Source: Candidatus Aminicenantes bacterium (GTDB lineage Bacteria > Acidobacteriota > Aminicenantia > UBA2199). Taken from it: 54,418 bases of DNA. Below the pieces are notes generated by a model. The model was not told where the DNA came from. It made no database searches and was given only the letters and a program-made list of their open reading frames with translations. The DNA is taken from assembly GCA_026393795.1 (NCBI GenBank), contig JAPKZL010000284.1, forward strand, positions 1-54,418. Direction: 5' to 3'. The translations under genes and the position numbers were made by a program. Positions 1-54,418 of the stretch are shown piece after piece. How positions within the stretch are numbered: the first letter of the stretch is position 1; every line of letters begins with the position of its first letter.

Positions 1-901
1 GGCGCGAATACGGCAGTTCGCTGTACGATTTTTCCTCGAAACCGATGGAAAACGTCTTGATGGGCACGGGTGAGATTTTCGCCATCATGGCCACGATGGC
101 GCTGGAGTCGATGCCGCCCGACAGGAACGCGCCCAGGGGGACATCGGAGATCATGCGCAGGCGCACCGACTCCTCGAGCAGGCTGAGGAATTCCTCGCGC
201 GCCGAAGCGAAATCGGGCCGCTGCTCGCGAAAAGGAACATCCCAGTACTCGCTGATGTTCAAGCGGCCGTTCTCGTAAACCAGGATGTGCCCGGCCGGCA
301 ATTTTTTAACGCTGGCCAGTATCGAATAGGGGGCCGGGACGTATTCCAGTGTAAGAAAAAAATCGAGCGCTTCACGGTCCACCGTACGGTCGATGCCCGG
401 ATAGGGAAGGATGGCTTTGATTTCGGAGCCGAAAACCAGGTTGCGGTTTTCTTTCAGGCAATAATACAAGGGCTTTTTCCCGATGTGGTCGCGGGCCAGG
501 ACCAGGCGATTGTTTTTTTGGTCGTAGATGGCGAAGGCGAACATGCCGCGCAGCTTTTTGACGAAATCCAGGCCGAATTCCTCGTAGAGGTTGACCACCA
601 CTTCGGTGTCGCTCTGGCTGCGGAAGATGCAGCCTCGCTGCTCGAGCTCCCGGCGCAATTCCTTGAAATTATAGACTTCGCCGTTGTAGGCGATCCAGGA
701 GTTGCCCGATTGCGAGCACAGGGGCTGATGACCGGTGGAAAGGTCGATGATGCTCAACCGTCTGGTCGCCAGACCAACGCCGGCTTTATGGAAAAAACCG
801 TCATCGTCGGGACCGCGGTGAACGATCCGGTCGTTCATCCGTTTCAGGGTCGTATCATCGGCCTCATTTTCAAACTGGAAAAAACCGCAGATACCGCACA
901 T
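1..901 (-). CDS. asnB: asparagine synthase (glutamine-hydrolysing), N-terminal ~300 codons; 3' end runs off the left edge
   Basis: Reverse translation from the ATG (complement of 899-901) reads MCGICGFFQFENEADDTTLKRMNDRIVHRGPDDDG, with the Cys2 amidotransferase start and HRGPD. An LSGGIDSS PP-loop lies at ~101-124. Absent from the ORF track because no stop falls in the window. The + ORF 287..922 is its antisense shadow. Confidence 0.85.
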   Translation of the reverse strand, partial: MCGICGFFQFENEADDTTLKRMNDRIVHRGPDDDGFFHKAGVGLATRRLSIIDLSTGHQPLCSQSGNSWIAYNGEVYNFKELRRELEQRGCIFRSQSDTEVVVNLYEEFGLDFVKKLRGMFAFAIYDQKNNRLVLARDHIGKKPLYYCLKENRNLVFGSEIKAILPYPGIDRTVDREALDFFLTLEYVPAPYSILASVKKLPAGHILVYENGRLNISEYWDVPFREQRPDFASAREEFLSLLEESVRLRMISDVPLGAFLSGGIDSSAIVAMMAKISPVPIKTFSIGFEEKSYSELPYSR

Positions 902-999
902 CCATTCACCCTTTGCTTTTAGCGAAATGATGCGCGCGCCCAGCCGCGTTCCGGCCGGAAACGCGCGTTACAGAAATAGTTTTCTTAAACCGAATGCCT

Positions 1000-1023
1000 G
1001 CGGGGATGTTAAACCATCCCCGC
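1000..1023 (-). terminator. 9-bp GC-rich hairpin downstream of the STAS gene
   Basis: GCGGGGATG-ttaaac-CATCCCCGC. The downstream tract on the - strand is only weakly U-rich. Confidence 0.3.
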
Positions 1024-1050
1024 TTCGATGAGCGCCGAATGCGTTCGCAA

Positions 1051-1389
1051 TTATTTGAAACTTTTTATCGCGTCGTCCTCGTTCTGGAAGGTTTCAAAAA
1101 CGGTGATAAGCTTGGTGACGCTCAGCAGATCCTTGACCTTGTTGGTCAGGTTGACGATCTTGATCGTGCCGCCCGCTTTTTTAAGGGTGGTATAGGAGCG
1201 AACGACCTCGCCCAGGCCGGTCGAGTCGAGGTAGGGAACTTCGGCGAAATTCAGCACCAGCTGCCTTTCGTTTTCCTTGATGGTGGCATCGATGGATTGC
1301 CTGAGTTCGTCGATTCCCTCGCCGCTCAGTATTTTCCCTTTCAAGTCAAAGATGATAACATTGCCTTTTTTTCTTTTTTCTATCTTCAT
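1051..1389 (-). CDS. STAS-domain anti-sigma-factor antagonist (SpoIIAA-like)
   Basis: MKIEKRKKGNVIIFDLKGKIL...VPYLDSTGLGEVV...KIVNL matches the STAS pattern. AAGGAGAAG SD lies before the ATG at 1389. The longer 1428 start lacks an SD. Confidence 0.8.
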   Translation of the reverse strand: MKIEKRKKGNVIIFDLKGKILSGEGIDELRQSIDATIKENERQLVLNFAEVPYLDSTGLGEVVRSYTTLKKAGGTIKIVNLTNKVKDLLSVTKLITVFETFQNEDDAIKSFK

Positions 1390-1456
1390 ATTGCTTCTCC
1401 TTGCCGTAGCGAAATATTTATATAACATATTAAAAGTGAAATTTCAATCTTTTTTT

Positions 1457-2377
1457 TTATTTCGCCATCTGCTCTTCGCCGCTGTCCTCGCAAGCCGGTC
1501 CGTTGGGGCACTGGGCGGCGCTGCGCTCCCATTGCAAGGTGCTATGGGCGATCTTGAAACGCTCGTGCAGCTCGCGGCTGGCTTGAGCAATCAGGGCATC
1601 GTCATCGTCGGCCGCGGCCTTGACCAGATGGGCGGTCAACGCGGTTTCGCTCGTGCTCATGGCCCAGATGTGCAGGTCGTGAACGGCGCTGACGCCGCAA
1701 AGATTGCGCAGGTAGGATTCGACGGCCCCGGGGTTGATGCCGTAGGGAACCGCGTCGAGAGCCAGGTCCAGCGATTCGCGTAAAAGCCCCCAGGTGCCGG
1801 TGAGGATAACCACGGCGATGAGCAGGCTCAAGACCGGATCGAGCCAGAGCCAGCCGCTCAGCAGCATCGCCACACCGGCGACGACGACGCCGGCCGACAC
1901 GGCCGCATCGGCGGCCATGTGCAGGAAAGCGCCGCGGAGGTTGAGATCGCTTTTGCGCCCCGACATGAACTGCAACGCCGAAACCGAATTGACGATCACG
2001 CCCATGGCGGCCACAACAATGACCGTCTTGCCGGCCACCGGGGCGGGGTGAGCCAAACGCTTGACGGCTTCCCAGGCAATGGCGCCCACCGCCAGCAGCA
2101 GGATGACCGCGTTGAGCATGGCGGCCAGAATGGATGAGCTGTGCCAGCCGTAGGTGCGGCGCTGGGAGGGCTTGCGCCGCGACAGGGTGCTTGCCCCCCA
2201 GGCCAGCAGCAGCCCGACGACGTCGCTGAGGTTGTGCCCGGCGTCGGCCAGCAATGCCAGCGATCCGGAGAAAACCCCGAACAACCCTTCGCCGATGACG
2301 TAGGCGACATTCAGGGCGATGCCGATGGTGAAGGCCCGGTCGTGGGTGTCGGCGGATCCCTGGTGGTGGTGAATCAT
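1457..2377 (-). CDS. cation diffusion facilitator (CzcD/ZitB-like) metal efflux transporter
   Basis: His-rich N-terminus, LLADAGHNLSDV and HMAADA motifs, six TM helices, C-terminal cytoplasmic domain. Confidence 0.85.
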   Translation of the reverse strand: MIHHHQGSADTHDRAFTIGIALNVAYVIGEGLFGVFSGSLALLADAGHNLSDVVGLLLAWGASTLSRRKPSQRRTYGWHSSSILAAMLNAVILLLAVGAIAWEAVKRLAHPAPVAGKTVIVVAAMGVIVNSVSALQFMSGRKSDLNLRGAFLHMAADAAVSAGVVVAGVAMLLSGWLWLDPVLSLLIAVVILTGTWGLLRESLDLALDAVPYGINPGAVESYLRNLCGVSAVHDLHIWAMSTSETALTAHLVKAAADDDDALIAQASRELHERFKIAHSTLQWERSAAQCPNGPACEDSGEEQMAK

Positions 2378-2401
2378 GCGGCCGAAAGCGCGGGCATCGT
2401 C

Positions 2402-3466
2402 TTAGATTTCGACTAGGCGGTAATCGGGATTGCCGAAACCGATTTCCCGGGCATAGTCGATCTGCACGCGGTAGGGAATGTCATAGGACAACTGCGAGAG
2501 GCGTTTACTGGTTTTCTTCTCCACCAGGTCGAGCGAGGCGGCGTCGAGAGCCACCGGGTCGAAAGCGATCAGCACGCCGATGTCGGGGGAGATTTTCTTG
2601 TATCCCCCCATGCAGTCGCAGTCCTTGCTGATGCGGTTTAAAAAACTGATGTACAGGGCTTTGCCGCGCTTGGCCAGGGCCACGCCCCAGGCGTGCTCGA
2701 CGATCTTGCGCTGCAACTGCTCGTAGGTTTCGGACCAGTTGTAGCCGATGGCGTCGAAGCGGCAGACGGTCAGGCACTCGGCGCAGCCGATGCATTTTTT
2801 CTTGTCGATCTGGGCGATTCCATCGGCCAGGGTGATGGCTTGAGCCGGGCACCAGGTGACGCATGAGCCGCAGCCGGTGCACTTTTTTTTCTTGACAGAG
2901 GGGGTGGCGGTCGAATGCTGGGCCAGCTTGCCGCGGCGGCTCGAACAGCCCATGCCCATGTTTTTCAGCGCTCCTCCGAAACCCGACACCATGTGGCCGG
3001 TGAAATGCGAGACCAGCACCAGGGACTGGGCCTTGACGATCATCGAGGCGATCCTGACTTTTTGATAGAGCCGGCCCGGGATGCGCACCTCGGTTTCCTC
3101 GTCGCCAATCAGGCCGTCGGCCATGATCAGGGGGATCTGCGTGTTTTCAAAACCGAAACCATGGCGCTGGGCCAGCTCGATATGACCGACAGCGTTGGCG
3201 CGCAGGCTGCTGTACAAGGTGGCCGTATCGGTCAGGAATGGCCGCGCGTTTTTCTCCCTGACCAGTCCGGCCAGCATGGTGAAATTGAGCGGCCGGACAT
3301 AGCCCTGGGTATTTTCCTCGCCGAAATGGGTTTTGAAAGCCACCAGGTCCCGCTCGCCGATGAAAGCGAGCCAGTCGTTGGCCTTGATCGCCTTGGCGAG
3401 CTTCTGACAGATCAGCTCGTCGGCTTCGTTGTCGGCGACGGGGATGAAAAAAACGTTCTCTTTCAT
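2402..3466 (-). CDS. DUF362 protein with inserted 2x[4Fe-4S] ferredoxin domain
   Basis: FLTDTATLY, VSHFTGH, GFGGALKNMGMGC, two CxxCxxCxxxCP motifs and DCDC near the C-terminus. Start taken at MKENVFF (cat at 3464-3466). Confidence 0.8.
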   Translation of the reverse strand: MKENVFFIPVADNEADELICQKLAKAIKANDWLAFIGERDLVAFKTHFGEENTQGYVRPLNFTMLAGLVREKNARPFLTDTATLYSSLRANAVGHIELAQRHGFGFENTQIPLIMADGLIGDEETEVRIPGRLYQKVRIASMIVKAQSLVLVSHFTGHMVSGFGGALKNMGMGCSSRRGKLAQHSTATPSVKKKKCTGCGSCVTWCPAQAITLADGIAQIDKKKCIGCAECLTVCRFDAIGYNWSETYEQLQRKIVEHAWGVALAKRGKALYISFLNRISKDCDCMGGYKKISPDIGVLIAFDPVALDAASLDLVEKKTSKRLSQLSYDIPYRVQIDYAREIGFGNPDYRLVEI

Positions 3467-3686
3467 GGGTTGTCCTGTACCTCTTTGGATGGTTTTCACC
3501 TGAGCGTGACGTTTTGAAATTCAAAATATAACTATTCCGGTATTGAAAGTCAATCCAACGCCAAATTTGCCGGGTGGACACTTTTGGCGGCAGCAAGCCA
3601 GGTTGGGGGAAATTTTGCTGGAAAAGCTCATTATTGCTTGACTTTTCATTTTCCCTATGTTACATCTTCTTTAGCAGGAGGTCCAT

Positions 3687-3968
3687 ATGAATAAAAAATA
3701 CCTGGCTGAAGAAATCGCCAAGCGCATCTCTATAAAAAAATATGAGGCCTACAATTTTATCGACCTGTTCATTGAAGTCGCGTTGGAAAATCTTGGTCAA
3801 GGTCGCAAACTGGTCCTTTCCAAGTTCGGAACCTTGATCATCAAAAAGAAAAATAAAAAGAGGGTCATCAATCCGATCACCCGTCAGCCCATGATCATTG
3901 CCCCGACCAAAATAGTCAAATTCATCCCGGCGGAGAACTTGAAGCGCAAGTTTGAGGGAAATGGTTGA
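3687..3968 (+). CDS. HU/IHF-family DNA-binding protein (divergent, Lys-rich)
   Basis: AGGAGG SD. The FGTL..K..K.R...NP.T beta-arm pattern is present. Confidence 0.7.
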   Translation: MNKKYLAEEIAKRISIKKYEAYNFIDLFIEVALENLGQGRKLVLSKFGTLIIKKKNKKRVINPITRQPMIIAPTKIVKFIPAENLKRKFEGNG

Positions 3969-5049
3969 GTTCAATGAAGGGCATTTAAAACGGGTCGCTT
4001 TTCACCTGCTGACTTTTAAAAACCCAAGAGCCAGGCTCCATCTGCTTAAAAACAAGGTCAGCGCCGCCGATTTTTTTTGCCTGGGAGCGCGGCAGCTGGA
4101 GCTGATCGGTCTTCAGCCGGCCGAAATCAAGGCCATGAGCGAACGCGGCTGGGGTGTTGCCGAAAACGAGGTGGCGCGGCTGGAAAAAAATGGGCTGCAA
4201 ATCATTTTCAGCGAGGAGGAAGACTTTCCTCCCTTGCTGGGACAAATCTACGATCCCCCCGACCTGATCTATTTTACCGGCAATCGGGAATTTTTGCGCA
4301 AGAAGAAGCTGGCCGTTGTCGGTTCGCGGCGCGGGGGCGCCTACGGCCAGAGCGCCTTGAACCGCATCCTGCCCGACTGCTGCCGGGCGGGGCTGGTCAT
4401 TGTTTCCGGCATGGCCTACGGCATCGATTCCATGGCCCACAAGCTGGCGGTCAGGGAAAACAGCGGCACCATCGGCGTCAATGCCGGCGGCTTGCTGCAT
4501 CTGTATCCCCAGGGCAATCTGGCCTTGATTAAAAAGATCATCGATTCTGGCGGCATCATCAGCGAATTTCCCCTGGACGTAATCCCGCGGCCGTTTCTCT
4601 TTCCCATCCGCAATCGCATCATCGCCGGTATTTCCCAGGCGGTTCTGGTCGTGGAAGCGGCGCTGCGCAGCGGTTCGCTGATCACGGCCAGGCTCGCCCT
4701 GGAGCAAAACCGCGAGGTGATGGCAGTCCCGGGCAACATCGATTCCTCCCTGAGCCAGGGGACGAATTACCTGCTGCAGCAAGGCGCCAAATTAATCCAA
4801 AACTCCGTTGATTTGCTCGACGAGTTCGGGCTGAGCTGCCCGCTGCGGCCGCGAAATGAGGCGGTGCTCTCTTTCAGGGAAAAGAAAATACTTGACTTGT
4901 GCGGGGAAAATGAGTTAAAAGGTATCGACTTTTTGGTGGATGCGCTCGATTGGCCGGCAGCGGAAATCATCTCGCTTTGCATGGGATTGGTTTTGAAAAA
5001 TCTGCTGGTTGAAGAAACGGGCGGCTACCGAAGGATGGCGTATGGCTAA
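3961..5049 (+). CDS. dprA: DNA-processing protein DprA (Smf)
   Basis: VGSRRGGAYG...SGMAYGIDSMAHK...FPIRNRIIAG...VVEAALRSGSLITA. ATG at 3961; the track start at 3952 is a TTG. Confidence 0.85.
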   Translation: MVEFNEGHLKRVAFHLLTFKNPRARLHLLKNKVSAADFFCLGARQLELIGLQPAEIKAMSERGWGVAENEVARLEKNGLQIIFSEEEDFPPLLGQIYDPPDLIYFTGNREFLRKKKLAVVGSRRGGAYGQSALNRILPDCCRAGLVIVSGMAYGIDSMAHKLAVRENSGTIGVNAGGLLHLYPQGNLALIKKIIDSGGIISEFPLDVIPRPFLFPIRNRIIAGISQAVLVVEAALRSGSLITARLALEQNREVMAVPGNIDSSLSQGTNYLLQQGAKLIQNSVDLLDEFGLSCPLRPRNEAVLSFREKKILDLCGENELKGIDFLVDALDWPAAEIISLCMGLVLKNLLVEETGGYRRMAYG

Positions 5050-7135
5050 AAAAACGTTGGTGATTGTCGAATCTCCCGCCAAGTCGAATACGATCTCCAA
5101 GTATCTGGGCGACGGGTACATGATCGGGTCGTCGATGGGGCACGTCCGCGACCTGCCGGTCGAGGTCCTGGGAATTGACGTGAAGAACAATTACAAGCCT
5201 TTTTACGTCGATTTGCCCGGGAAAGCGCAGGTGATCAAGGATTTGCGCCAGCTGGCGCAAAAAGCGGACAAGATCCTGCTGGCGTCGGACCCGGATCGCG
5301 AAGGCGAAGCCATCGCTTTTCATCTGCAGGAAATTCTCAAAAAGGACAACGAGAATATCTTCCGGGTGCTTTTCAACGAAATCACCCGCTCCGCCATCCT
5401 GGCGGCGGTCGAAAATCCCTTGACCATCGACCCGCGCAAGGTCGATTCCCAGCAGATGCGCCGCTTGCTCGACCGCCTGGCCGGGTACAAGATCAGTCCG
5501 GTCCTGCAGAGAAAAATCGGCGGGCCGCTGTCGGCCGGGCGCGTGCAATCGATTGCCCTGAAACTGATCGTGGAAAGGGAAAAGGAAATCAGGGCCTTTG
5601 TTTCCGAAGAATACTGGACCGTCGCCGTCGAGCTGGAAGGAAGCCAGCCGCCCGCCTTTACCAGCAAGCTGGAAAAATGCGACGGCAAAAACGTGGCCAT
5701 CGTCTCCGGCGATGCCTGCACAGTCGTTCTGGACGAATTAAGGGCCAATCCCTATTGCCTCGACCGCATCCAGAAGAAGCTGAAAAAACGCAAACCCCTG
5801 CCGCCGTTGATCACTTCGACCCTGCAGCAAGAGGCCTTCCGCCGCTTCAAGTTCCCGGTAAAGAAAACGATGCAACTGGCCCAGCAGCTGTACGAAGGGG
5901 TGAACATTCACGGCGGCGAGACCACCGGTTTGATCACCTACATGCGCACCGATTCCTTCCGCATCGCGGACCAGGCCCGCGACCAGGCCCGCGAGTGGAT
6001 CGTCGCCAACCTGGGCAAGAAGTTTTACCCGGCCGCGGCCAACACCTTCAAGAAGAAAGCCAAAATCCAGGATGCCCACGAATGCATCCGTCCCACCACC
6101 CCCTTTCACGCCCCGGACGGCATCAAGGCCGATCTGAACCCGAGCCAGCTGAAGATCTACCAGCTGATCTGGGAGCGTTTTTTCGCCTCGCAGATGGCGG
6201 CGGCCGAAATCGAGGAAACCCAATTTGATGTCCGCAACGGCCGCTACCTGTTCGTGACCAAGGGCGAGATCGTCAAGTTCAAGGGCTTCCTGGCCATGGC
6301 CAAGGGCGAGAGCGAGCAGACCGTCCTGCCGCTGCTGCAGGAAAAGGAGATCCTGAAATTGCTCGCCAGCGACGACAAGCAGAATTTCACCAAACCGCCG
6401 GCCCGCTACAACGAGGCGTCGCTGGTGAAGGTGCTGGAGGAAAAAGGCATCGGCCGCCCCTCCACCTACGCCAAGATCATCGAGACGCTCAACAAGCGCG
6501 AATACGTGTACAGCGAGGAGAAGAAATTCGTTCCCACCGATTTGGGCATCAATGTCGTCGATTACCTGGAAGAGAATTTCAAGGACATCATGAACTTCAA
6601 TTTCACCGCCGAACTGGAAAAGAAACTCGACCAGGTGGCCGAAGGCGAGCTGGACTGGGTGACCGGGATCGACCAGTTCTACAAGAAACTGGCGCTGGAC
6701 CTGGCCAAGGTCAAGGACGGGAAAAAGGTGGAGCTGCTGACCGGGGAAAAATGTCCGAACTGCGGCGGCGGCCTGCTTAAAAAATATTCCCTTAAAACCA
6801 GGGGTTGGTTCATCGGCTGCTCCCGCTACCCGCAATGCACCTACACGGCGCGGGTCACGCTCAAAGACGAAAAGATCAGCCCCGACGAGATCCAGGAAAA
6901 GAAATGCCCCCTGTGCGCCAAGCCGTTGATCAAGAGGTATTCGCGCAAAACCGGGCAATACTTTATTGGCTGTTCGGGTTTTCCGGCCTGCACGCATATC
7001 GAGACCAGCCAGGAGGATTTGGGCGCCTGCCCCCAGTGCGGCAAGCCCCTGACCAAAAGATTCTCGCGCAAGACCAGGCGCTATTTTGTCGGCTGTACCG
7101 GTTACCCTGAATGCAGGTTCATCCAGAAAAGGTGA
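5042..7135 (+). CDS. topA: DNA topoisomerase I with four C-terminal Cys4 zinc ribbons
   Basis: TOPRIM start LVIVESPAKS, catalytic region ITYMRTDS, repeated CPxCG...GCSxxPxC modules. Confidence 0.95.
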   Translation: MAKKTLVIVESPAKSNTISKYLGDGYMIGSSMGHVRDLPVEVLGIDVKNNYKPFYVDLPGKAQVIKDLRQLAQKADKILLASDPDREGEAIAFHLQEILKKDNENIFRVLFNEITRSAILAAVENPLTIDPRKVDSQQMRRLLDRLAGYKISPVLQRKIGGPLSAGRVQSIALKLIVEREKEIRAFVSEEYWTVAVELEGSQPPAFTSKLEKCDGKNVAIVSGDACTVVLDELRANPYCLDRIQKKLKKRKPLPPLITSTLQQEAFRRFKFPVKKTMQLAQQLYEGVNIHGGETTGLITYMRTDSFRIADQARDQAREWIVANLGKKFYPAAANTFKKKAKIQDAHECIRPTTPFHAPDGIKADLNPSQLKIYQLIWERFFASQMAAAEIEETQFDVRNGRYLFVTKGEIVKFKGFLAMAKGESEQTVLPLLQEKEILKLLASDDKQNFTKPPARYNEASLVKVLEEKGIGRPSTYAKIIETLNKREYVYSEEKKFVPTDLGINVVDYLEENFKDIMNFNFTAELEKKLDQVAEGELDWVTGIDQFYKKLALDLAKVKDGKKVELLTGEKCPNCGGGLLKKYSLKTRGWFIGCSRYPQCTYTARVTLKDEKISPDEIQEKKCPLCAKPLIKRYSRKTGQYFIGCSGFPACTHIETSQEDLGACPQCGKPLTKRFSRKTRRYFVGCTGYPECRFIQKR

Positions 7136-8448
7136 AAAGCACGGTCACCATTATCGGCGGCGGGCTGGCCGGCGTCGAGGCCGCTTACCAGATTGTCAAG
7201 CAGGGCGTGGCGGTGGAGCTGTTCGAGATGCGGCCGCAGGTGATGACCGAGGCCCACGGCAGCGGTTTCCTGGCCGAAATGGTCTGCAGCAATTCGCTGG
7301 GTTCCAATGAGATCACATCCGCATCCGGGCTGTTGAAGCGCGAATTGAAAATGCTCGATTCCTTTTTTCTGCGTCACGCCGAAAAATTCAAAGTCCCGGC
7401 CGGGAACAGCCTGTCGGTCGATCGCATGGAGCTGGCCGCGGCCATTACCGGGGAGTTGACCGCCCTGCCCGGGGTCACCGTCAGGCGCCAGGAGGTGAAG
7501 GAGATTCCCAGCCCCGCTTTCCCGCTGATCATCGCCAGCGGTCCATTAACCAGCCCCGATTTTGCCAAGACCCTTTCGGACCTGACCATGCGCAAGAACC
7601 TTTTCTTCTATGATGCCACCTGCCCGTTGCTCAGGGCCGAAAGCATCGATTTTGCCAAATTGTTCGCCGCCTCGCGCTACGAAAAGGGTGATGCCGATTT
7701 TTTCAACATCGCCCTTGACGAAGGGCAGTACGCCTCGTTCGTGCAGAACCTGGTGGCGGCGGAAACGGTGCAAGCTCGTGAATTTGAAAAAAACGCTTTT
7801 TTTGACGCCTGCCTGCCGGTAGAGGAAATCGCCCGTCGTGGAGCGCAATCGCTGGCTTTCGGCCCGCTGAAGCCCGTCGGCCTGATCGATCCGCGTAACC
7901 AGCGGCGGCCCTATGCCGTGGTGCAGTTGCGCCAGGATGATTTGAAAAAGGAATTCTACCAGCTGGTGGGATTTCAGACGCGGCTGAAGCATGGCGATCA
8001 GAAAAGAATTTTCCGCATGCTGCCCGGACTGGAGAATGCCGAGTTCGAACGCTTCGGGCGCATGCACCGCAATACTTATATCAACGCTCCCCTGATCATC
8101 AACCATTTTTCCCAGTATAAAAAAAATGAGCGGATTTACTTTGCCGGCCAGCTTTCCGGGGTGGAGGGCTACGTGGAATCGGTTGCCTCCGGCTTGTGGT
8201 GCGGCATTTCCGCCGGCCGGGCGGCGTCGGGAAAGCCCCTGCCGGCGCTCCCCGAAACGACGGCATTGGGTTCGCTGCTGGGATATATCGCCCATGCTGG
8301 CTGGAATGACTTCCGGCCCACCAAGTTCACTTTCGGACTGCTCGCCGATAACGGCGTGGAATGCAAGGACAAAAAAAGAAAGAAGGAGCTGAAAGCCGAA
8401 CGAGCCGGCGAGGCGCTGGAACAATGGAAACGGAACTCGGCAACATAG
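7111..8448 (+). CDS. trmFO: methylenetetrahydrofolate--tRNA-(uracil54-C5)-methyltransferase TrmFO
   Basis: IIGGGLAGVEAA FAD motif and a Gid-like body. An alternative GTG start at 7132 forms a GTGA overlap with the topA stop. Confidence 0.9.
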   Translation: MQVHPEKVKSTVTIIGGGLAGVEAAYQIVKQGVAVELFEMRPQVMTEAHGSGFLAEMVCSNSLGSNEITSASGLLKRELKMLDSFFLRHAEKFKVPAGNSLSVDRMELAAAITGELTALPGVTVRRQEVKEIPSPAFPLIIASGPLTSPDFAKTLSDLTMRKNLFFYDATCPLLRAESIDFAKLFAASRYEKGDADFFNIALDEGQYASFVQNLVAAETVQAREFEKNAFFDACLPVEEIARRGAQSLAFGPLKPVGLIDPRNQRRPYAVVQLRQDDLKKEFYQLVGFQTRLKHGDQKRIFRMLPGLENAEFERFGRMHRNTYINAPLIINHFSQYKKNERIYFAGQLSGVEGYVESVASGLWCGISAGRAASGKPLPALPETTALGSLLGYIAHAGWNDFRPTKFTFGLLADNGVECKDKKRKKELKAERAGEALEQWKRNSAT

Positions 8449-9311
8449 ACAATTACCTGGCTTATCTGCGCGAGATCAAAAAGTATTCCGCGCATACCGT
8501 CAAGGCCTACGGGATCGATATCCGTCAATTCTGCCGCTATTTTTCCGAAAACAAACTCCCGGTCAATGCGAACACGATCCGCGATTTCCTGGCATCCGTC
8601 TTTTCTCAAAGGAAAAACAAGGCCACGCTGGCCCGCAAAATTTATGCGGTCAAATCCTTCTACGCCTACCTGGTCAGGACCGGGGTGCTGAAGAGCAATC
8701 CGCTGGAGGGCACGGGCACGCCCAAGCTCGACCGCAAAATACCGCAGATCCTGACCGAAGGCGAGATGATGGAATTTCTCGACGCCTTGCCCGAAAAAAA
8801 TTTTTTGCAACTGCGCAACAAGGCGCTTTTCGAGTTTTTGTACGCCACCGGCCTGCGCATTTCGGAATTGACCGAATTGAAAATCATTGACGTCCATTTC
8901 GGCGAACGGCTGGTGCGGGTCATGGGCAAGGGGAAAAAGGAGCGGCTCGTCCCCTTCCACGAACAGGCGGCCGGGGTGTTAACGCGCTATTTGCAGTGCC
9001 TGCGCAGCGACAAACGCTACCAGGGCGAACGGGTCTTCGTCAACGCCCGGGGCGGAGCCCTCAGCCAGCGTTCGGTGGAGCGCATCCTGCCGCAGGTCTA
9101 CCGGCTGCTGAGCGGCTCCCAGCGTCCGATCTATCCCCACCTGCTGCGCCATTCGTTCGCCACCCACCTGCTGCAGCGCGGGGCGAACCTGCGCGTCATC
9201 CAGGAATTGCTGGGGCACGCCAACCTGGCCACCACCGAAAAATACACGACCTTGAATTTTGGCGACCTGCTCAAAACCTATAAGAAATTTCATCCCCGGG
9301 AAAATCCATGA
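8424..9311 (+). CDS. xerC: tyrosine site-specific recombinase XerC/XerD family
   Basis: SAHTVKAY core-binding domain, ATGLRISEL, HLLRHSFATHLL, LGHANLATTEKYT. It holds the codV/xerC position after trmFO. Confidence 0.8.
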   Translation: METELGNIDNYLAYLREIKKYSAHTVKAYGIDIRQFCRYFSENKLPVNANTIRDFLASVFSQRKNKATLARKIYAVKSFYAYLVRTGVLKSNPLEGTGTPKLDRKIPQILTEGEMMEFLDALPEKNFLQLRNKALFEFLYATGLRISELTELKIIDVHFGERLVRVMGKGKKERLVPFHEQAAGVLTRYLQCLRSDKRYQGERVFVNARGGALSQRSVERILPQVYRLLSGSQRPIYPHLLRHSFATHLLQRGANLRVIQELLGHANLATTEKYTTLNFGDLLKTYKKFHPRENP

Positions 9312-10255
9312 AGCGCAAATGGCTTTTTTTTCTGCTGAAGTTCGTTTTCGGCTTCGGCCTGCTGTTCTATCTTGTGTTTTTCAGCGCCAAGCCGCGGGAA
9401 ATCATCGTTGTTTTCAGCCACGCTTTCTGGCCCATGGCCCTGCTGGCTTTTTCCCTGCACAGTCTCGGCCTGTATTTTTCGGCCAAGCGCTGGAAGCTCA
9501 TCCTCGATGAAAAAGGGGGCGGTTTTTCTTTCTGGCAATTGATCCAGTCGCTGCTGGTGGGGACTTTTTTCAATCATTTCCTGCCGACGCGGTTCGGCGG
9601 TGATGTCGTCAGGATCAGGGATACGCGCCACATCGAGCAGGGGCTGACCGCGTCGCTGGCGGTGGTGGTCTACGAGCGCATGAGCGGCATCGTGGCCCTG
9701 CTGTTGATGGCCATGTTTTCGTCGTTTTTAAAAATCGGCTTCATCAAGGAGCTTCCCCTGCTTTACGTTTCCCTGCTGGTCAGCATGGCCGGGATTGCGG
9801 TGTTGTGGCTGGCCTGGAAAATATTGCCGCGGGGATTCCTGGCCGGCATCGGCTGCCGGCGCCCGTGGCTGCAGAACGTCCTGTTGAAACTGGACATGTT
9901 CCACGGCATCATCCTCGATTTCCTGCAGCACAAACGCCTGTCGCAGAAGGTCTTCGGCTGGGCGTTCATCCTGCAGCTCAACGTGGTTGTTCATTATTTT
10001 TTCATCGGCCAGGCGCTGAAGATGACGCGCATCCCTTTCCTCGACTACTTTTTCTCCATTCCGATCCTGCTGTTCATCCTTTCCTTCCCGGTGTCGATCA
10101 ACGGCATCGGCGTGCGCGATTTTTTCCTGATCAAGCTTTTCGTCTATTACGGCTATCCGGCTTCCTACGCCATCGCTTTTTCCATGCTCGATGTCGCCTT
10201 TAACCTGCTGCTGGGAATCGTCGGCGGCCTGATCTACATTTTTCGTAAAAAATGA
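9308..10255 (+). CDS. flippase-like / lysylphosphatidylglycerol-synthase TM-region family membrane protein (UPF0104)
   Basis: Multi-TM protein with FFNHFLPTRFGGDVVRIRD motif. ATGA overlap with xerC. Confidence 0.7.
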   Translation: MKRKWLFFLLKFVFGFGLLFYLVFFSAKPREIIVVFSHAFWPMALLAFSLHSLGLYFSAKRWKLILDEKGGGFSFWQLIQSLLVGTFFNHFLPTRFGGDVVRIRDTRHIEQGLTASLAVVVYERMSGIVALLLMAMFSSFLKIGFIKELPLLYVSLLVSMAGIAVLWLAWKILPRGFLAGIGCRRPWLQNVLLKLDMFHGIILDFLQHKRLSQKVFGWAFILQLNVVVHYFFIGQALKMTRIPFLDYFFSIPILLFILSFPVSINGIGVRDFFLIKLFVYYGYPASYAIAFSMLDVAFNLLLGIVGGLIYIFRKK

Positions 10256-11364
10256 AGCGAACGCTCATTACCATGGCCGTCGCCTGGGCGCTGATCTTTT
10301 CCAGCTCCCAGGAAAAACTGCGCGACATCAACCTCGAAATCCAGAAACTGACCGACCAGCTCGCAGCCAGCCGCCAGGAAAAGGCATCCATTTTGAATGA
10401 CATTTACACCCTGGAACTGGAGATGGACGTGGCCGCCATCGAGGTGAACAAGCTCAATTTGCTGCTTTCCGACACCCAGGAAAAAATCGATCTCAAGCAA
10501 AAGGAAGAAGCCGAGCTGCGGGAAAAAGTCGCGCGCTCCCAGGAAAACGTCAAACGCATCCTGCGGGTCTTGTACAAGATGGGCGAACTGGGCTATGTCA
10601 AACTCTTCATCCAGATCGGAAACCTGGATCAACTGTTCAGGAATTACCGTCTGATCGTGGCCTTGATGGAGGACCGCGTGATTGAGATCAAGACCATCCG
10701 CCAGGGCATCGCCCGGCTGCAGAAAATCAAGGCCGAGCTGAAGACCGAGTTGGACCGCCTGTCCGGCTTGAAGGGCGAAAAGGCGGCCAAGCTGGGCCGC
10801 TTGAACCGATTGAAACAGGACAAGCTGGCCGTTATTTCCAGGATCAACCGTCAGCGCGACCTGAACGCCCAGCTGCTGGAGGAACTGAAAGAGGAAGAAG
10901 CGAAGCTGACCGATTTTCTGAATCAGAAAAGCGGATCGTTGGCGGCCGATAAAGTCAATTTCGCTTCCCGGCGCGGCAAACTGGCCTGGCCGCTCCAGGG
11001 CGACATCATCTCCGCCTTCGGGAAAAAAAAGAGCTCCCGCTTCAACACCTATACCTTCAACAACGGCATCGAGATCAAACCGCTGCATGGCGACGAAATC
11101 AAGGCAGTCCATGGCGGCGAGATTATTTTTTGCGACTACTTCAAGGGCTACGGGAATTTGCTGATCATCCAGCACCCGGGGAATTTCCATTCTCTCTACG
11201 GCCATTGCGAAAAATTTTTCAAAAAGCAGGGCGACCCGGTCGAACCCGGCGAAACGATCGCCCTGGCCGGCAATTCGGGCTCCTTGTACGGAAAATCCCT
11301 GTATTTTGAAATCAGGCAGAGCCTGAAGCCTCAGGACCCGTTGTCGTGGCTCGAGAAAAAGTGA
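10252..11364 (+). CDS. envC: EnvC-like murein hydrolase activator (coiled coil + degenerate LytM/M23 domain)
   Basis: Long coiled coil followed by an M23 fold. HxxxD is replaced by NNGIE and HxH by SLY. Confidence 0.8.
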   Translation: MKRTLITMAVAWALIFSSSQEKLRDINLEIQKLTDQLAASRQEKASILNDIYTLELEMDVAAIEVNKLNLLLSDTQEKIDLKQKEEAELREKVARSQENVKRILRVLYKMGELGYVKLFIQIGNLDQLFRNYRLIVALMEDRVIEIKTIRQGIARLQKIKAELKTELDRLSGLKGEKAAKLGRLNRLKQDKLAVISRINRQRDLNAQLLEELKEEEAKLTDFLNQKSGSLAADKVNFASRRGKLAWPLQGDIISAFGKKKSSRFNTYTFNNGIEIKPLHGDEIKAVHGGEIIFCDYFKGYGNLLIIQHPGNFHSLYGHCEKFFKKQGDPVEPGETIALAGNSGSLYGKSLYFEIRQSLKPQDPLSWLEKK

Positions 11365-11389
11365 TAGAATCGCACCTTACGCCAGCAGA

Positions 11390-12580
11390 ATGAAAAGCAA
11401 AAAAAAGAGCTCCAGCCATGCGGCGCCCAGGGCGGCCGCGATCTCCTTCATTATTTTCATCGTCGTCGCCCTGGCCACGGTGGTGCTGCTCGAATTTCTC
11501 GATTACCGGGCCGGCCGGTATTCGCTGATTTTCACCAAAGTCATTCCCTTGCGGCAAGCGCTGGGGACGAGCGACAAGTTCGACCGCGAATGGACCGAAA
11601 CCCTGGTCCGCGACAAGGTCGAATTTGATTTTTTCAAGGACCGGGAGGGGATCGTCCATTTCAAGATCAAGGTGGCCGATGCCAACTACCTCCCCCTGGC
11701 AAAGGAACTCCATCAGCTGGTGGAAAAATACCGCGGCCTGTCCCGCCTGAGCGAGGTCCAAGGCATGAAGGAGCAGACCATTTATCTGTACCAGGTCCGC
11801 TTTGACCGGCAGCTCACCCATGTCATCCTGTTGAGCCGAAATTTTGCGAAGGCGGCTGAAGGCCCGGCCAAGGTCGAAGCGCCCGCTGCGGCGGTAAAAG
11901 CAAGCGCGACGAGCAAAAGTCCCCGCCTGGCCTTGATCATCGATGATGTCGGCTACACCGATTCGCTGGCCGAGCAATTGCGCGACCTGAACATCCCCCT
12001 GACCGCGGCCGTCATCCCCTCGGCTCCTTACGCCCTCGGCCAAGCCGAAAGGATACATGCCTACGGCCTGGAGGAGATCATCCATTTGCCGATGCAGCCT
12101 CAGGACCCGGCCAATCACCATCCCCGCGACGAGTTCGTCCTGAGCGATTCGAGCCCGGCCGAGATCGCCGCCCTGATCGAAAATGCCCAAGCCATGGTTC
12201 CCTACGCCCGCGGCATGAACAATCACATGGGCTCGCTGATCACTTCCGACCCCGAGGCGATGCAACGGGTGCTGGAACTGGTGAAAAAGACCGGACTGTT
12301 CTTCATCGATTCCAAGACCACTTATGAAACCGTCGCCTTTGCTCTGGCCCGGAGAATGCAGATCAAGACCGCCATCCGCGATATTTTTCTCGACGACGAG
12401 CAGAACTACATGTACACGAGCAACCAGATAAAAAACCTGGTCGAGCTGGCCCGCAAGAACGGGCATGCCCTGGCCATCGGCCATCCGTTCGCCTCGACTT
12501 TGGCCGCCCTGCGCGACGCCGTTCCCTGGCTGAAGCAGCAGAAAGTCGGGATCGTCTTTGCATCGCATCTCCTGGAATAA
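11390..12580 (+). CDS. divergent polysaccharide deacetylase family protein (YibQ-like)
   Basis: [37 protein letters not shown]. It follows envC, as in E. coli. Confidence 0.8.
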
Positions 12581-12696
12581 TTCTTTCAATCAACTATTCA
12601 TCCTCACTATGGTATGATGGGACAAAGGAGCAGGGGGGCGGCAACCGCCCATTTCCAGTCTGCGGCCGACCTGTGCGCTGTACAAGGAGGTGCGGA

Positions 12697-13485
12697 ATGA
12701 AAGCACACGAAATAGGGTATCAAATTTATGGCGACGATATGCAGGTGGTGGAAGTGGAGCTGGATCCGGGCGAGACGGTGGTGGCCGAAGCCGGGGCCAT
12801 GAACTGGATGGAAGATGGCATCACCTTCGAAACCAAGCTGGGCGACGGCTCCAAGCCCGAGGCCGGTCTGCTGGACAAGCTCCTGCAGGCAGCCAAGCGC
12901 ACCATGACCGGCGAATCCATCTTTATGACCCACTTCAGTAACAGCGGCAGCACCAAGAAGCGCGTGGCCTTCGCCGCCCCCTATCCGGGCAAGATCGTCC
13001 CCATCGATCTGGCCGCCCAGGGCGGTGAACTGCTTTGCCAGAAGGACGCATTTTTGTGTGCCGCCCTGGGCATTGGCATCAACATCGCTTTCACCAAGCG
13101 CTTCGGTGCCGGCCTTTTCGGCGGCGAGGGCTTCATCCTGCAGCGTCTGCAAGGCGACGGCATGGTGTTTGTCCATGCCGGGGGAACGATCATCGAAAAG
13201 GAATTGAACAACGAGACCATCCGTGTTGACACCGGCTGCATCGTCGCCTTCACGCCGGCACTGGATTACGACATCGAAATGGCAGGCAATCTAAAATCCA
13301 TGTTCTTCGGAGGTGAGGGCTTGTTCCTGGCCACGCTGAAGGGACGGGGTAAACTGTATCTCCAGACCCTGCCTTTCTCGCGGCTGGCTGACCGCATCAT
13401 CAGTGCTTCCAAAGTCGGCTTGGGCCGTCAGAAGGATGAGGGGTCAGTGCTGGGTTCGCTGGGCAAGATTATCGGCGGCAAATAG
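12697..13485 (+). CDS. TIGR00266 / AIM24 (DUF124) family protein
   Basis: [32 protein letters not shown] repeats. AAGGAGG SD before the ATG at 12697. Confidence 0.75.
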
Positions 13486-13535
13486 TGTGACACGGCCTGG
13501 ATGGTCCTGGCCGTCCAAAGGACAGGAAGGCTAGG

Positions 13536-13564
13536 TTGACAACAAACGTTTTTAGTAATAAAAT
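13536..13564 (+). promoter_or_regulatory. sigma70-like promoter TTGACA-17-TAAAAT for the ferredoxin gene
   Basis: Hexamers at 13536-13541 and 13559-13564. A 23-nt leader carries an AGGAGG SD. Confidence 0.5.
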
Positions 13565-13587
13565 AAGTATTCCAGTCAGGAGGAAAA

Positions 13588-13773
13588 ATGGCATTAACAA
13601 TTAATGATACCTGTATCAGTTGCGGCGCTTGCGAAGCGGTGTGTCCGACCAGTGCGATCTCCCAGGGCGACCAGTTTTACGTGATCGACGCCAGCAAGTG
13701 CGTCGAGTGCAAGGGCCATTTTGACGAACCCCAGTGCGCCTCGGTTTGCCCTACCGATTCCTGCGTTAAATAA
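13588..13773 (+). CDS. YfhL-type 2x[4Fe-4S] ferredoxin
   Basis: CISCGACEAVCP and CVECKGHFDEPQCASVCP. Confidence 0.85.
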   Translation: MALTINDTCISCGACEAVCPTSAISQGDQFYVIDASKCVECKGHFDEPQCASVCPTDSCVK

Positions 13774-13830
13774 ATTTCTCAGTTTTTAAAATTATCCCCG
13801 GCCGCAGAATGGGCGGCACGGGCATAAGAT

Positions 13831-14733
13831 GTGATTTTGGACGATCTAAAAACCAACCCGTTTAAAAAGTACGCCGTTAATTTCCTGCTGTTTTTCCTGA
13901 CCCTGCTCGCCACCTTGGTCATCGGCGTTCAATACCATATCAGTTATCACTCGCTCACCCTTCCTGCCGGAAGCGGTTTTTTCACTTTTCTTTGGCGCCA
14001 CCCGGCCGCCTGGCTGTGGGGCTTCGCCTATTCTTTTTCATTGCTGGGGATCCTGCTTGTCCATGAGCTGGGTCATTTTTTTGCCTGCCGTTTTCACCGC
14101 ATCGAGGCCACCCTGCCGTTCTTTATTCCCGCCCCGACCCTGATCGGCACTTTTGGCGCATTTATCAAGATCAAATCGCCGTTTTCTTCCAAAAAAGCCC
14201 TTTTCGATGTGGGCCTGGCCGGTCCCCTGGCCGGATTTCTGGCGGCGCTGCCGGTTATATTCGCCGGCATTTCCCTTTCGCGGATCGTTCCAAAGGAATC
14301 GCTGCCAGCGGGCATTTCTCTGGGCGAACCGCTAATTTTCAAGCTGATCACCTGGCTCGTTCTAGGCCCGGCCGCCGCCCGTCAGGACATCCTGGTTCAT
14401 CCCATGGCCTTTGCGGGCTGGTTCGGGCTTTTGGCCACCGCCTTCAATCTTTTCCCCATCGGCCAGCTCGACGGCGGCCATATCCTTCATGCTTTGGTCG
14501 GAAAAAAGTCATACCATGCCGGAGTGGCCTCGATCGTCATCATCGTGGTGCTGGGGATCTTCTGCTGGCAGGGGTGGCTTTTTTGGGCGCTGATCGTCAC
14601 CATGGTCGGCTTGCGTCATCCTCCGATTTACGATGATGAAAAAATCGACACTAAGCGGAAAATCCTGGCCGGGCTTGCCCTGCTCATCTTCGTGCTTTCC
14701 TTCACCCCGGCGCCCATCGTGCTGGCCCCATAA
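13831..14733 (+). CDS. site-2 protease family (M50) membrane metalloprotease
   Basis: HELGHFFACR motif and a multi-TM body. GTG start as given in the track; the start position is uncertain. Confidence 0.75.
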   Translation: MILDDLKTNPFKKYAVNFLLFFLTLLATLVIGVQYHISYHSLTLPAGSGFFTFLWRHPAAWLWGFAYSFSLLGILLVHELGHFFACRFHRIEATLPFFIPAPTLIGTFGAFIKIKSPFSSKKALFDVGLAGPLAGFLAALPVIFAGISLSRIVPKESLPAGISLGEPLIFKLITWLVLGPAAARQDILVHPMAFAGWFGLLATAFNLFPIGQLDGGHILHALVGKKSYHAGVASIVIIVVLGIFCWQGWLFWALIVTMVGLRHPPIYDDEKIDTKRKILAGLALLIFVLSFTPAPIVLAP

Positions 14734-14747
14734 ACCGGGAAATGGCT

Positions 14748-14776
14748 TTGAAAATCGCCGGCGCCTGTGCTATGAT
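14748..14776 (+). promoter_or_regulatory. sigma70-like promoter TTGAAA-17-TATGAT, 6 nt before the lptFG ATG (leaderless)
   Basis: -35 at 14748-14753, -10 at 14771-14776, ATG at 14783. Confidence 0.55.
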
Positions 14777-14782
14777 TTCCTG

Positions 14783-17056
14783 ATGAAGAAGGCCTTTGAC
14801 CGCTATATCCTCAAGGAAATCGCCTCTCCATTCGCCGTCGGACTGCTGGTTTACACCCTCACCCTGCTGACCAATCAAATCCTCCTCCTTTCCAAGACCC
14901 TGATCGCCAAGGGCGCCAGCGCCGGCATGGTTTTCAAGATTCTGTTCTTCCTCCTACCCGACATGCTGTCGTTCACCATCCCCATGGCCACCCTCATGGG
15001 CGTTTTAGCCGGGATGAGCCGCCTGAGCTCGGATTCCGAAATCGTGGCCTTCCGGACCATGGGCATCCACAACCGCAAGATACTGAAGCCGGTGCTGTTG
15101 TTCTCGCTCGGCACCTGGCTGGTCTCTTCGTGGCTGCTCATGTTCCTGGCTCCCGAAACCAACTACCGTTTCAACAAGCTGTATACCGAGGTGGTGCTCT
15201 CGCAGACCATCTCGGGGATCAAGCCGGGCATCTTCTATCAGGACCTGCCTTTCCTGAGCCTCTATTTCCGTGACCAGGATCGCGACGGCGAATGGCAGGA
15301 CGTGTTCCTGTGTTCGATGAAGAACCCCGAAGAGGACACGCTGATTTTCGCCAAAAGAGGGCGCTTCGATTACAAGCAGTTCCAGAAAGATAATTACATC
15401 GAGCTTTTTGACGGGGTCATCCACACCTATAAAAAGAAGGACCCGGCAAAATACGCCCTGACTTTTTTTTCCCAGAAGACGGAAATGATCAGCAACCTGG
15501 TCAACTTCCGCCAGAACCGGCGCAGCATGCAGCTGGTATTCCCCGAACTGGTCCGCCGGCTGCGGGAAAACCCGGGCGATGTGCTGCTGAGCCTTGAATT
15601 TCATAAAAAATTCGCCCTGCCCTTTGCCTGCCTGGCCCTGGGGTTCCTCGGCCTGTCGCTGGGAATTTCCACTAAGAAAGGAGGCAAAACCAGCGGTTTT
15701 GTCATCTCGCTGGGGATCATTTTCGTCTATTACGTGATGATGACCGCCAGCCGCAACATGATCGTCAAAAAAATCGTTTCCCCCTTCTGGGGTTCCTGGG
15801 CGCCGACTTTTTTCCTGGTGGCGGTCGGCATCCTGCTCTACCGCTTTGCGGCCAGGGAAAAAGAGATCAATTGGGAGAAGGTCGTTGCCTTCCGCTTGTG
15901 GCGCAAGGAGCGGTCCGGGTCGGCCGTTCCGGGAAAAGGCGGCTTGGGCAAGGGCTCATGGTCGCGTTGGCTGCCGCTGCGCATCCTCGACCGCTATGTG
16001 CTGCGGCGCATGCTTACGGTGTTCGCGCTGGTCTTTTCCTCGCTGCTGCTGGTTTTTTATATCATCAACATCCTGGAACTGATCGACAACGTCATCGAGA
16101 ACAAGGTGCCCTTTTTCTATGTCTTGAAATACGATTACTACATTACCCCGGAGATCGTCACCATCATCCTCCCCATTTCCGTTTTGACCGCGGTGTTGCT
16201 GACCTTTTCATTGATGAGCAAGAACAACGAGGTCGTCGCGGTCCAAGTCAGCGGCATCAGTCTTTTGCGCCTGGCCCTGCCGGCCGTTTTTCTGGGGCTG
16301 TTCTTTTCGCTGTGCACCTATTTTATCCAGGAGAATGTCCTGCCCGAAGCGAACAAAAAATCGGGGCAGATACTGGACGTGATTCACAACCGCAAGTCGT
16401 TCACCGATGTCGAGTTCGCCCGCAACTGGCTGCTCGGGAAGGACAACCAGATCTATTTTTACAATTTTTATGAGAAGCGGAAAAAGCAGTTCGTCAATTT
16501 CAACATCCTTTATCTGAACCCCGATTTTTCGATCCAACGGCGGGTTTCGGCGCGAACGGCGCGCTGGCTGAGTGATAGCGAGCTGCTGCTGGGCAACGGT
16601 TTTGAAAGGAGTTTCCAGGACAATTTCCCGATCGCATACGCCACTTTCAGCGAGCGGAAGCTGGCCATCGCCGAAAGCAGGAGATTCTTCACCGACAGCG
16701 TCAGGTTTTCCAATACCATGAACAGCCAGGCGCTGAAAGGGTATATCGAATTCTTAAAAAAGAGCAGCAGCGATCCCCAGCGCTACCAGGCCCAGTTGTA
16801 TTACAACTATGCCTTTCCTCTTTCGTCGCTGGTGATGGTCTTTATCGCCATCCCGTTTTCATTCCTGATGGGCAATCGCGGTGCGCTTTTCGGCATCGGC
16901 ATCGCCGTGGGCATCTCCATGGTCTACTGGGGGACGCTGGGTATTTTCAGCTCCATGGGCTCGATGGCGGTGCTCTCGCCCCTGCTTTCGGCTTTCGCGC
17001 CGTTGCTCCTGTTCTCGGCCATCTCTTTCGTGCTGTTCCTGTATATCAAGACCTGA
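14783..17056 (+). CDS. fused LptF-LptG LPS export permease (two YjgP/YjgQ modules in one 757-aa chain)
   Basis: Module 1 starts FDRYILKEIASPF. Module 2 starts ILDRYVLRRMLTVF at ~15975. A Gly/Lys-rich linker joins them and there is no stop or frameshift. The 14633 start is rejected (no motif; the promoter sits inside it). Confidence 0.8.
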   Translation: MKKAFDRYILKEIASPFAVGLLVYTLTLLTNQILLLSKTLIAKGASAGMVFKILFFLLPDMLSFTIPMATLMGVLAGMSRLSSDSEIVAFRTMGIHNRKILKPVLLFSLGTWLVSSWLLMFLAPETNYRFNKLYTEVVLSQTISGIKPGIFYQDLPFLSLYFRDQDRDGEWQDVFLCSMKNPEEDTLIFAKRGRFDYKQFQKDNYIELFDGVIHTYKKKDPAKYALTFFSQKTEMISNLVNFRQNRRSMQLVFPELVRRLRENPGDVLLSLEFHKKFALPFACLALGFLGLSLGISTKKGGKTSGFVISLGIIFVYYVMMTASRNMIVKKIVSPFWGSWAPTFFLVAVGILLYRFAAREKEINWEKVVAFRLWRKERSGSAVPGKGGLGKGSWSRWLPLRILDRYVLRRMLTVFALVFSSLLLVFYIINILELIDNVIENKVPFFYVLKYDYYITPEIVTIILPISVLTAVLLTFSLMSKNNEVVAVQVSGISLLRLALPAVFLGLFFSLCTYFIQENVLPEANKKSGQILDVIHNRKSFTDVEFARNWLLGKDNQIYFYNFYEKRKKQFVNFNILYLNPDFSIQRRVSARTARWLSDSELLLGNGFERSFQDNFPIAYATFSERKLAIAESRRFFTDSVRFSNTMNSQALKGYIEFLKKSSSDPQRYQAQLYYNYAFPLSSLVMVFIAIPFSFLMGNRGALFGIGIAVGISMVYWGTLGIFSSMGSMAVLSPLLSAFAPLLLFSAISFVLFLYIKT

Positions 17057-17161
17057 AGCGTCATCCGCTCCGATTCCGGTATGGGCCGTGTTTTCAAAAC
17101 GGCCGAAAATGTGATAGAATTGAGCATCGTGATGACTGCATTCAGGAAGCAGAGGTGAAAA

Positions 17162-17464
17162 ATGGAGAAAGAAGAGTTAAAAGCCAACCAAGACGCCCAG
17201 GAGCGCCGCGGCAAGAAAAAACCGTCGCCCAAAAAAAACAAACTGACCCTGGTTCCCCTGTACTGCAAGGGCTGCGGCTTGTGCGTCGATATCTGCCCGA
17301 CCGGAACCCTGCAGCTGTACGACGATCCGAAAAATAAATTCGGCGCCTCGGTGATCATCGATGCTCCCGATTACTGTATCGGTTGTAAAATGTGTGAACT
17401 GCAATGCCCCGATTTCGCCATTTTCGTGAATTACGAGGAAGCAAAAAAAGAAGGTGCCCAATGA
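17162..17464 (+). CDS. korD: 2-oxoacid:ferredoxin oxidoreductase delta (4Fe-4S ferredoxin) subunit
   Basis: CKGCGLCVDICP and CIGCKMCELQCP. First gene of a D-A-B-C set. Confidence 0.8.
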   Translation: MEKEELKANQDAQERRGKKKPSPKKNKLTLVPLYCKGCGLCVDICPTGTLQLYDDPKNKFGASVIIDAPDYCIGCKMCELQCPDFAIFVNYEEAKKEGAQ

Positions 17465-18588
17465 GCCAACGCAAGGTCTTGCAAGGCAACATCATCATCG
17501 CCAAGGCGGCGCTGGCCGCCGGCTGCGATTTTTTCGCCGGCTATCCCATCACCCCTTCCTCGGAGATCGCCCAGTACATGTCCAAGGAGATGCCGAAAAT
17601 GGAGCGGACCTTTATCCAGATGGAGGACGAGATCGCTTCGCTGGGTGCTTGCATCGGCGCTTCCCTGGCCGGAAAAAAAACCCTGACGGCCACCTCCGGT
17701 CCGGGATTTTCCCTGATGCAGGAGCACATCGGCCTGGCGGTCATGGCCGAAGTGCCGGTCGTCATCGTCAATGTCATGCGCGGCGGCCCTTCCACCGGCA
17801 TGCCCACCAAGCCGGCCCAGGCCGACATGATGCAGGCGCGCTGGGGCACCCACGGCGACCACCCGATCATCGCCCTGTACCCGGCTTTTTCCGAGGAGAT
17901 TTTCAGCGAAACGGTGCGGGCTTTCAACCTGGCCGAAAAATACTGGAATCCGGTGATCTTGCTCCTGGATGAAGTCCTCGGCAAGGCCCACATGGACGTG
18001 GAGATCCCCGAACCGGGAAGTTATGACGTGTATTGGGAAAAGACCCACGAGATCAGCGATTTGAATATTTATGATCGCAAGCTCGGGGAAAACCCGCCCC
18101 GGATCGATTTTTTTCACGGCTACCCGATCCATATCGACAGTCTGGAGCACGACGCGCACGGCTGGCCTTCCTTCGATGCCAAGACGGTCGACAAGATGCA
18201 GAAACTGCGCATGCAGAAGATCTACCAGAACCTGGACGATATCATCAAGTACAAGGAATATTTCCTGGATGACGCCGAGGTCCTGGTCTTCAGTTTCGGC
18301 ATCTCGGCCCGTTCCGCCCTGGCCGCCGTCAAAACGGCCCGCGAACAGGGAATCAAAGCCGGGCTGTTCCAGGCATTGACCGTGTGGCCTTTCCCCCGCG
18401 CCGCCATGCAGGAGCGGTTCAAGAAAACCAAGAAAGTGCTGACCGTGGAGATGAACATGGGGCAAATGAAATACGAAGTCGAGCGCATCGCCCCCGACGA
18501 CGTGGAGAAGCAGACCCTGCTGCGCGCCAACGGCATGCCCTTCTCCCCCGACGAGGTCCTGGAAGCCATCAAGGAGTTTGCCAAATGA
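17461..18588 (+). CDS. korA: 2-oxoacid:ferredoxin oxidoreductase alpha subunit
   Basis: GYPITPSSEI and TSGPGFSLM motifs. ATGA overlap with the delta subunit. Confidence 0.9.
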   Translation: MSQRKVLQGNIIIAKAALAAGCDFFAGYPITPSSEIAQYMSKEMPKMERTFIQMEDEIASLGACIGASLAGKKTLTATSGPGFSLMQEHIGLAVMAEVPVVIVNVMRGGPSTGMPTKPAQADMMQARWGTHGDHPIIALYPAFSEEIFSETVRAFNLAEKYWNPVILLLDEVLGKAHMDVEIPEPGSYDVYWEKTHEISDLNIYDRKLGENPPRIDFFHGYPIHIDSLEHDAHGWPSFDAKTVDKMQKLRMQKIYQNLDDIIKYKEYFLDDAEVLVFSFGISARSALAAVKTAREQGIKAGLFQALTVWPFPRAAMQERFKKTKKVLTVEMNMGQMKYEVERIAPDDVEKQTLLRANGMPFSPDEVLEAIKEFAK

Positions 18589-19421
18589 GAGACTACGAAA
18601 AATATATTCGTTACCGCACGTTTCCCACCCCCTGGTGCCCCGGCTGCGGGGACGGCGTGATCCTGAAGTCCATCGCCATGGCCTTTGCCGACCTGAAGCT
18701 CGACCCCGACAACATCGTCGTCGTCGCCGGCATCGGCTGTTCGGGCCGCATGCCTACGTACTTCAATACCAATACGCTGCACACCACTCACGGCCGCGCC
18801 TTGACCTTCGCCACCGGCATCAAGCTGGCCAAGCCGGAGAAACTGGTGGTGGTCATCTCCGGGGACGGGGACGCCACGGCCATCGGCGGCAACCACCTGA
18901 TCCACGCCGCCCGGCGCAACATCGGCATCAAGATGATCCTGATCAACAACGGCATCTACGGCATGACCGGCGGTCAGGTCTCGCCGCTGACGCCGCCGAA
19001 GTTCTTCACCGAGACCACCCCCTACGGCAACATCGAGCCGCATTTCAACATCCGCAAACTTCTGACCGGGGCCGAAGCCTCGTTCGTGGCCCGGGAGACG
19101 GTCAACCGCCTGATGCAGCTGAAGCAGGTGATCAAGAAATCGTTCCAGCACAAGGGCTTCTCCGTGGTCGAGGTCATGAGCAACTGCCACGTCAATCTGG
19201 GCCGGCGCAACAAGATGAAGAGCCCGCTGGTCATGACCAAATACATCGAGGACATCACCATGCCCATGGCCGACTTCGAGAAGCTGACTCCCGAAGAACA
19301 GGCGCCCAAGTATCCGCTGGGGATCTTCGTGGAGAATACGGAACGCATGGAGTACACCGATCTCTACTACAACCACATCGTGCCCGTGGCCCAGCAGTCC
19401 GGCGCCAAGGGGGAAAAATGA
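18585..19421 (+). CDS. korB: 2-oxoacid:ferredoxin oxidoreductase beta (TPP-binding) subunit
   Basis: WCPGCGDG, GIGCSGR, GDGD..AIGGNH. ATGA overlap with alpha. Confidence 0.9.
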   Translation: MRDYEKYIRYRTFPTPWCPGCGDGVILKSIAMAFADLKLDPDNIVVVAGIGCSGRMPTYFNTNTLHTTHGRALTFATGIKLAKPEKLVVVISGDGDATAIGGNHLIHAARRNIGIKMILINNGIYGMTGGQVSPLTPPKFFTETTPYGNIEPHFNIRKLLTGAEASFVARETVNRLMQLKQVIKKSFQHKGFSVVEVMSNCHVNLGRRNKMKSPLVMTKYIEDITMPMADFEKLTPEEQAPKYPLGIFVENTERMEYTDLYYNHIVPVAQQSGAKGEK

Positions 19422-19954
19422 AAAAATATGAAATACGCTACGGTGCCGTCGGCGGCCAGGGGATCATCACCGCCGGCGCGCTGCTGGTGGACATCGCCGT
19501 GGAGATGGAGAACAAATTCGCCATCGAAAGCCCCACCTACACCGCCGCCGTGCGCGGCGGCCCGACCAAGGTCGACGTCATCATCTCCGACGAGAAGATC
19601 GACTTCCCCCACGCGCAGGCCATCGATTTTTTCCTCTGCACCGACCAGCGGCCCTACGATATCTACAAGGATCGCCTGAAGGACGACGCCATCGTGGTGC
19701 TCGATTCCCACCTGGTGCGCGAGATCGGAGACACCAAGCACTGGAAAGTGTACCAGGTGCCCATCATCAACGAAACCAAGGTGGGGGCGGGAAACGTTGT
19801 GCTGACCTCGGTGGTCAGCCTGGCCGTCACCCAGAAGCTGACCAACGTGATCAGCTACGAGCACATGGTGGCGCACATCAAGCACTGGGCGCCGAAGGGC
19901 GCGGTGGAGATGAACCTGAAGGCCATCGAGGTCGGGATGAACCTGGTCAAATAG
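19418..19954 (+). CDS. korC: 2-oxoacid:ferredoxin oxidoreductase gamma subunit
   Basis: [12 protein letters not shown] motif. Only the last 178 codons of track ORF 18578..19954 are used. Confidence 0.9.
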
Positions 19955-19955
19955 G

Positions 19956-21161
19956 ATGAATTTTCCCGCCGTCGCCGAACAGATCGACCTGCTCAAAAAA
20001 GGGGCCGGGGAGATCATCAGCGAAGAAGACCTAGAGAAGAAACTCGCCCGCTCGCTGAAAACGAAAAAACCGCTGCTGGTCAAAGCCGGCTTCGATCCGA
20101 CCGCGCCCGATATCCACCTGGGGCATACCGTCCTGATCCGCAAGATGAAGCATTTTCAGGACCTGGGGCACACGGTCGTCTTCCTGATCGGCGACTTCAC
20201 CGGACTGATCGGCGATCCCAGCGGCAGGAACAAGACCCGTCCGCCGCTCAGCCGCGAAGAGATCGATGCCAATGCCCAGACCTACAAGGAACAGATCTTC
20301 AAGCTGCTGGATGCGAAAAAAACGGTGATCGATTTCAACTCGCGCTGGCTCGGCGCCCTCACTCCGGTGGAGATCATCAAGCTGACCGCGGCCTACACGG
20401 TGGCGCGCATCCTGGAGCGCGACGATTTTTCCAAGCGCTACAAGAACGGCGACCCGATCTCGGTCCATGAACTGCTGTACCCGCTGATGCAGGGGTACGA
20501 TTCGGTGGCGTTGCGGGCCGATGTCGAACTGGGCGGGAGCGATCAGAAGTTCAACCTGCTGGTCGGGCGGGAATTGCAGCGCCATTACGGCCAGGAGCCG
20601 CAGGTGATCCTCACCATGCCCTTGCTCGAGGGACTGGACGGAGTGCAAAAGATGAGCAAAAGCCTGGGCAACTATATCGGCGTCAATGAGCCCGCGGCCG
20701 AGATCTTCGGCAAGGTCATGTCGATCAGCGATGAATTGATGTTCCGCTATTACGAGTTGCTGACCGACACGCCGGCCAGGGAGATCACCCGGTTGAAGCA
20801 GGAGATTGGCGCCGGCAGGCTCAATCCCATGCAGGTCAAGATCGATTTGGCCAAATCCATCATCGCCGATTTCCATTCCCCGGCGCATGCCGCCGCGGCC
20901 GAGAAAGAATTCATCCGGGTTTTCAGGAACAAGGAAACGCCCGACGACGCGCTGCCCCTGAAACTGGAAGCCGACGAAACGCTGGTCGATTTCATCGTCC
21001 GCAACGGCATCCTCTCCTCGCGCGGGGAAGTCAAACGCATCCACGCCCAGGGAGGCATCTACCTGGACAACGAGCGCCCCGCAGAGATCGCGTTCACGCT
21101 GAAAAAAGGACAATCCTACCTGCTGAAGATCGGCAAAAGAAAATTCATTAAAATCAATTAA
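19956..21161 (+). CDS. tyrS: tyrosine--tRNA ligase
   Basis: HLGH and KMSKS signatures, C-terminal S4-like domain. Confidence 0.95.
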
Positions 21162-21167
21162 GCAGTT

Positions 21168-21239
21168 AGAGCCTTATAGCAAATTCTAAAATTTGTTCTA
21201 AAAAGCTAATAAATTTTAGAATTTGCTATCTAAGGCTCT
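21168..21239. repeat. AT-rich long hairpin between convergent tyrS and the HEAT-repeat gene
   Basis: Arm 21168-21194 pairs with arm 21211-21239 (27 bp with a 2-nt bulge) around a 16-nt loop. No flanking U-tract on either strand. Confidence 0.6.
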
Positions 21240-21256
21240 TATCCAGCTCTGCTGGG

Positions 21257-21991
21257 TCAGATCGTCGCAAAAATCCGCTTGGCTTCGTGGGAGACCCGCA
21301 TGTGGGGGTCTTTGGTCATCCTGAGGATATACTCCTTGACCTGCTCGCGATTCAATTTGGCCAAGGCTTCCAGGAGCTTCATGCGGACTTCGACGTTGGC
21401 GTCGGCCAGCAATGTTTCGCAGCTTTCCAGCAGCAGCGGGCTTTGCCGGTTGCCCAGAATTTCAACGATCGCCGCCCGCACGTACCACAGGGAATGCGGC
21501 AGCTGCTTGAGCAGTTTGCCTTCATCGATCCCGGGGCGCACCGACAGCTCCTTGACGATCAATTCCCTGGTTTTCAGGTTGTCCTCTCCCAGCATGGAAA
21601 TCAGCAGGTCCTCGCCGGACTGGTTGGTCTCGCTGATGATGTTTTTAACCGTGGCCAGTCTTTTTTCCAAATTCTGCTTTTTGAGCAACTCCCGTTTCGG
21701 GAAGAAACCGAATGCGGTGTCGAAGCCGCGCTCGCTCAGGGCTTTCTTGCAGGCCATGTACACCGAGCTGTCCGGGTGCTGCAAAAAACTGCCGTAAAAT
21801 GCCCGGTCTTGGAATTTTAATTCGCGCAGGATCTTCAAGGCGCAGGCCAGGCACTTGGAAGAGATGTCCTTGGTGAGTGCGACTTCCTTTAAAAATTCGA
21901 TGCGCTTGCCTTTGTCCATCTGGGCGAATTGCTCGGTTTTCAGGAATTTCACCTGGCTGGCCGGCGACAGCTTTAAAAAATCGGTGAGCAT
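21257..21991 (-). CDS. HEAT-repeat protein, function unknown
   Basis: Repeated helical units (VRAAIVEILG, VEVRMKLLEALAK, PHMRVSHEAKR). Starts 5 nt after the ribBA stop. Confidence 0.55.
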   Translation of the reverse strand: MLTDFLKLSPASQVKFLKTEQFAQMDKGKRIEFLKEVALTKDISSKCLACALKILRELKFQDRAFYGSFLQHPDSSVYMACKKALSERGFDTAFGFFPKRELLKKQNLEKRLATVKNIISETNQSGEDLLISMLGEDNLKTRELIVKELSVRPGIDEGKLLKQLPHSLWYVRAAIVEILGNRQSPLLLESCETLLADANVEVRMKLLEALAKLNREQVKEYILRMTKDPHMRVSHEAKRIFATI

Positions 21992-21995
21992 GGCG

Positions 21996-23201
21996 TCACT
22001 GCAGCTTGCCGAGCAGGTGCCCCATTTTCTCTTTCTTGGTTTTCATGTAGGCCAGGTTTTCCTTGTTGGGCGCGACTTCCAGGGGGATGCGCTCGGCGAT
22101 TTCCAGTCCATAACCGGCCAGGGCGATGTACTTGGCCGGGTTGTTGGTGATCAATTTCAGCTTTTTCAGCCCCATGTGGCGCAGGATCTGGGCGCCGATC
22201 CCGTAATCGCGCTGGTCGGCCTTGAAGCCGAGCTTGACGTTGGCCTGGATGGTGTCCAGCCCCTCCTCTTGCAGCCTGTAGGCCTTGATCTTGTTGAGCA
22301 GGCCGATGCCGCGCCCCTCCTGGTTGACCAGGTAGAGCAGGACGCCCCGCTTTTCCCGGCTGATCATTTCCATGGCGTATTGCAGCTGCTTGCCGCAATC
22401 GCAGCGCAGCGAGGCGAACGTATCCCCGGTCAGGCATTGGGAATGGACCCTGACCAGCACGGCTTCATCTCCGCTCAAATCGCCCTGGGTCAAGGCGATG
22501 TGCGTCTCCTGCTGGATGTGGTCGACGAAAGCGTGGATGGAGAACTCCCCCCAGCGGGTGGGCAGCTTGGCTTCGGCCACCATTTCGACCAAGGAGTCGG
22601 TGCTGACCCGGTACTTGATGATCTCTTCAACGGTGATGATCGGGATGGAGAATTTTTTTGAGAATTCGATCAGATCGGGCATCCGGGCCATGGTGCCGTC
22701 TTCCTTCATGATCTCGCAGATGACGCCGGCCGGGTAAAGGCCGGCGATCTTGGCCAGGTCGACCGACGCTTCGGTTTGCCCGGTTCGCACCAGTACGCCG
22801 CCGTCCCTGGCCCGCAATGGGAAAATATGGCCGGGGCGCGAGAGGTCCTGGGGCGTGGTCGTTTCGGCGATCAGGCACTGGATGGTGACGGCGCGGTCAT
22901 AGGCGGAAATCCCGGTGGTGGTATTGCGCTTGGCGTCGACCGAAACGGTGAACGGGGTTTGGAAGTGCGAGGTATTGTCGTGGACCATCAGCGGCAGGTC
23001 GAGTTCATCGCTGCGTTTTTCGGTCAGGGAGACGCAGATCAAGCCGCGGGCCTCCTTGGCCATGAAATTGACGCTTTCCGCCGTGACCTTTTCGGCGGCG
23101 ATCATCAGGTCGCCCTCGTTCTCGCGCTGCTCGTCATCGACGATGATGAGCATTTTCCCCTCTTTCAGGGTGGCGACGGCTTCGGGGACGGTAATGGTCA
23201 T
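21996..23201 (-). CDS. ribBA: bifunctional 3,4-dihydroxy-2-butanone-4-phosphate synthase / GTP cyclohydrolase II
   Basis: IIVDDEQRENEGDL (RibB) and VRVHSQCLTGD...CDCG (RibA). Confidence 0.95.
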   Translation of the reverse strand: MTITVPEAVATLKEGKMLIIVDDEQRENEGDLMIAAEKVTAESVNFMAKEARGLICVSLTEKRSDELDLPLMVHDNTSHFQTPFTVSVDAKRNTTTGISAYDRAVTIQCLIAETTTPQDLSRPGHIFPLRARDGGVLVRTGQTEASVDLAKIAGLYPAGVICEIMKEDGTMARMPDLIEFSKKFSIPIITVEEIIKYRVSTDSLVEMVAEAKLPTRWGEFSIHAFVDHIQQETHIALTQGDLSGDEAVLVRVHSQCLTGDTFASLRCDCGKQLQYAMEMISREKRGVLLYLVNQEGRGIGLLNKIKAYRLQEEGLDTIQANVKLGFKADQRDYGIGAQILRHMGLKKLKLITNNPAKYIALAGYGLEIAERIPLEVAPNKENLAYMKTKKEKMGHLLGKLQ

Positions 23202-23238
23202 TTATCTTATCCTGCCTTGATTTGCCATTTTCACCGCC

Positions 23239-23267
23239 ATTATATGGCAAACGAATATGCAAGGCAA
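23239..23267 (-). promoter_or_regulatory. sigma70-like promoter TTGCCT-17-TATAAT for ribBA at the island edge
   Basis: Read on the - strand: -35 at 23262-23267, -10 at 23239-23244, with an AGGA SD before the ATG at 23201. Confidence 0.45.
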
Positions 23268-23384
23268 GCAAATGCTGTTTTCAACCTAACATAAATCAAT
23301 ATTTTTCTGGAATTTTATGATTTATCTGCAAACAATATAAGGAACCTGATTTTTAAATCGAACCGGATATGGCGTTTATCCTGG

Positions 23385-23573
23385 AATGTTAAAAAGGTTC
23401 AGGCGCATACCAAGATCCGTATCCTTTCTTATTTTGTTATGGACAACCAATACCATGTAGCGCTACAGCAGGGCTCACTAAGCTACAAGATTTCAAGAAT
23501 ACAAGAACCGTCCCTCGATTCCCGATTCCACGAGACCGAAACTGAAAAGATGTATTCGAGTTTCCAGATGTGA
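23385..23573 (+). pseudogene. relic of a Y1 (IS200/RAYT-like) transposase ORF
   Basis: The frame reads ...AHTKIRILSYFVMDNQYHVALQQGSLSYKISRIQ..., which resembles the (h)xAYxLMxNHxHLL core of PF01797-type proteins. There is no N-terminal HUH region and no start codon, and the first His is Q. Confidence 0.35.
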
Positions 23574-23666
23574 GAGCATGATGAGAAGATCATCGTGTTG
23601 CCCCAAAAAAATGCAAACTAAAAAGGTTTGTTAAAACTGATTTAAAACTATTCCTTTGCGCAATTC

Positions 23667-24044
23667 TTATTGTTGTTCTTCAAGGATCGCATTCACGTGA
23701 TCTTGGTCGAGAGAATACCAGGAGCCAGTGGCTGCATCGATAATAACGGGAACAAGGCCAGCCAAAATATCAAGGATGATCCAGCCTGCACCAACGGAAC
23801 TTGAAATGTTTCGAGTGACTGTTTCATAACCCTCTTTTTTAAATTCGAGAGTATAGGTCTTGCTGGACTTCAACCGTAAAGTGATCGGGGTTTTCCCAAA
23901 TAGCTCGCCATTGACATAAACCTTTGCTCCAGATGGATCGGAAGAAGCATCGAGGCTGCTGTTACTGCCTTTGAAAATTGCAGCACAACCAGAAAAAGCA
24001 ATAGAGATGCAGACCAATAGCATGACAGTTACGATTTTTCTCAT
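23667..24044 (-). CDS. PEGA-domain lipoprotein
   Basis: Lipobox AFSGC, PSGAKVYVNGELFGKTPITL PEGA motif, hydrophobic C-terminal segment, AAGGAGA SD. AT-rich codon usage. Confidence 0.75.
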   Translation of the reverse strand: MRKIVTVMLLVCISIAFSGCAAIFKGSNSSLDASSDPSGAKVYVNGELFGKTPITLRLKSSKTYTLEFKKEGYETVTRNISSSVGAGWIILDILAGLVPVIIDAATGSWYSLDQDHVNAILEEQQ

Positions 24045-24099
24045 TGTTACTCTCCTTATAATTTTTGCAGTTGATTTTAATCACTTGCTGATAAAAATA

Positions 24100-24127
24100 A
24101 TAATAGCAATTCAGAATAAATTTTCAA
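24100..24127 (-). promoter_or_regulatory. sigma70-like promoter TTGAAA-16-TATTAT for the PEGA gene
   Basis: -35 at 24122-24127, -10 at 24100-24105 (- strand). Confidence 0.4.
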
Positions 24128-24237
24128 GTGAAGTAAGCATTTTATCGGTCAAAAAAACTATAAAATTTTTCATGGGCCAAAAAAAGGCCCAAATCGGTTT
24201 CGACTTGGAATTGAAAAACTAGGAAACGCTGTGTTGG

Positions 24238-24273
24238 CAAGCGCACCCGGCAAGGCTCGAACCTGCAGCCTGC
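24238..24273 (-). repeat. tRNA 3'-half-like fragment, copy A (T-arm + 3' acceptor strand, no 5' half)
   Basis: The - strand reads GCAGG-TTCGAGC-CTTGC-CGGGTGC-G. It matches copy B at 32 of 36 positions. Confidence 0.6.
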
Positions 24274-24381
24274 CCCGTCCCGATCGAAAACGAGATGAAG
24301 AAACTATACCCGAGCTACGAGGTCTGGGACCCGGAGAACAAGATCATCGAGTTCCCAATTAGAATTGGTAGCTGACGGTTA

Positions 24382-25008
24382 CTATTTAATGAAACAAGCG
24401 ATATCAGAGCTGTCTAAAACATCGACATTGTCTTTTAATTCACTATAGACACCATGATTGAGAGTTAGAAGAACAACTTGGATCCCCTGTCTCCTCGCAA
24501 GTTTTATCGCCGGAATAAAATCGGAATCTCCAGTTACAATAATTATTCTATCGGCGATGTGTTGGTAGCTTATCCATGCGATATCTATTCCAATTTTAAT
24601 GTCGACTCCTTTTTGATGGATGTCGTATTTATAATCACTTTCCTTAAATGCACCGCTTGTACTTGGCTTGACATTTTCCCTTAGTTTCCATCCTTTTACA
24701 CTTAATTTCCCCTCCCTTACAGCAAAAAAATCTGTTCTCTTTAATTCATGCAGTAGTTTAATTCCATTGGCATATTCTTTCGATGATTTTAAATTGATTT
24801 TTTTTAGAGAGATCGGGTTGGTGAGTGTTTCATCTGAAGGAGGACAATCATAATAATACACTCGAAGCAAGTCGAAGTCTTTTGCATGCTTATCGTGAAC
24901 ATTTTTTATAAATTCTTGGACCTTTTTTGCATTTGTTGGAGCCTTTTTTTTTGGTTCAAACTTTTTTTTAAAAAATCCCCCATCAATCATTATGATCGAT
25001 TTACTCAT
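24382..25008 (-). CDS. NYN-domain (LabA/DUF88, PIN-like) putative ribonuclease
   Basis: IMIDGGFF, GVDIKIGIDI and IIIVTGDSDFIPAIKLARRQG, so the acidic residues are intact. GGAGAGA SD lies before the ATG at 25008. The GTG start at 25041 falls inside a leader hairpin. Confidence 0.8.
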   Translation of the reverse strand: MSKSIIMIDGGFFKKKFEPKKKAPTNAKKVQEFIKNVHDKHAKDFDLLRVYYYDCPPSDETLTNPISLKKINLKSSKEYANGIKLLHELKRTDFFAVREGKLSVKGWKLRENVKPSTSGAFKESDYKYDIHQKGVDIKIGIDIAWISYQHIADRIIIVTGDSDFIPAIKLARRQGIQVVLLTLNHGVYSELKDNVDVLDSSDIACFIK

Positions 25009-25017
25009 TTTCTCTCC

Positions 25018-25072
25018 AAAAAAAAAGGCCTCCGGGGACACCCGAAAGTGTTTAGATAAACCCCGTTGGCCT
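25018..25072 (-). terminator. intrinsic-terminator-like hairpin + U9 between the NYN promoter and its SD
   Basis: The - strand reads AGGCCAACGGGG-[23 nt]-CCCCGGAGGCCT-U9. That gives 10 bp with a 2x2 internal loop and an inner ACAC/GTGT helix. Confidence 0.5.
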
Positions 25073-25087
25073 AAGTCTTATGTACTT

Positions 25088-25116
25088 CTTATATATTGGT
25101 TCTGACTAATTGTCAA
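25088..25116 (-). promoter_or_regulatory. sigma70-like promoter TTGACA-17-TATAAG for the NYN gene
   Basis: -35 at 25111-25116, -10 at 25088-25093 (- strand). Confidence 0.5.
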
Positions 25117-25214
25117 CATTTTTTTTGCAATTTTCTTTATTTTTATTTACTGCCCAAAAACTACCCCAAACTTATTTTACGAATGAATTAGAAAATCCGA
25201 AAACGCAGACCTGA

Positions 25215-25250
25215 CAAGCGCACCCGGCAGGAATCGAACCAGCAGCCTGC
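25215..25250 (-). repeat. tRNA 3'-half-like fragment, copy B, 3 nt after the ribE stop
   Basis: The - strand reads GCTGG-TTCGATT-CCTGC-CGGGTGC-G, with the same acceptor strand as copy A. The sequence upstream is ribE coding, so there is no 5' half. Confidence 0.6.
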
Positions 25251-25253
25251 TGA

Positions 25254-25847
25254 TTAGAGTTTAGAATGCTTTTGGAAATTATATAGGTATTTGCCGATTA
25301 AATCAAGCTCGATGTTGACCCGCTGGCCGACCCGAAGCAAGCGCAGGTTGGTGCTGGCCAGGGTGTGGGGGATGATCTCCACCGCAAACCAGGACTCGCT
25401 GACTTCGGCGACGGTCAGGCTGACGCCGTTCAGGGCCACCGAGCCCCGTTCCACGATGAACTTTCGCCACTCCCTGTCGAGGAAAGAGAAATCGAAGCGT
25501 GAGTTCTGGTCGCCCTTGTTCAGTGCGCGCACCCGGACCGTGCCGTCGATGTGGCCGCTGACCAGGTGCCCGCCCAAAAGGCCGTTCGGTGTCACCGGGA
25601 ACTCGATGTTCAGAAGCGCGCCGAGGGGCAGGTCGCCCAGGTTGGCGAGGCGCAAGGTGGGCGCTGCCAGGTTGAAGCGCAGCAGGTCGTTGTTTTTTTC
25701 TATCAGGGTCAGGCAGACGCCGTTGACGGCCAACGAGTCACCCACGGCGAGCGGCTTGTCCAAGGCGGCGCGGACGGTCAGGATGGGCTGGTTCTTTTTT
25801 TCCAGCTTGACCAGGGCGGCGGTGGCTGCGATCAGGCCGGTGAACAT
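25254..25847 (-). CDS. ribE: riboflavin synthase (alpha chain)
   Basis: MFTGLI start and duplicated GDSLAVNGVCLT / GSVALNGVSLTV barrels. Confidence 0.9.
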   Translation of the reverse strand: MFTGLIAATAALVKLEKKNQPILTVRAALDKPLAVGDSLAVNGVCLTLIEKNNDLLRFNLAAPTLRLANLGDLPLGALLNIEFPVTPNGLLGGHLVSGHIDGTVRVRALNKGDQNSRFDFSFLDREWRKFIVERGSVALNGVSLTVAEVSESWFAVEIIPHTLASTNLRLLRVGQRVNIELDLIGKYLYNFQKHSKL

Positions 25848-26950
25848 GAGGGAAAACCTCGCAGGATATGCCCCGCCGTCAATTCGATTTGTTCGCAAGC
25901 TGCCAGGCGCAGCGCCTGCGCCAGGCTGGCGCTCCCCGATTCATAGAGCTGCACCGAGGCCTTGCCGCCGATGAGGCGCCGGGAGATAAAGAGAATGACC
26001 TCGTCGAACAATCGCTGCCTGATGAAGGAATCGATGGTTTTTCCCCCGCCCTCGACCAGGACGGAAGCGATGCCGATGCGCTGGAGCGTCGCCAGCACCT
26101 CGCCCAAGATCAAGCCTTCGCTGTTTTCATTGACGAAAAAATGGCGGGGGACCTTCTGCGTCCGGTCGGCCGCCTTGCGGGAGCTGAAAATGATCAGCGG
26201 GAACTGCTCCTGCTCCTGGAAAACATGGAGGCGTTGCGAAAGGGAATTTTGTGTGTCGAGGACCACCCGGTAAAGGACCTTGTTGTTCCAGCCGGGCTCG
26301 CGCAGCGTCAGGCGCGGGTTGTCGGCAACGACGGTGTTGCGGCCGGCCAGAATGGCCGAAAACTCCCCGCGCAGGCTGTGGGACAACTGCCGCGATTCCG
26401 CTTCCGTGATCCAGCGCGAATGGCCGTTTTTGTCGGTCAGCTTGCCGTCAAGCGAGACTCCGGCATGGATGGCGACATAAGGCATCCGGGCCTTGACCGC
26501 TTTCAAATAGTGGCGGTTGATATGGGCGGCCCAATCGGGGCAGACTCCGCTGCACACCTCGATGTCGCTGTGGCGGAGCCGCTCCATGCCGCGGCCGTTG
26601 ACCAGGGGATTGGGATCGCCGATGGCCGCGACCACGCGGCTTACTTTTTTGGCGATGATCAATTCGCTGCAAGGGGGCGTTTTGCCGAAATGGGAGCAGG
26701 GCTCCAGGGTTAGGTACAACGTCGTTCCGGGGACATGCACGTTTTCCAGGGCCATGGCTTCGGCGTGCGCTCGGCCATATGCCCGATGATAGCCGGTGGA
26801 CACTATTTTGCCGTTTTTGACCACCACGGCGCCGACCATCGGGTTCGGCTCGGTACGGCCCATGCCCAGCAGGCTCAATTTCAAGGCGATTTTCATGAAT
26901 TTTTCGTCTTCTTTTTGCCGGCGCGACAGGGAAACGGTTCTCGTTTTCAT
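25832..26950 (-). CDS. ribD: bifunctional diaminohydroxyphosphoribosylaminopyrimidine deaminase / 5-amino-6-(5-phosphoribosylamino)uracil reductase
   Basis: HAEAMAL and TLEPCSHFGKTPPC deaminase motifs plus a C-terminal reductase domain. ATGA overlap with the ftsY stop. Confidence 0.9.
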   Translation of the reverse strand: MKTRTVSLSRRQKEDEKFMKIALKLSLLGMGRTEPNPMVGAVVVKNGKIVSTGYHRAYGRAHAEAMALENVHVPGTTLYLTLEPCSHFGKTPPCSELIIAKKVSRVVAAIGDPNPLVNGRGMERLRHSDIEVCSGVCPDWAAHINRHYLKAVKARMPYVAIHAGVSLDGKLTDKNGHSRWITEAESRQLSHSLRGEFSAILAGRNTVVADNPRLTLREPGWNNKVLYRVVLDTQNSLSQRLHVFQEQEQFPLIIFSSRKAADRTQKVPRHFFVNENSEGLILGEVLATLQRIGIASVLVEGGGKTIDSFIRQRLFDEVILFISRRLIGGKASVQLYESGSASLAQALRLAACEQIELTAGHILRGFPSCSPA

Positions 26951-27834
26951 GGTCGGAGCAGCGACTCCACGAAATCTTTTTCCGAAAATTCCCAAAGATC
27001 CTCGGCGGCCTCACCGATCCCGGCGTAGCGCACCGGCAGCCCCAGGCGGTCGGCGATGCTGATGACCGTGCCGCCCTTGGCCGTGCCGTCCAGCTTGGCC
27101 AGCAGCAAACCGTTGATTGCGGAGAACTCGCTGAACTTTTCCGCCTGCGCCAGCGCGTTCTGGCCGGTGGAAGCGTCCAGGACCAGCCAGGTTTCGGCCG
27201 GCTGCAGCGGAGAAAACTTCTTGATGATCTTGACTATTTTCTGGAGCTCGCGCATCAGGTTTTCCTTGCTTTGCATGCGGCCGGCGGTATCGATGATCAG
27301 TAGGTCGAAATCCTTGTTCTGCCAGGACTGCATGCTGTTGAACACCACCGAGCCGGGATCGGCCCCTCGTTCTTCGCACACGACCGGGATGGACAATTTT
27401 TGTCCCCATAAAGCCAGCTGCGTGGCGCCGGCGGCGCGGAAGGTGTCGGCGGCGGCCATGAGGACCTTTTTCCCCCGCAGCTGGAAATAACGGGCCAATT
27501 TGGCGGCGCTGGTGGTCTTGCCGCTGCCATTGACTCCGACCAGCAAGATGACATTCTTGCCGTCGCCGTCCAGGACCGGGAGCCGGGGATGGGGAAATAC
27601 AGTCAGCAATTCCCCCTTGAGCGCGTCAAGGCAATCTTGCTTGGGCGACGCGCGGCTGGTTTTTTTCCTCAGGCCGGCCATGATGCGGCCGACGACCGGC
27701 AGCGAAATATCGGCCAGGATCAGGAGCTCCTCGAGTTCGCTCAAGGTTTCCTCGTAATCCTTCGCGGACGCGGACGCGAAAAGCGAGGCGATTTTTGCAT
27801 GCCAGGCCGTCTTGATGAGTCCCTTGAACGCCAT
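26947..27834 (-). CDS. ftsY: signal recognition particle receptor FtsY (short form, no A domain)
   Basis: GVNGSGKTTS, DTAGR and LAKLDGTAKGG motifs. Confidence 0.9.
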   Translation of the reverse strand: MAFKGLIKTAWHAKIASLFASASAKDYEETLSELEELLILADISLPVVGRIMAGLRKKTSRASPKQDCLDALKGELLTVFPHPRLPVLDGDGKNVILLVGVNGSGKTTSAAKLARYFQLRGKKVLMAAADTFRAAGATQLALWGQKLSIPVVCEERGADPGSVVFNSMQSWQNKDFDLLIIDTAGRMQSKENLMRELQKIVKIIKKFSPLQPAETWLVLDASTGQNALAQAEKFSEFSAINGLLLAKLDGTAKGGTVISIADRLGLPVRYAGIGEAAEDLWEFSEKDFVESLLRP

Positions 27835-27840
27835 GGAGGC

Positions 27841-27869
27841 ATTATAATTGAAGCGTTGGCCCTTTTCAA
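27841..27869 (-). promoter_or_regulatory. sigma70-like promoter TTGAAA-17-TATAAT, 6 nt before the ftsY ATG (leaderless)
   Basis: -35 at 27864-27869, -10 at 27841-27846, ATG at 27834-27832. Confidence 0.55.
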
Positions 27870-27908
27870 ATCGGCTGGCAGCCGCAGTGGATTTATCGGA
27901 TGCCGGGA

Positions 27909-28400
27909 CTAGAAGAAACCCACCACCAGCCCGACCAGGCCCGAGATCGCGTTCGTCCAGATGTCGTTGCTGTCAACCACCCGGTTGTGGAAAAAAACCT
28001 GCAGCAGCTCAAAGGCGAAGGCGGCGACGAAAAGGATGATGAGCGGCATGGGGGAAGATCCCTTTTTATTCTCCCGGCTCAGCAACATGCCCAGGATAAA
28101 GAATTCGGCGATGTGCAGGAAATTGGCGAAAAAGACCTTGTTCAGGAATATTCTTCTCTGAAAAAGAAAATAGAAGATGATGGCTGCGGCTAGGAGCACG
28201 GCGCTGATGTCCAGGGTTTTCCCGGTCTTGAGCGCCTTGAAGAGGGCCAGGGCAAAAAAAGCCGCCAGGATTCCCAGCAGGACATAATTGATGAAGTTGA
28301 AGCTCCTGATACTGACCAGCAGGTTTTTGAGCTGAACATGGAAGGGCAGCGTCACCAGCAGAGCCAGGATGTAAAGCAAGGAAAACTTGAACTTTTTCAA
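27909..28400 (-). CDS. VanZ-like membrane protein
   Basis: Four to five TM helices and an E..Q.F...R..D..D...N C-terminal pattern. Overlaps the recA stop by 4 nt. Confidence 0.6.
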
Positions 28401-29413
28401 CCCGGTTCCTTTTCGGCGCTGGGCGCGGTTGTCTTTTCAATGACCTTGGCTTTGATTTCCTCGAACAGGGTCGGATTTTCCTCAAACAGCTTGCGCACCG
28501 CTTCCTTGCCCTGGCCCAGACGGTTCTCGTTGTAGGAATACCAGGCCCCGGTCTTGCTTATTATTTCATAAAGAACTCCCAGCTCGATGATGTCGCTCTC
28601 CTTGGAAAAACCCCTGCCGTAATAGAGGTCGGTTTCCACCTCCTTGAAAGGCGGGGCCATTTTATTCTTGACAATCTTGATTCTTACCCGGTTGCCGACG
28701 ACATCGGTTCCTTCCTTGATGGCCATGGTTCTTTTGATCTCAATGCGCATGGAGGCGTAGAATTTCAGCGCCCGGCCGCCGGTGGTGACTTCGGGATTGC
28801 CGACGAACATGCCGATCTTTTCGCGCAGCTGGTTGATAAAAACGAAGGTGGTTTTCGAGCGGGCGACGATGGCGGTCAGTTTCCTCAGCGCCTGGCTCAT
28901 CAGCCTGGCCTGGAGTCCCATGTGGCTGTCGCCCATGTCTCCTTCCAATTCGGCTTTGGGCACCAGGGCGGCCACGCTGTCCACAACAATAATGTCGACG
29001 CCTCCCGAACGGACCAGAATCTCGGCGATCTCCAGCGCCTGTTCGCCCCAATCGGGCTGGGCAATGTACAGTTCGTCGATATTTACCCCAAGTTTCTGGG
29101 CGTACAGGGGGTCGAGGGCATGCTCGGCGTCGATGAATGCGGCGTAGCCTCCCGCTTTTTGGGCCTCGGCGATGGCGTGCAGGGCCAGCGTGGTTTTTCC
29201 CGATCCTTCCGGTCCGTAGACCTCGATGACCCGGCCGCGCGGATAGCCGCCGATGCCGGTGATGATGTCCAGGGCGATGCAGCCGGAGGAGATGGCGGGG
29301 ATCTGCACCACTTCTTTTCCTCCCAGTTTCATGATCGAGCCCTTGCCGAATTGCTTTTCGATCTGCGATACGGCATTGTTCAGGGCGGTTGTCTTGTTGG
29401 TGTTTTCAGCCAT
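28397..29413 (-). CDS. recA: recombinase RecA
   Basis: [12 protein letters not shown] Walker A and an [10 protein letters not shown] body. AAGGAGG SD. Confidence 0.97.
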
Positions 29414-29480
29414 GGAATCCTCCTTGCTGGCGATGGTTTATTGTATCAGGAATGGTCGGTAATTAAAAGTGCTTGCGTGT

Positions 29481-29508
29481 GTAGGGAACGCAAATTTGCG
29501 TTCCCTAC
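29481..29508. promoter_or_regulatory. perfect 28-bp palindrome 68-95 nt upstream of recA (candidate operator or vapBC terminator)
   Basis: GTAGGGAACGCAAA|TTTGCGTTCCCTAC. It contains GAAC...GTTC half-sites spaced by 10 nt. Confidence 0.4.
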
Positions 29509-29529
29509 GAATGAAATTCCCGGTCATTT

Positions 29530-29907
29530 TCATAATGATAAAAGGGTTATTTTTAGCCCTTTTTTCGCGAACAATTTGAAATGGTGGTCCATGGTGAGGA
29601 TCTCCGCGCAGCCGGCGTTGACGAAGGAGCTGATGATGAACGCGTCAAATGCGGGCATGCCGGTCGTTTGCGCCACTTGGCCCGCCTGCAAGGCGGCAGC
29701 AGTGGTTATGGGCACGACTTCTACGGCTTTGGCGATATCTTCCAGAACGGTGGGCCAGGTTTTTAAATCGCCTTTTAGCAGTCTTTTTTTAAGTTCATAA
29801 AAGCAAAGAACCGAAGTAAGGAGTTCACGGTTCTCCCAAGCCTCCACCGCGGCCGAATGGCCGGCGGCCAGGGCATAGAAATAACTGGTGTCAATCCCGG
29901 TCAGCAT
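29530..29907 (-). CDS. vapC: PIN-domain toxin VapC
   Basis: MLTGIDTSYF (N-terminal Asp), FDAFIISS, ILTMDHHF. Confidence 0.8.
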   Translation of the reverse strand: MLTGIDTSYFYALAAGHSAAVEAWENRELLTSVLCFYELKKRLLKGDLKTWPTVLEDIAKAVEVVPITTAAALQAGQVAQTTGMPAFDAFIISSFVNAGCAEILTMDHHFKLFAKKGLKITLLSL

Positions 29908-30130
29908 CGGCTTTCGTCCTTTCGCGATGGAGCGTTTCCCAGTCTGCGGGCGCGATGGCCTGGCGGATGTGCGCCATGATCCGCTTCCTGGCATCGGTCA
30001 TTTCGTTGCTCCTGAGGTATTCCTCCACGGCGCGGCTGATGATCCGCGAGACGGGGATGTCCCCGGAGCTGGCCCTGGCGCGCACCGCCTCCAGGACTTC
30101 TTTCTTCAGGTAAAAGCTCACTGCCGGCAT
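29891..30130 (-). CDS. vapB: ribbon-helix-helix (CopG-like) antitoxin VapB
   Basis: MPAVSFYLKKEVLEAVRA beta-strand start. 17-nt overlap with vapC. GGAG SD. Confidence 0.7.
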   Translation of the reverse strand: MPAVSFYLKKEVLEAVRARASSGDIPVSRIISRAVEEYLRSNEMTDARKRIMAHIRQAIAPADWETLHRERTKADADRD

Positions 30131-30146
30131 TTTTTTCTCCACTAAT

Positions 30147-30175
30147 ATAATATCATAATATGATATGATTTTCAA
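30147..30175 (-). promoter_or_regulatory. vapBC promoter TTGAAA-17-TATTAT with embedded 8-1-8 palindromic operator
   Basis: -35 at 30170-30175, -10 at 30147-30152. The perfect inverted repeat ATATCATA-A-TATGATAT lies at 30150-30166. Confidence 0.55.
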
Positions 30176-30206
30176 CAAAAAAATGCGCATGTTAAATAAA
30201 GTACTT

Positions 30207-30466
30207 GGTTGACGGTAGACGGTGTACGGTTGACGGAAAGAAAAAGGAGTTATGCGAAATTCCAAACTCCAAATACCAAATCCCAAATAAGCACCAAGCA
30301 CCAATGACCAAAATCGTATGCAATTGAAAGAGGTTTTTTGTGAATTTCGAAAAGGTGATTTCGTTTGGATCATTGGAATTTGGAGCTTGGAATTTGTTTG
30401 GAAATTGGTGCTTGGGATTTCGTGCTTATTTCCTCACCGTAAACCGTTTGCCGTGTACCGTAAACC
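30207..30466. repeat. 260-bp imperfect palindromic element built from phased heptamer repeats
   Basis: Left arm: 4x nnnACGG (30209-30236), then 4x nnCCAAA plus GCACCAA units (30260-30313). Right arm mirrors it: TTTGG/TTGG heptamers (30364-30420) and 4x CCGTnnn (30437-30464). The ACGG and CCGT blocks are exactly symmetric about 30336/30337. Confidence 0.75.
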
Positions 30467-30469
30467 TAG

Positions 30470-30955
30470 CTACTTTCCCAGGTATTCGATCTTGTCAAAC
30501 TCCTCGTCCTGTTTGTGATAGGTCTCGATCAATTCCTTCAGCGAGTTCAGCAAATGGATGATGTCGTTTTCGATCTCCTTCCTTTTAAACTGGAGGCTGT
30601 TGATCTCTTCCTTGATGGCCATTTGCCTGGTGAAGGCGTGCTTGACGATCTCTTCCGATTTCATCTCGGCGTCCTTGATGATCAGTTCGGCCTCTTTATG
30701 GGAGTTGATCTTGATCTCGCTGGAGAATTTCTGGGCGGCGATCAGGGTGTCGCGCAGGAGCTCCTCTTTTTTTTCGATCTTGGCCAGGCTTTCGCGCAGC
30801 TTCTCCATTTTCGTTTTCAGGGCTTCCTTTTCCTGGATTTCGCTCTCCATGGTTTCCACGATCTGCTGCAAAAAGTTCTTGACCTCGTCGGGATTGTAGC
30901 CCTTGAATTTTTTTGAAAAAACCTGGTTCAGAATTTCCTGGGGCGTTAATTTCAT
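30470..30955 (-). CDS. DivIVA-domain protein
   Basis: MKLTPQEILNQVFSKKFKGYNPDEVKNFL followed by a coiled coil. Confidence 0.85.
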   Translation of the reverse strand: MKLTPQEILNQVFSKKFKGYNPDEVKNFLQQIVETMESEIQEKEALKTKMEKLRESLAKIEKKEELLRDTLIAAQKFSSEIKINSHKEAELIIKDAEMKSEEIVKHAFTRQMAIKEEINSLQFKRKEIENDIIHLLNSLKELIETYHKQDEEFDKIEYLGK

Positions 30956-30992
30956 GACTCCTCCTTGTCCGCGCTGGCCCGGGTTCCGTTTT

Positions 30993-31676
30993 TCATCCGT
31001 TGCGCTTGCCGAACAGCGCCGTGCCGATGCGGACGATGGTCGCTCCCTCTTCGACGGCCACTTCGTAGTCGTGGCTCATGCCCATGGAGAGGTGCGAAAT
31101 TTTGAGATTGGCAATGGCCATCTGGTTGATCTCATCTTTCAATTCGCGCAGCCGCGAAAAATAAGGCCTGACCTTTTCCGTATCCTCGAAATAGGGGGGG
31201 ACGGCCATCAGGCCGGTGATGACCGTTTTGTTCAGGTTGGCGAGATAGGACAGCGCTTTTTTCAGCCCGTCGATGGTGAAACCCGATTTGTTTTTTTCTT
31301 CAGCGATATTGATCTCGATGAACAGCTCGACCGGCGTGTCGACCCGTTTGTGAATGTGTTCCAGCGACTTCACGCCGTCGACCGATTCGATCAGCTGAAA
31401 GGCAGTAAGTAGTTTGTTGATCTTGTTTTTCTGCAGCTTGCCGATGAAGTGCCAGACGATAGCGCTGTCGGCAAGCTGGCGCATGTGGTGTTCGGCTTCC
31501 TGAACTTTGTTTTCCCCCAGGAGACGGACACCCAGGTCGCAGACCTGCCTGATCCGAGTCACGCCCTGGTCCTTGCAAACGGCCACGATCTGGACTTGAC
31601 CGGGGTCCCTTTTTACCCGCAGGCAGGCTTTTTCGATGTTTTGCCTGATCCGTTCAAGGTTTTCCTTGATGGCCAT
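30993..31676 (-). CDS. yggS: YggS-family pyridoxal-phosphate homeostasis protein
   Basis: VAVCK (PLP Lys), LGENKVQE, WHFIGKLQKNK, SMGMSHDYE. Confidence 0.9.
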   Translation of the reverse strand: MAIKENLERIRQNIEKACLRVKRDPGQVQIVAVCKDQGVTRIRQVCDLGVRLLGENKVQEAEHHMRQLADSAIVWHFIGKLQKNKINKLLTAFQLIESVDGVKSLEHIHKRVDTPVELFIEINIAEEKNKSGFTIDGLKKALSYLANLNKTVITGLMAVPPYFEDTEKVRPYFSRLRELKDEINQMAIANLKISHLSMGMSHDYEVAVEEGATIVRIGTALFGKRNG

Positions 31677-31965
31677 TGCTTTCGTTTAACCCCTTTCTGT
31701 TCAAATGGGCCTTGTACAATCCCCAGACATAAACCAACGCGCTGATGGCCATGCCATGGGCGCCGACGTATTTGGACCAAAAAAGAAAAATGAAGAGGCA
31801 CAACAGGAAGGCGATGATGGCGGCCCCCTGCATACCGTGGCCCTTGCGCGGATTTTTCAGGATATGGGAATGAGTCTCATCGACGGCTCCGGCGCAGTGC
31901 AGGCAGATCTTGTATCCCGGGTCGAATTCCTGGACATGGCCGCAGGCGGGGCATTGGACGTTCAT
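31654..31965 (-). CDS. small zinc-ribbon membrane protein, unknown function
   Basis: CPACG...CLHC followed by two TM helices. Overlaps the yggS start by 23 nt. Confidence 0.45.
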   Translation of the reverse strand: MNVQCPACGHVQEFDPGYKICLHCAGAVDETHSHILKNPRKGHGMQGAAIIAFLLCLFIFLFWSKYVGAHGMAISALVYVWGLYKAHLNRKGLNESNGHQGKP

Positions 31966-32005
31966 GGCCGTTTCATCCCCGTGCCTGGCAGGGCCAAATT
32001 TAATT

Positions 32006-34525
32006 TCATTCGCTGCTCAAGGCCAAGCGGAAGCCGATGATATTGAGCCGGCTCTCGGGGTTCTCCTGGCTGCGGTTGCCCGAGCGGATCTGCTCGGCGC
32101 CGTTGCTCCAGGCGCCGCCGCGCACCACCCGCTCCGTCCCCTCCTCCGGACCCTGGGGGTCGCTGTCGGCCGAGTTCGCGTAATAATCGTCGGCATACCA
32201 GTCGGCCAGCCACTCCCAGACGTTGCCGGCCATGTCCAGCACCCCGTAGGGCGATGCGCCTAACGGGTATGAACCCACGGAGCTGGTTTTCATGAGCTCC
32301 TTGTCGAAATTGGCCAGCTTGTTTGTCGGTTTGGCGTCCCCCCAGGGGTAGAGGTCGCGGGCCGCTTTTTCCCACTCGGCCTCGGTCGGCAGGCGGAAGG
32401 CGAGCCCAGTCTTTTTCCTCAGCCAGGCGCAGAAATCGCTGGCCTCTTTCCAGGAAACGTAGATTGCCGGCCGCTCGGTGCGGCCCCAGCCCTCGTCGTC
32501 GGGCTTGGCCAGTCCCGTTTCCTGGCAAAACGCGTCGAACTGGGTAAAAGTGACCTCGGTCTTGCCGAGCCAGAAACCCGAAACGAAGACCTTGTGGGCC
32601 GGGTGTTCGTCGGCATCGCCGCTCTTGGCCGGCGAACCGATGGTGAATTCTCCCTCCGGGATGTAGATCATGACGATGTTCCTGGGAAACACCGCTTCCC
32701 AGGAGCCCTTGTCGTTCTGGCGGATCTTGTCGGCCTTGCCCTTGACTTTTAGCAGGAAAGGTTCATTTATTTTTGCCTCCTGGCTGGTGCTCGGCTGAGT
32801 CGCCGCCGGCTTGGCCACTTCGCGTGCCGGTTTGCCGGTGGTTGTTTTTTCGGTTTTGGCCCCGGCCGCTTCCGTTCCGCCGTTCAAGGCCAGGCGGAAG
32901 CCGATGATATTGAGCCGGCTCTCGGGGTTCTCCTGGCTGCGGTTGCCCGAGCGGATCAGGTCGGCGCCGTTGCTCCAGGCGCCGCCGCGCACGACTCGCT
33001 CCGTCCCCTCCTCCGGACCCTGGGGGTCGCTGTCGGCCGAGTTCGCGTAATAATCGGCGTCATACCAGTCGGCCAACCACTCCCAGACGTTGCCGGCCAT
33101 GTCCAGCACCCCGTAGGGCGATGCGCCTAACGGGTAGGATCCCACGGAGCTGGTTTTCATGAGCTCCTTGTCGAAATTGGCCAATTCGCTTGTCGGTTTT
33201 GCGTCCCCCCAGGGGAAGCGGTCGCTGGCCGCTTTTTCCCACTCGGCTTCTGTCGGCAGGCGGAAGGCGAGCCCAGTCTTTTTCCTCAGCCAGGCGCAAA
33301 AATCATTGGCTTCTTTCCAGGAAACGTAGATCACCGGGCGTTCTCTGCGGCCCCAGCCCTCGTCGTCGGGCTTGGCCAGTCCCGTTTCCTGGCAAAAAGC
33401 GTCGAACTGGGCAAAGGTGACCTCGGTCTTGCCGATCCAATAACCCGAAACAAAGACCTTGTGGACCGGGTGCTCGTCGGCGTCGCCGTCTTTGTCTGGC
33501 GAACCGATGGAGAATTTTCCCTCCGGGATGTAGATCATGACGATGTTCCGGGAAAACACCGCTTCCCAGTAGCCCTTGTCGTTCTGGCGGATCTTGTCGG
33601 CTTTGCCGGCAATTTTCTGCAGGAAAGGTTCGCTGTACTTGACCGTCGGCGTGCCGGTCTTGGCCACGGCCGGCTTGGTCTCGGCCGGTTTTGTTTCGGC
33701 TGGCGTCTGTTTGTCCGTTTCGGTCCGGCCCAGCATAGCATCGAGCTGTTTGCGCACATCCTTCAATTCCTTGCTTTTTTCCACCAGCAGCGCATCGATC
33801 TCCTGGGGATATTTTTCGGCCATGGGCGTCAGCCGGCTCTGGATTTCAGCGCTGCCTTCGGGATAGACGCGCAAACCTTCCACCAGGTAAAGGAAAGCGA
33901 ATTTCACATCGTCTTTTTCATAATTGGCATCGGCTTTTTCGAGATAGTCGTTGAATTTCCCTTTTCGCTCACTCAGGTCGATCTGCATCTGCATTTCGTT
34001 GCATTTTTCTTTGGCTATCAGGTTGCCGGGCGCGAGGGCCAAGGCTTTCTGATAGTGCTGCAGAGCGATCTTGGCATTTCCCTCCTCAGCTTCGCGGTCA
34101 CCCTGCTCCAGATACCAGTCGGCATTTTCCGCCGGCTTTTCCGGAATGTTGATTTCGGTTTTGGGTTCTGTTTTGGATTCGGCTTTGAGTTCGGCTTTCG
34201 TATCGACCGGCAGCAGGTCCTGATCAAAAACGACATAGCGGGCGTCTTCGGGATTCAACCCCTTGCCGATTTCGATCAGCACCTCGGCGGTCCGGGGCGA
34301 TGCTTTTTTTACGGTGAAGATGCCTATGTTAATGGTGTATTCCCCGCTGGGTTCCTTGTAGACGGCTTTGACGATCCCCTTCATCCCGGTCGCTACTCCA
34401 TCCGACGTGCCGCGATCGATGGTCAGCAGCAGGTCTTTATGGGCGATGACGTTGGCGATGGTGCCGGCCGGCAAAAGCGAAGATGCAAAAAACAGCGCAA
34501 AAAAAATGAGGGCTAATTTTTTCAT
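32006..34525 (-). CDS. secreted protein with TPR-like region and two tandem FGE-sulfatase (SUMF1/EgtB-type) domains
   Basis: Signal peptide MKKLALIFFALFFASS and a YQKALALAPGN TPR-like stretch. RLPTEAEWEKAA...MAGNVWEWLADWY...RVVRGGAW occurs twice. Confidence 0.8.
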   Translation of the reverse strand: MKKLALIFFALFFASSLLPAGTIANVIAHKDLLLTIDRGTSDGVATGMKGIVKAVYKEPSGEYTINIGIFTVKKASPRTAEVLIEIGKGLNPEDARYVVFDQDLLPVDTKAELKAESKTEPKTEINIPEKPAENADWYLEQGDREAEEGNAKIALQHYQKALALAPGNLIAKEKCNEMQMQIDLSERKGKFNDYLEKADANYEKDDVKFAFLYLVEGLRVYPEGSAEIQSRLTPMAEKYPQEIDALLVEKSKELKDVRKQLDAMLGRTETDKQTPAETKPAETKPAVAKTGTPTVKYSEPFLQKIAGKADKIRQNDKGYWEAVFSRNIVMIYIPEGKFSIGSPDKDGDADEHPVHKVFVSGYWIGKTEVTFAQFDAFCQETGLAKPDDEGWGRRERPVIYVSWKEANDFCAWLRKKTGLAFRLPTEAEWEKAASDRFPWGDAKPTSELANFDKELMKTSSVGSYPLGASPYGVLDMAGNVWEWLADWYDADYYANSADSDPQGPEEGTERVVRGGAWSNGADLIRSGNRSQENPESRLNIIGFRLALNGGTEAAGAKTEKTTTGKPAREVAKPAATQPSTSQEAKINEPFLLKVKGKADKIRQNDKGSWEAVFPRNIVMIYIPEGEFTIGSPAKSGDADEHPAHKVFVSGFWLGKTEVTFTQFDAFCQETGLAKPDDEGWGRTERPAIYVSWKEASDFCAWLRKKTGLAFRLPTEAEWEKAARDLYPWGDAKPTNKLANFDKELMKTSSVGSYPLGASPYGVLDMAGNVWEWLADWYADDYYANSADSDPQGPEEGTERVVRGGAWSNGAEQIRSGNRSQENPESRLNIIGFRLALSSE
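32017..32764. repeat. tandem duplication unit 1 (748 nt) inside the FGE-domain gene
   Basis: Aligns without gaps to 32884-33631 (period 867 nt). My hand count gives roughly 60 mismatches. Confidence 0.9.
32884..33631. repeat. tandem duplication unit 2 (748 nt) inside the FGE-domain gene
   Basis: See unit 1. The ~119-nt linker between units is not duplicated. Confidence 0.9.
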
Positions 34526-34640
34526 TGCACACTCCTCTATGTCACTCATTCAAGCATATTTCATTTTTTTTTGCAATAGAATCCCCCTCTGGGAATTCAT
34601 TTGCCGATGCGGTTGAAATGGCCTTGCGGCCAAGCTAATT

Positions 34641-34916
34641 TTATTTCTTGATTTTGTCTTTCAGCGCCTTTCCAGCGACGAATTTTGGCACCCGGGCAGC
34701 CTTGATCTGAATCTTCTGGCCGGTTTTGGGATTCACTCCGGCCCGAGCCTTGCGATCGGCCACTTTGAATGTGCCGAAACCGACCAGCGTGACCGAGCCT
34801 TTTTTCTTGAGCTCGGCCGTGATGGCCGCGATGGTGCCATTGATGGCTTTTTCCATGTCTGACACTTTCAGATTGGCTTTGCCGGCAACGGCTTTGATCA
34901 GTTCATTTTTGTTCAT
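34641..34916 (-). CDS. hup: DNA-binding protein HU
   Basis: MNKNELIKAVA...GFGTFKVADRKARAGVNPKTGQKIQI. AAGGAGAG SD. The track ORF start at 35153 is rejected. Confidence 0.9.
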   Translation of the reverse strand: MNKNELIKAVAGKANLKVSDMEKAINGTIAAITAELKKKGSVTLVGFGTFKVADRKARAGVNPKTGQKIQIKAARVPKFVAGKALKDKIKK

Positions 34917-34968
34917 GGGATAACTCTCCTTGAATTGAATTGTAAAAAATAAAAAAATAAAAATCAAG

Positions 34969-34997
34969 TTGCATAAAAAAAACTTCGATTGTATGAT
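34969..34997 (+). promoter_or_regulatory. sigma70-like promoter TTGCAT-17-TATGAT, 6 nt before the ATG at 35004 (leaderless)
   Basis: -35 at 34969-34974, -10 at 34992-34997. Confidence 0.55.
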
Positions 34998-35003
34998 GGG
35001 CCC

Positions 35004-35522
35004 ATGGTCAACCGGCCGGAGAAGGAAGCGTATTACTTGAACATCGCCGAAGTGGTTTCCCAGCGCTCCACCTGCCTCAAGGTGCTCATCGGCGCCATCA
35101 TCGTCAAGGGAGACCAGATCATCGCCACCGGCTATGTCGGCGCGCCGCGGCATACGCGCAGTTCACTCGAGCACGGTTTCTGCTTGCGCCAAAAACTGCA
35201 TATTCCTTCGGGCACGCAGTACGAGTTGTGCCGTTCGGTTCATGCCGAGCAGAACGCGATCATCAACTCCGCCCGGGCCGGGGTCAGCCTGTTTGGCGGC
35301 GACATGTACATTTTCGGCAGCGGACGCGACCAGGGTGAGGTCGTCTTTGCTTTTCCCTGTTTCATCTGCAAGAAAATGATCATCAACGCCGGTTTGGACC
35401 GCGTGATCGTTTCGCTGCCCGGGAAGGAGCGCTTTAAGATTTTCAGGGTTGACGACTGGGTCAAGGAGTGGCAGGAGCAGGATATCCTTGAAGACAGCGT
35501 CCGCTACGGGCAGTCGGGATGA
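35004..35522 (+). CDS. dCMP deaminase (ComEB family)
   Basis: HAEQNAI and PCFICKKMIINAG zinc motifs. Start moved from the TTG at 34989 to the ATG at 35004 because of the promoter geometry. Confidence 0.85.
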   Translation: MVNRPEKEAYYLNIAEVVSQRSTCLKVLIGAIIVKGDQIIATGYVGAPRHTRSSLEHGFCLRQKLHIPSGTQYELCRSVHAEQNAIINSARAGVSLFGGDMYIFGSGRDQGEVVFAFPCFICKKMIINAGLDRVIVSLPGKERFKIFRVDDWVKEWQEQDILEDSVRYGQSG

Positions 35523-36109
35523 AAGCGACGGCGGGGCCGGGGTGGCGCATCGGGCTGACCGGGCGCATGGCTTCGGGCAAGGGGGAAGCGGTCCGTATCT
35601 TGAAGGACTATGGTTTCCAGTACATCTCCCTTTCCGATATCGTCCGCCGCGAGGCGGCCAAGCTCGGCCCCGCCCTCAACCGCGGCCAGATGCAGGATCT
35701 CGGCAACCGCCTGCGCCGGGACGGTGGCGCCGGCATCCTGGGGAAAATGGTGCGCGAGCACATCGAGGCCGCCCAGCCGTCGCCCTGGGTGATTGACGGT
35801 ATCCGCAATCCGACCGAAGTGGCGGAGTTGAAAAAGATGGACCGCTTCTTCCTGGTCGGCATCGACAGCGCCGTGGAGACGATCCTGGCCAGGATGAAGC
35901 GGCGCAAACGCGCGACCGACGCGGTCGGCGAAGCGGAGCTGCGGGCGGCTCTGGCGCGCGAGTGGGGCGTCGGCGAGCCCGCAGGCGGGCAGCAGGTCGG
36001 GCCGACGATGGCCCTGGCCGATTTCACCATCGCCAACGAGGGTCCTTTGCCGGAACTCAAGATTGCGCTGGACGCGGTTTTGAGACAAATTGGAGTCGGG
36101 CATGTCTAA
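35519..36109 (+). CDS. P-loop nucleotide kinase-like protein (dephospho-CoA kinase / dNMP kinase-like)
   Basis: IGLTGRMASGKGE P-loop. ATGA overlap with the deaminase gene. Specific function not assignable. Confidence 0.5.
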   Translation: MKATAGPGWRIGLTGRMASGKGEAVRILKDYGFQYISLSDIVRREAAKLGPALNRGQMQDLGNRLRRDGGAGILGKMVREHIEAAQPSPWVIDGIRNPTEVAELKKMDRFFLVGIDSAVETILARMKRRKRATDAVGEAELRAALAREWGVGEPAGGQQVGPTMALADFTIANEGPLPELKIALDAVLRQIGVGHV

Positions 36110-36596
36110 AAAAAACATGGCGGTTTATCCGGGATCGTACGACCCCTTGACCAACGGGCATATTGACATCATCGAACGCGGCCTGAAGATCTTTGAAAAG
36201 ATCGTCGTGGCGGTCCTGAAAAACCCGGCCAAGACCTATCTGTTCAATCTCGAGGAAAGGTGCGGGATCGTGCGTGACGTTTTCAAGGACGAGTCAAGGA
36301 TCGAGATCGCCCATTTCGAGGGGCTGCTGGTCGATTTTGTCAAGGAGCGGGGCATCACGACCATCGTCCGCGGTTTGCGGGCCATTTCCGATTTCGAGAT
36401 CGAGTTCCAAATGGCCCTGATGAACCGCAAGATTGAACCGCGCATCGAGACGATATTTTTCGTCCCCTCGGAAACCTATTCCTTTTTGAGCTCCAAGCTG
36501 GTCAAGGAGATTTACCTGCTGGGCGGCGAGGTACCCTCCATGCTGCCGGCGATCGTCGACCGCAAGCTGAAGGAGAGGTACCGCCCCGGTTCGTAA
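36102..36596 (+). CDS. coaD: phosphopantetheine adenylyltransferase
   Basis: AVYPGSYDPLTNGHIDII and ISDFEIEFQMALMN. Confidence 0.95.
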   Translation: MSKKNMAVYPGSYDPLTNGHIDIIERGLKIFEKIVVAVLKNPAKTYLFNLEERCGIVRDVFKDESRIEIAHFEGLLVDFVKERGITTIVRGLRAISDFEIEFQMALMNRKIEPRIETIFFVPSETYSFLSSKLVKEIYLLGGEVPSMLPAIVDRKLKERYRPGS

Positions 36597-36614
36597 AGCG
36601 CGTCCCGTCCGCGC

Positions 36615-37949
36615 TCAGTGCAAAAAAGGCAGGATGCTTTTCCAGCCGTTGGGCAGGGTCTTGGCGATATCGTTCAGGATGACGAAGCCCATCAGTACGA
36701 TCAGGAAGGAAAAACCGATATAGATCAACACGGTTTTCAGCTTCTGGTTCAGATCGCGGCGGATGATCGCTTCGACGACGAAGATAAGCAGGTGGCCGCC
36801 GTCAAGGCCAGGAATGGGAAAGAGATTGACGATTCCCAGCTGCAGGGAAATGAAGGCGATGAGCATGAAAAAATTACTGAAGCCGCTTATCAGCATCTGC
36901 TGGGAGACGCGGGCGATCTCGATTGGTCCGGAAAGATTTTTAACCGAAATTTTACGCTGGATAATCTTTTTAAAAGCGTTGAAGGTCAGGAGCGTCAGTC
37001 GGCCGGCTTCCTGGAAACTGTTTTGTATGGCGGCGATCAAGCCGTAGCGGATTTGCGTGGTAGCGATTTTGGCGTTGAAGCCGATGAGGCCAACGCCGCT
37101 TTCATCCACCGGTGCGAGTTGGCAGAAAAGAGTGCGTCCGCCCCGGGTGTAGGTCAAATGCAGCATTTTTCCAGGCGCCTGGTGGATGATGTCGGCCAGT
37201 TCGAAATAATTGCTTATCGGCTGGCCATCGATCGCGGTGATGATGTCGCCGGGCTGCAAGCCCGCTTTGGCGGCCGGGTAGTTTTTGATGAGCTGGCCAA
37301 TTTCGGCTGGCAACTGCCAGTAAAATCCGGCATAACCGATTTCATAGCGGCTGCTGCTGGCAACGTTCAGGCTGGTGGTCAACGGCTTGCCCAGGCGCGA
37401 AAAATCGATCTTCAGGCTTTCCTTGGGATTGGTGCCAATGGTGATTTCGACTTCCTTCCAATTGACTGTTTTTCTGCTGTTGATGGCCAGCAGCGTATCG
37501 CCGGGCAGCAAACCCGCTTTTTCCGCCGGCGAACCCTTCTCAATATAGCCGATGACGGGTTGTTGCAGTTTGTAGGCATCGATTTTCACCCCGCCCAGGT
37601 TGACGAGGAAGATCAGCAGCAGGGCGAGCACCACGTTCATGGTCGGGCCCATCAGCAGGGTGAAAATCTTCTGCGCCCGGTTCTTGGCCAGAAATTCGTC
37701 CGGCTTCGGATTTTTTGGGTCGAATTCCTCCTCGCCGGCCATGCGCACGTAGCCGCCCAGGGGAAACAGGCTGAGGCGGAAATCGGTTTCGCCCACTTTT
37801 TTACCCAGGAGCCGCTTGCCGAAGCCGAATGAAAATACCTCCACCCGGATCTTCATCAGCCGGGCGGCGACGTAGTGGCCGAATTCATGGACCAGAACGA
37901 TGATGCCCAGCACGAACAGGAATGTCAAAATTTGATAGAGAACGTTCAT
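36615..37949 (-). CDS. rseP: RIP metalloprotease RseP (M50 with PDZ domains)
   Basis: HEFGHYVAAR, two PDZ-like segments, NLFPIPGLDGGH. ATGA overlap with dxr. Confidence 0.9.
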   Translation of the reverse strand: MNVLYQILTFLFVLGIIVLVHEFGHYVAARLMKIRVEVFSFGFGKRLLGKKVGETDFRLSLFPLGGYVRMAGEEEFDPKNPKPDEFLAKNRAQKIFTLLMGPTMNVVLALLLIFLVNLGGVKIDAYKLQQPVIGYIEKGSPAEKAGLLPGDTLLAINSRKTVNWKEVEITIGTNPKESLKIDFSRLGKPLTTSLNVASSSRYEIGYAGFYWQLPAEIGQLIKNYPAAKAGLQPGDIITAIDGQPISNYFELADIIHQAPGKMLHLTYTRGGRTLFCQLAPVDESGVGLIGFNAKIATTQIRYGLIAAIQNSFQEAGRLTLLTFNAFKKIIQRKISVKNLSGPIEIARVSQQMLISGFSNFFMLIAFISLQLGIVNLFPIPGLDGGHLLIFVVEAIIRRDLNQKLKTVLIYIGFSFLIVLMGFVILNDIAKTLPNGWKSILPFLH

Positions 37950-39112
37950 TTCATTACCTCGGTTTCGATGTGTTCGACGGTTTTGAGCCGGGCCCGGGAG
38001 ATCGTCTCCTGGATGTCGGCAAGGGTTTGCGCCGGCCGGAAATCCCATCCTTCCAGCATATGGCCGACCACGGAGAAGATTTGGGCAAACGAGATCCTGC
38101 CGGCCAGAAAATACTCCACGGCCGTTTCGTTGGCTGAGTTGAACACGGCTCCGGCATCCTGTCCCTGCGTGAGCACATCGTAGGCCAGGGCGATGGATGG
38201 GAAGCGGCGCCGGTCGACTTTAAAAAATTCAAGCGGCGGTATCCGCGTCAAATCCAAATCAGGCCAATGGCCGTCAATGCGGCCGGGATGACTGAGGGAG
38301 TAGAGAATCGGCAATTTCATGTCGGGAACTCCCAGCTGGGCCAGGACGGCGGAGTCCACGAATTCGACCATGGAATGGACGATGCTCTGGGGATGGATCA
38401 GGACCTCGATCTGCTCCGGGGGCAATTTGAACAGGTGGTGGGCTTCAATGATCTCCAGGGCTTTGTTCATTAGGGTGGCCGAATCGATGCTGATCTTCTT
38501 TCCCATGGACCAGGTGGGATGGGCCAGGGCCTCCTCCACCCCGATGGCGGCAAAATCCCTTCGCCCGTCCCTGAAAAACGGTCCGCCCGAAGCGGTCAGG
38601 ATCACCCGGCGCACGTGCTCGCGCGGGCGCGAGGCCAGGCATTGGAAGATGGCGCTCTGCTCGCTGTCGATGGGGATGATTTCCGCACGCGAGGCGTTCA
38701 GCTCGCGGTTGATCAGTTCTCCGGCCACCACCAGGGTTTCCTTGTTGGCTAGGCAGAGCCTCATGTTCAGGCGGATGGCCTGCAGCGTTGCCGCCAGGGC
38801 GGTCGTGCCGGTGACGGCGGCGACCACGTAATCGATTCCCGGTTGGGAAACGATTTCAAGCAGCCCTTCCTCGCCAAAAAAGATTTTTTTGCCGGGATGT
38901 TGTTCGCTCAGTTCCAGGGCGTGTTTCTTGGATTTGACGCAGAGCAGCGGCGGATCGAACTCGGCGACCTGCTGGCCGAGCAATTGGCTGTTGGCGCCCG
39001 CCGCCAGCCCGAGCAGGCGGAAAAATTGCCTGTTTTCGCGCAGAACGGCCAGGGTGTTACGTCCGATCGAACCGGTGGATCCAAGCAGCACGATGTTTTT
39101 TACCATGCGCAT
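37946..39112 (-). CDS. dxr: 1-deoxy-D-xylulose-5-phosphate reductoisomerase
   Basis: LLGSTGSIGRNTL, LANKETLV, HPTWSMG. Confidence 0.95.
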   Translation of the reverse strand: MRMVKNIVLLGSTGSIGRNTLAVLRENRQFFRLLGLAAGANSQLLGQQVAEFDPPLLCVKSKKHALELSEQHPGKKIFFGEEGLLEIVSQPGIDYVVAAVTGTTALAATLQAIRLNMRLCLANKETLVVAGELINRELNASRAEIIPIDSEQSAIFQCLASRPREHVRRVILTASGGPFFRDGRRDFAAIGVEEALAHPTWSMGKKISIDSATLMNKALEIIEAHHLFKLPPEQIEVLIHPQSIVHSMVEFVDSAVLAQLGVPDMKLPILYSLSHPGRIDGHWPDLDLTRIPPLEFFKVDRRRFPSIALAYDVLTQGQDAGAVFNSANETAVEYFLAGRISFAQIFSVVGHMLEGWDFRPAQTLADIQETISRARLKTVEHIETEVMK

Positions 39113-39148
39113 ACGACGGGCTCTCCGTCGAAAAAAGATGCCATGTGC

Positions 39149-39949
39149 TTATTTCCAGAAATAGGCGATCAGGTAAAACAGCAGCGGGGCGCAGAATATG
39201 TAGCTGTCCACCCGGTCCAGGACCCCGCCGTGTCCCGGCAGCAGCGTGCCCGAATCCTTCTGCCCCGCGGCCCGTTTGAACAGGGATTCCACCGGGTCGG
39301 AGAGCTGCGAAAAAAGCCCGATGACGGCGGCGCTGAGCATGGCGGTCAAAAGCTTCACCGGCACGGGGAACAAAAGGAGCGACAGCCAGCCGCTCAGGGC
39401 GGCGGTCAGCACGGCGGCGATGAGCCCCTCGAGCGATTTCTTGGGGGAGGCGATGGGGTAGATCTTGTGCTTGCCGAAGGCGCTGCCGACAAAGTATGCT
39501 CCCGAATCACCGATGGCGATGACCAGGATCAGGAAAAAAAGGAAATTGGCGCCCAATTTCTTCAATTCCAGCAGAAAATAGAGAGGAATGTACAAGTAAA
39601 ACACGCTGAGGCAATGGATGCCGATGTCCCTGACAAACGATTCGAGCTGCGTTTTTTCCTTGATGGAAAAAAGAAAGAACAGGCCGCTGGCGATCACGAT
39701 CACGGTCAGTGCCTGGATTAGGCTGATCTGTTTAACGGTAAAGGCCAGGGCGATCAGGAGGCCGTTGAAAAATATCAATGGCCAGGAAAACATCCGCGGC
39801 CGGGTCAGGCGGACCAATTCAACCACCGCCAAGCTGATCAGCAGGTAGAGGAGTGCCGAAAAATAGACCGTCGGCAGGAAACGGATGGCACAGTAGGCAA
39901 AAACGATCAGCACGGCCGTGGTCGGCAGGCGTTTGCTTAAATCGTTCAT
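39149..39949 (-). CDS. cdsA: phosphatidate cytidylyltransferase
   Basis: Multi-TM protein with the C-terminal signature SLFKRAAGQKDSGTLLPGHGGVLDRVDS. Confidence 0.9.
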   Translation of the reverse strand: MNDLSKRLPTTAVLIVFAYCAIRFLPTVYFSALLYLLISLAVVELVRLTRPRMFSWPLIFFNGLLIALAFTVKQISLIQALTVIVIASGLFFLFSIKEKTQLESFVRDIGIHCLSVFYLYIPLYFLLELKKLGANFLFFLILVIAIGDSGAYFVGSAFGKHKIYPIASPKKSLEGLIAAVLTAALSGWLSLLLFPVPVKLLTAMLSAAVIGLFSQLSDPVESLFKRAAGQKDSGTLLPGHGGVLDRVDSYIFCAPLLFYLIAYFWK

Positions 39950-40704
39950 AGTTTTCCGAATCTCCTGTCGCGGTCCTGGAAATCGATGATGGCTTCAAAT
40001 AAATCAACCACCTTGAAGTCCGGCCATAAAACCGGGGTAAAGTACAACTCGCTGTAGGCGATCTGATAGAGGAGAAAATTGGATATCCTCAACTCGCCCG
40101 AAGTCCGGATCAGCAGATCGGGATCGGGGCAGCGGGCCGTGTCCAGGAAATTGGCGAAGGTTTTTTCATTGATACGGGAAGCGGGGAAACCTTGGGCGAT
40201 GATTTGCCTGACGGCATGGACGATTTCGGCTCGGGCTCCGTAATTGAGAGCCAGATTGACCTGCATACCGCGGTTTTTTTGCGATTGCCGCTCGGTTTCC
40301 TCCAGTTTTTCCCGCAATTTGCCGGGCAGCTTGTCGATCATACCGAATATTCTTAATTTGATGCTGTTTTTTTCCAGTAAATCCTTTTGCTTGAGCAGGT
40401 TTTCATAGAGCATGTTCATCAGGAAGCGGATTTCGCCGGCCGGCCTTTTCCAGTTTTCACTGGAGAAAGTAAAAAGGGTCAGAAACTTAATGCCCAAGCG
40501 GGCGGCCATTTCAGTGATGGTCCTGGCGGTTTCGGCGCCGGCGCTGTGCCCGGCCGTCCGGGGCAACTTTTTTTGCCTGGCCCAGCGCCCGTTGCCGTCC
40601 ATGATGATCGCCACGTGCCGCGGCAAGCGCTTTTCATCGAGCCGGTCCAGCAGGGAAAATTCGACGCTTTCTTTGGGATACAGGGAGCGCACATGGTCGA
40701 ACAT
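39946..40704 (-). CDS. uppS: di-trans,poly-cis-undecaprenyl-diphosphate synthase
   Basis: HVAIIMDGNGRWA, FSSENWKRP, IRTSGELRISNFLLYQ. Confidence 0.95.
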   Translation of the reverse strand: MFDHVRSLYPKESVEFSLLDRLDEKRLPRHVAIIMDGNGRWARQKKLPRTAGHSAGAETARTITEMAARLGIKFLTLFTFSSENWKRPAGEIRFLMNMLYENLLKQKDLLEKNSIKLRIFGMIDKLPGKLREKLEETERQSQKNRGMQVNLALNYGARAEIVHAVRQIIAQGFPASRINEKTFANFLDTARCPDPDLLIRTSGELRISNFLLYQIAYSELYFTPVLWPDFKVVDLFEAIIDFQDRDRRFGKL

Positions 40705-40710
40705 TCATGA

Positions 40711-40739
40711 ATTATATTTTTTCCCCGCTACTTTGTCAA
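40711..40739 (-). promoter_or_regulatory. sigma70-like promoter TTGACA-17-TATAAT, 6 nt before the uppS ATG (leaderless)
   Basis: -35 at 40734-40739, -10 at 40711-40716, ATG at 40704-40702. Confidence 0.55.
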
Positions 40740-40789
40740 ATTCAGTTTGGGAAAGCCGATTTTCATTTCCGACTGTGCTCCAAGCCGCA

Positions 40790-40818
40790 TTGAAATCGCG
40801 GTGGGAGTGGTATATAAT
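40790..40818 (+). promoter_or_regulatory. sigma70-like promoter TTGAAA-17-TATAAT, 8 nt before the ATG at 40827 (leaderless)
   Basis: -35 at 40790-40795, -10 at 40813-40818. Confidence 0.5.
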
Positions 40819-40826
40819 ATCCGCGG

Positions 40827-41825
40827 ATGAACAAAAAATGGGTTTTTATTGTCGTTTTCACCGCTTTCTTAAGCCAATGCAAGAATTCCGCCCCCCACGA
40901 TAAAGCCAAGCAGGCTGCCGACCAAGCCGCGGCCGTGGAAAAGAAAGTCATCCTGAGCGTCGGTTTCACTTCCCTCACCAACCGCGATCTGAAAAATTTC
41001 ATCCAGTTGCAATACGCCGATGCCTTTTCCCAGAAAGACAATGACAAGCTGCTTTCCCGTCTGTTCGATGTTTTTTGCGAGCAACGGATCATCTTGTTCA
41101 AGGCCGAGCAGGCTGGTGTTCAGGTCAGCGAAAGCGAAGTGGCTGATTACCTTAAAGAGATCCGCTCCCGGCGCCAGGATCTGAATGTGGATGCGCCGAC
41201 GATCCGCGATGTGCTCAAGGTGCAGAAGTATCTGCTGGCCAGCGCCTACAAGAACGTGGCGGTCAGCGATGCACAGGTGGCGCAGTTTTATGAATCCCAT
41301 TTGAGCGATTTTCGCCGCAGCGAGGAGATTCGGCTTTTTCAGATCATGGTCAAGGATCGCGAGCAATTGCTGAAAATCCGCCAGGAGCTCCTGAATCAGC
41401 CGTCGCGCTTCGAGGAGGTCGCCCGGAGCGAATCGATCTCCCCCGAGGCGGCCAACGGCGGCGCCATGGGTTTGTTTGAAAAAGGGATGCTGCCCCAGGA
41501 GATGGAGGGGGTGGTTTTTTCGCTGAAGGTAAACGAGATCAGTCCGATCGTCGAATCGCCCTATGGCTTCCATCTGTTCAAGATCACCCAGAAGAGAAAG
41601 GCCAGGATGCTGCTGCTGGACGCGGTCAAGGATGAAATCAAGAGCAGGATGCTTTCGGCCCGACTGGCGGATGCCTACCAGGATTTTTTAGCCGAGCTGA
41701 AAATTGAAATTTCGCTGCAGGTGCATTACGACAACCTGTACTTTTCCTATATAAAATCTGATTCCGGAGTGAGCCAAAATGAAGCTAAAAATTTTTCTGA
41801 CGACGATCCTGGTCCTGGCAATTAA
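40827..41825 (+). CDS. parvulin-type peptidyl-prolyl isomerase lipoprotein (SurA/PrsA-like)
   Basis: Lipobox FLSQC. PpiC domain NGGAMGLFEKGMLPQEMEG...SPYGFHLFKI. Confidence 0.75.
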   Translation: MNKKWVFIVVFTAFLSQCKNSAPHDKAKQAADQAAAVEKKVILSVGFTSLTNRDLKNFIQLQYADAFSQKDNDKLLSRLFDVFCEQRIILFKAEQAGVQVSESEVADYLKEIRSRRQDLNVDAPTIRDVLKVQKYLLASAYKNVAVSDAQVAQFYESHLSDFRRSEEIRLFQIMVKDREQLLKIRQELLNQPSRFEEVARSESISPEAANGGAMGLFEKGMLPQEMEGVVFSLKVNEISPIVESPYGFHLFKITQKRKARMLLLDAVKDEIKSRMLSARLADAYQDFLAELKIEISLQVHYDNLYFSYIKSDSGVSQNEAKNFSDDDPGPGN

Positions 41826-42735
41826 TCGGGGTTTCGCGGCAACGGACACGGTCGAGGAAATATACGCCATTGTCAATGACGAAGTCATCACCGGCAGCGA
41901 ACTGAGGAAATTCGAAACGGAAATGATGCGCGCCCTGCAGTCGCAAATGCAGGGAGAACAGCTGGCCGAGGCGACGCGGGAAATGAAAAAGGACCTGCTG
42001 AACCGGTTCATCGAACAGAAACTGCTGTTGTCCAAAATAAAGGAAAAAAACTACAACGTTGACAGCGATGTGGAAATGATCATCCAGGACATCAAGAAAC
42101 AGTACCAATTCGCCACCGACGACGACTTGAAAAACGCGCTGCAGGCGGAAGGGATCGAATTCGGTGCCTGGAAGGAGCAGTGGCGGGAACGGCGCAAGCA
42201 GGAGCGGCTGGTCGGGGAGGAAGTGGGAGCCAAGATCAAGGTGGACAATCCGCAGATCATGGAGTACTACCGTACCCATCCCGAAGAATTCACCACCCCC
42301 GCCGAGATCACCTTGAATGCCATTTTCTTGAAAAAGAATGTGAATGAACCTAAGCCGCAGGAAAAAATGGACCAGATCGCGACCGAGCTGAAGCCGGAGC
42401 TCTTCGAACAAACGGCTAAGAAATATTCGGAACTGCCCGACGCCGCCAATTCCGTTCTCCTGGGCAAATTCAAGAAAGGCGAACTGGACAAGACCCTCGA
42501 GGAGGCGGCGCTGAAGCTGAAAAAGGATGAATATTCCGGTTGGATCGAAACCGACAACGGCTGGTACATCATTCAGCTCGCCGATTTCAGCCCCGACCGC
42601 CTGATGGAAGTCAAGGATGTCCGCGACGAGATCATCCGCAAGCGGCGCGAGGAGATACAGCAGGTCAAGCTGAAAGAATACATCGAGCAATTGAAGAAGG
42701 AAAGTTTCATCAAGATCGTGAAGGAATACCAGTAG
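41779..42735 (+). CDS. SurA-N-domain / parvulin-like periplasmic chaperone
   Basis: Signal peptide, IVNDEVITGSEL SurA-N start, degenerate PpiC domain ending WYIIQL. Confidence 0.7.
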   Translation: MKLKIFLTTILVLAINRGFAATDTVEEIYAIVNDEVITGSELRKFETEMMRALQSQMQGEQLAEATREMKKDLLNRFIEQKLLLSKIKEKNYNVDSDVEMIIQDIKKQYQFATDDDLKNALQAEGIEFGAWKEQWRERRKQERLVGEEVGAKIKVDNPQIMEYYRTHPEEFTTPAEITLNAIFLKKNVNEPKPQEKMDQIATELKPELFEQTAKKYSELPDAANSVLLGKFKKGELDKTLEEAALKLKKDEYSGWIETDNGWYIIQLADFSPDRLMEVKDVRDEIIRKRREEIQQVKLKEYIEQLKKESFIKIVKEYQ

Positions 42736-42777
42736 ATTTTTCGTTTTTAAAACCGCAAGGTTCCGGATCCGCTGCGA

Positions 42778-43506
42778 TCAGAAGGGGACGCCCGCGCCGG
42801 CGAGCGTTTTTTTCTGCAAGGCGATGATTTCCCTGTTTTTTTCGATGCCCAGGGCCAGGGCTTGCTGAAAAAGGTCGAGCGCCAGCGGGCTTTTTTCGCA
42901 AAATGACTGGACCTCGATCAGGGACCCGTCCTCCCGGGATACGATATTGATGTCGCTGTCGGTTAACGAATCCTCTTCGTAGTCCAGGTCGGCTAGGATT
43001 TCCCTTTCACGGACGCCGACGGAAACGGCCGCCATGAAATGGAAAACGGGGAAGTCGGCAATCAGTTGCTCGTAGACCATGTACTTGAGCGCCAGGACCA
43101 AGGCCAGAAAACCGGCATTAAGCGACGCGCAGCGGGTGCTGCCGTCGGCCTGGATCACGTCGGCGTCGACGGTGATGGTGCGGCCGCCGATCTCCTTCAA
43201 ATCGGTGACCATGCGCAGAGCCCGGCTGATGAAGCGCTGGATTTCCCCGCTGCGGTTATTGATTTTCCCCCGTTCGCGGGCGATGCGCTGATTGCCCGAG
43301 GAACCCGGCAGCATGGAATATTCGGCCGTAATCCACCCCTGGCTGCTTTTTTTAAGGAAGTGGGGCGTTTTTTCCTCGATGGTGGCCGTGGCGACCACTC
43401 GGGTGTTCCCTTGCTCGCACAGCGCCGAACCGGGGACCTTGGTGATGTACCCGGGAATGAAGGCGATGGGCCGCAGCTGCCGCCCCGATCGTTCGTTGGC
43501 TCTCAT
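42778..43506 (-). CDS. rph: ribonuclease PH
   Basis: GSALCEQGNTRV, ITAEYSMLPGS, DADVIQADGSTR. Confidence 0.95.
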   Translation of the reverse strand: MRANERSGRQLRPIAFIPGYITKVPGSALCEQGNTRVVATATIEEKTPHFLKKSSQGWITAEYSMLPGSSGNQRIARERGKINNRSGEIQRFISRALRMVTDLKEIGGRTITVDADVIQADGSTRCASLNAGFLALVLALKYMVYEQLIADFPVFHFMAAVSVGVREREILADLDYEEDSLTDSDINIVSREDGSLIEVQSFCEKSPLALDLFQQALALGIEKNREIIALQKKTLAGAGVPF

Positions 43507-44441
43507 TTCGTTGCTCCTTGCGGCCTGGTTTTCCAGCGGTCATGAAACCAGAGCCATTGTTCGGGGAATTTTTTGATCTGCGCCTCGATCAGCCCGGTCA
43601 TCTGCTGGGTCAATTCCAGCAAGCCGTCCGACCCGTCGGCAGCGGCGCGAAAATCGATTTCGGGCAGGACATCGAGAATGATCTCGTCCCCATCGTAGTG
43701 CAGAAAAACAGGAACGACCGGGATGTTTTTTTTCAGATACAATTGCGCCACGGCGGTGTTGGTGCTGGCTTTGCGGGCGAAGAAATCGACAAAAACCCCC
43801 TCCCGCGGCACGGTGTTCTGGTCGATCAGCAGGTAAACGATCTGGTTGTCTCCCAAGCGGGTGAGAATGGTCCGCAGCGAGCCCTTTTTGTAGATTATTT
43901 TCGAGCCCATGGCTTCGCGGAATGCCCTGACTTTCTTTTCCAGGCAGGGGTTGTCCATGGGGCGGGCGATGCTGTGGATGTCGCACCCCAGGTGGGTGTG
44001 CAGGATCAGCGGGATCCATTCCCAGTTTCCGAAATGGGCGGAAAAGACGACCAGACCGCGTTTTTTTTGCAACGCCCGTTCGATCACCTCGGGATGGAGG
44101 ATGCGGCTGCGGGACAATACGGCCTGCGGATCGCAGCGGGCGAAGGTCCGGGCGATTTCCACGAACATGCGGCCGAAATGGCGATAGATTTTTTTCTGCA
44201 GGTCGGCAAGCGATTCGGCCGAAGCCGCGGGAAAAGCGGCGGCCAGGTTTTCCGCGATCAGCCGCGCATGCTTACGGCTGCCCTTTTTCAAAAAAAAAAC
44301 AAGCGCGCGGCTCCAGCCGGCGACGCACCAGGCCGGCGAATATTTAATCAAAAAGATCACGGCAACGAATAGCGAGTACTCCAGGCGGTGCTTAAAGGAA
44401 ATTTTTTTCCGCAGCATGCTGAATGATCTGTTCGATGACAT
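43503..44441 (-). CDS. lipid A biosynthesis (LpxL/HtrB-family) lysophospholipid acyltransferase
   Basis: SAHFGNWEW (HX4D-type region) with family-typical length and an N-terminal TM helix. ATGA overlap with rph. Confidence 0.75.
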   Translation of the reverse strand: MSSNRSFSMLRKKISFKHRLEYSLFVAVIFLIKYSPAWCVAGWSRALVFFLKKGSRKHARLIAENLAAAFPAASAESLADLQKKIYRHFGRMFVEIARTFARCDPQAVLSRSRILHPEVIERALQKKRGLVVFSAHFGNWEWIPLILHTHLGCDIHSIARPMDNPCLEKKVRAFREAMGSKIIYKKGSLRTILTRLGDNQIVYLLIDQNTVPREGVFVDFFARKASTNTAVAQLYLKKNIPVVPVFLHYDGDEIILDVLPEIDFRAAADGSDGLLELTQQMTGLIEAQIKKFPEQWLWFHDRWKTRPQGATK

Positions 44442-45369
44442 GGCCAGGCAATTCTATCCTATTTCGGGCATAGATGAAAGGGGAAGCGGCGTCGAGGAGA
44501 TGGCTTATTTTGCAGAAATCCTTTTCGGTGCAGACGATCCAGGCCGCGCCTTTCTCGCGGCGCAGTTTTTCCAGGGAGTGCACGTCGGCCGGAGAGAAGG
44601 CATGGTGATCCGGGAATCCCCGGAACGCCCGCAAACGGTAATGCCCCATGTCTCTTTTGAAGCGCTCGTTGTCGCCCAGCGCCGCAAAGGCGACGATCTC
44701 TGCATTGCCGATGTTCACCGGCCGATCTCGGCCATCAAGGAAACCTTCAATGGCGAAGTCATACGTCCATGGGGACGGGAGTGCTTCTCCCGCTCCGCTT
44801 CGCTGCTGGTAGTGCAGCACCAGGTTCTCGCCCCGGGCCAGGAACTTGAAGTGGCGCAGGAAAAAATAGGGGTGGCCGGGGTTGACCAGCATGATGCTGA
44901 AATCCTTCCTGACCTGGCTGGTCTGCAGGCCGTCATCGAGGATGATGAAGCGGTTGTTCCTGGCCGCGACCGCGGCGATGGAGCGCATCCGGTCGCGGCC
45001 GATTATGACGTCGTGGCCCGGGAAGCGTTTTTTTAGCAGCCAGGCCTCGTCCCCGACCTCTTCCAGCGAATGGGCCGCCTGGACCAGGGCGCCCTTGTTT
45101 TCAAGGGCGGAGCGGTAGCCGCGCAGGATGATGGCAAATGGGAGCGCCCTCTCGGCCAAAACCCGGCCGATGGCCATGACCAGAGGGGTTTTGCCGGTGC
45201 CGCCGAAGGACAGGTTGTCGACCGAGATGATGAACAGGCCGGGAAAATGCCTTGGCGCCAGGGCCTTGATTTTCAAATTGACCAGGGAAACGGTCTTGAA
45301 AAGGAGCGAGGCCAGGTTCAGCGCCGGGCGGCTCAGCCAATGAAGCGTTGAATTTGCTCTAAGGTGCAT
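44392..45369 (-). CDS. lpxK: tetraacyldisaccharide 4'-kinase
   Basis: VDNLSFGGTGKTP P-loop, ILRGY, ILDDGLQ. Confidence 0.85.
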   Translation of the reverse strand: MHLRANSTLHWLSRPALNLASLLFKTVSLVNLKIKALAPRHFPGLFIISVDNLSFGGTGKTPLVMAIGRVLAERALPFAIILRGYRSALENKGALVQAAHSLEEVGDEAWLLKKRFPGHDVIIGRDRMRSIAAVAARNNRFIILDDGLQTSQVRKDFSIMLVNPGHPYFFLRHFKFLARGENLVLHYQQRSGAGEALPSPWTYDFAIEGFLDGRDRPVNIGNAEIVAFAALGDNERFKRDMGHYRLRAFRGFPDHHAFSPADVHSLEKLRREKGAAWIVCTEKDFCKISHLLDAASPFIYARNRIELPGHVIEQIIQHAAEKNFL

Positions 45370-46580
45370 GCCAGGGATCCTTTTCTATGAGCAACGGCCT
45401 TCATGGCTTTCTCAGCGATCTGCTCCAGGTCGAGATCCTGGAGACGATCGGCGAAATCCACCAGTTCTTGGCTGTTGTTGACCTGGTGATACACTCCGGC
45501 TGCCTCCAATTCGTTGCCGATGTCGGGGAAATTGTTGTAATGGGGGCCGCCCAGGATCAATTTGCCCATGGCTGCCGGCTCGTACAGGTTGTGGCCGCCG
45601 ATTTTTGCGTCATGGGTGCCGCCCATGAAAACGATGTCGCTGATGCTCATGATCGGAAGCAGATAGCCCATGCGGTCGTAGATCAGGACCTGGATGTCTG
45701 GAGCCATGGGTTGCTGGCGGCTGAAAATGGCGTAGGTCAAACCGTGGCGCTCCAATTGGCGGGCGATGGCCCGAGCGCGCTGGACATGACGGGGGACGAT
45801 GATGAACAAAAAGTTCGCGTTCAAGCGCTCGATGGCGGGGATGACGATCTTTTCGCTGCCGTCATGGCTGCTGGCCAGGGTGATGATCTTTCTGGACAGG
45901 GAACCCAGGCCCAGGTGCGCCAGCACTTCCTGCCGGGACGGCAGTTGCCGCAAACTGCGGTCGGCCTCGTCGGCCTTGATGTTGCCGCAGACGACGATTT
46001 TTTCAGCGGGAATCCCCAGCTGCTGAAAACGCTTCTTGTAAATATTGTTTTGCACCAGAAAACAGTCGATCTGCCTGAAAAAACGCCACAGGAAAAAGTT
46101 GAAGAAGCGGTAGCGCCGGAACGCCGCTGCCGATATGCGGCCGTTGATCAGGAGCATGGGAATTTTTTTTCGGCGCAGCAGCGTGATCCAGTTCGGCCAG
46201 ATTTCGAGCTCGTTGAAAACGACCAGCTTGGGGTTGATGCGGCCGATGAAGCGTCTGACGGTGAAGGACAGATCCAGCGGCGAAAGGATGACGCGCAATC
46301 CCGGGTATTCCCTACGGGCGAATTCAAAGCCGCTCGGGGTGGTGACCGATAGCACGACCTCTTGTTTTTTTTCGCCCAAGCTCCGGATCAGCGACTTCAG
46401 GCTGCGCACTTCGCCCACCGAAACCGCGTGCAGCCAGACGGTCGGCCCGCTGCCGGCCGGCATTTGCGACCGCAACCTATCCTTGAGCAAACGGCGGTAC
46501 TTTTTTTTGAAAATGTACTTGACCCAGAAGGGGAATGTGCAAAGGAGGAGCAGCGCGTAGAGAAGGTCGAGAATGATCAT
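45333..46580 (-). CDS. waaA: 3-deoxy-D-manno-octulosonic acid (Kdo) transferase
   Basis: WLHAVSVGEV motif and a GT30-like body with an N-terminal TM helix. Confidence 0.9.
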   Translation of the reverse strand: MIILDLLYALLLLCTFPFWVKYIFKKKYRRLLKDRLRSQMPAGSGPTVWLHAVSVGEVRSLKSLIRSLGEKKQEVVLSVTTPSGFEFARREYPGLRVILSPLDLSFTVRRFIGRINPKLVVFNELEIWPNWITLLRRKKIPMLLINGRISAAAFRRYRFFNFFLWRFFRQIDCFLVQNNIYKKRFQQLGIPAEKIVVCGNIKADEADRSLRQLPSRQEVLAHLGLGSLSRKIITLASSHDGSEKIVIPAIERLNANFLFIIVPRHVQRARAIARQLERHGLTYAIFSRQQPMAPDIQVLIYDRMGYLLPIMSISDIVFMGGTHDAKIGGHNLYEPAAMGKLILGGPHYNNFPDIGNELEAAGVYHQVNNSQELVDFADRLQDLDLEQIAEKAMKAVAHRKGSLACTLEQIQRFIG

Positions 46581-46585
46581 AGCGC

Positions 46586-46614
46586 ATTATAGCATAGCCC
46601 CCGGACAGAGTCAC
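46586..46614 (-). promoter_or_regulatory. sigma70-like promoter GTGACT-17-TATAAT, 5 nt before the waaA ATG (leaderless)
   Basis: -35 at 46609-46614, -10 at 46586-46591, ATG at 46580-46578. Confidence 0.5.
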
Positions 46615-46638
46615 CAGGCTAGGCCCGCCTGATCAATG

Positions 46639-46667
46639 TTGACTTCGGGGCACCGAGGCACTACAAT
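46639..46667 (+). promoter_or_regulatory. sigma70-like promoter TTGACT-17-TACAAT, 6 nt before the ATG at 46674 (leaderless)
   Basis: -35 at 46639-46644, -10 at 46662-46667. Confidence 0.55.
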
Positions 46668-46673
46668 GGCTTC

Positions 46674-47642
46674 ATGGCTGACAAAATCAAGGCCGTGGTG
46701 CTGGCCGCCGGCAAATCCACGCGCATGAAATCGGGAACAACCAAGGTCCTTCATAAAATTCTCGGCAAGGAGATCATCCACTACCTGCTGGACAGCCTCG
46801 TTGCCTGCGGCATCGCCGCCACGGACATCGTCGTTGTCGTCGGCGACGATCATGCCGAAATCGCCGCCGCGGTCAAGCTCAATGTGGTTTTCGTTCGGCA
46901 GCACGAACAGCTGGGCACGGCCCACGCCCTGCTGGCCGCCCGCGCTCAGTTCGCCGAGCACGATGGAGAACTCCTGGTGGCGGTGGGGGACAATCCCTAC
47001 ATCACGGCGGGCGCGTTGCAAAAACTGATCGCCACCCACCGTCGCGAGCGGGCCCAGTGCACATTGATCTCCGCCGTCTTTCCCGGCCCGCCGCCGCCTT
47101 ACGGCCGCGTCGTCCGTGACGCCCAGGGGGAGGTTCAGGGCGTCGTGGAAGAGAAGGATGCCGATGCACAGCAGCGGCTGATCCGCGAAGTGAACGCCGG
47201 CATCTATCTCTTTGACAACAGCGTCGTCCTGCCGCGGCTGGCCAAGATCGGCAATCGCAACGCCAAGAAGGAATATTATCTCACCGACATCATCGCCATC
47301 CTGCGTAACGAGAATTTCAAGGTGGTGGCGGTCCAGGCCGATGACTGCGATATTGCCATCGGCATCAACGACCGGTTCGATCTGCAGGCGGCGCAGGAAA
47401 AATTCAACCTCGACAACCAGCGGCGGCTGATGCACGAATACGGAGTCACCATCCTGCAGCCGGCGACGGTGACCGTTGAGCACGATGTGGAGATCGGTCT
47501 GGACACGGTCGTCTACCCCTGCACCTACCTGGCCGCCGGCACGCGCGTGGGCAGGAATTGCCAGATCGGTCCCTGCACCTTTCTGAAAAACGTCCGTATC
47601 GCTGACGATCAAAAGGTCATTTTCGAAAAGAGGGAAGGCTGA
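46674..47642 (+). CDS. GlmU-like sugar-1-phosphate nucleotidyltransferase with truncated left-handed beta-helix
   Basis: VVLAAGKSTRMKS, EQLGTAHAL, NAGIYLF, YYLTDII. Only ~3 hexapeptide turns precede the stop at 322 aa. Confidence 0.75.
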   Translation: MADKIKAVVLAAGKSTRMKSGTTKVLHKILGKEIIHYLLDSLVACGIAATDIVVVVGDDHAEIAAAVKLNVVFVRQHEQLGTAHALLAARAQFAEHDGELLVAVGDNPYITAGALQKLIATHRRERAQCTLISAVFPGPPPPYGRVVRDAQGEVQGVVEEKDADAQQRLIREVNAGIYLFDNSVVLPRLAKIGNRNAKKEYYLTDIIAILRNENFKVVAVQADDCDIAIGINDRFDLQAAQEKFNLDNQRRLMHEYGVTILQPATVTVEHDVEIGLDTVVYPCTYLAAGTRVGRNCQIGPCTFLKNVRIADDQKVIFEKREG

Positions 47643-47700
47643 TAGCGCCCGGACTTCAACTGCTGGGAATGGCGTAAACGGAGGCTTTTTCCCCTTGTTG

Positions 47701-47729
47701 TTGACATTTGCTGAAAACAAAATTATAAT
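47701..47729 (+). promoter_or_regulatory. perfect-consensus sigma70 promoter TTGACA-17-TATAAT
   Basis: -35 at 47701-47706, -10 at 47724-47729. A 27-nt leader carries a GGAAGGAGAG SD before the ATG at 47757. Confidence 0.6.
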
Positions 47730-47756
47730 AACTTCAACCCTGGAAGGAGAGATGTC

Positions 47757-48083
47757 ATGATCAGAAAACTGATAAAACCGAACTTGGGAGAAATGAAACA
47801 AAAATCGGACAAGGAGAACAAGCACAAACCGCCGCCGCCGTACAAAACCCATGCCGAGAACTATTATTATATCAAGCAGATGAACAACCGCACCCAGCTG
47901 GTGCTGGAGCTGGTCAACGGCGACCTGCTGAAAGGCTTGCTCGACTGGTACGACGAGAAATGCCTCAAGATCAAGAGGCTGGACGGCGGCACCCTGATCG
48001 TCTTCAAATCCCAGATCAAGTTCATCTTTAAAAATCCCGACTTTGCCGAACCAAAACACGAAGAAAGCGGGCCGGCAAAATAA
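47757..48083 (+). CDS. Hfq-like (Sm-fold) RNA-binding protein with Lys/Pro-rich N-terminal extension
   Basis: LVLELVNGDLLKGLLDWYDEKCLKIKR...LIVFKSQIKFI aligns by eye to the Hfq Sm1/Sm2 region (V.IYLVNG..L.G...FD.F...L......VYKHAI). Confidence 0.5.
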   Translation: MIRKLIKPNLGEMKQKSDKENKHKPPPPYKTHAENYYYIKQMNNRTQLVLELVNGDLLKGLLDWYDEKCLKIKRLDGGTLIVFKSQIKFIFKNPDFAEPKHEESGPAK

Positions 48084-48987
48084 GGTCATCGCCGTCACCA
48101 TCGGCGATCCGCAGGGGATCGGCCCCGAGATTGTCCAAAAAAGCCTGGCCGCTCATGTGCCGGCTTTCCCGCTGCTCGTCGTCGGCAACCGTCGTTTTTT
48201 CCCCGGCGCCGCCATCCCCGCCGTTGACAGCATCGCCGGGATGAAAAAGGGCGAAATCGCTTTCCTGGATGTGGCCGGCGACTTCGACCGCGAGGACCCT
48301 TCCTTCGCTTTCGTCAAAACCGCGGTAGAGCTGGCCTGCCGGGGCGAGGTCCGGGCCCTGGTCACGGCGCCGGTCAGCAAGGACAAGTGGCTGCGCAGCG
48401 GGCTTCCCTTTCGCGGCCACACCGATTTTTTCAATACGGTCGCCGCCGGCGGTCCGCCGGCCATGTTTTTCTGGTCCGATCCCTTGAAAGTGGCCCTGTT
48501 TACCCATCACCTTCCCCTGCGCGACGTCTTTGCCCGCATTTGCCCGGAAAAGATAATTGCTTTCGTCCGCCTGGTGAACGATGAACTGCAGCGCCTCTTC
48601 GCCAGGGAATTCACCTACCTGTTCAGCGGCCTGAACCCGCACGCCGGCGAAAACGGCCATTTGGGGCATGAAGAGGAAGAGTCGATCGCACCGGCGATCA
48701 AGGTATTGCAGAACGAAATGCCGGTGGCCGGGTTATTCCCGCCCGACGTGGTCTTTGCCAAGGCCAGGGCCATGAAAGACGCCGTGGTCATCGCCATGAC
48801 CCACGATCAGGGGCTCATTCCTTTCAAGCTGCTGCACGCCGGTTCGGGCGTTCAGCTTACCCTGGGGCTGCCGTTCATCCGCACGTCCCCGGTCCATGGC
48901 ACGGCTTACGATATCGCCGGCAAGGGCATCGCCGATCCGGCCAGCATGCTGGCGGCCCTGCGCCTGGCCGAATCGCTCCTGGGCTGA
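48043..48987 (+). CDS. pdxA: 4-hydroxythreonine-4-phosphate dehydrogenase
   Basis: IAVTIGDPQGIGPEI, VTAPVSK, GHTDFF, GLNPHAGENGHLG, SPVHGTAYDIAGKG. The start is uncertain; it overlaps the previous gene by 41 nt. Confidence 0.9.
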   Translation: MPNQNTKKAGRQNKVIAVTIGDPQGIGPEIVQKSLAAHVPAFPLLVVGNRRFFPGAAIPAVDSIAGMKKGEIAFLDVAGDFDREDPSFAFVKTAVELACRGEVRALVTAPVSKDKWLRSGLPFRGHTDFFNTVAAGGPPAMFFWSDPLKVALFTHHLPLRDVFARICPEKIIAFVRLVNDELQRLFAREFTYLFSGLNPHAGENGHLGHEEEESIAPAIKVLQNEMPVAGLFPPDVVFAKARAMKDAVVIAMTHDQGLIPFKLLHAGSGVQLTLGLPFIRTSPVHGTAYDIAGKGIADPASMLAALRLAESLLG

Positions 48988-49000
48988 ACGGCCGGGGCGG

Positions 49001-50749
49001 TTAACGGTCTTTCCCCTCCGCCAGGTCTTTGGCGATGTTCTCCCGGATTTCCTTGAGCTTTTCCTGGAGTGCGCGCAATTCCTGGGCGTATTTTTTTCTC
49101 AATTCGGCGTTGACTTTGTTTTTTTCCTTCTCAATGGCCTGGACCTCATCGGCGAGTTTTTTGCTTTCCAGCTGGAATTGGAGCATGGCCTGCTCCCTTT
49201 GCTTGTGCAGTTCGCCTGCCGCTTTTTCCCTTGCCTGGCGCAGCTGGCCGAGCGTCTCGCTATGGCGCTCGCTGACCTCGCTGCGGATGCTGTCCTTCAG
49301 CTGTTGAATCCTCTGCGAGAATTTTTTCATGTCCCAGACCAGGGATTCTTTTCTGTCCGGGATGACGGCGAATTTTTTCAGCTGGCCGTCGCGGTACAGC
49401 TCGAACTTGACCGCTTCATGGTCGTGCAGGGATTTCATCACGTCCATCAGGTTGAAGCCGCTCCGGCAGTCGCGGCCGTTGGCCCGGATGATGATGTCGC
49501 CGGCCTTGAGACCGGCCCTTTGGGCGGCCGAGGATTCGCTCACGTGCGAGACGATCAATCCGAACTCCTCCTTGACGGCGAATTTCCGGCCGAGCTCGGA
49601 AGTCAGTTCCATGATGTCGATGCCGAGCTGGCGGGGCCCGCCGAACTCGATGAAGTAGTTCTGAATTTTAGGCAGGGTGACTTCCATCCCATTCGATTCG
49701 GCGAGCTCGCTCAACTCCGGCATCGGGGGCAGTTCCGGCCAGGCGGGTTCGCCGCCGGCTCCGTTCTCAAGAAGCGGGGCGAGGGGAATTTCGACCTTGC
49801 GTTCCCCCAGTTCCATGTCCAGGCGGAGCGGCTTTCCCGAGCGCCTGAGCCGGATGATGACCTTTTCCCCGGCCAACTTGTCGTGCAGCGCGGCGGAAAT
49901 ATCGCGGAATGAGGCGATCGGGCTTCCGGAAATCTCTTCGATCTGGTCGCCCCTGCAGATTCCCGCCCGCTGGGCCGGGGAATCCTTCTCCACCTCCTGG
50001 ATCAGGTTGGAATCGCCGTTAAAACTGACGCCGAGCCAGCCATAGGCGATTTTCCCCGATGTCTTCAGTTTTTCGACAATGCGCTTGACCCTCTCGATGG
50101 GCAGGGCATAGCAGAGGTTGCCGCTTTCGTTCTTAGAGCCGCCGATGACGATCATCGCCGAATGGTCCTTGAAGGTGTACTCGGGAGCATAGGAGAACCC
50201 CACGCTGCCGCGGATGATGCCCAGCAGCTCGCCTTTTTTGTTGACCACGGCGCCGCCGGCCGAACCGGGAGCGACCGGGGCGTTCAGGATCAGTTCCGTA
50301 TCCGAGCGGCTGCTGATGATCCCCTGGTAGATGGCCGGGAAACGGTTGTAGAACAGGCCGATCAGGGCCACCCAGTCGCCGACGGCGGCTTGCCTGGCCG
50401 GTGTCAATTGCCGCGGCCATTTCTGGCTGAGGCGCAGAAGGGTCAGACCCGAGCGGTCATCCTGGCCGGCGATCGCGGCCGTGATCTGGGCGCCGTTGAC
50501 GTCTTCCACGTAAATTTTTTCAAAAGGGTGACTGGTGACCAGCGAGGTGGTGATGATCAGGTCGTTTTCCAGGGCAATGCCGGTGGCCACGTATTTTTTG
50601 GCGTTCTCGGAAACCACTTTGACCAGTGCCGGCGACACTTGATTCAGGACGACCCTGATTTCATTCTCGATGGCGTCAATTTTTTCCGCGCCGGCGGCCG
50701 CCAGGACGGTCCATAAAAGCAGCAGCAGAAGGAATAATGCTTTCTTCAT
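49001..50749 (-). CDS. HtrA/DegP-like periplasmic protein (trypsin fold + 2 PDZ + C-terminal coiled coil) with substituted catalytic triad
   Basis: Signal peptide. LIITTSLV replaces TNxHV, DRSGLTLL replaces SDIALL, and PGSAGGAVVN replaces GNSGGALVN. Two PDZ segments (GWLGVSF..., GLIVSHV...). The last ~110 aa are K/E/Q-rich heptads. Confidence 0.8.
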   Translation of the reverse strand: MKKALFLLLLLLWTVLAAAGAEKIDAIENEIRVVLNQVSPALVKVVSENAKKYVATGIALENDLIITTSLVTSHPFEKIYVEDVNGAQITAAIAGQDDRSGLTLLRLSQKWPRQLTPARQAAVGDWVALIGLFYNRFPAIYQGIISSRSDTELILNAPVAPGSAGGAVVNKKGELLGIIRGSVGFSYAPEYTFKDHSAMIVIGGSKNESGNLCYALPIERVKRIVEKLKTSGKIAYGWLGVSFNGDSNLIQEVEKDSPAQRAGICRGDQIEEISGSPIASFRDISAALHDKLAGEKVIIRLRRSGKPLRLDMELGERKVEIPLAPLLENGAGGEPAWPELPPMPELSELAESNGMEVTLPKIQNYFIEFGGPRQLGIDIMELTSELGRKFAVKEEFGLIVSHVSESSAAQRAGLKAGDIIIRANGRDCRSGFNLMDVMKSLHDHEAVKFELYRDGQLKKFAVIPDRKESLVWDMKKFSQRIQQLKDSIRSEVSERHSETLGQLRQAREKAAGELHKQREQAMLQFQLESKKLADEVQAIEKEKNKVNAELRKKYAQELRALQEKLKEIRENIAKDLAEGKDR

Positions 50750-50758
50750 GTTCTTCTC

Positions 50759-51112
50759 CTAGATCTGGTTGATGGCGGCCGCGCTGCCCAGCGCTTTTTT
50801 CTGCAGGGAGACCGGTTCAATGGAGTAGCGGGTGTGATTGTCGAAAGCCGAGAAGAACAGGTCCTCGCGCAGGGGGATCTCCTCTTTTTGAACGACCGGC
50901 GCGTCGATTTTACTCTGCACGACGGGCCGAACGGCCGGGCGGAATACCTGCAGCAGCGAGAACACCAGCAGCAGGCTGCCCACGGCCGTCACGCCATAGC
51001 CGATTTTTCTCAATCTTTTCTTTTTCCTGATTTTGCAAAAAACCCGCTCTTCGAAATCGGCCCCGGGCTGCAGCATGTCACGGGACTGAAAAATGTCTTG
51101 CCAATCAGACAT
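50759..51112 (-). CDS. putative anti-sigma factor (single-pass membrane protein)
   Basis: Overlaps the sigma gene stop by 8 nt. One TM helix (GYGVTAVGSLLLVFSLL). No recognisable zinc-binding motif. Confidence 0.5.
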   Translation of the reverse strand: MSDWQDIFQSRDMLQPGADFEERVFCKIRKKKRLRKIGYGVTAVGSLLLVFSLLQVFRPAVRPVVQSKIDAPVVQKEEIPLREDLFFSAFDNHTRYSIEPVSLQKKALGSAAAINQI

Positions 51113-51638
51113 GGGTGGCTCCTTCGGGATCGAGATATTGTCTCTTCAAGTGCTCTTTTCCCCGGAAGACCAGGGATTTGACCGTTCCGACCGGTTTGTC
51201 CAAAATCTGGGCGATTTCAGAGAATGAAAAATTGTCCATCTCCTTCATCACCAGCGGCACCCGCCATTTTTCCGGAACGTGAGTGACCAGTTGCGCCAAG
51301 ATCATTCGCCCCTCCAGATCGGGATCCTGGGCGACCAGGCGGGGGCTGACATCGGCCAGGGATAATATTTTTTTTATTTTTTTCTTGCGGAACTCGCTGC
51401 GCGCCAGATTGGTGGCGATGGTGTATATCCAGGCTTTCAAGGCCTGCGGATGGTCGGTTTTCAGGGTGTGGGCCTTGAAATACACTTTGACGAAGGTGTC
51501 CTGGGTCAATTCTTCGGCCAGCGGCCGGTTTCCCAGCAGCAGGTTCAGGTAATTGTATATCGGTTTTTTGTACATGGTCATCAATTCTTTCAAGGCAGCT
51601 TCATTCCCGGCTTTCAGCAGTTTGATCAGATCATCCAT
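51105..51638 (-). CDS. ECF (group 4) RNA polymerase sigma factor
   Basis: Region 2 (EELTQDTFVKVY...AWIYTIATNLA) and region 4 (FSEIAQILDKPVGTVKSLVFRGKEHL). Start at MDDLIK (cat at 51636-51638). Confidence 0.85.
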   Translation of the reverse strand: MDDLIKLLKAGNEAALKELMTMYKKPIYNYLNLLLGNRPLAEELTQDTFVKVYFKAHTLKTDHPQALKAWIYTIATNLARSEFRKKKIKKILSLADVSPRLVAQDPDLEGRMILAQLVTHVPEKWRVPLVMKEMDNFSFSEIAQILDKPVGTVKSLVFRGKEHLKRQYLDPEGATHV

Positions 51639-51903
51639 AACTAACTCATAAGATGCTGATGTCAGCCTGAAAGTTGCACCAACAGTCGATTTTTTTTGCC
51701 GGTCGGCCGAGAAAAATGAAAAAATGCAATTTTCCCTTTCCTGCTTATGGCGTGAGATAGTTTTGTTCCCTCCCCAGGCCAAAAAATCCTTTCCATCTCC
51801 CCTCCAGACGGAGAGATAGGTAATGAGAGAGATGTACAATAATTATAATACAACTTTTTCAAAAAACAACTTTTGCGCATTCCCCTTCCGCGCGCCAATA
51901 TCC

Positions 51904-53814
51904 TTACATTTTTTCCGGAACGGTGATGCCCATGATTTGCAGGAGTTTTTCCATCTTGTCTTTAAAGAGCACGATCAGGGTCAGGCGCAAATCCCTGACC
52001 AGAGGATCTTTTTCGGCAAGCACCGGGAAGAGGTGGTAGTAATGATTGAATTTCTGGCACAAGCCGTAGGCGTAGGCGGCCAGGGAAGAGAGCTCGTGGT
52101 TGTCCAGGGCGTACTCGACCTGGTTTTGCAGGAGCGATAGGTTGAGGACGATCTCCCAGTAAAGGTCTTGTTCCCCCTTTTCGAGGCGCACCAGGCTGCC
52201 GGGTTCGTTTCCCGCCCCCAATCCGGCGGCGGCGGCCTTTTTCAGGATGCTGTTCAGCCTGACCAGGGTGTATTGCAGGTACGGGCCGCTATCGCCTTCG
52301 AAGGTGAGAGCCTCCTTGAAATCGAAGGCGATCACCGAGTTGAGGTTGAACTTGACCATGAAATAGCGCAAAGCGGCCACGGCGATGGCCCTGGCGATCG
52401 CTTCCGCCTCGACCGTGTCCAGCCCGGGATTGCGCGACTCGATTTCAAGTCGCGATTTCGCGATCAATTGGTCGATCAGGTCGTCGGCCTTGACGGCGCG
52501 CCCCTTGCGCCCCGATACTTCGACGTAGGGCTTGCTTTCCTCCTCCGGAGTCAGGCTCAAACCCATTTCGCGGACGCAGGCCGGGGTCATGGCCACCATT
52601 TCATACGAAAAATGGATGAAATTGCGGCTCGCTTCGGCGTGCCCCAGCTGGTGCAGGACCTGGGCAATCAGGTTCTGCAGATAGGATTGGCGGACGTCGA
52701 TGACGTTGTACACCCTGTCTGCCCGGCCGAACGTTGGCGCCGGCGCGCCGGCCTCGCCGGCGGTCATGTGGACGGGATGGCCGTCGGGATAGGTGAAGAA
52801 GGGTCGGTAAAGAAAATCGCGGGGCAGCAAGCCGAATTTCCACAGGTTGTAGGCGATATCCTTGCCGACGTAGGTGATGGTCTGGTTGGAGCGGACGATG
52901 ATCTTTTCGATGTCCTCCTGCTCGTAGCGAATGACCAGGCAGCCTTTTTTTTCCGGGTCCTGGGACAAGCTCATCACCTGGCGCGAGGTCAGTTCGGCCG
53001 CTGCCGCCTTGAAAAAATCGAGGCCGATGACGTCGCTTTCGCGCGCCAGCAGATCATACTGGATGTCGAGCCTGGCCATGGTGCGGATGTGATCCAGCAG
53101 AACCTGCTGTGCGACGTAGAGGCAGGTCTCGTACTCGGGGTTGACTTTCTCTTCGATTTTTTTGTGCACGTCCCGGCGTGCGGCGGCCAATTTTTCGTCG
53201 GCGGCGAATACCTGATTCACCTCGGCGTAGAGATCCCACAGATAAGCGGCTAGCTCATCGATTTCCTTGATGGCGGCCAGGTCTTTTTTCTGGTAATAGA
53301 GCAGCCCCCAGACGACGTCGGCGATCTGGATGCCCGTGTCGTCGATGTAATTCTGGACTTCGACCCGGTGGCCCAGGAAACGGCAGCAGCGGACCAGGAT
53401 GTCGCCCAGGCAGGAGTTGCGCAAGTGGCCGATATGGGCCGCCTTGTTCGGGTTGATGCTGGTGTGTTCGACGATGATTTTTTCAGCCTTAAGCGGCGCC
53501 GCTTGCGACCGCTTCTGCCATTGTTCGCGGAGAAACGGATCGCGGTGCAGATGGAAATTGATGAAGCCGCCGCCGGCCACCTGGATGCTTTCGACCTCCT
53601 CCAGCCGCTTCTGCAGCTTTTCGGCCATGGTGTTGGCCAGCAGGAACGGCTTTGTTTTTGTTTTTTTGGCCAGGACAAAGGCCAGGTTGGTCGACAGGTC
53701 GCCGAATTTCCGCTCCGCCGGCAATGAGAAAACCAGGTCGGCGTCGGCCATATCGTAGTCATTTTTCAAAATAACCAGGACCTGCTTCGTGACGTTTTCC
53801 TGCAGGAATTTCAT
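51904..53814 (-). CDS. argS: arginine--tRNA ligase (long form)
   Basis: HTSINPNKAAHIGHLRN (HIGH) and a C-terminal anticodon-binding domain. ATGA overlap with the upstream gene. Confidence 0.95.
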   Translation of the reverse strand: MKFLQENVTKQVLVILKNDYDMADADLVFSLPAERKFGDLSTNLAFVLAKKTKTKPFLLANTMAEKLQKRLEEVESIQVAGGGFINFHLHRDPFLREQWQKRSQAAPLKAEKIIVEHTSINPNKAAHIGHLRNSCLGDILVRCCRFLGHRVEVQNYIDDTGIQIADVVWGLLYYQKKDLAAIKEIDELAAYLWDLYAEVNQVFAADEKLAAARRDVHKKIEEKVNPEYETCLYVAQQVLLDHIRTMARLDIQYDLLARESDVIGLDFFKAAAAELTSRQVMSLSQDPEKKGCLVIRYEQEDIEKIIVRSNQTITYVGKDIAYNLWKFGLLPRDFLYRPFFTYPDGHPVHMTAGEAGAPAPTFGRADRVYNVIDVRQSYLQNLIAQVLHQLGHAEASRNFIHFSYEMVAMTPACVREMGLSLTPEEESKPYVEVSGRKGRAVKADDLIDQLIAKSRLEIESRNPGLDTVEAEAIARAIAVAALRYFMVKFNLNSVIAFDFKEALTFEGDSGPYLQYTLVRLNSILKKAAAAGLGAGNEPGSLVRLEKGEQDLYWEIVLNLSLLQNQVEYALDNHELSSLAAYAYGLCQKFNHYYHLFPVLAEKDPLVRDLRLTLIVLFKDKMEKLLQIMGITVPEKM

Positions 53815-54418
53815 GAGGCGTTTTCCAGGTGCGAGGTGCTGTTCCAGAAATCGAGTACCGCCCATTGCTGGCGGGAATTTTCCAGCAGCAGCAGCCTGGA
53901 AAGGGCGGCATTTCCGGTTCTGAAGTGCCTGGCCGCGGCCGGATTCAACTGCAGCAGGTTGCTCAGAATGGCGCGGTTAACCGACGCGTGGCCGGTAATC
54001 AGGATATGCTTGCGGTTGTCTTGCAAAATCCGCTCAAGCCCGGTCCGTGTCCGGGCGCAAACGGTGTTGAAACTCTCGCCCCCCGGAATCGGAAAATCGG
54101 GGTCACTGATCCAGCGCTGGTGGATTTCGGGAAACTGGGCGCGAACTTGGCTGTAATTCAACCCCTCCCATTCACCCAAATCGATTTCGCTGAATTCGGG
54201 GATCAAAGTCAGGGGCAGGTTATGGAAACTGTTGAGGATGGCCGCCGTTTCAATCGCCCTTTGCAGCGGCGAGGAGAAAATCGCGTCCAGGTTTACGCAT
54301 TGCAGCCTGGCGGCCAGGCGAGCGGCTTCAGCACGGCCTTTTTGGTTCAGGGGATTGTCGATCCGCCCCTGCAGCTGGTCGATTTCATTGAAAGTAGTGG
54401 TCCCGTGCCTGACCAATA
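53811..54418 (-). CDS. histidine phosphatase (phosphoglycerate mutase/CobC-like) family protein; 5' end off the right edge
   Basis: LVRHGTTTFN (RHG motif) and ILITGHASVNRA. The ORF is open at the window edge. Confidence 0.85.
   Translation of the reverse strand, partial: LVRHGTTTFNEIDQLQGRIDNPLNQKGRAEAARLAARLQCVNLDAIFSSPLQRAIETAAILNSFHNLPLTLIPEFSEIDLGEWEGLNYSQVRAQFPEIHQRWISDPDFPIPGGESFNTVCARTRTGLERILQDNRKHILITGHASVNRAILSNLLQLNPAAARHFRTGNAALSRLLLLENSRQQWAVLDFWNSTSHLENAS

Follow-up and report, generated by a model that had tools for sequence, protein, structure and literature searches.

A probable decayed composite island at an insertion hotspot in the riboflavin operon of an Aminicenantes bacterium

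The riboflavin biosynthesis genes of the Aminicenantes contig analysed here are interrupted, between ribE and ribBA, by about 2.05 kb of low-GC DNA, which is probably a decayed composite island at a hotspot in the 3′ end of ribE. This insertion hotspot is specific to the lineage, and in related genomes it is either empty or holds other cargo, mostly anti-phage. The segment is likely to be the worn-down remnant of integrating phage-like elements, of which two cargo genes have been left intact. In kind, it is a clear but ordinary genomic island. The whole stretch of DNA analysed, hereafter the window, comprises 54,418 nts of contig JAPKZL010000284.1, in which the operon genes and the right edge of the island are placed as follows:

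21996-23201, reverse strand: ribBA, now apart from ribDE (Pfam DHBP_synthase and GTP_cyclohydro2, 5e-86 and 2.5e-72)
23202-23270, reverse strand: right island edge, a conserved block CTTGCCTTGC-N-TTTGCCATATAAT that is the ribBA promoter, plus what is left of the former ribE 3′ end
25254-25847, reverse strand: ribE, riboflavin synthase (Pfam Lum_binding, 1e-39)
25832-26950, reverse strand: ribD, confirmed

Composition, relatives and edges of the segment

An earlier note on this DNA called ribD, ribE and ribBA, with which the Pfam domains agree, and described the DNA between ribE and ribBA as foreign in composition, which sliding GC and tetranucleotide profiles bear out. Segment 23202-25253 has a GC content of 0.386 vs 0.565 in the rest of the window and is its sole strong compositional outlier. 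A 2-kb GC scan reaches its minimum (0.380, z = -5.15) at 23201-25200, with the next lowest value at z = -1.86, while the tetranucleotide distance of the segment from the window profile stands at z = +7.04 and the next highest at +1.79. An independent Logan contig (L001, from SRR20698647) is identical to window positions 23097-25305 letter for letter, across both junctions.

The insertion was further examined in 16 related loci with ftsY-ribD-ribE...ribBA synteny or its ribE end, all of them contigs or MAGs of metagenomic origin, the taxonomic labels of which are inconsistent. The site is empty in three (L016, L017 and L020), where the ribE stop abuts the ribBA ATG, in agreement with the proposed insertion. 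It is occupied in the remaining 13, by 12 distinct inserts (L022 duplicates L014), which replaces the view of a one-off event by that of a recurrent hotspot with other cargo in each relative. These inserts range from 0.85 to more than 8 kb, with a GC content of 0.31-0.50 vs 0.60-0.65 in the flanks, and blastn among them found them mutually unrelated save for a relic of about 150 nts. Constant flanks with empty and variably occupied alleles, 3 vs 13 loci, are the mark of a hotspot flanked by core genes, and the two states are intermixed on the ribDE tree. In more distant phyla, the gap between ribE and ribBA measures 40-180 nts, and 540 nts in a Spirochaetia MAG (L010). Among the occupied relatives, lipoproteins and a RiPP-like cluster were found along with the following cargo:

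L007: PDC-S34 (4e-59)
L008: Shedu SduA (1e-15) and an HNH protein (ZorE-like)
L013: Abi_alpha (PDC-S47, 7e-26)
L014: SoFic (3e-40) and CAP
L019: CAP12 TIR (1e-27), a PD-T4-6/mad6-type kinase and an Hsp70-like protein
L023: glycosyltransferases and an ABC transporter

The enrichment in defence genes expected of such a hotspot is therefore seen in the relatives, while the window itself offers only a weak, partial match of its NYN gene to the PADLOC NYN model (1e-8).

That the spacer is ancestral intergenic DNA, or an assembly chimera, is a reading prompted by the wholly metagenomic origin of the sequences and by the presence of some spacer in 13 of the 16 loci. It is largely refuted and extremely improbable, given that empty-site relatives exist, that the spacer contents of the relatives are unrelated to one another, that the independent contig crosses both junctions and that the PEGA unit described below has close homologues in foreign low-GC contigs.

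Comparison of the junctions with 15 relatives moved the limits of the acquired DNA from 23202-25253, as given in the earlier note, to about 23227-25274. All relatives have ribE in common up to ...YLYNF (to 25275). The last seven codons, QKHSKL and the stop (25254-25274), are derived from the island and stand in for the ancestral end, ...KGRIR and stop; in the empty-site relatives ribE ends ...NKGRI(R/K/T) and stop. On the other side, the 25 nts preceding the ribBA ATG (23226-23202) survive from the old end of ribE. They read GGCAAAT..AGGCAGGATAAGATAA and carry the Shine-Dalgarno sequence of ribBA, and their final 18 nts match the end of ribE in empty-site L016 without a difference. Ancestrally, then, ribBA began directly after the ribE stop and had its ribosome-binding site within ribE. 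As for the separate ribBA promoter claimed at the island edge, a promoter scan found it at 23267-23239 (TTGCCT-17-TATAAT), and the block that holds it is kept in the window, L006, L007 and L014.

These edges suggest how the present arrangement may have come about. Foreign DNA would have integrated about 50 nts before the old ribE stop and supplied a replacement ribE end (...NFQKHx and stop), while its other edge would have left the promoter block that now drives ribBA. At present, the ribDE transcripts, coupled to ftsY, would end in the island, and ribBA would be transcribed from TTGCCT-17-TATAAT.

tRNA-Arg fragments, integrase relics and the older relic

The interior of the segment holds two tRNA-like remnants and three coding relics:

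25185-25258, reverse strand: att remnant A, the 3′ part of tRNA-Arg(UCU) plus a hairpin-forming trailer
24188-24275, reverse strand: att remnant B, a tRNA-Arg(UCU) 3′ fragment (24238-24275), then trailer and hairpin
24241-24375, forward strand: integrase C-terminal relic 1 (the "GC-rich patch"), ...AHPARLEPAAC followed by PVPIENEMKKLYPSYEVWDPENKIIEFPIRIGS and a stop
23532-23615, forward strand: integrase C-terminal relic 2, ETETEKMYSSFQM, a stop and EHDEKIIVLPQKNAN, found by tblastn with P0243, P0245 and P0246 and by BLASTP
23348-23526, forward strand: older relic, possibly an HUH/Y1 (REP-associated) transposase fragment, ...ILSYFVMDNQYHVAL..., found by blastn among inserts and in translations

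The direct repeats said to resemble tRNA 3′ ends are real and correspond to the 3′ part of tRNA-Arg(UCU). They lie at 24208-24273 and 25185-25250, are 66 nts long, 77% identical and 977 nts apart, and their 17-nt core has three matches at up to three mismatches, where 0.42 is expected. In an alignment of six copies, remnant A and five others, with the real tRNA-Arg(tct) of L031, the match extends from the anticodon loop through to the acceptor end. In remnant A, an anticodon loop (CTCTAA), the 3′ strand of the anticodon stem, the variable loop, the T-arm and the 3′ strand of the acceptor stem can be recognized, while remnant B ends in an intrinsic-terminator-like hairpin with a T-run (24209-24188). 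Direct repeats of the 3′ part of a target tRNA (24208-24275 and 25185-25258), as expected of a tRNA island, are thus present. The ribE TAA stop lies where the tRNA-like fragment has its anticodon loop, and the ribE 3′ end resembles the tRNA-Arg anticodon arm only loosely. Neither the window nor any of the related rib loci yielded an intact tRNA with ARAGORN. Genomic islands restore the tRNA gene that they split, and the displaced fragment marks the end of the island (PMC4383910).

The GC-rich patch had been taken for host DNA trapped between two insertions, which is rejected here: the patch joins a 3′ fragment of tRNA-Arg(UCU) to the final ~33 codons of a tyrosine integrase. The 5′ third of relic 1 is the antisense of att remnant B, and its stop lies 6 nts from that of the convergent NYN gene. 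A phmmer search of 1.84 billion proteins matched it to P0243 (E 9e-5), a PF00589 integrase (1e-21), with a pairwise match of 48% over 42 residues (E 8e-14); P0245 and P0246 are related stubs. The tblastn search, which places relic 1 at 24241-24366, also revealed relic 2 at 23532-23615, so that the statement that the segment holds no integrase must be amended to two C-terminal relics. Relic 2 is convergent with the PEGA gene, and L026 and L027 carry a stub at the same position after PEGA. Such stubs occur twice in the window, twice in L027 and once each in L026 and L019, and the same integrase family lies 75 nts from an intact tRNA-Arg(tct) in L031 and L032. Next to the att fragments only C-terminal relics are found, which match P0243 and the stubs beside the real tRNA-Arg of L031; an intact integrase was found neither in the window nor in any related rib locus. 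Among the occupied rib loci, traces of tRNA or integrase are confined to three (the window, L013 and L019), and a simple deletion could have brought the tRNA fragment and stub 1 together.

As read from these relics, the island consists of two decayed tandem units, each with an att fragment, a cargo gene and an integrase stub. The order of a unit is a displaced att (the 3′ part of tRNA-Arg(UCU)), the cargo gene with its promoter and, facing it, the C-terminal stub of a tyrosine integrase. Elements with a tyrosine integrase for tRNA-Arg(UCU) probably piled up and were then deleted down to the selected cargo. Since neither an intact integrase nor an intact tRNA is present, we infer site-specific integration from relics.

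Another route of cargo turnover, one put forward for many defence-island hotspots, is that DNA taken up by the cell recombines homologously with the core genes on either side (ribE/ribD and ribBA). The relics of tRNA and integrase would then be passengers and not the integration machinery. Conserved flanks around unrelated cargo fit this possibility, as does the interspersion of empty and occupied genomes in the ribDE tree. All occupied loci have the same new ribE end (FQKHx and stop) and four the same right-edge promoter block, which would fit an exchange of whole alleles, and no insert holds an intact recombinase. However, a direct repeat of about 25 nts of the ribE 3′ end, a target duplication, flanks the 4.1-kb island of L007, and its right-hand copy nearly equals the sequence of the empty-site relative L017. 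L007 has therefore kept its own old ribE end, which allelic replacement would have erased. Together with the tandem units, which are a signature of site-specific integration, this makes recombination the doubtful explanation and integration the preferred one.

The older relic raises another question, because the earlier note saw a Y1/IS200 transposase relic here. The resemblance holds at the level of the motif, with the L015 copy reading ...KIRI..CVMNNHCHLVL and the window copy ...FVMDNQYHVAL, both similar to an HUH motif. Statistical support does not follow: the L015 copy matches NCBIfam REP_Tyr_transpos weakly, over the HUH-like motif (E 0.095), and nothing significant was found in Pfam, PDB or plasmids. 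As the only insert sequence that the window has in common with four relatives (L006, L014/L022 and L015), the relic suggests a different first occupant of the site. An IS200/IS605-type transposon might then have made the split, with 23348-23526 as the remnant of the element that opened the site. This is unlikely, since the relic is absent from L007, L008, L019 and L023, no subterminal hairpin ends were identified, and L007 shows a target duplication, which Y1 elements do not make.

The NYN and PEGA cargo genes

Site-specific integration of phage-like elements would account for the two intact genes, both of which belong to phage protein families:

25088-25116, reverse strand: candidate NYN promoter, TTGACA (25116-25111), 17-nt spacer and TATAAG (25093-25088), read from the sequence
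25018-25083, reverse strand: conserved NYN leader, with 5′ box ACATAAGAC, hairpin (25027-25071) and U9 tract (25018-25026)
24382-25008, reverse strand: NYN-domain protein of 208 residues (PF01936, E 2e-10), a predicted metal-dependent endoribonuclease
24100-24127, reverse strand: PEGA promoter-like site, TTGAAA-16-(TG)TATTAT, from the promoter scan
23667-24044, reverse strand: PEGA-domain lipoprotein of 125 residues (PF08308, 1e-13), with lipobox ...AFSGC and a hydrophobic C-terminal segment
23558-24273, reverse strand: PEGA cassette, comprising att fragment, promoter, PEGA gene and integrase stub

As the earlier note had it, both genes have Shine-Dalgarno sites (GGAG-type), and candidates for their own sigma70-like promoters were found. 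The NYN promoter is absent from the scan list because the scan demands a T at position 6 of the -10 hexamer; TTGACA and TATAAT-like boxes also precede the conserved leader in L002, L195, L004 and L005.

The NYN protein scores 41.7 bits against a PF01936 cut-off of 24.2, which places it in the family, and matches phage family phrog_5783 (6e-55). Its approximately 200 homologues are 205-209 residues long, with D9, D136, D161 and D163 invariant. An AF2 model (pLDDT 96.3) has 2qip and the MARF1 NYN domain as top Foldseek matches. Upstream, the leader has the shape of a terminator or attenuator, and the scan lists a terminator-like site at 25048-25029. Its hairpin reads GGCC-AA-CGGGG, a 9-nt bulge UUUAUCUAA, ACAC-loop-GUGU and CCCCG-GA-GGCC, and the U9 tract directly precedes the NYN Shine-Dalgarno sequence GGAGAG (25012-25017). 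The same architecture, with compensatory changes in the stem, precedes NYN homologues in L002, L195, L004, L005 and L197, and one common fold is obtained for each of these leaders (z = -3.9 to -5.4 vs shuffles). NYN would be transcribed from TTGACA-17-TATAAG through this leader, which probably keeps the nuclease low or gates it.

In IMG/VR, 162 relatives of NYN were found, of which about 33 of the 80 kept lie within 1.5 kb of a contig end, with integrases, a serine recombinase and a repressor as neighbours. The relatives in temperate phages adjoin integrases, behind a covarying, terminator-shaped RNA that is Rfam Teg147. In Streptococcus phage Javan85, the order is repressor, NYN (gene 2) and integrase. 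Neither att nor integrase relics flank the closest NYN homologues (L002-L005). No Rfam family matches 22900-25600 at E <= 5, Teg147 (RF03535) included, and a covariance model built from the phage leaders (R1) matches 68 of the 80 phage loci and not the window. The window leader is hence a separate, undescribed class of similar design to that of the phages. Because the cargo belongs to phage families and NYN relatives lie between repressor and integrase, we infer by association that NYN is an RNA-nuclease accessory gene of the prophage type, with a part in immunity, abortive infection or the control of lysogeny.

The PEGA protein (51.1 bits vs a PF08308 cut-off of 20.8) belongs to the PEGA lipoproteins, its N-terminus, MRKIVTVMLLVCISIAFSGC, carrying a lipobox read by eye. 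It matches phage family phrog_6823 (8.5e-17) and has 300 homologues, the closest at 87-93% identity. The cassette around it is 79% identical over 733 nts to L026 and 78% to L027, two wholly low-GC contigs (0.26-0.42) that are not at the rib locus; it was transferred as one unit. PEGA would use its own promoter and terminator and, by association, may be a surface accessory gene, possibly for exclusion.

The earlier note treated the two genes as one cargo. Being adjacent, intact, on the same strand and both in phage protein families, they might form a module of a nuclease and a membrane sensor or anchor that was gained together. This is very unlikely, as an integrase stub, an att fragment, a terminator-like hairpin and a separate promoter lie between them, each gene having its own att fragment, promoter and stub. 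NYN homologues occur in four contexts without PEGA (L002/L003, L004, L005 and L197), PEGA occurs in two without NYN (L026 and L027), with the L026 match covering the PEGA unit on its own, and neither gene is found in other rib-locus inserts. NYN and PEGA are independent phage-family genes.

Known systems and significance

The segment resembles the islands and prophages that tyrosine integrases target to tRNA and tmRNA genes, as catalogued by Islander (PMC4383910), in its tRNA 3′ repeats starting in the anticodon loop, its integrase remnants beside the repeats, its foreign composition, its tandem accretion and the placing of cargo by att. It differs in that it does not lie at a tRNA gene and has no intact tRNA, that its integrases are stubs of about 30 codons and that the chromosomal target is a protein-coding gene, ribE, at its 3′ end. 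With the defence and accessory-gene hotspots between conserved core genes in the E. coli pan-genome (PMC10121019) and the core defence hotspots of Pseudomonas aeruginosa (PMC10250203), the rib site shares fixed core-gene flanks, empty and occupied alleles, and cargo that differs in nearly every genome and is rich in known or candidate anti-phage genes (Shedu, SoFic, PDC-S34, Abi_alpha, TIR and kinase). Unlike these, it interrupts a biosynthetic operon at the boundary of two translationally coupled genes, in an uncultured lineage, its occupation needed a replacement gene end and a new promoter, and the match of the window's own cargo to a defence model is weak.

The phage genes behind Teg147, for example Javan85 gene 2, belong to the same family (31-41% identity) and likewise combine an adjacent integrase gene or stub with a structured RNA that ends in a terminator immediately before the ribosome-binding site. 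The window leader, however, is of another hairpin class that has no sarcin-ricin-type internal loops, and its integrase neighbour is convergent and decayed. Type III toxin-antitoxin and abortive infection systems such as ToxIN consist of a promoter, a structured RNA with an intrinsic terminator and an endoribonuclease gene, carried on mobile DNA. The NYN unit has the same layout by analogy only: its NYN is unrelated to ToxN, and a repeat search of 22500-26000 found no tandem array upstream of NYN, where the leader is a single hairpin. Tentatively, and with rather low probability, NYN and its terminator-shaped leader could be one functional RNA-nuclease module carried by temperate phages beside integrases, in which a short terminated RNA would act as antitoxin, sensor or attenuator and the RNase would be freed on superinfection or induction. 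Two RNA classes would then serve it, Teg147 in phages and a second in the window and five other loci. Neither Teg147 nor the phage NYN gene has a known function (PMC5826253), and this reading, if true, would give one to an orphan Rfam family and a widespread phage gene.

The tRNA-Arg att fragments fused to integrase stubs account for both the "missing" integrase and the "host" GC patch. As a by-product, the phrog_5783 NYN family is linked to a covarying upstream RNA, with a second leader class revealed, and this link is a testable lead to a new phage-borne RNA-nuclease system. The locus is a well-defined hotspot for accessory and defence genes inside a vitamin-biosynthesis operon of an uncultured lineage, with empty and occupied alleles available, and a place to mine candidate defence genes. 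The new gene end and the new promoter are visible repairs, and make it a natural example of how operons tolerate island insertion.

The segment between ribE and ribBA

The DNA that separates ribE from ribBA (23202-25253) has a GC content of 0.386, against 0.565 elsewhere in the window. In 2-kb sliding windows the GC minimum lies at 23201-25200 (0.380, z = -5.15; next lowest z = -1.86), and the tetranucleotide profile is the most deviant of the window at the same place (z = +7.04; next highest +1.79). The island is an outlier on both measures and, by composition, the only clear accessory segment of the window, as the earlier note had held. The five genes named in that note were also recovered by Pfam:

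21996-23201, minus strand, ribBA
23667-24044, minus strand, PEGA protein
24382-25008, minus strand, NYN protein
25254-25847, minus strand, ribE
25832-26950, minus strand, ribD

An independent Logan contig is identical to the window over 23097-25305 and spans both junctions. Exact look-up of RibE in its 197-aa and 214-aa forms returned no record, and Rfam searches of the whole window and the island detected no family at gathering score in the 54 kb, and no FMN riboswitch. The ribD start (26947-26950) overlaps the ftsY stop, so that ribDE appear to be expressed within the ftsY operon, and ribBA is followed by a gene for a HEAT-repeat protein, not by ribH. The second-lowest-GC stretch of the window, 29530-30373 on the minus strand, holds two small overlapping ORFs of 154 aa (29530-29994) and 160 aa (29891-30373), which by eye look like a PIN-type toxin with its upstream antitoxin.

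Scans with RibE recovered 3 genomes and 12 metagenome contigs (RibE identity 71-89%), in which the synteny ftsY-ribD-ribE...ribBA-HEAT-tyrS is kept wherever contigs are long enough. In three relatives (L016, L017 and L020) the site is empty: the stop codon of ribE, whose terminus is ...NF(S/F/Y)xxxKGRI(R/K/T)*, is immediately followed by the ATG of ribBA, and the ribosome-binding site of ribBA, AAAGGCAGGA, is part of the ribE sequence. In more distant phyla the gap is 40-180 nt (L009, L011, L025), and it reaches ~540 nt in a Spirochaetia MAG (L010). The remaining relatives carry low-GC DNA after ribE (0.31-0.50 vs 0.60-0.65 in the flanks), with inserts of 0.85 kb (L006), 3.1 kb (L014) and 4.1 kb (L007), or of more than 3.6 kb (L008), 4.5 kb (L015), 7.6 kb (L019) and 8 kb (L023). 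Apart from one ~150-nt relic, these inserts are mutually unrelated in DNA.

Cargo of the inserts after ribE in related loci
L008: Shedu SduA and an HNH protein
L007: PDC-S34 and an 825-aa P-loop protein
L014 (= L022): SoFic and a CAP-domain protein
L013: Abi_alpha / PDC-S47
L019: CAP12-type TIR protein, PD-T4-6/mad6-type kinase and Hsp70-like protein
L023: glycosyltransferases, ABC transporter and a RiPP-like set
L006, L021: small lipoproteins

The insert of L023 (320-8316, at least 8 kb) encodes NTP_transf_5, ABC transporter, HPr-kinase-like and PMT_2 proteins and two family-2 glycosyltransferases; it looks like a RiPP or glycosylation cluster, hence the cargo of the hotspot is not confined to defence genes.

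In a ribD+ribE tree, empty and occupied genomes are interspersed, the empty L017 being 88-93% identical to the occupied L007, L015 and L019. A low-GC spacer ancestral across deep branches is rejected by the empty sites, the unrelated inserts and this tree. The empty sites and the low-GC DNA of the island bear out the foreign insertion proposed in the earlier note, but not as a one-time event: given the varied cargo and the interspersed genomes, the site is better described, from these sequence comparisons, as a recurrent insertion hotspot.

Junctions and an older relic

In the occupied loci, ribE has acquired a new terminus, ...NFQK(H/Q)x*, in all but L019. At the right edge, the window, L006, L007 and L014 have in common the block CTTGCCTTGC-N-TTTGCC(C/A)TATAAT, which corresponds to the TTGCCT-17-TATAAT promoter already noticed upstream of ribBA. 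The most informative junction locus is L007, in which ~25 nt of the ribE 3′ end, GG(C/T)AAAT..C.ATATAATTTT, are repeated directly on either side of the island, and the right-hand copy runs into a near-exact copy of the ribE terminus of the empty-site L017. In the window, the last 18 nt before the ribBA ATG match the ribE end of the empty-site L016 exactly, and a GGCAAAT remnant stands before them. From these ribE-end relics at the right edge of both loci, we infer an insertion ~50 nt upstream of the old ribE stop. In the window, about 23227-25274 is acquired DNA. The replacement ribE end would have been supplied by the incoming DNA, much as a tRNA gene split by a genomic island is restored by the island (PMC4383910). 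An element whose attP matched GGCAAATACCTATATAATTT would be one dedicated to ribE.

A TTGATT-17-TATAAT sequence lies within the conserved 3′ end of the ribE coding region itself (LDLIGKYLYN; 25278-25306, minus strand). Because this sequence lies ~35 nt upstream of the ribBA ATG in the empty-site relatives, it may be an internal promoter there. The promoter block at the island edge shows this CTTG...TATAAT spacing as well, and may have arisen as a diverged duplicate of the ribE-end site. In L007, an ORF (MENQCWIKQAG..., 4980-5158) begins just past the island-edge promoter; its reading frame runs on through what is left of the old ribE C-terminus (...GKFQYNFFKTNKGRIK*) and stops at the ribBA ATG. 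A comparable short ORF, MKNQNWIAREAG..., occurs in L014. Translational coupling to ribBA may be preserved.

The only insert sequence that the window has in common with L006, L014/L022 and L015 lies at 23348-23526, and had been read as the remains of a Y1/IS200-like transposase. It is an old shared relic with an HUH-like motif (...FVMDNQYHVAL in the window, ...CVMNNHCHLVL in L015). For a possible Y1/HUH identity the sole database support is NCBIfam REP_Tyr_transpos (E 0.095), and searches of Pfam, the PDB and plasmids found nothing.

tRNA-Arg fragments and integrase stubs

The NYN gene lies between two direct repeats of 66 nt (24208-24273 and 25185-25250) that are spaced by 977 nt and 77% identical. 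Their suspected likeness to tRNA 3′ ends is real. The repeat derives from a tRNA-Arg(UCU) gene, of which it keeps the 3′ part: anticodon loop CT(T)CTAA, anticodon-stem 3′ strand, variable loop, T-arm and acceptor 3′ strand, then a trailer that forms a hairpin. The six copies are spread over the window and L027 (two each) and L013 and L026 (one each); they align with one another and with the true tRNA-Arg(tct) genes found by ARAGORN in contigs L031 and L032. In L013, the closest relative, the fragment immediately follows ribE. No intact tRNA or tmRNA gene is present at the rib locus of the window or of related loci, and a scan of viral contigs gave no match to the repeat. A dif/Xer site was considered and rejected, as only GGTGCGC is common to the repeat and the dif site.

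The GC-rich patch at the 24208-24273 copy had been taken for host sequence trapped between two insertions. On the plus strand it reads ...AHPARLEPAAC followed directly by PVPIENEMKKLYPSYEVWDPENKIIEFPIRIGS*, and a search of 1.84 billion representative proteins with this translation matched P0243 (E 9e-5), a 265-aa Phage_integrase protein (PF00589, 1e-21; phrog_1 integrase, 9e-40). The last 42 residues of P0243, from the GHSS...Y catalytic-tyrosine motif, are 48% identical to the patch (pairwise E 8e-14). The patch is consequently not host DNA, but an integrase C-terminal stub (24241-24375) joined to the antisense of an att remnant (att B, 24188-24275). An origin as a ribE fragment was also rejected, the sole common stretch, IEFP, being due to chance, and neither the patch nor the ribE-NYN spacer folds significantly as a single RNA (z = -1.7 and -1.1). 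By tblastn, a second stub lies at 23532-23615, convergent with the PEGA gene, so the earlier statement that no integrase was present does not hold. Equivalent stubs directly follow the PEGA gene in L027 and L026, and others were detected elsewhere in L027 and after the TIR gene of L019. Viral contigs scanned with P0243 gave distant integrases only.

In L031 (2524-2994) and L032 (867-1337), only 75 nt separate a relic of the P0243 family from the intact tRNA-Arg(tct) gene; this is probably the natural attachment site of the element family left as remnants in the window. These contigs are GC-rich, and tRNA-Pro(tgg) comes next after tRNA-Arg(tct). Integrase genes that overlap attP are known from Mx8- or SSV-like arrangements. 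The joint between the first stub and att B reflects either recombination at an attP inside the integrase gene or a later deletion.

In the rib direction, the order is ribE, the other att remnant (att A, 25185-25258), NYN, integrase stub, att B, PEGA, integrase stub, older relic, promoter and ribBA. Read from this order, the island consists of a tandem pair of decayed integrative units. The low-GC contig L027 has the same tandem unit design: between tRNA-Arg-like fragments at 1816-1888 and 3689-3725 lie the PEGA gene, a stub of an integrase and a gene that encodes 293 aa.

Cargo genes, leader RNAs and proposed history

The PEGA lipoprotein (125 aa) matches phrog_6823 (8.5e-17) and belongs to a large, well-conserved family (300 matches, the closest 87-93% identical). 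Its unit, from 24273 to 23558, is 79% and 78% identical in DNA to L026 and L027, two uniformly low-GC contigs that are not at the rib locus, which accounts for its foreign composition. The NYN and PEGA genes had been viewed as a two-gene cargo. They are independent: they are adjacent nowhere else among the contexts sampled, and each has its own promoter, terminator and att fragment.

The NYN protein (208 aa) has ~200 homologues of 205-209 aa (best identity 65%), in varied contexts and in MAGs labelled Treponema, Synergistaceae and Phycisphaerae, with invariant aspartates D9, D136, D161 and D163. A sequence search of the PDB gave no match to it; structural matches to its confidently predicted model (pLDDT 96.3) are VPA0982 (2qip) and the MARF1 NYN domain. 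Like the PEGA protein, it belongs to a phage protein family, here phrog_5783, to which it aligns from end to end (6e-55); a PADLOC NYN model matches part of it. IMG/VR contains 162 relatives, of which 80 were kept, and in about 33 of these the gene is no more than 1.5 kb away from the end of its contig. Tyrosine integrases are among the sampled neighbours in L041, L050, L053 and L083; L037 has a serine recombinase, L041 also an HTH repressor, and L058 an endolysin. Streptococcus phage Javan85 has NYN after the repressor gene and before the integrase gene. These integrase and repressor neighbours argue for NYN as a lysogeny-module accessory gene of temperate phages, a role in keeping with its place in the island, where an att fragment lies on one side of it and an integrase stub on the other.

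Upstream of the window NYN gene, a promoter-like site (TTGACA-17-TATAAG, 25116-25088, minus strand) and the ribosome-binding site are separated by a terminator-shaped hairpin followed by U9 (25071-25018, minus strand), within a conserved leader (25018-25083). The same leader architecture precedes the NYN homologues of L002 (~1650-1715), L195, L004, L005 and L197: an outer stem, a 2x2 internal loop (missing in the shorter hairpin of L197), GGG/CCC pairs, a 9-10-nt 5′ bulge UU.AU.UAA, an ACAC/GUGU hairpin and a U-tract. The stems change in compensation (CGGGG/CCCCG, CAGGG/CCCTG, TTAGGG/CCCTAA, GGGCTGGG/CCCAGCCC). Single-sequence folds were used for the six leaders because MAFFT/RNAalifold misaligned the outer stem, and gave z = -3.9 to -5.4 vs shuffles. 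The pattern TAAACAC-N6-GTGTCCC has 80 matches in viral contigs, none beside an NYN gene, and these were attributed to chance.

Phage NYN genes have a different RNA in the same place, Teg147 (Rfam RF03535, up to 80.9 bits), a bona fide 60-nt S. aureus sRNA with no assigned function (PMC5826253) and a predicted sarcin-ricin loop (PMC13085918). A model built from 19 phage copies (R1) matched directly upstream of NYN in 68 of the 80 IMG/VR loci (L035-L114) and in Javan85 (L198, 2414-2478); in the IMG/VR loci the RNA lies ~15-100 nt upstream of position 1501. Its covariation is strong: 96.3% of cells are paired and 13 of 14 pairs have double changes, a level reached by 0 of 500 shuffles. The NYN gene preceded by Teg147 usually adjoins an integrase gene. 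The window leader has no match to Rfam or to R1, which points to a second leader class distinct from Teg147. No published description of the association between Teg147 RNA and NYN genes was found.

In type III toxin-antitoxin systems, a terminated structured RNA and an RNase gene stand behind one promoter. The window NYN locus is similar in its promoter, its terminated structured RNA and its predicted RNase gene, but differs in that tandem repeats are absent.

A plausible history would start with integration into the ribE 3′ end and replacement of the gene end. Integrative elements specific for tRNA-Arg would then have piled up in tandem, the first deposited att fragment perhaps serving as a secondary landing site (L013 retains an att fragment with other cargo), before being deleted down to selected cargo, with ribBA now transcribed independently. 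The island is genuine, and its site illustrates cleanly what a hotspot for accessory and defence genes looks like. Remnants of tRNA-type integrative islands in hotspots flanked by core genes are already well known, and the newest element is the association of NYN genes with leader RNAs. PEGA would be a surface accessory protein, and NYN a predicted RNase that is held in check by its leader and may act in prophage-type immunity or in the control of lysogeny.
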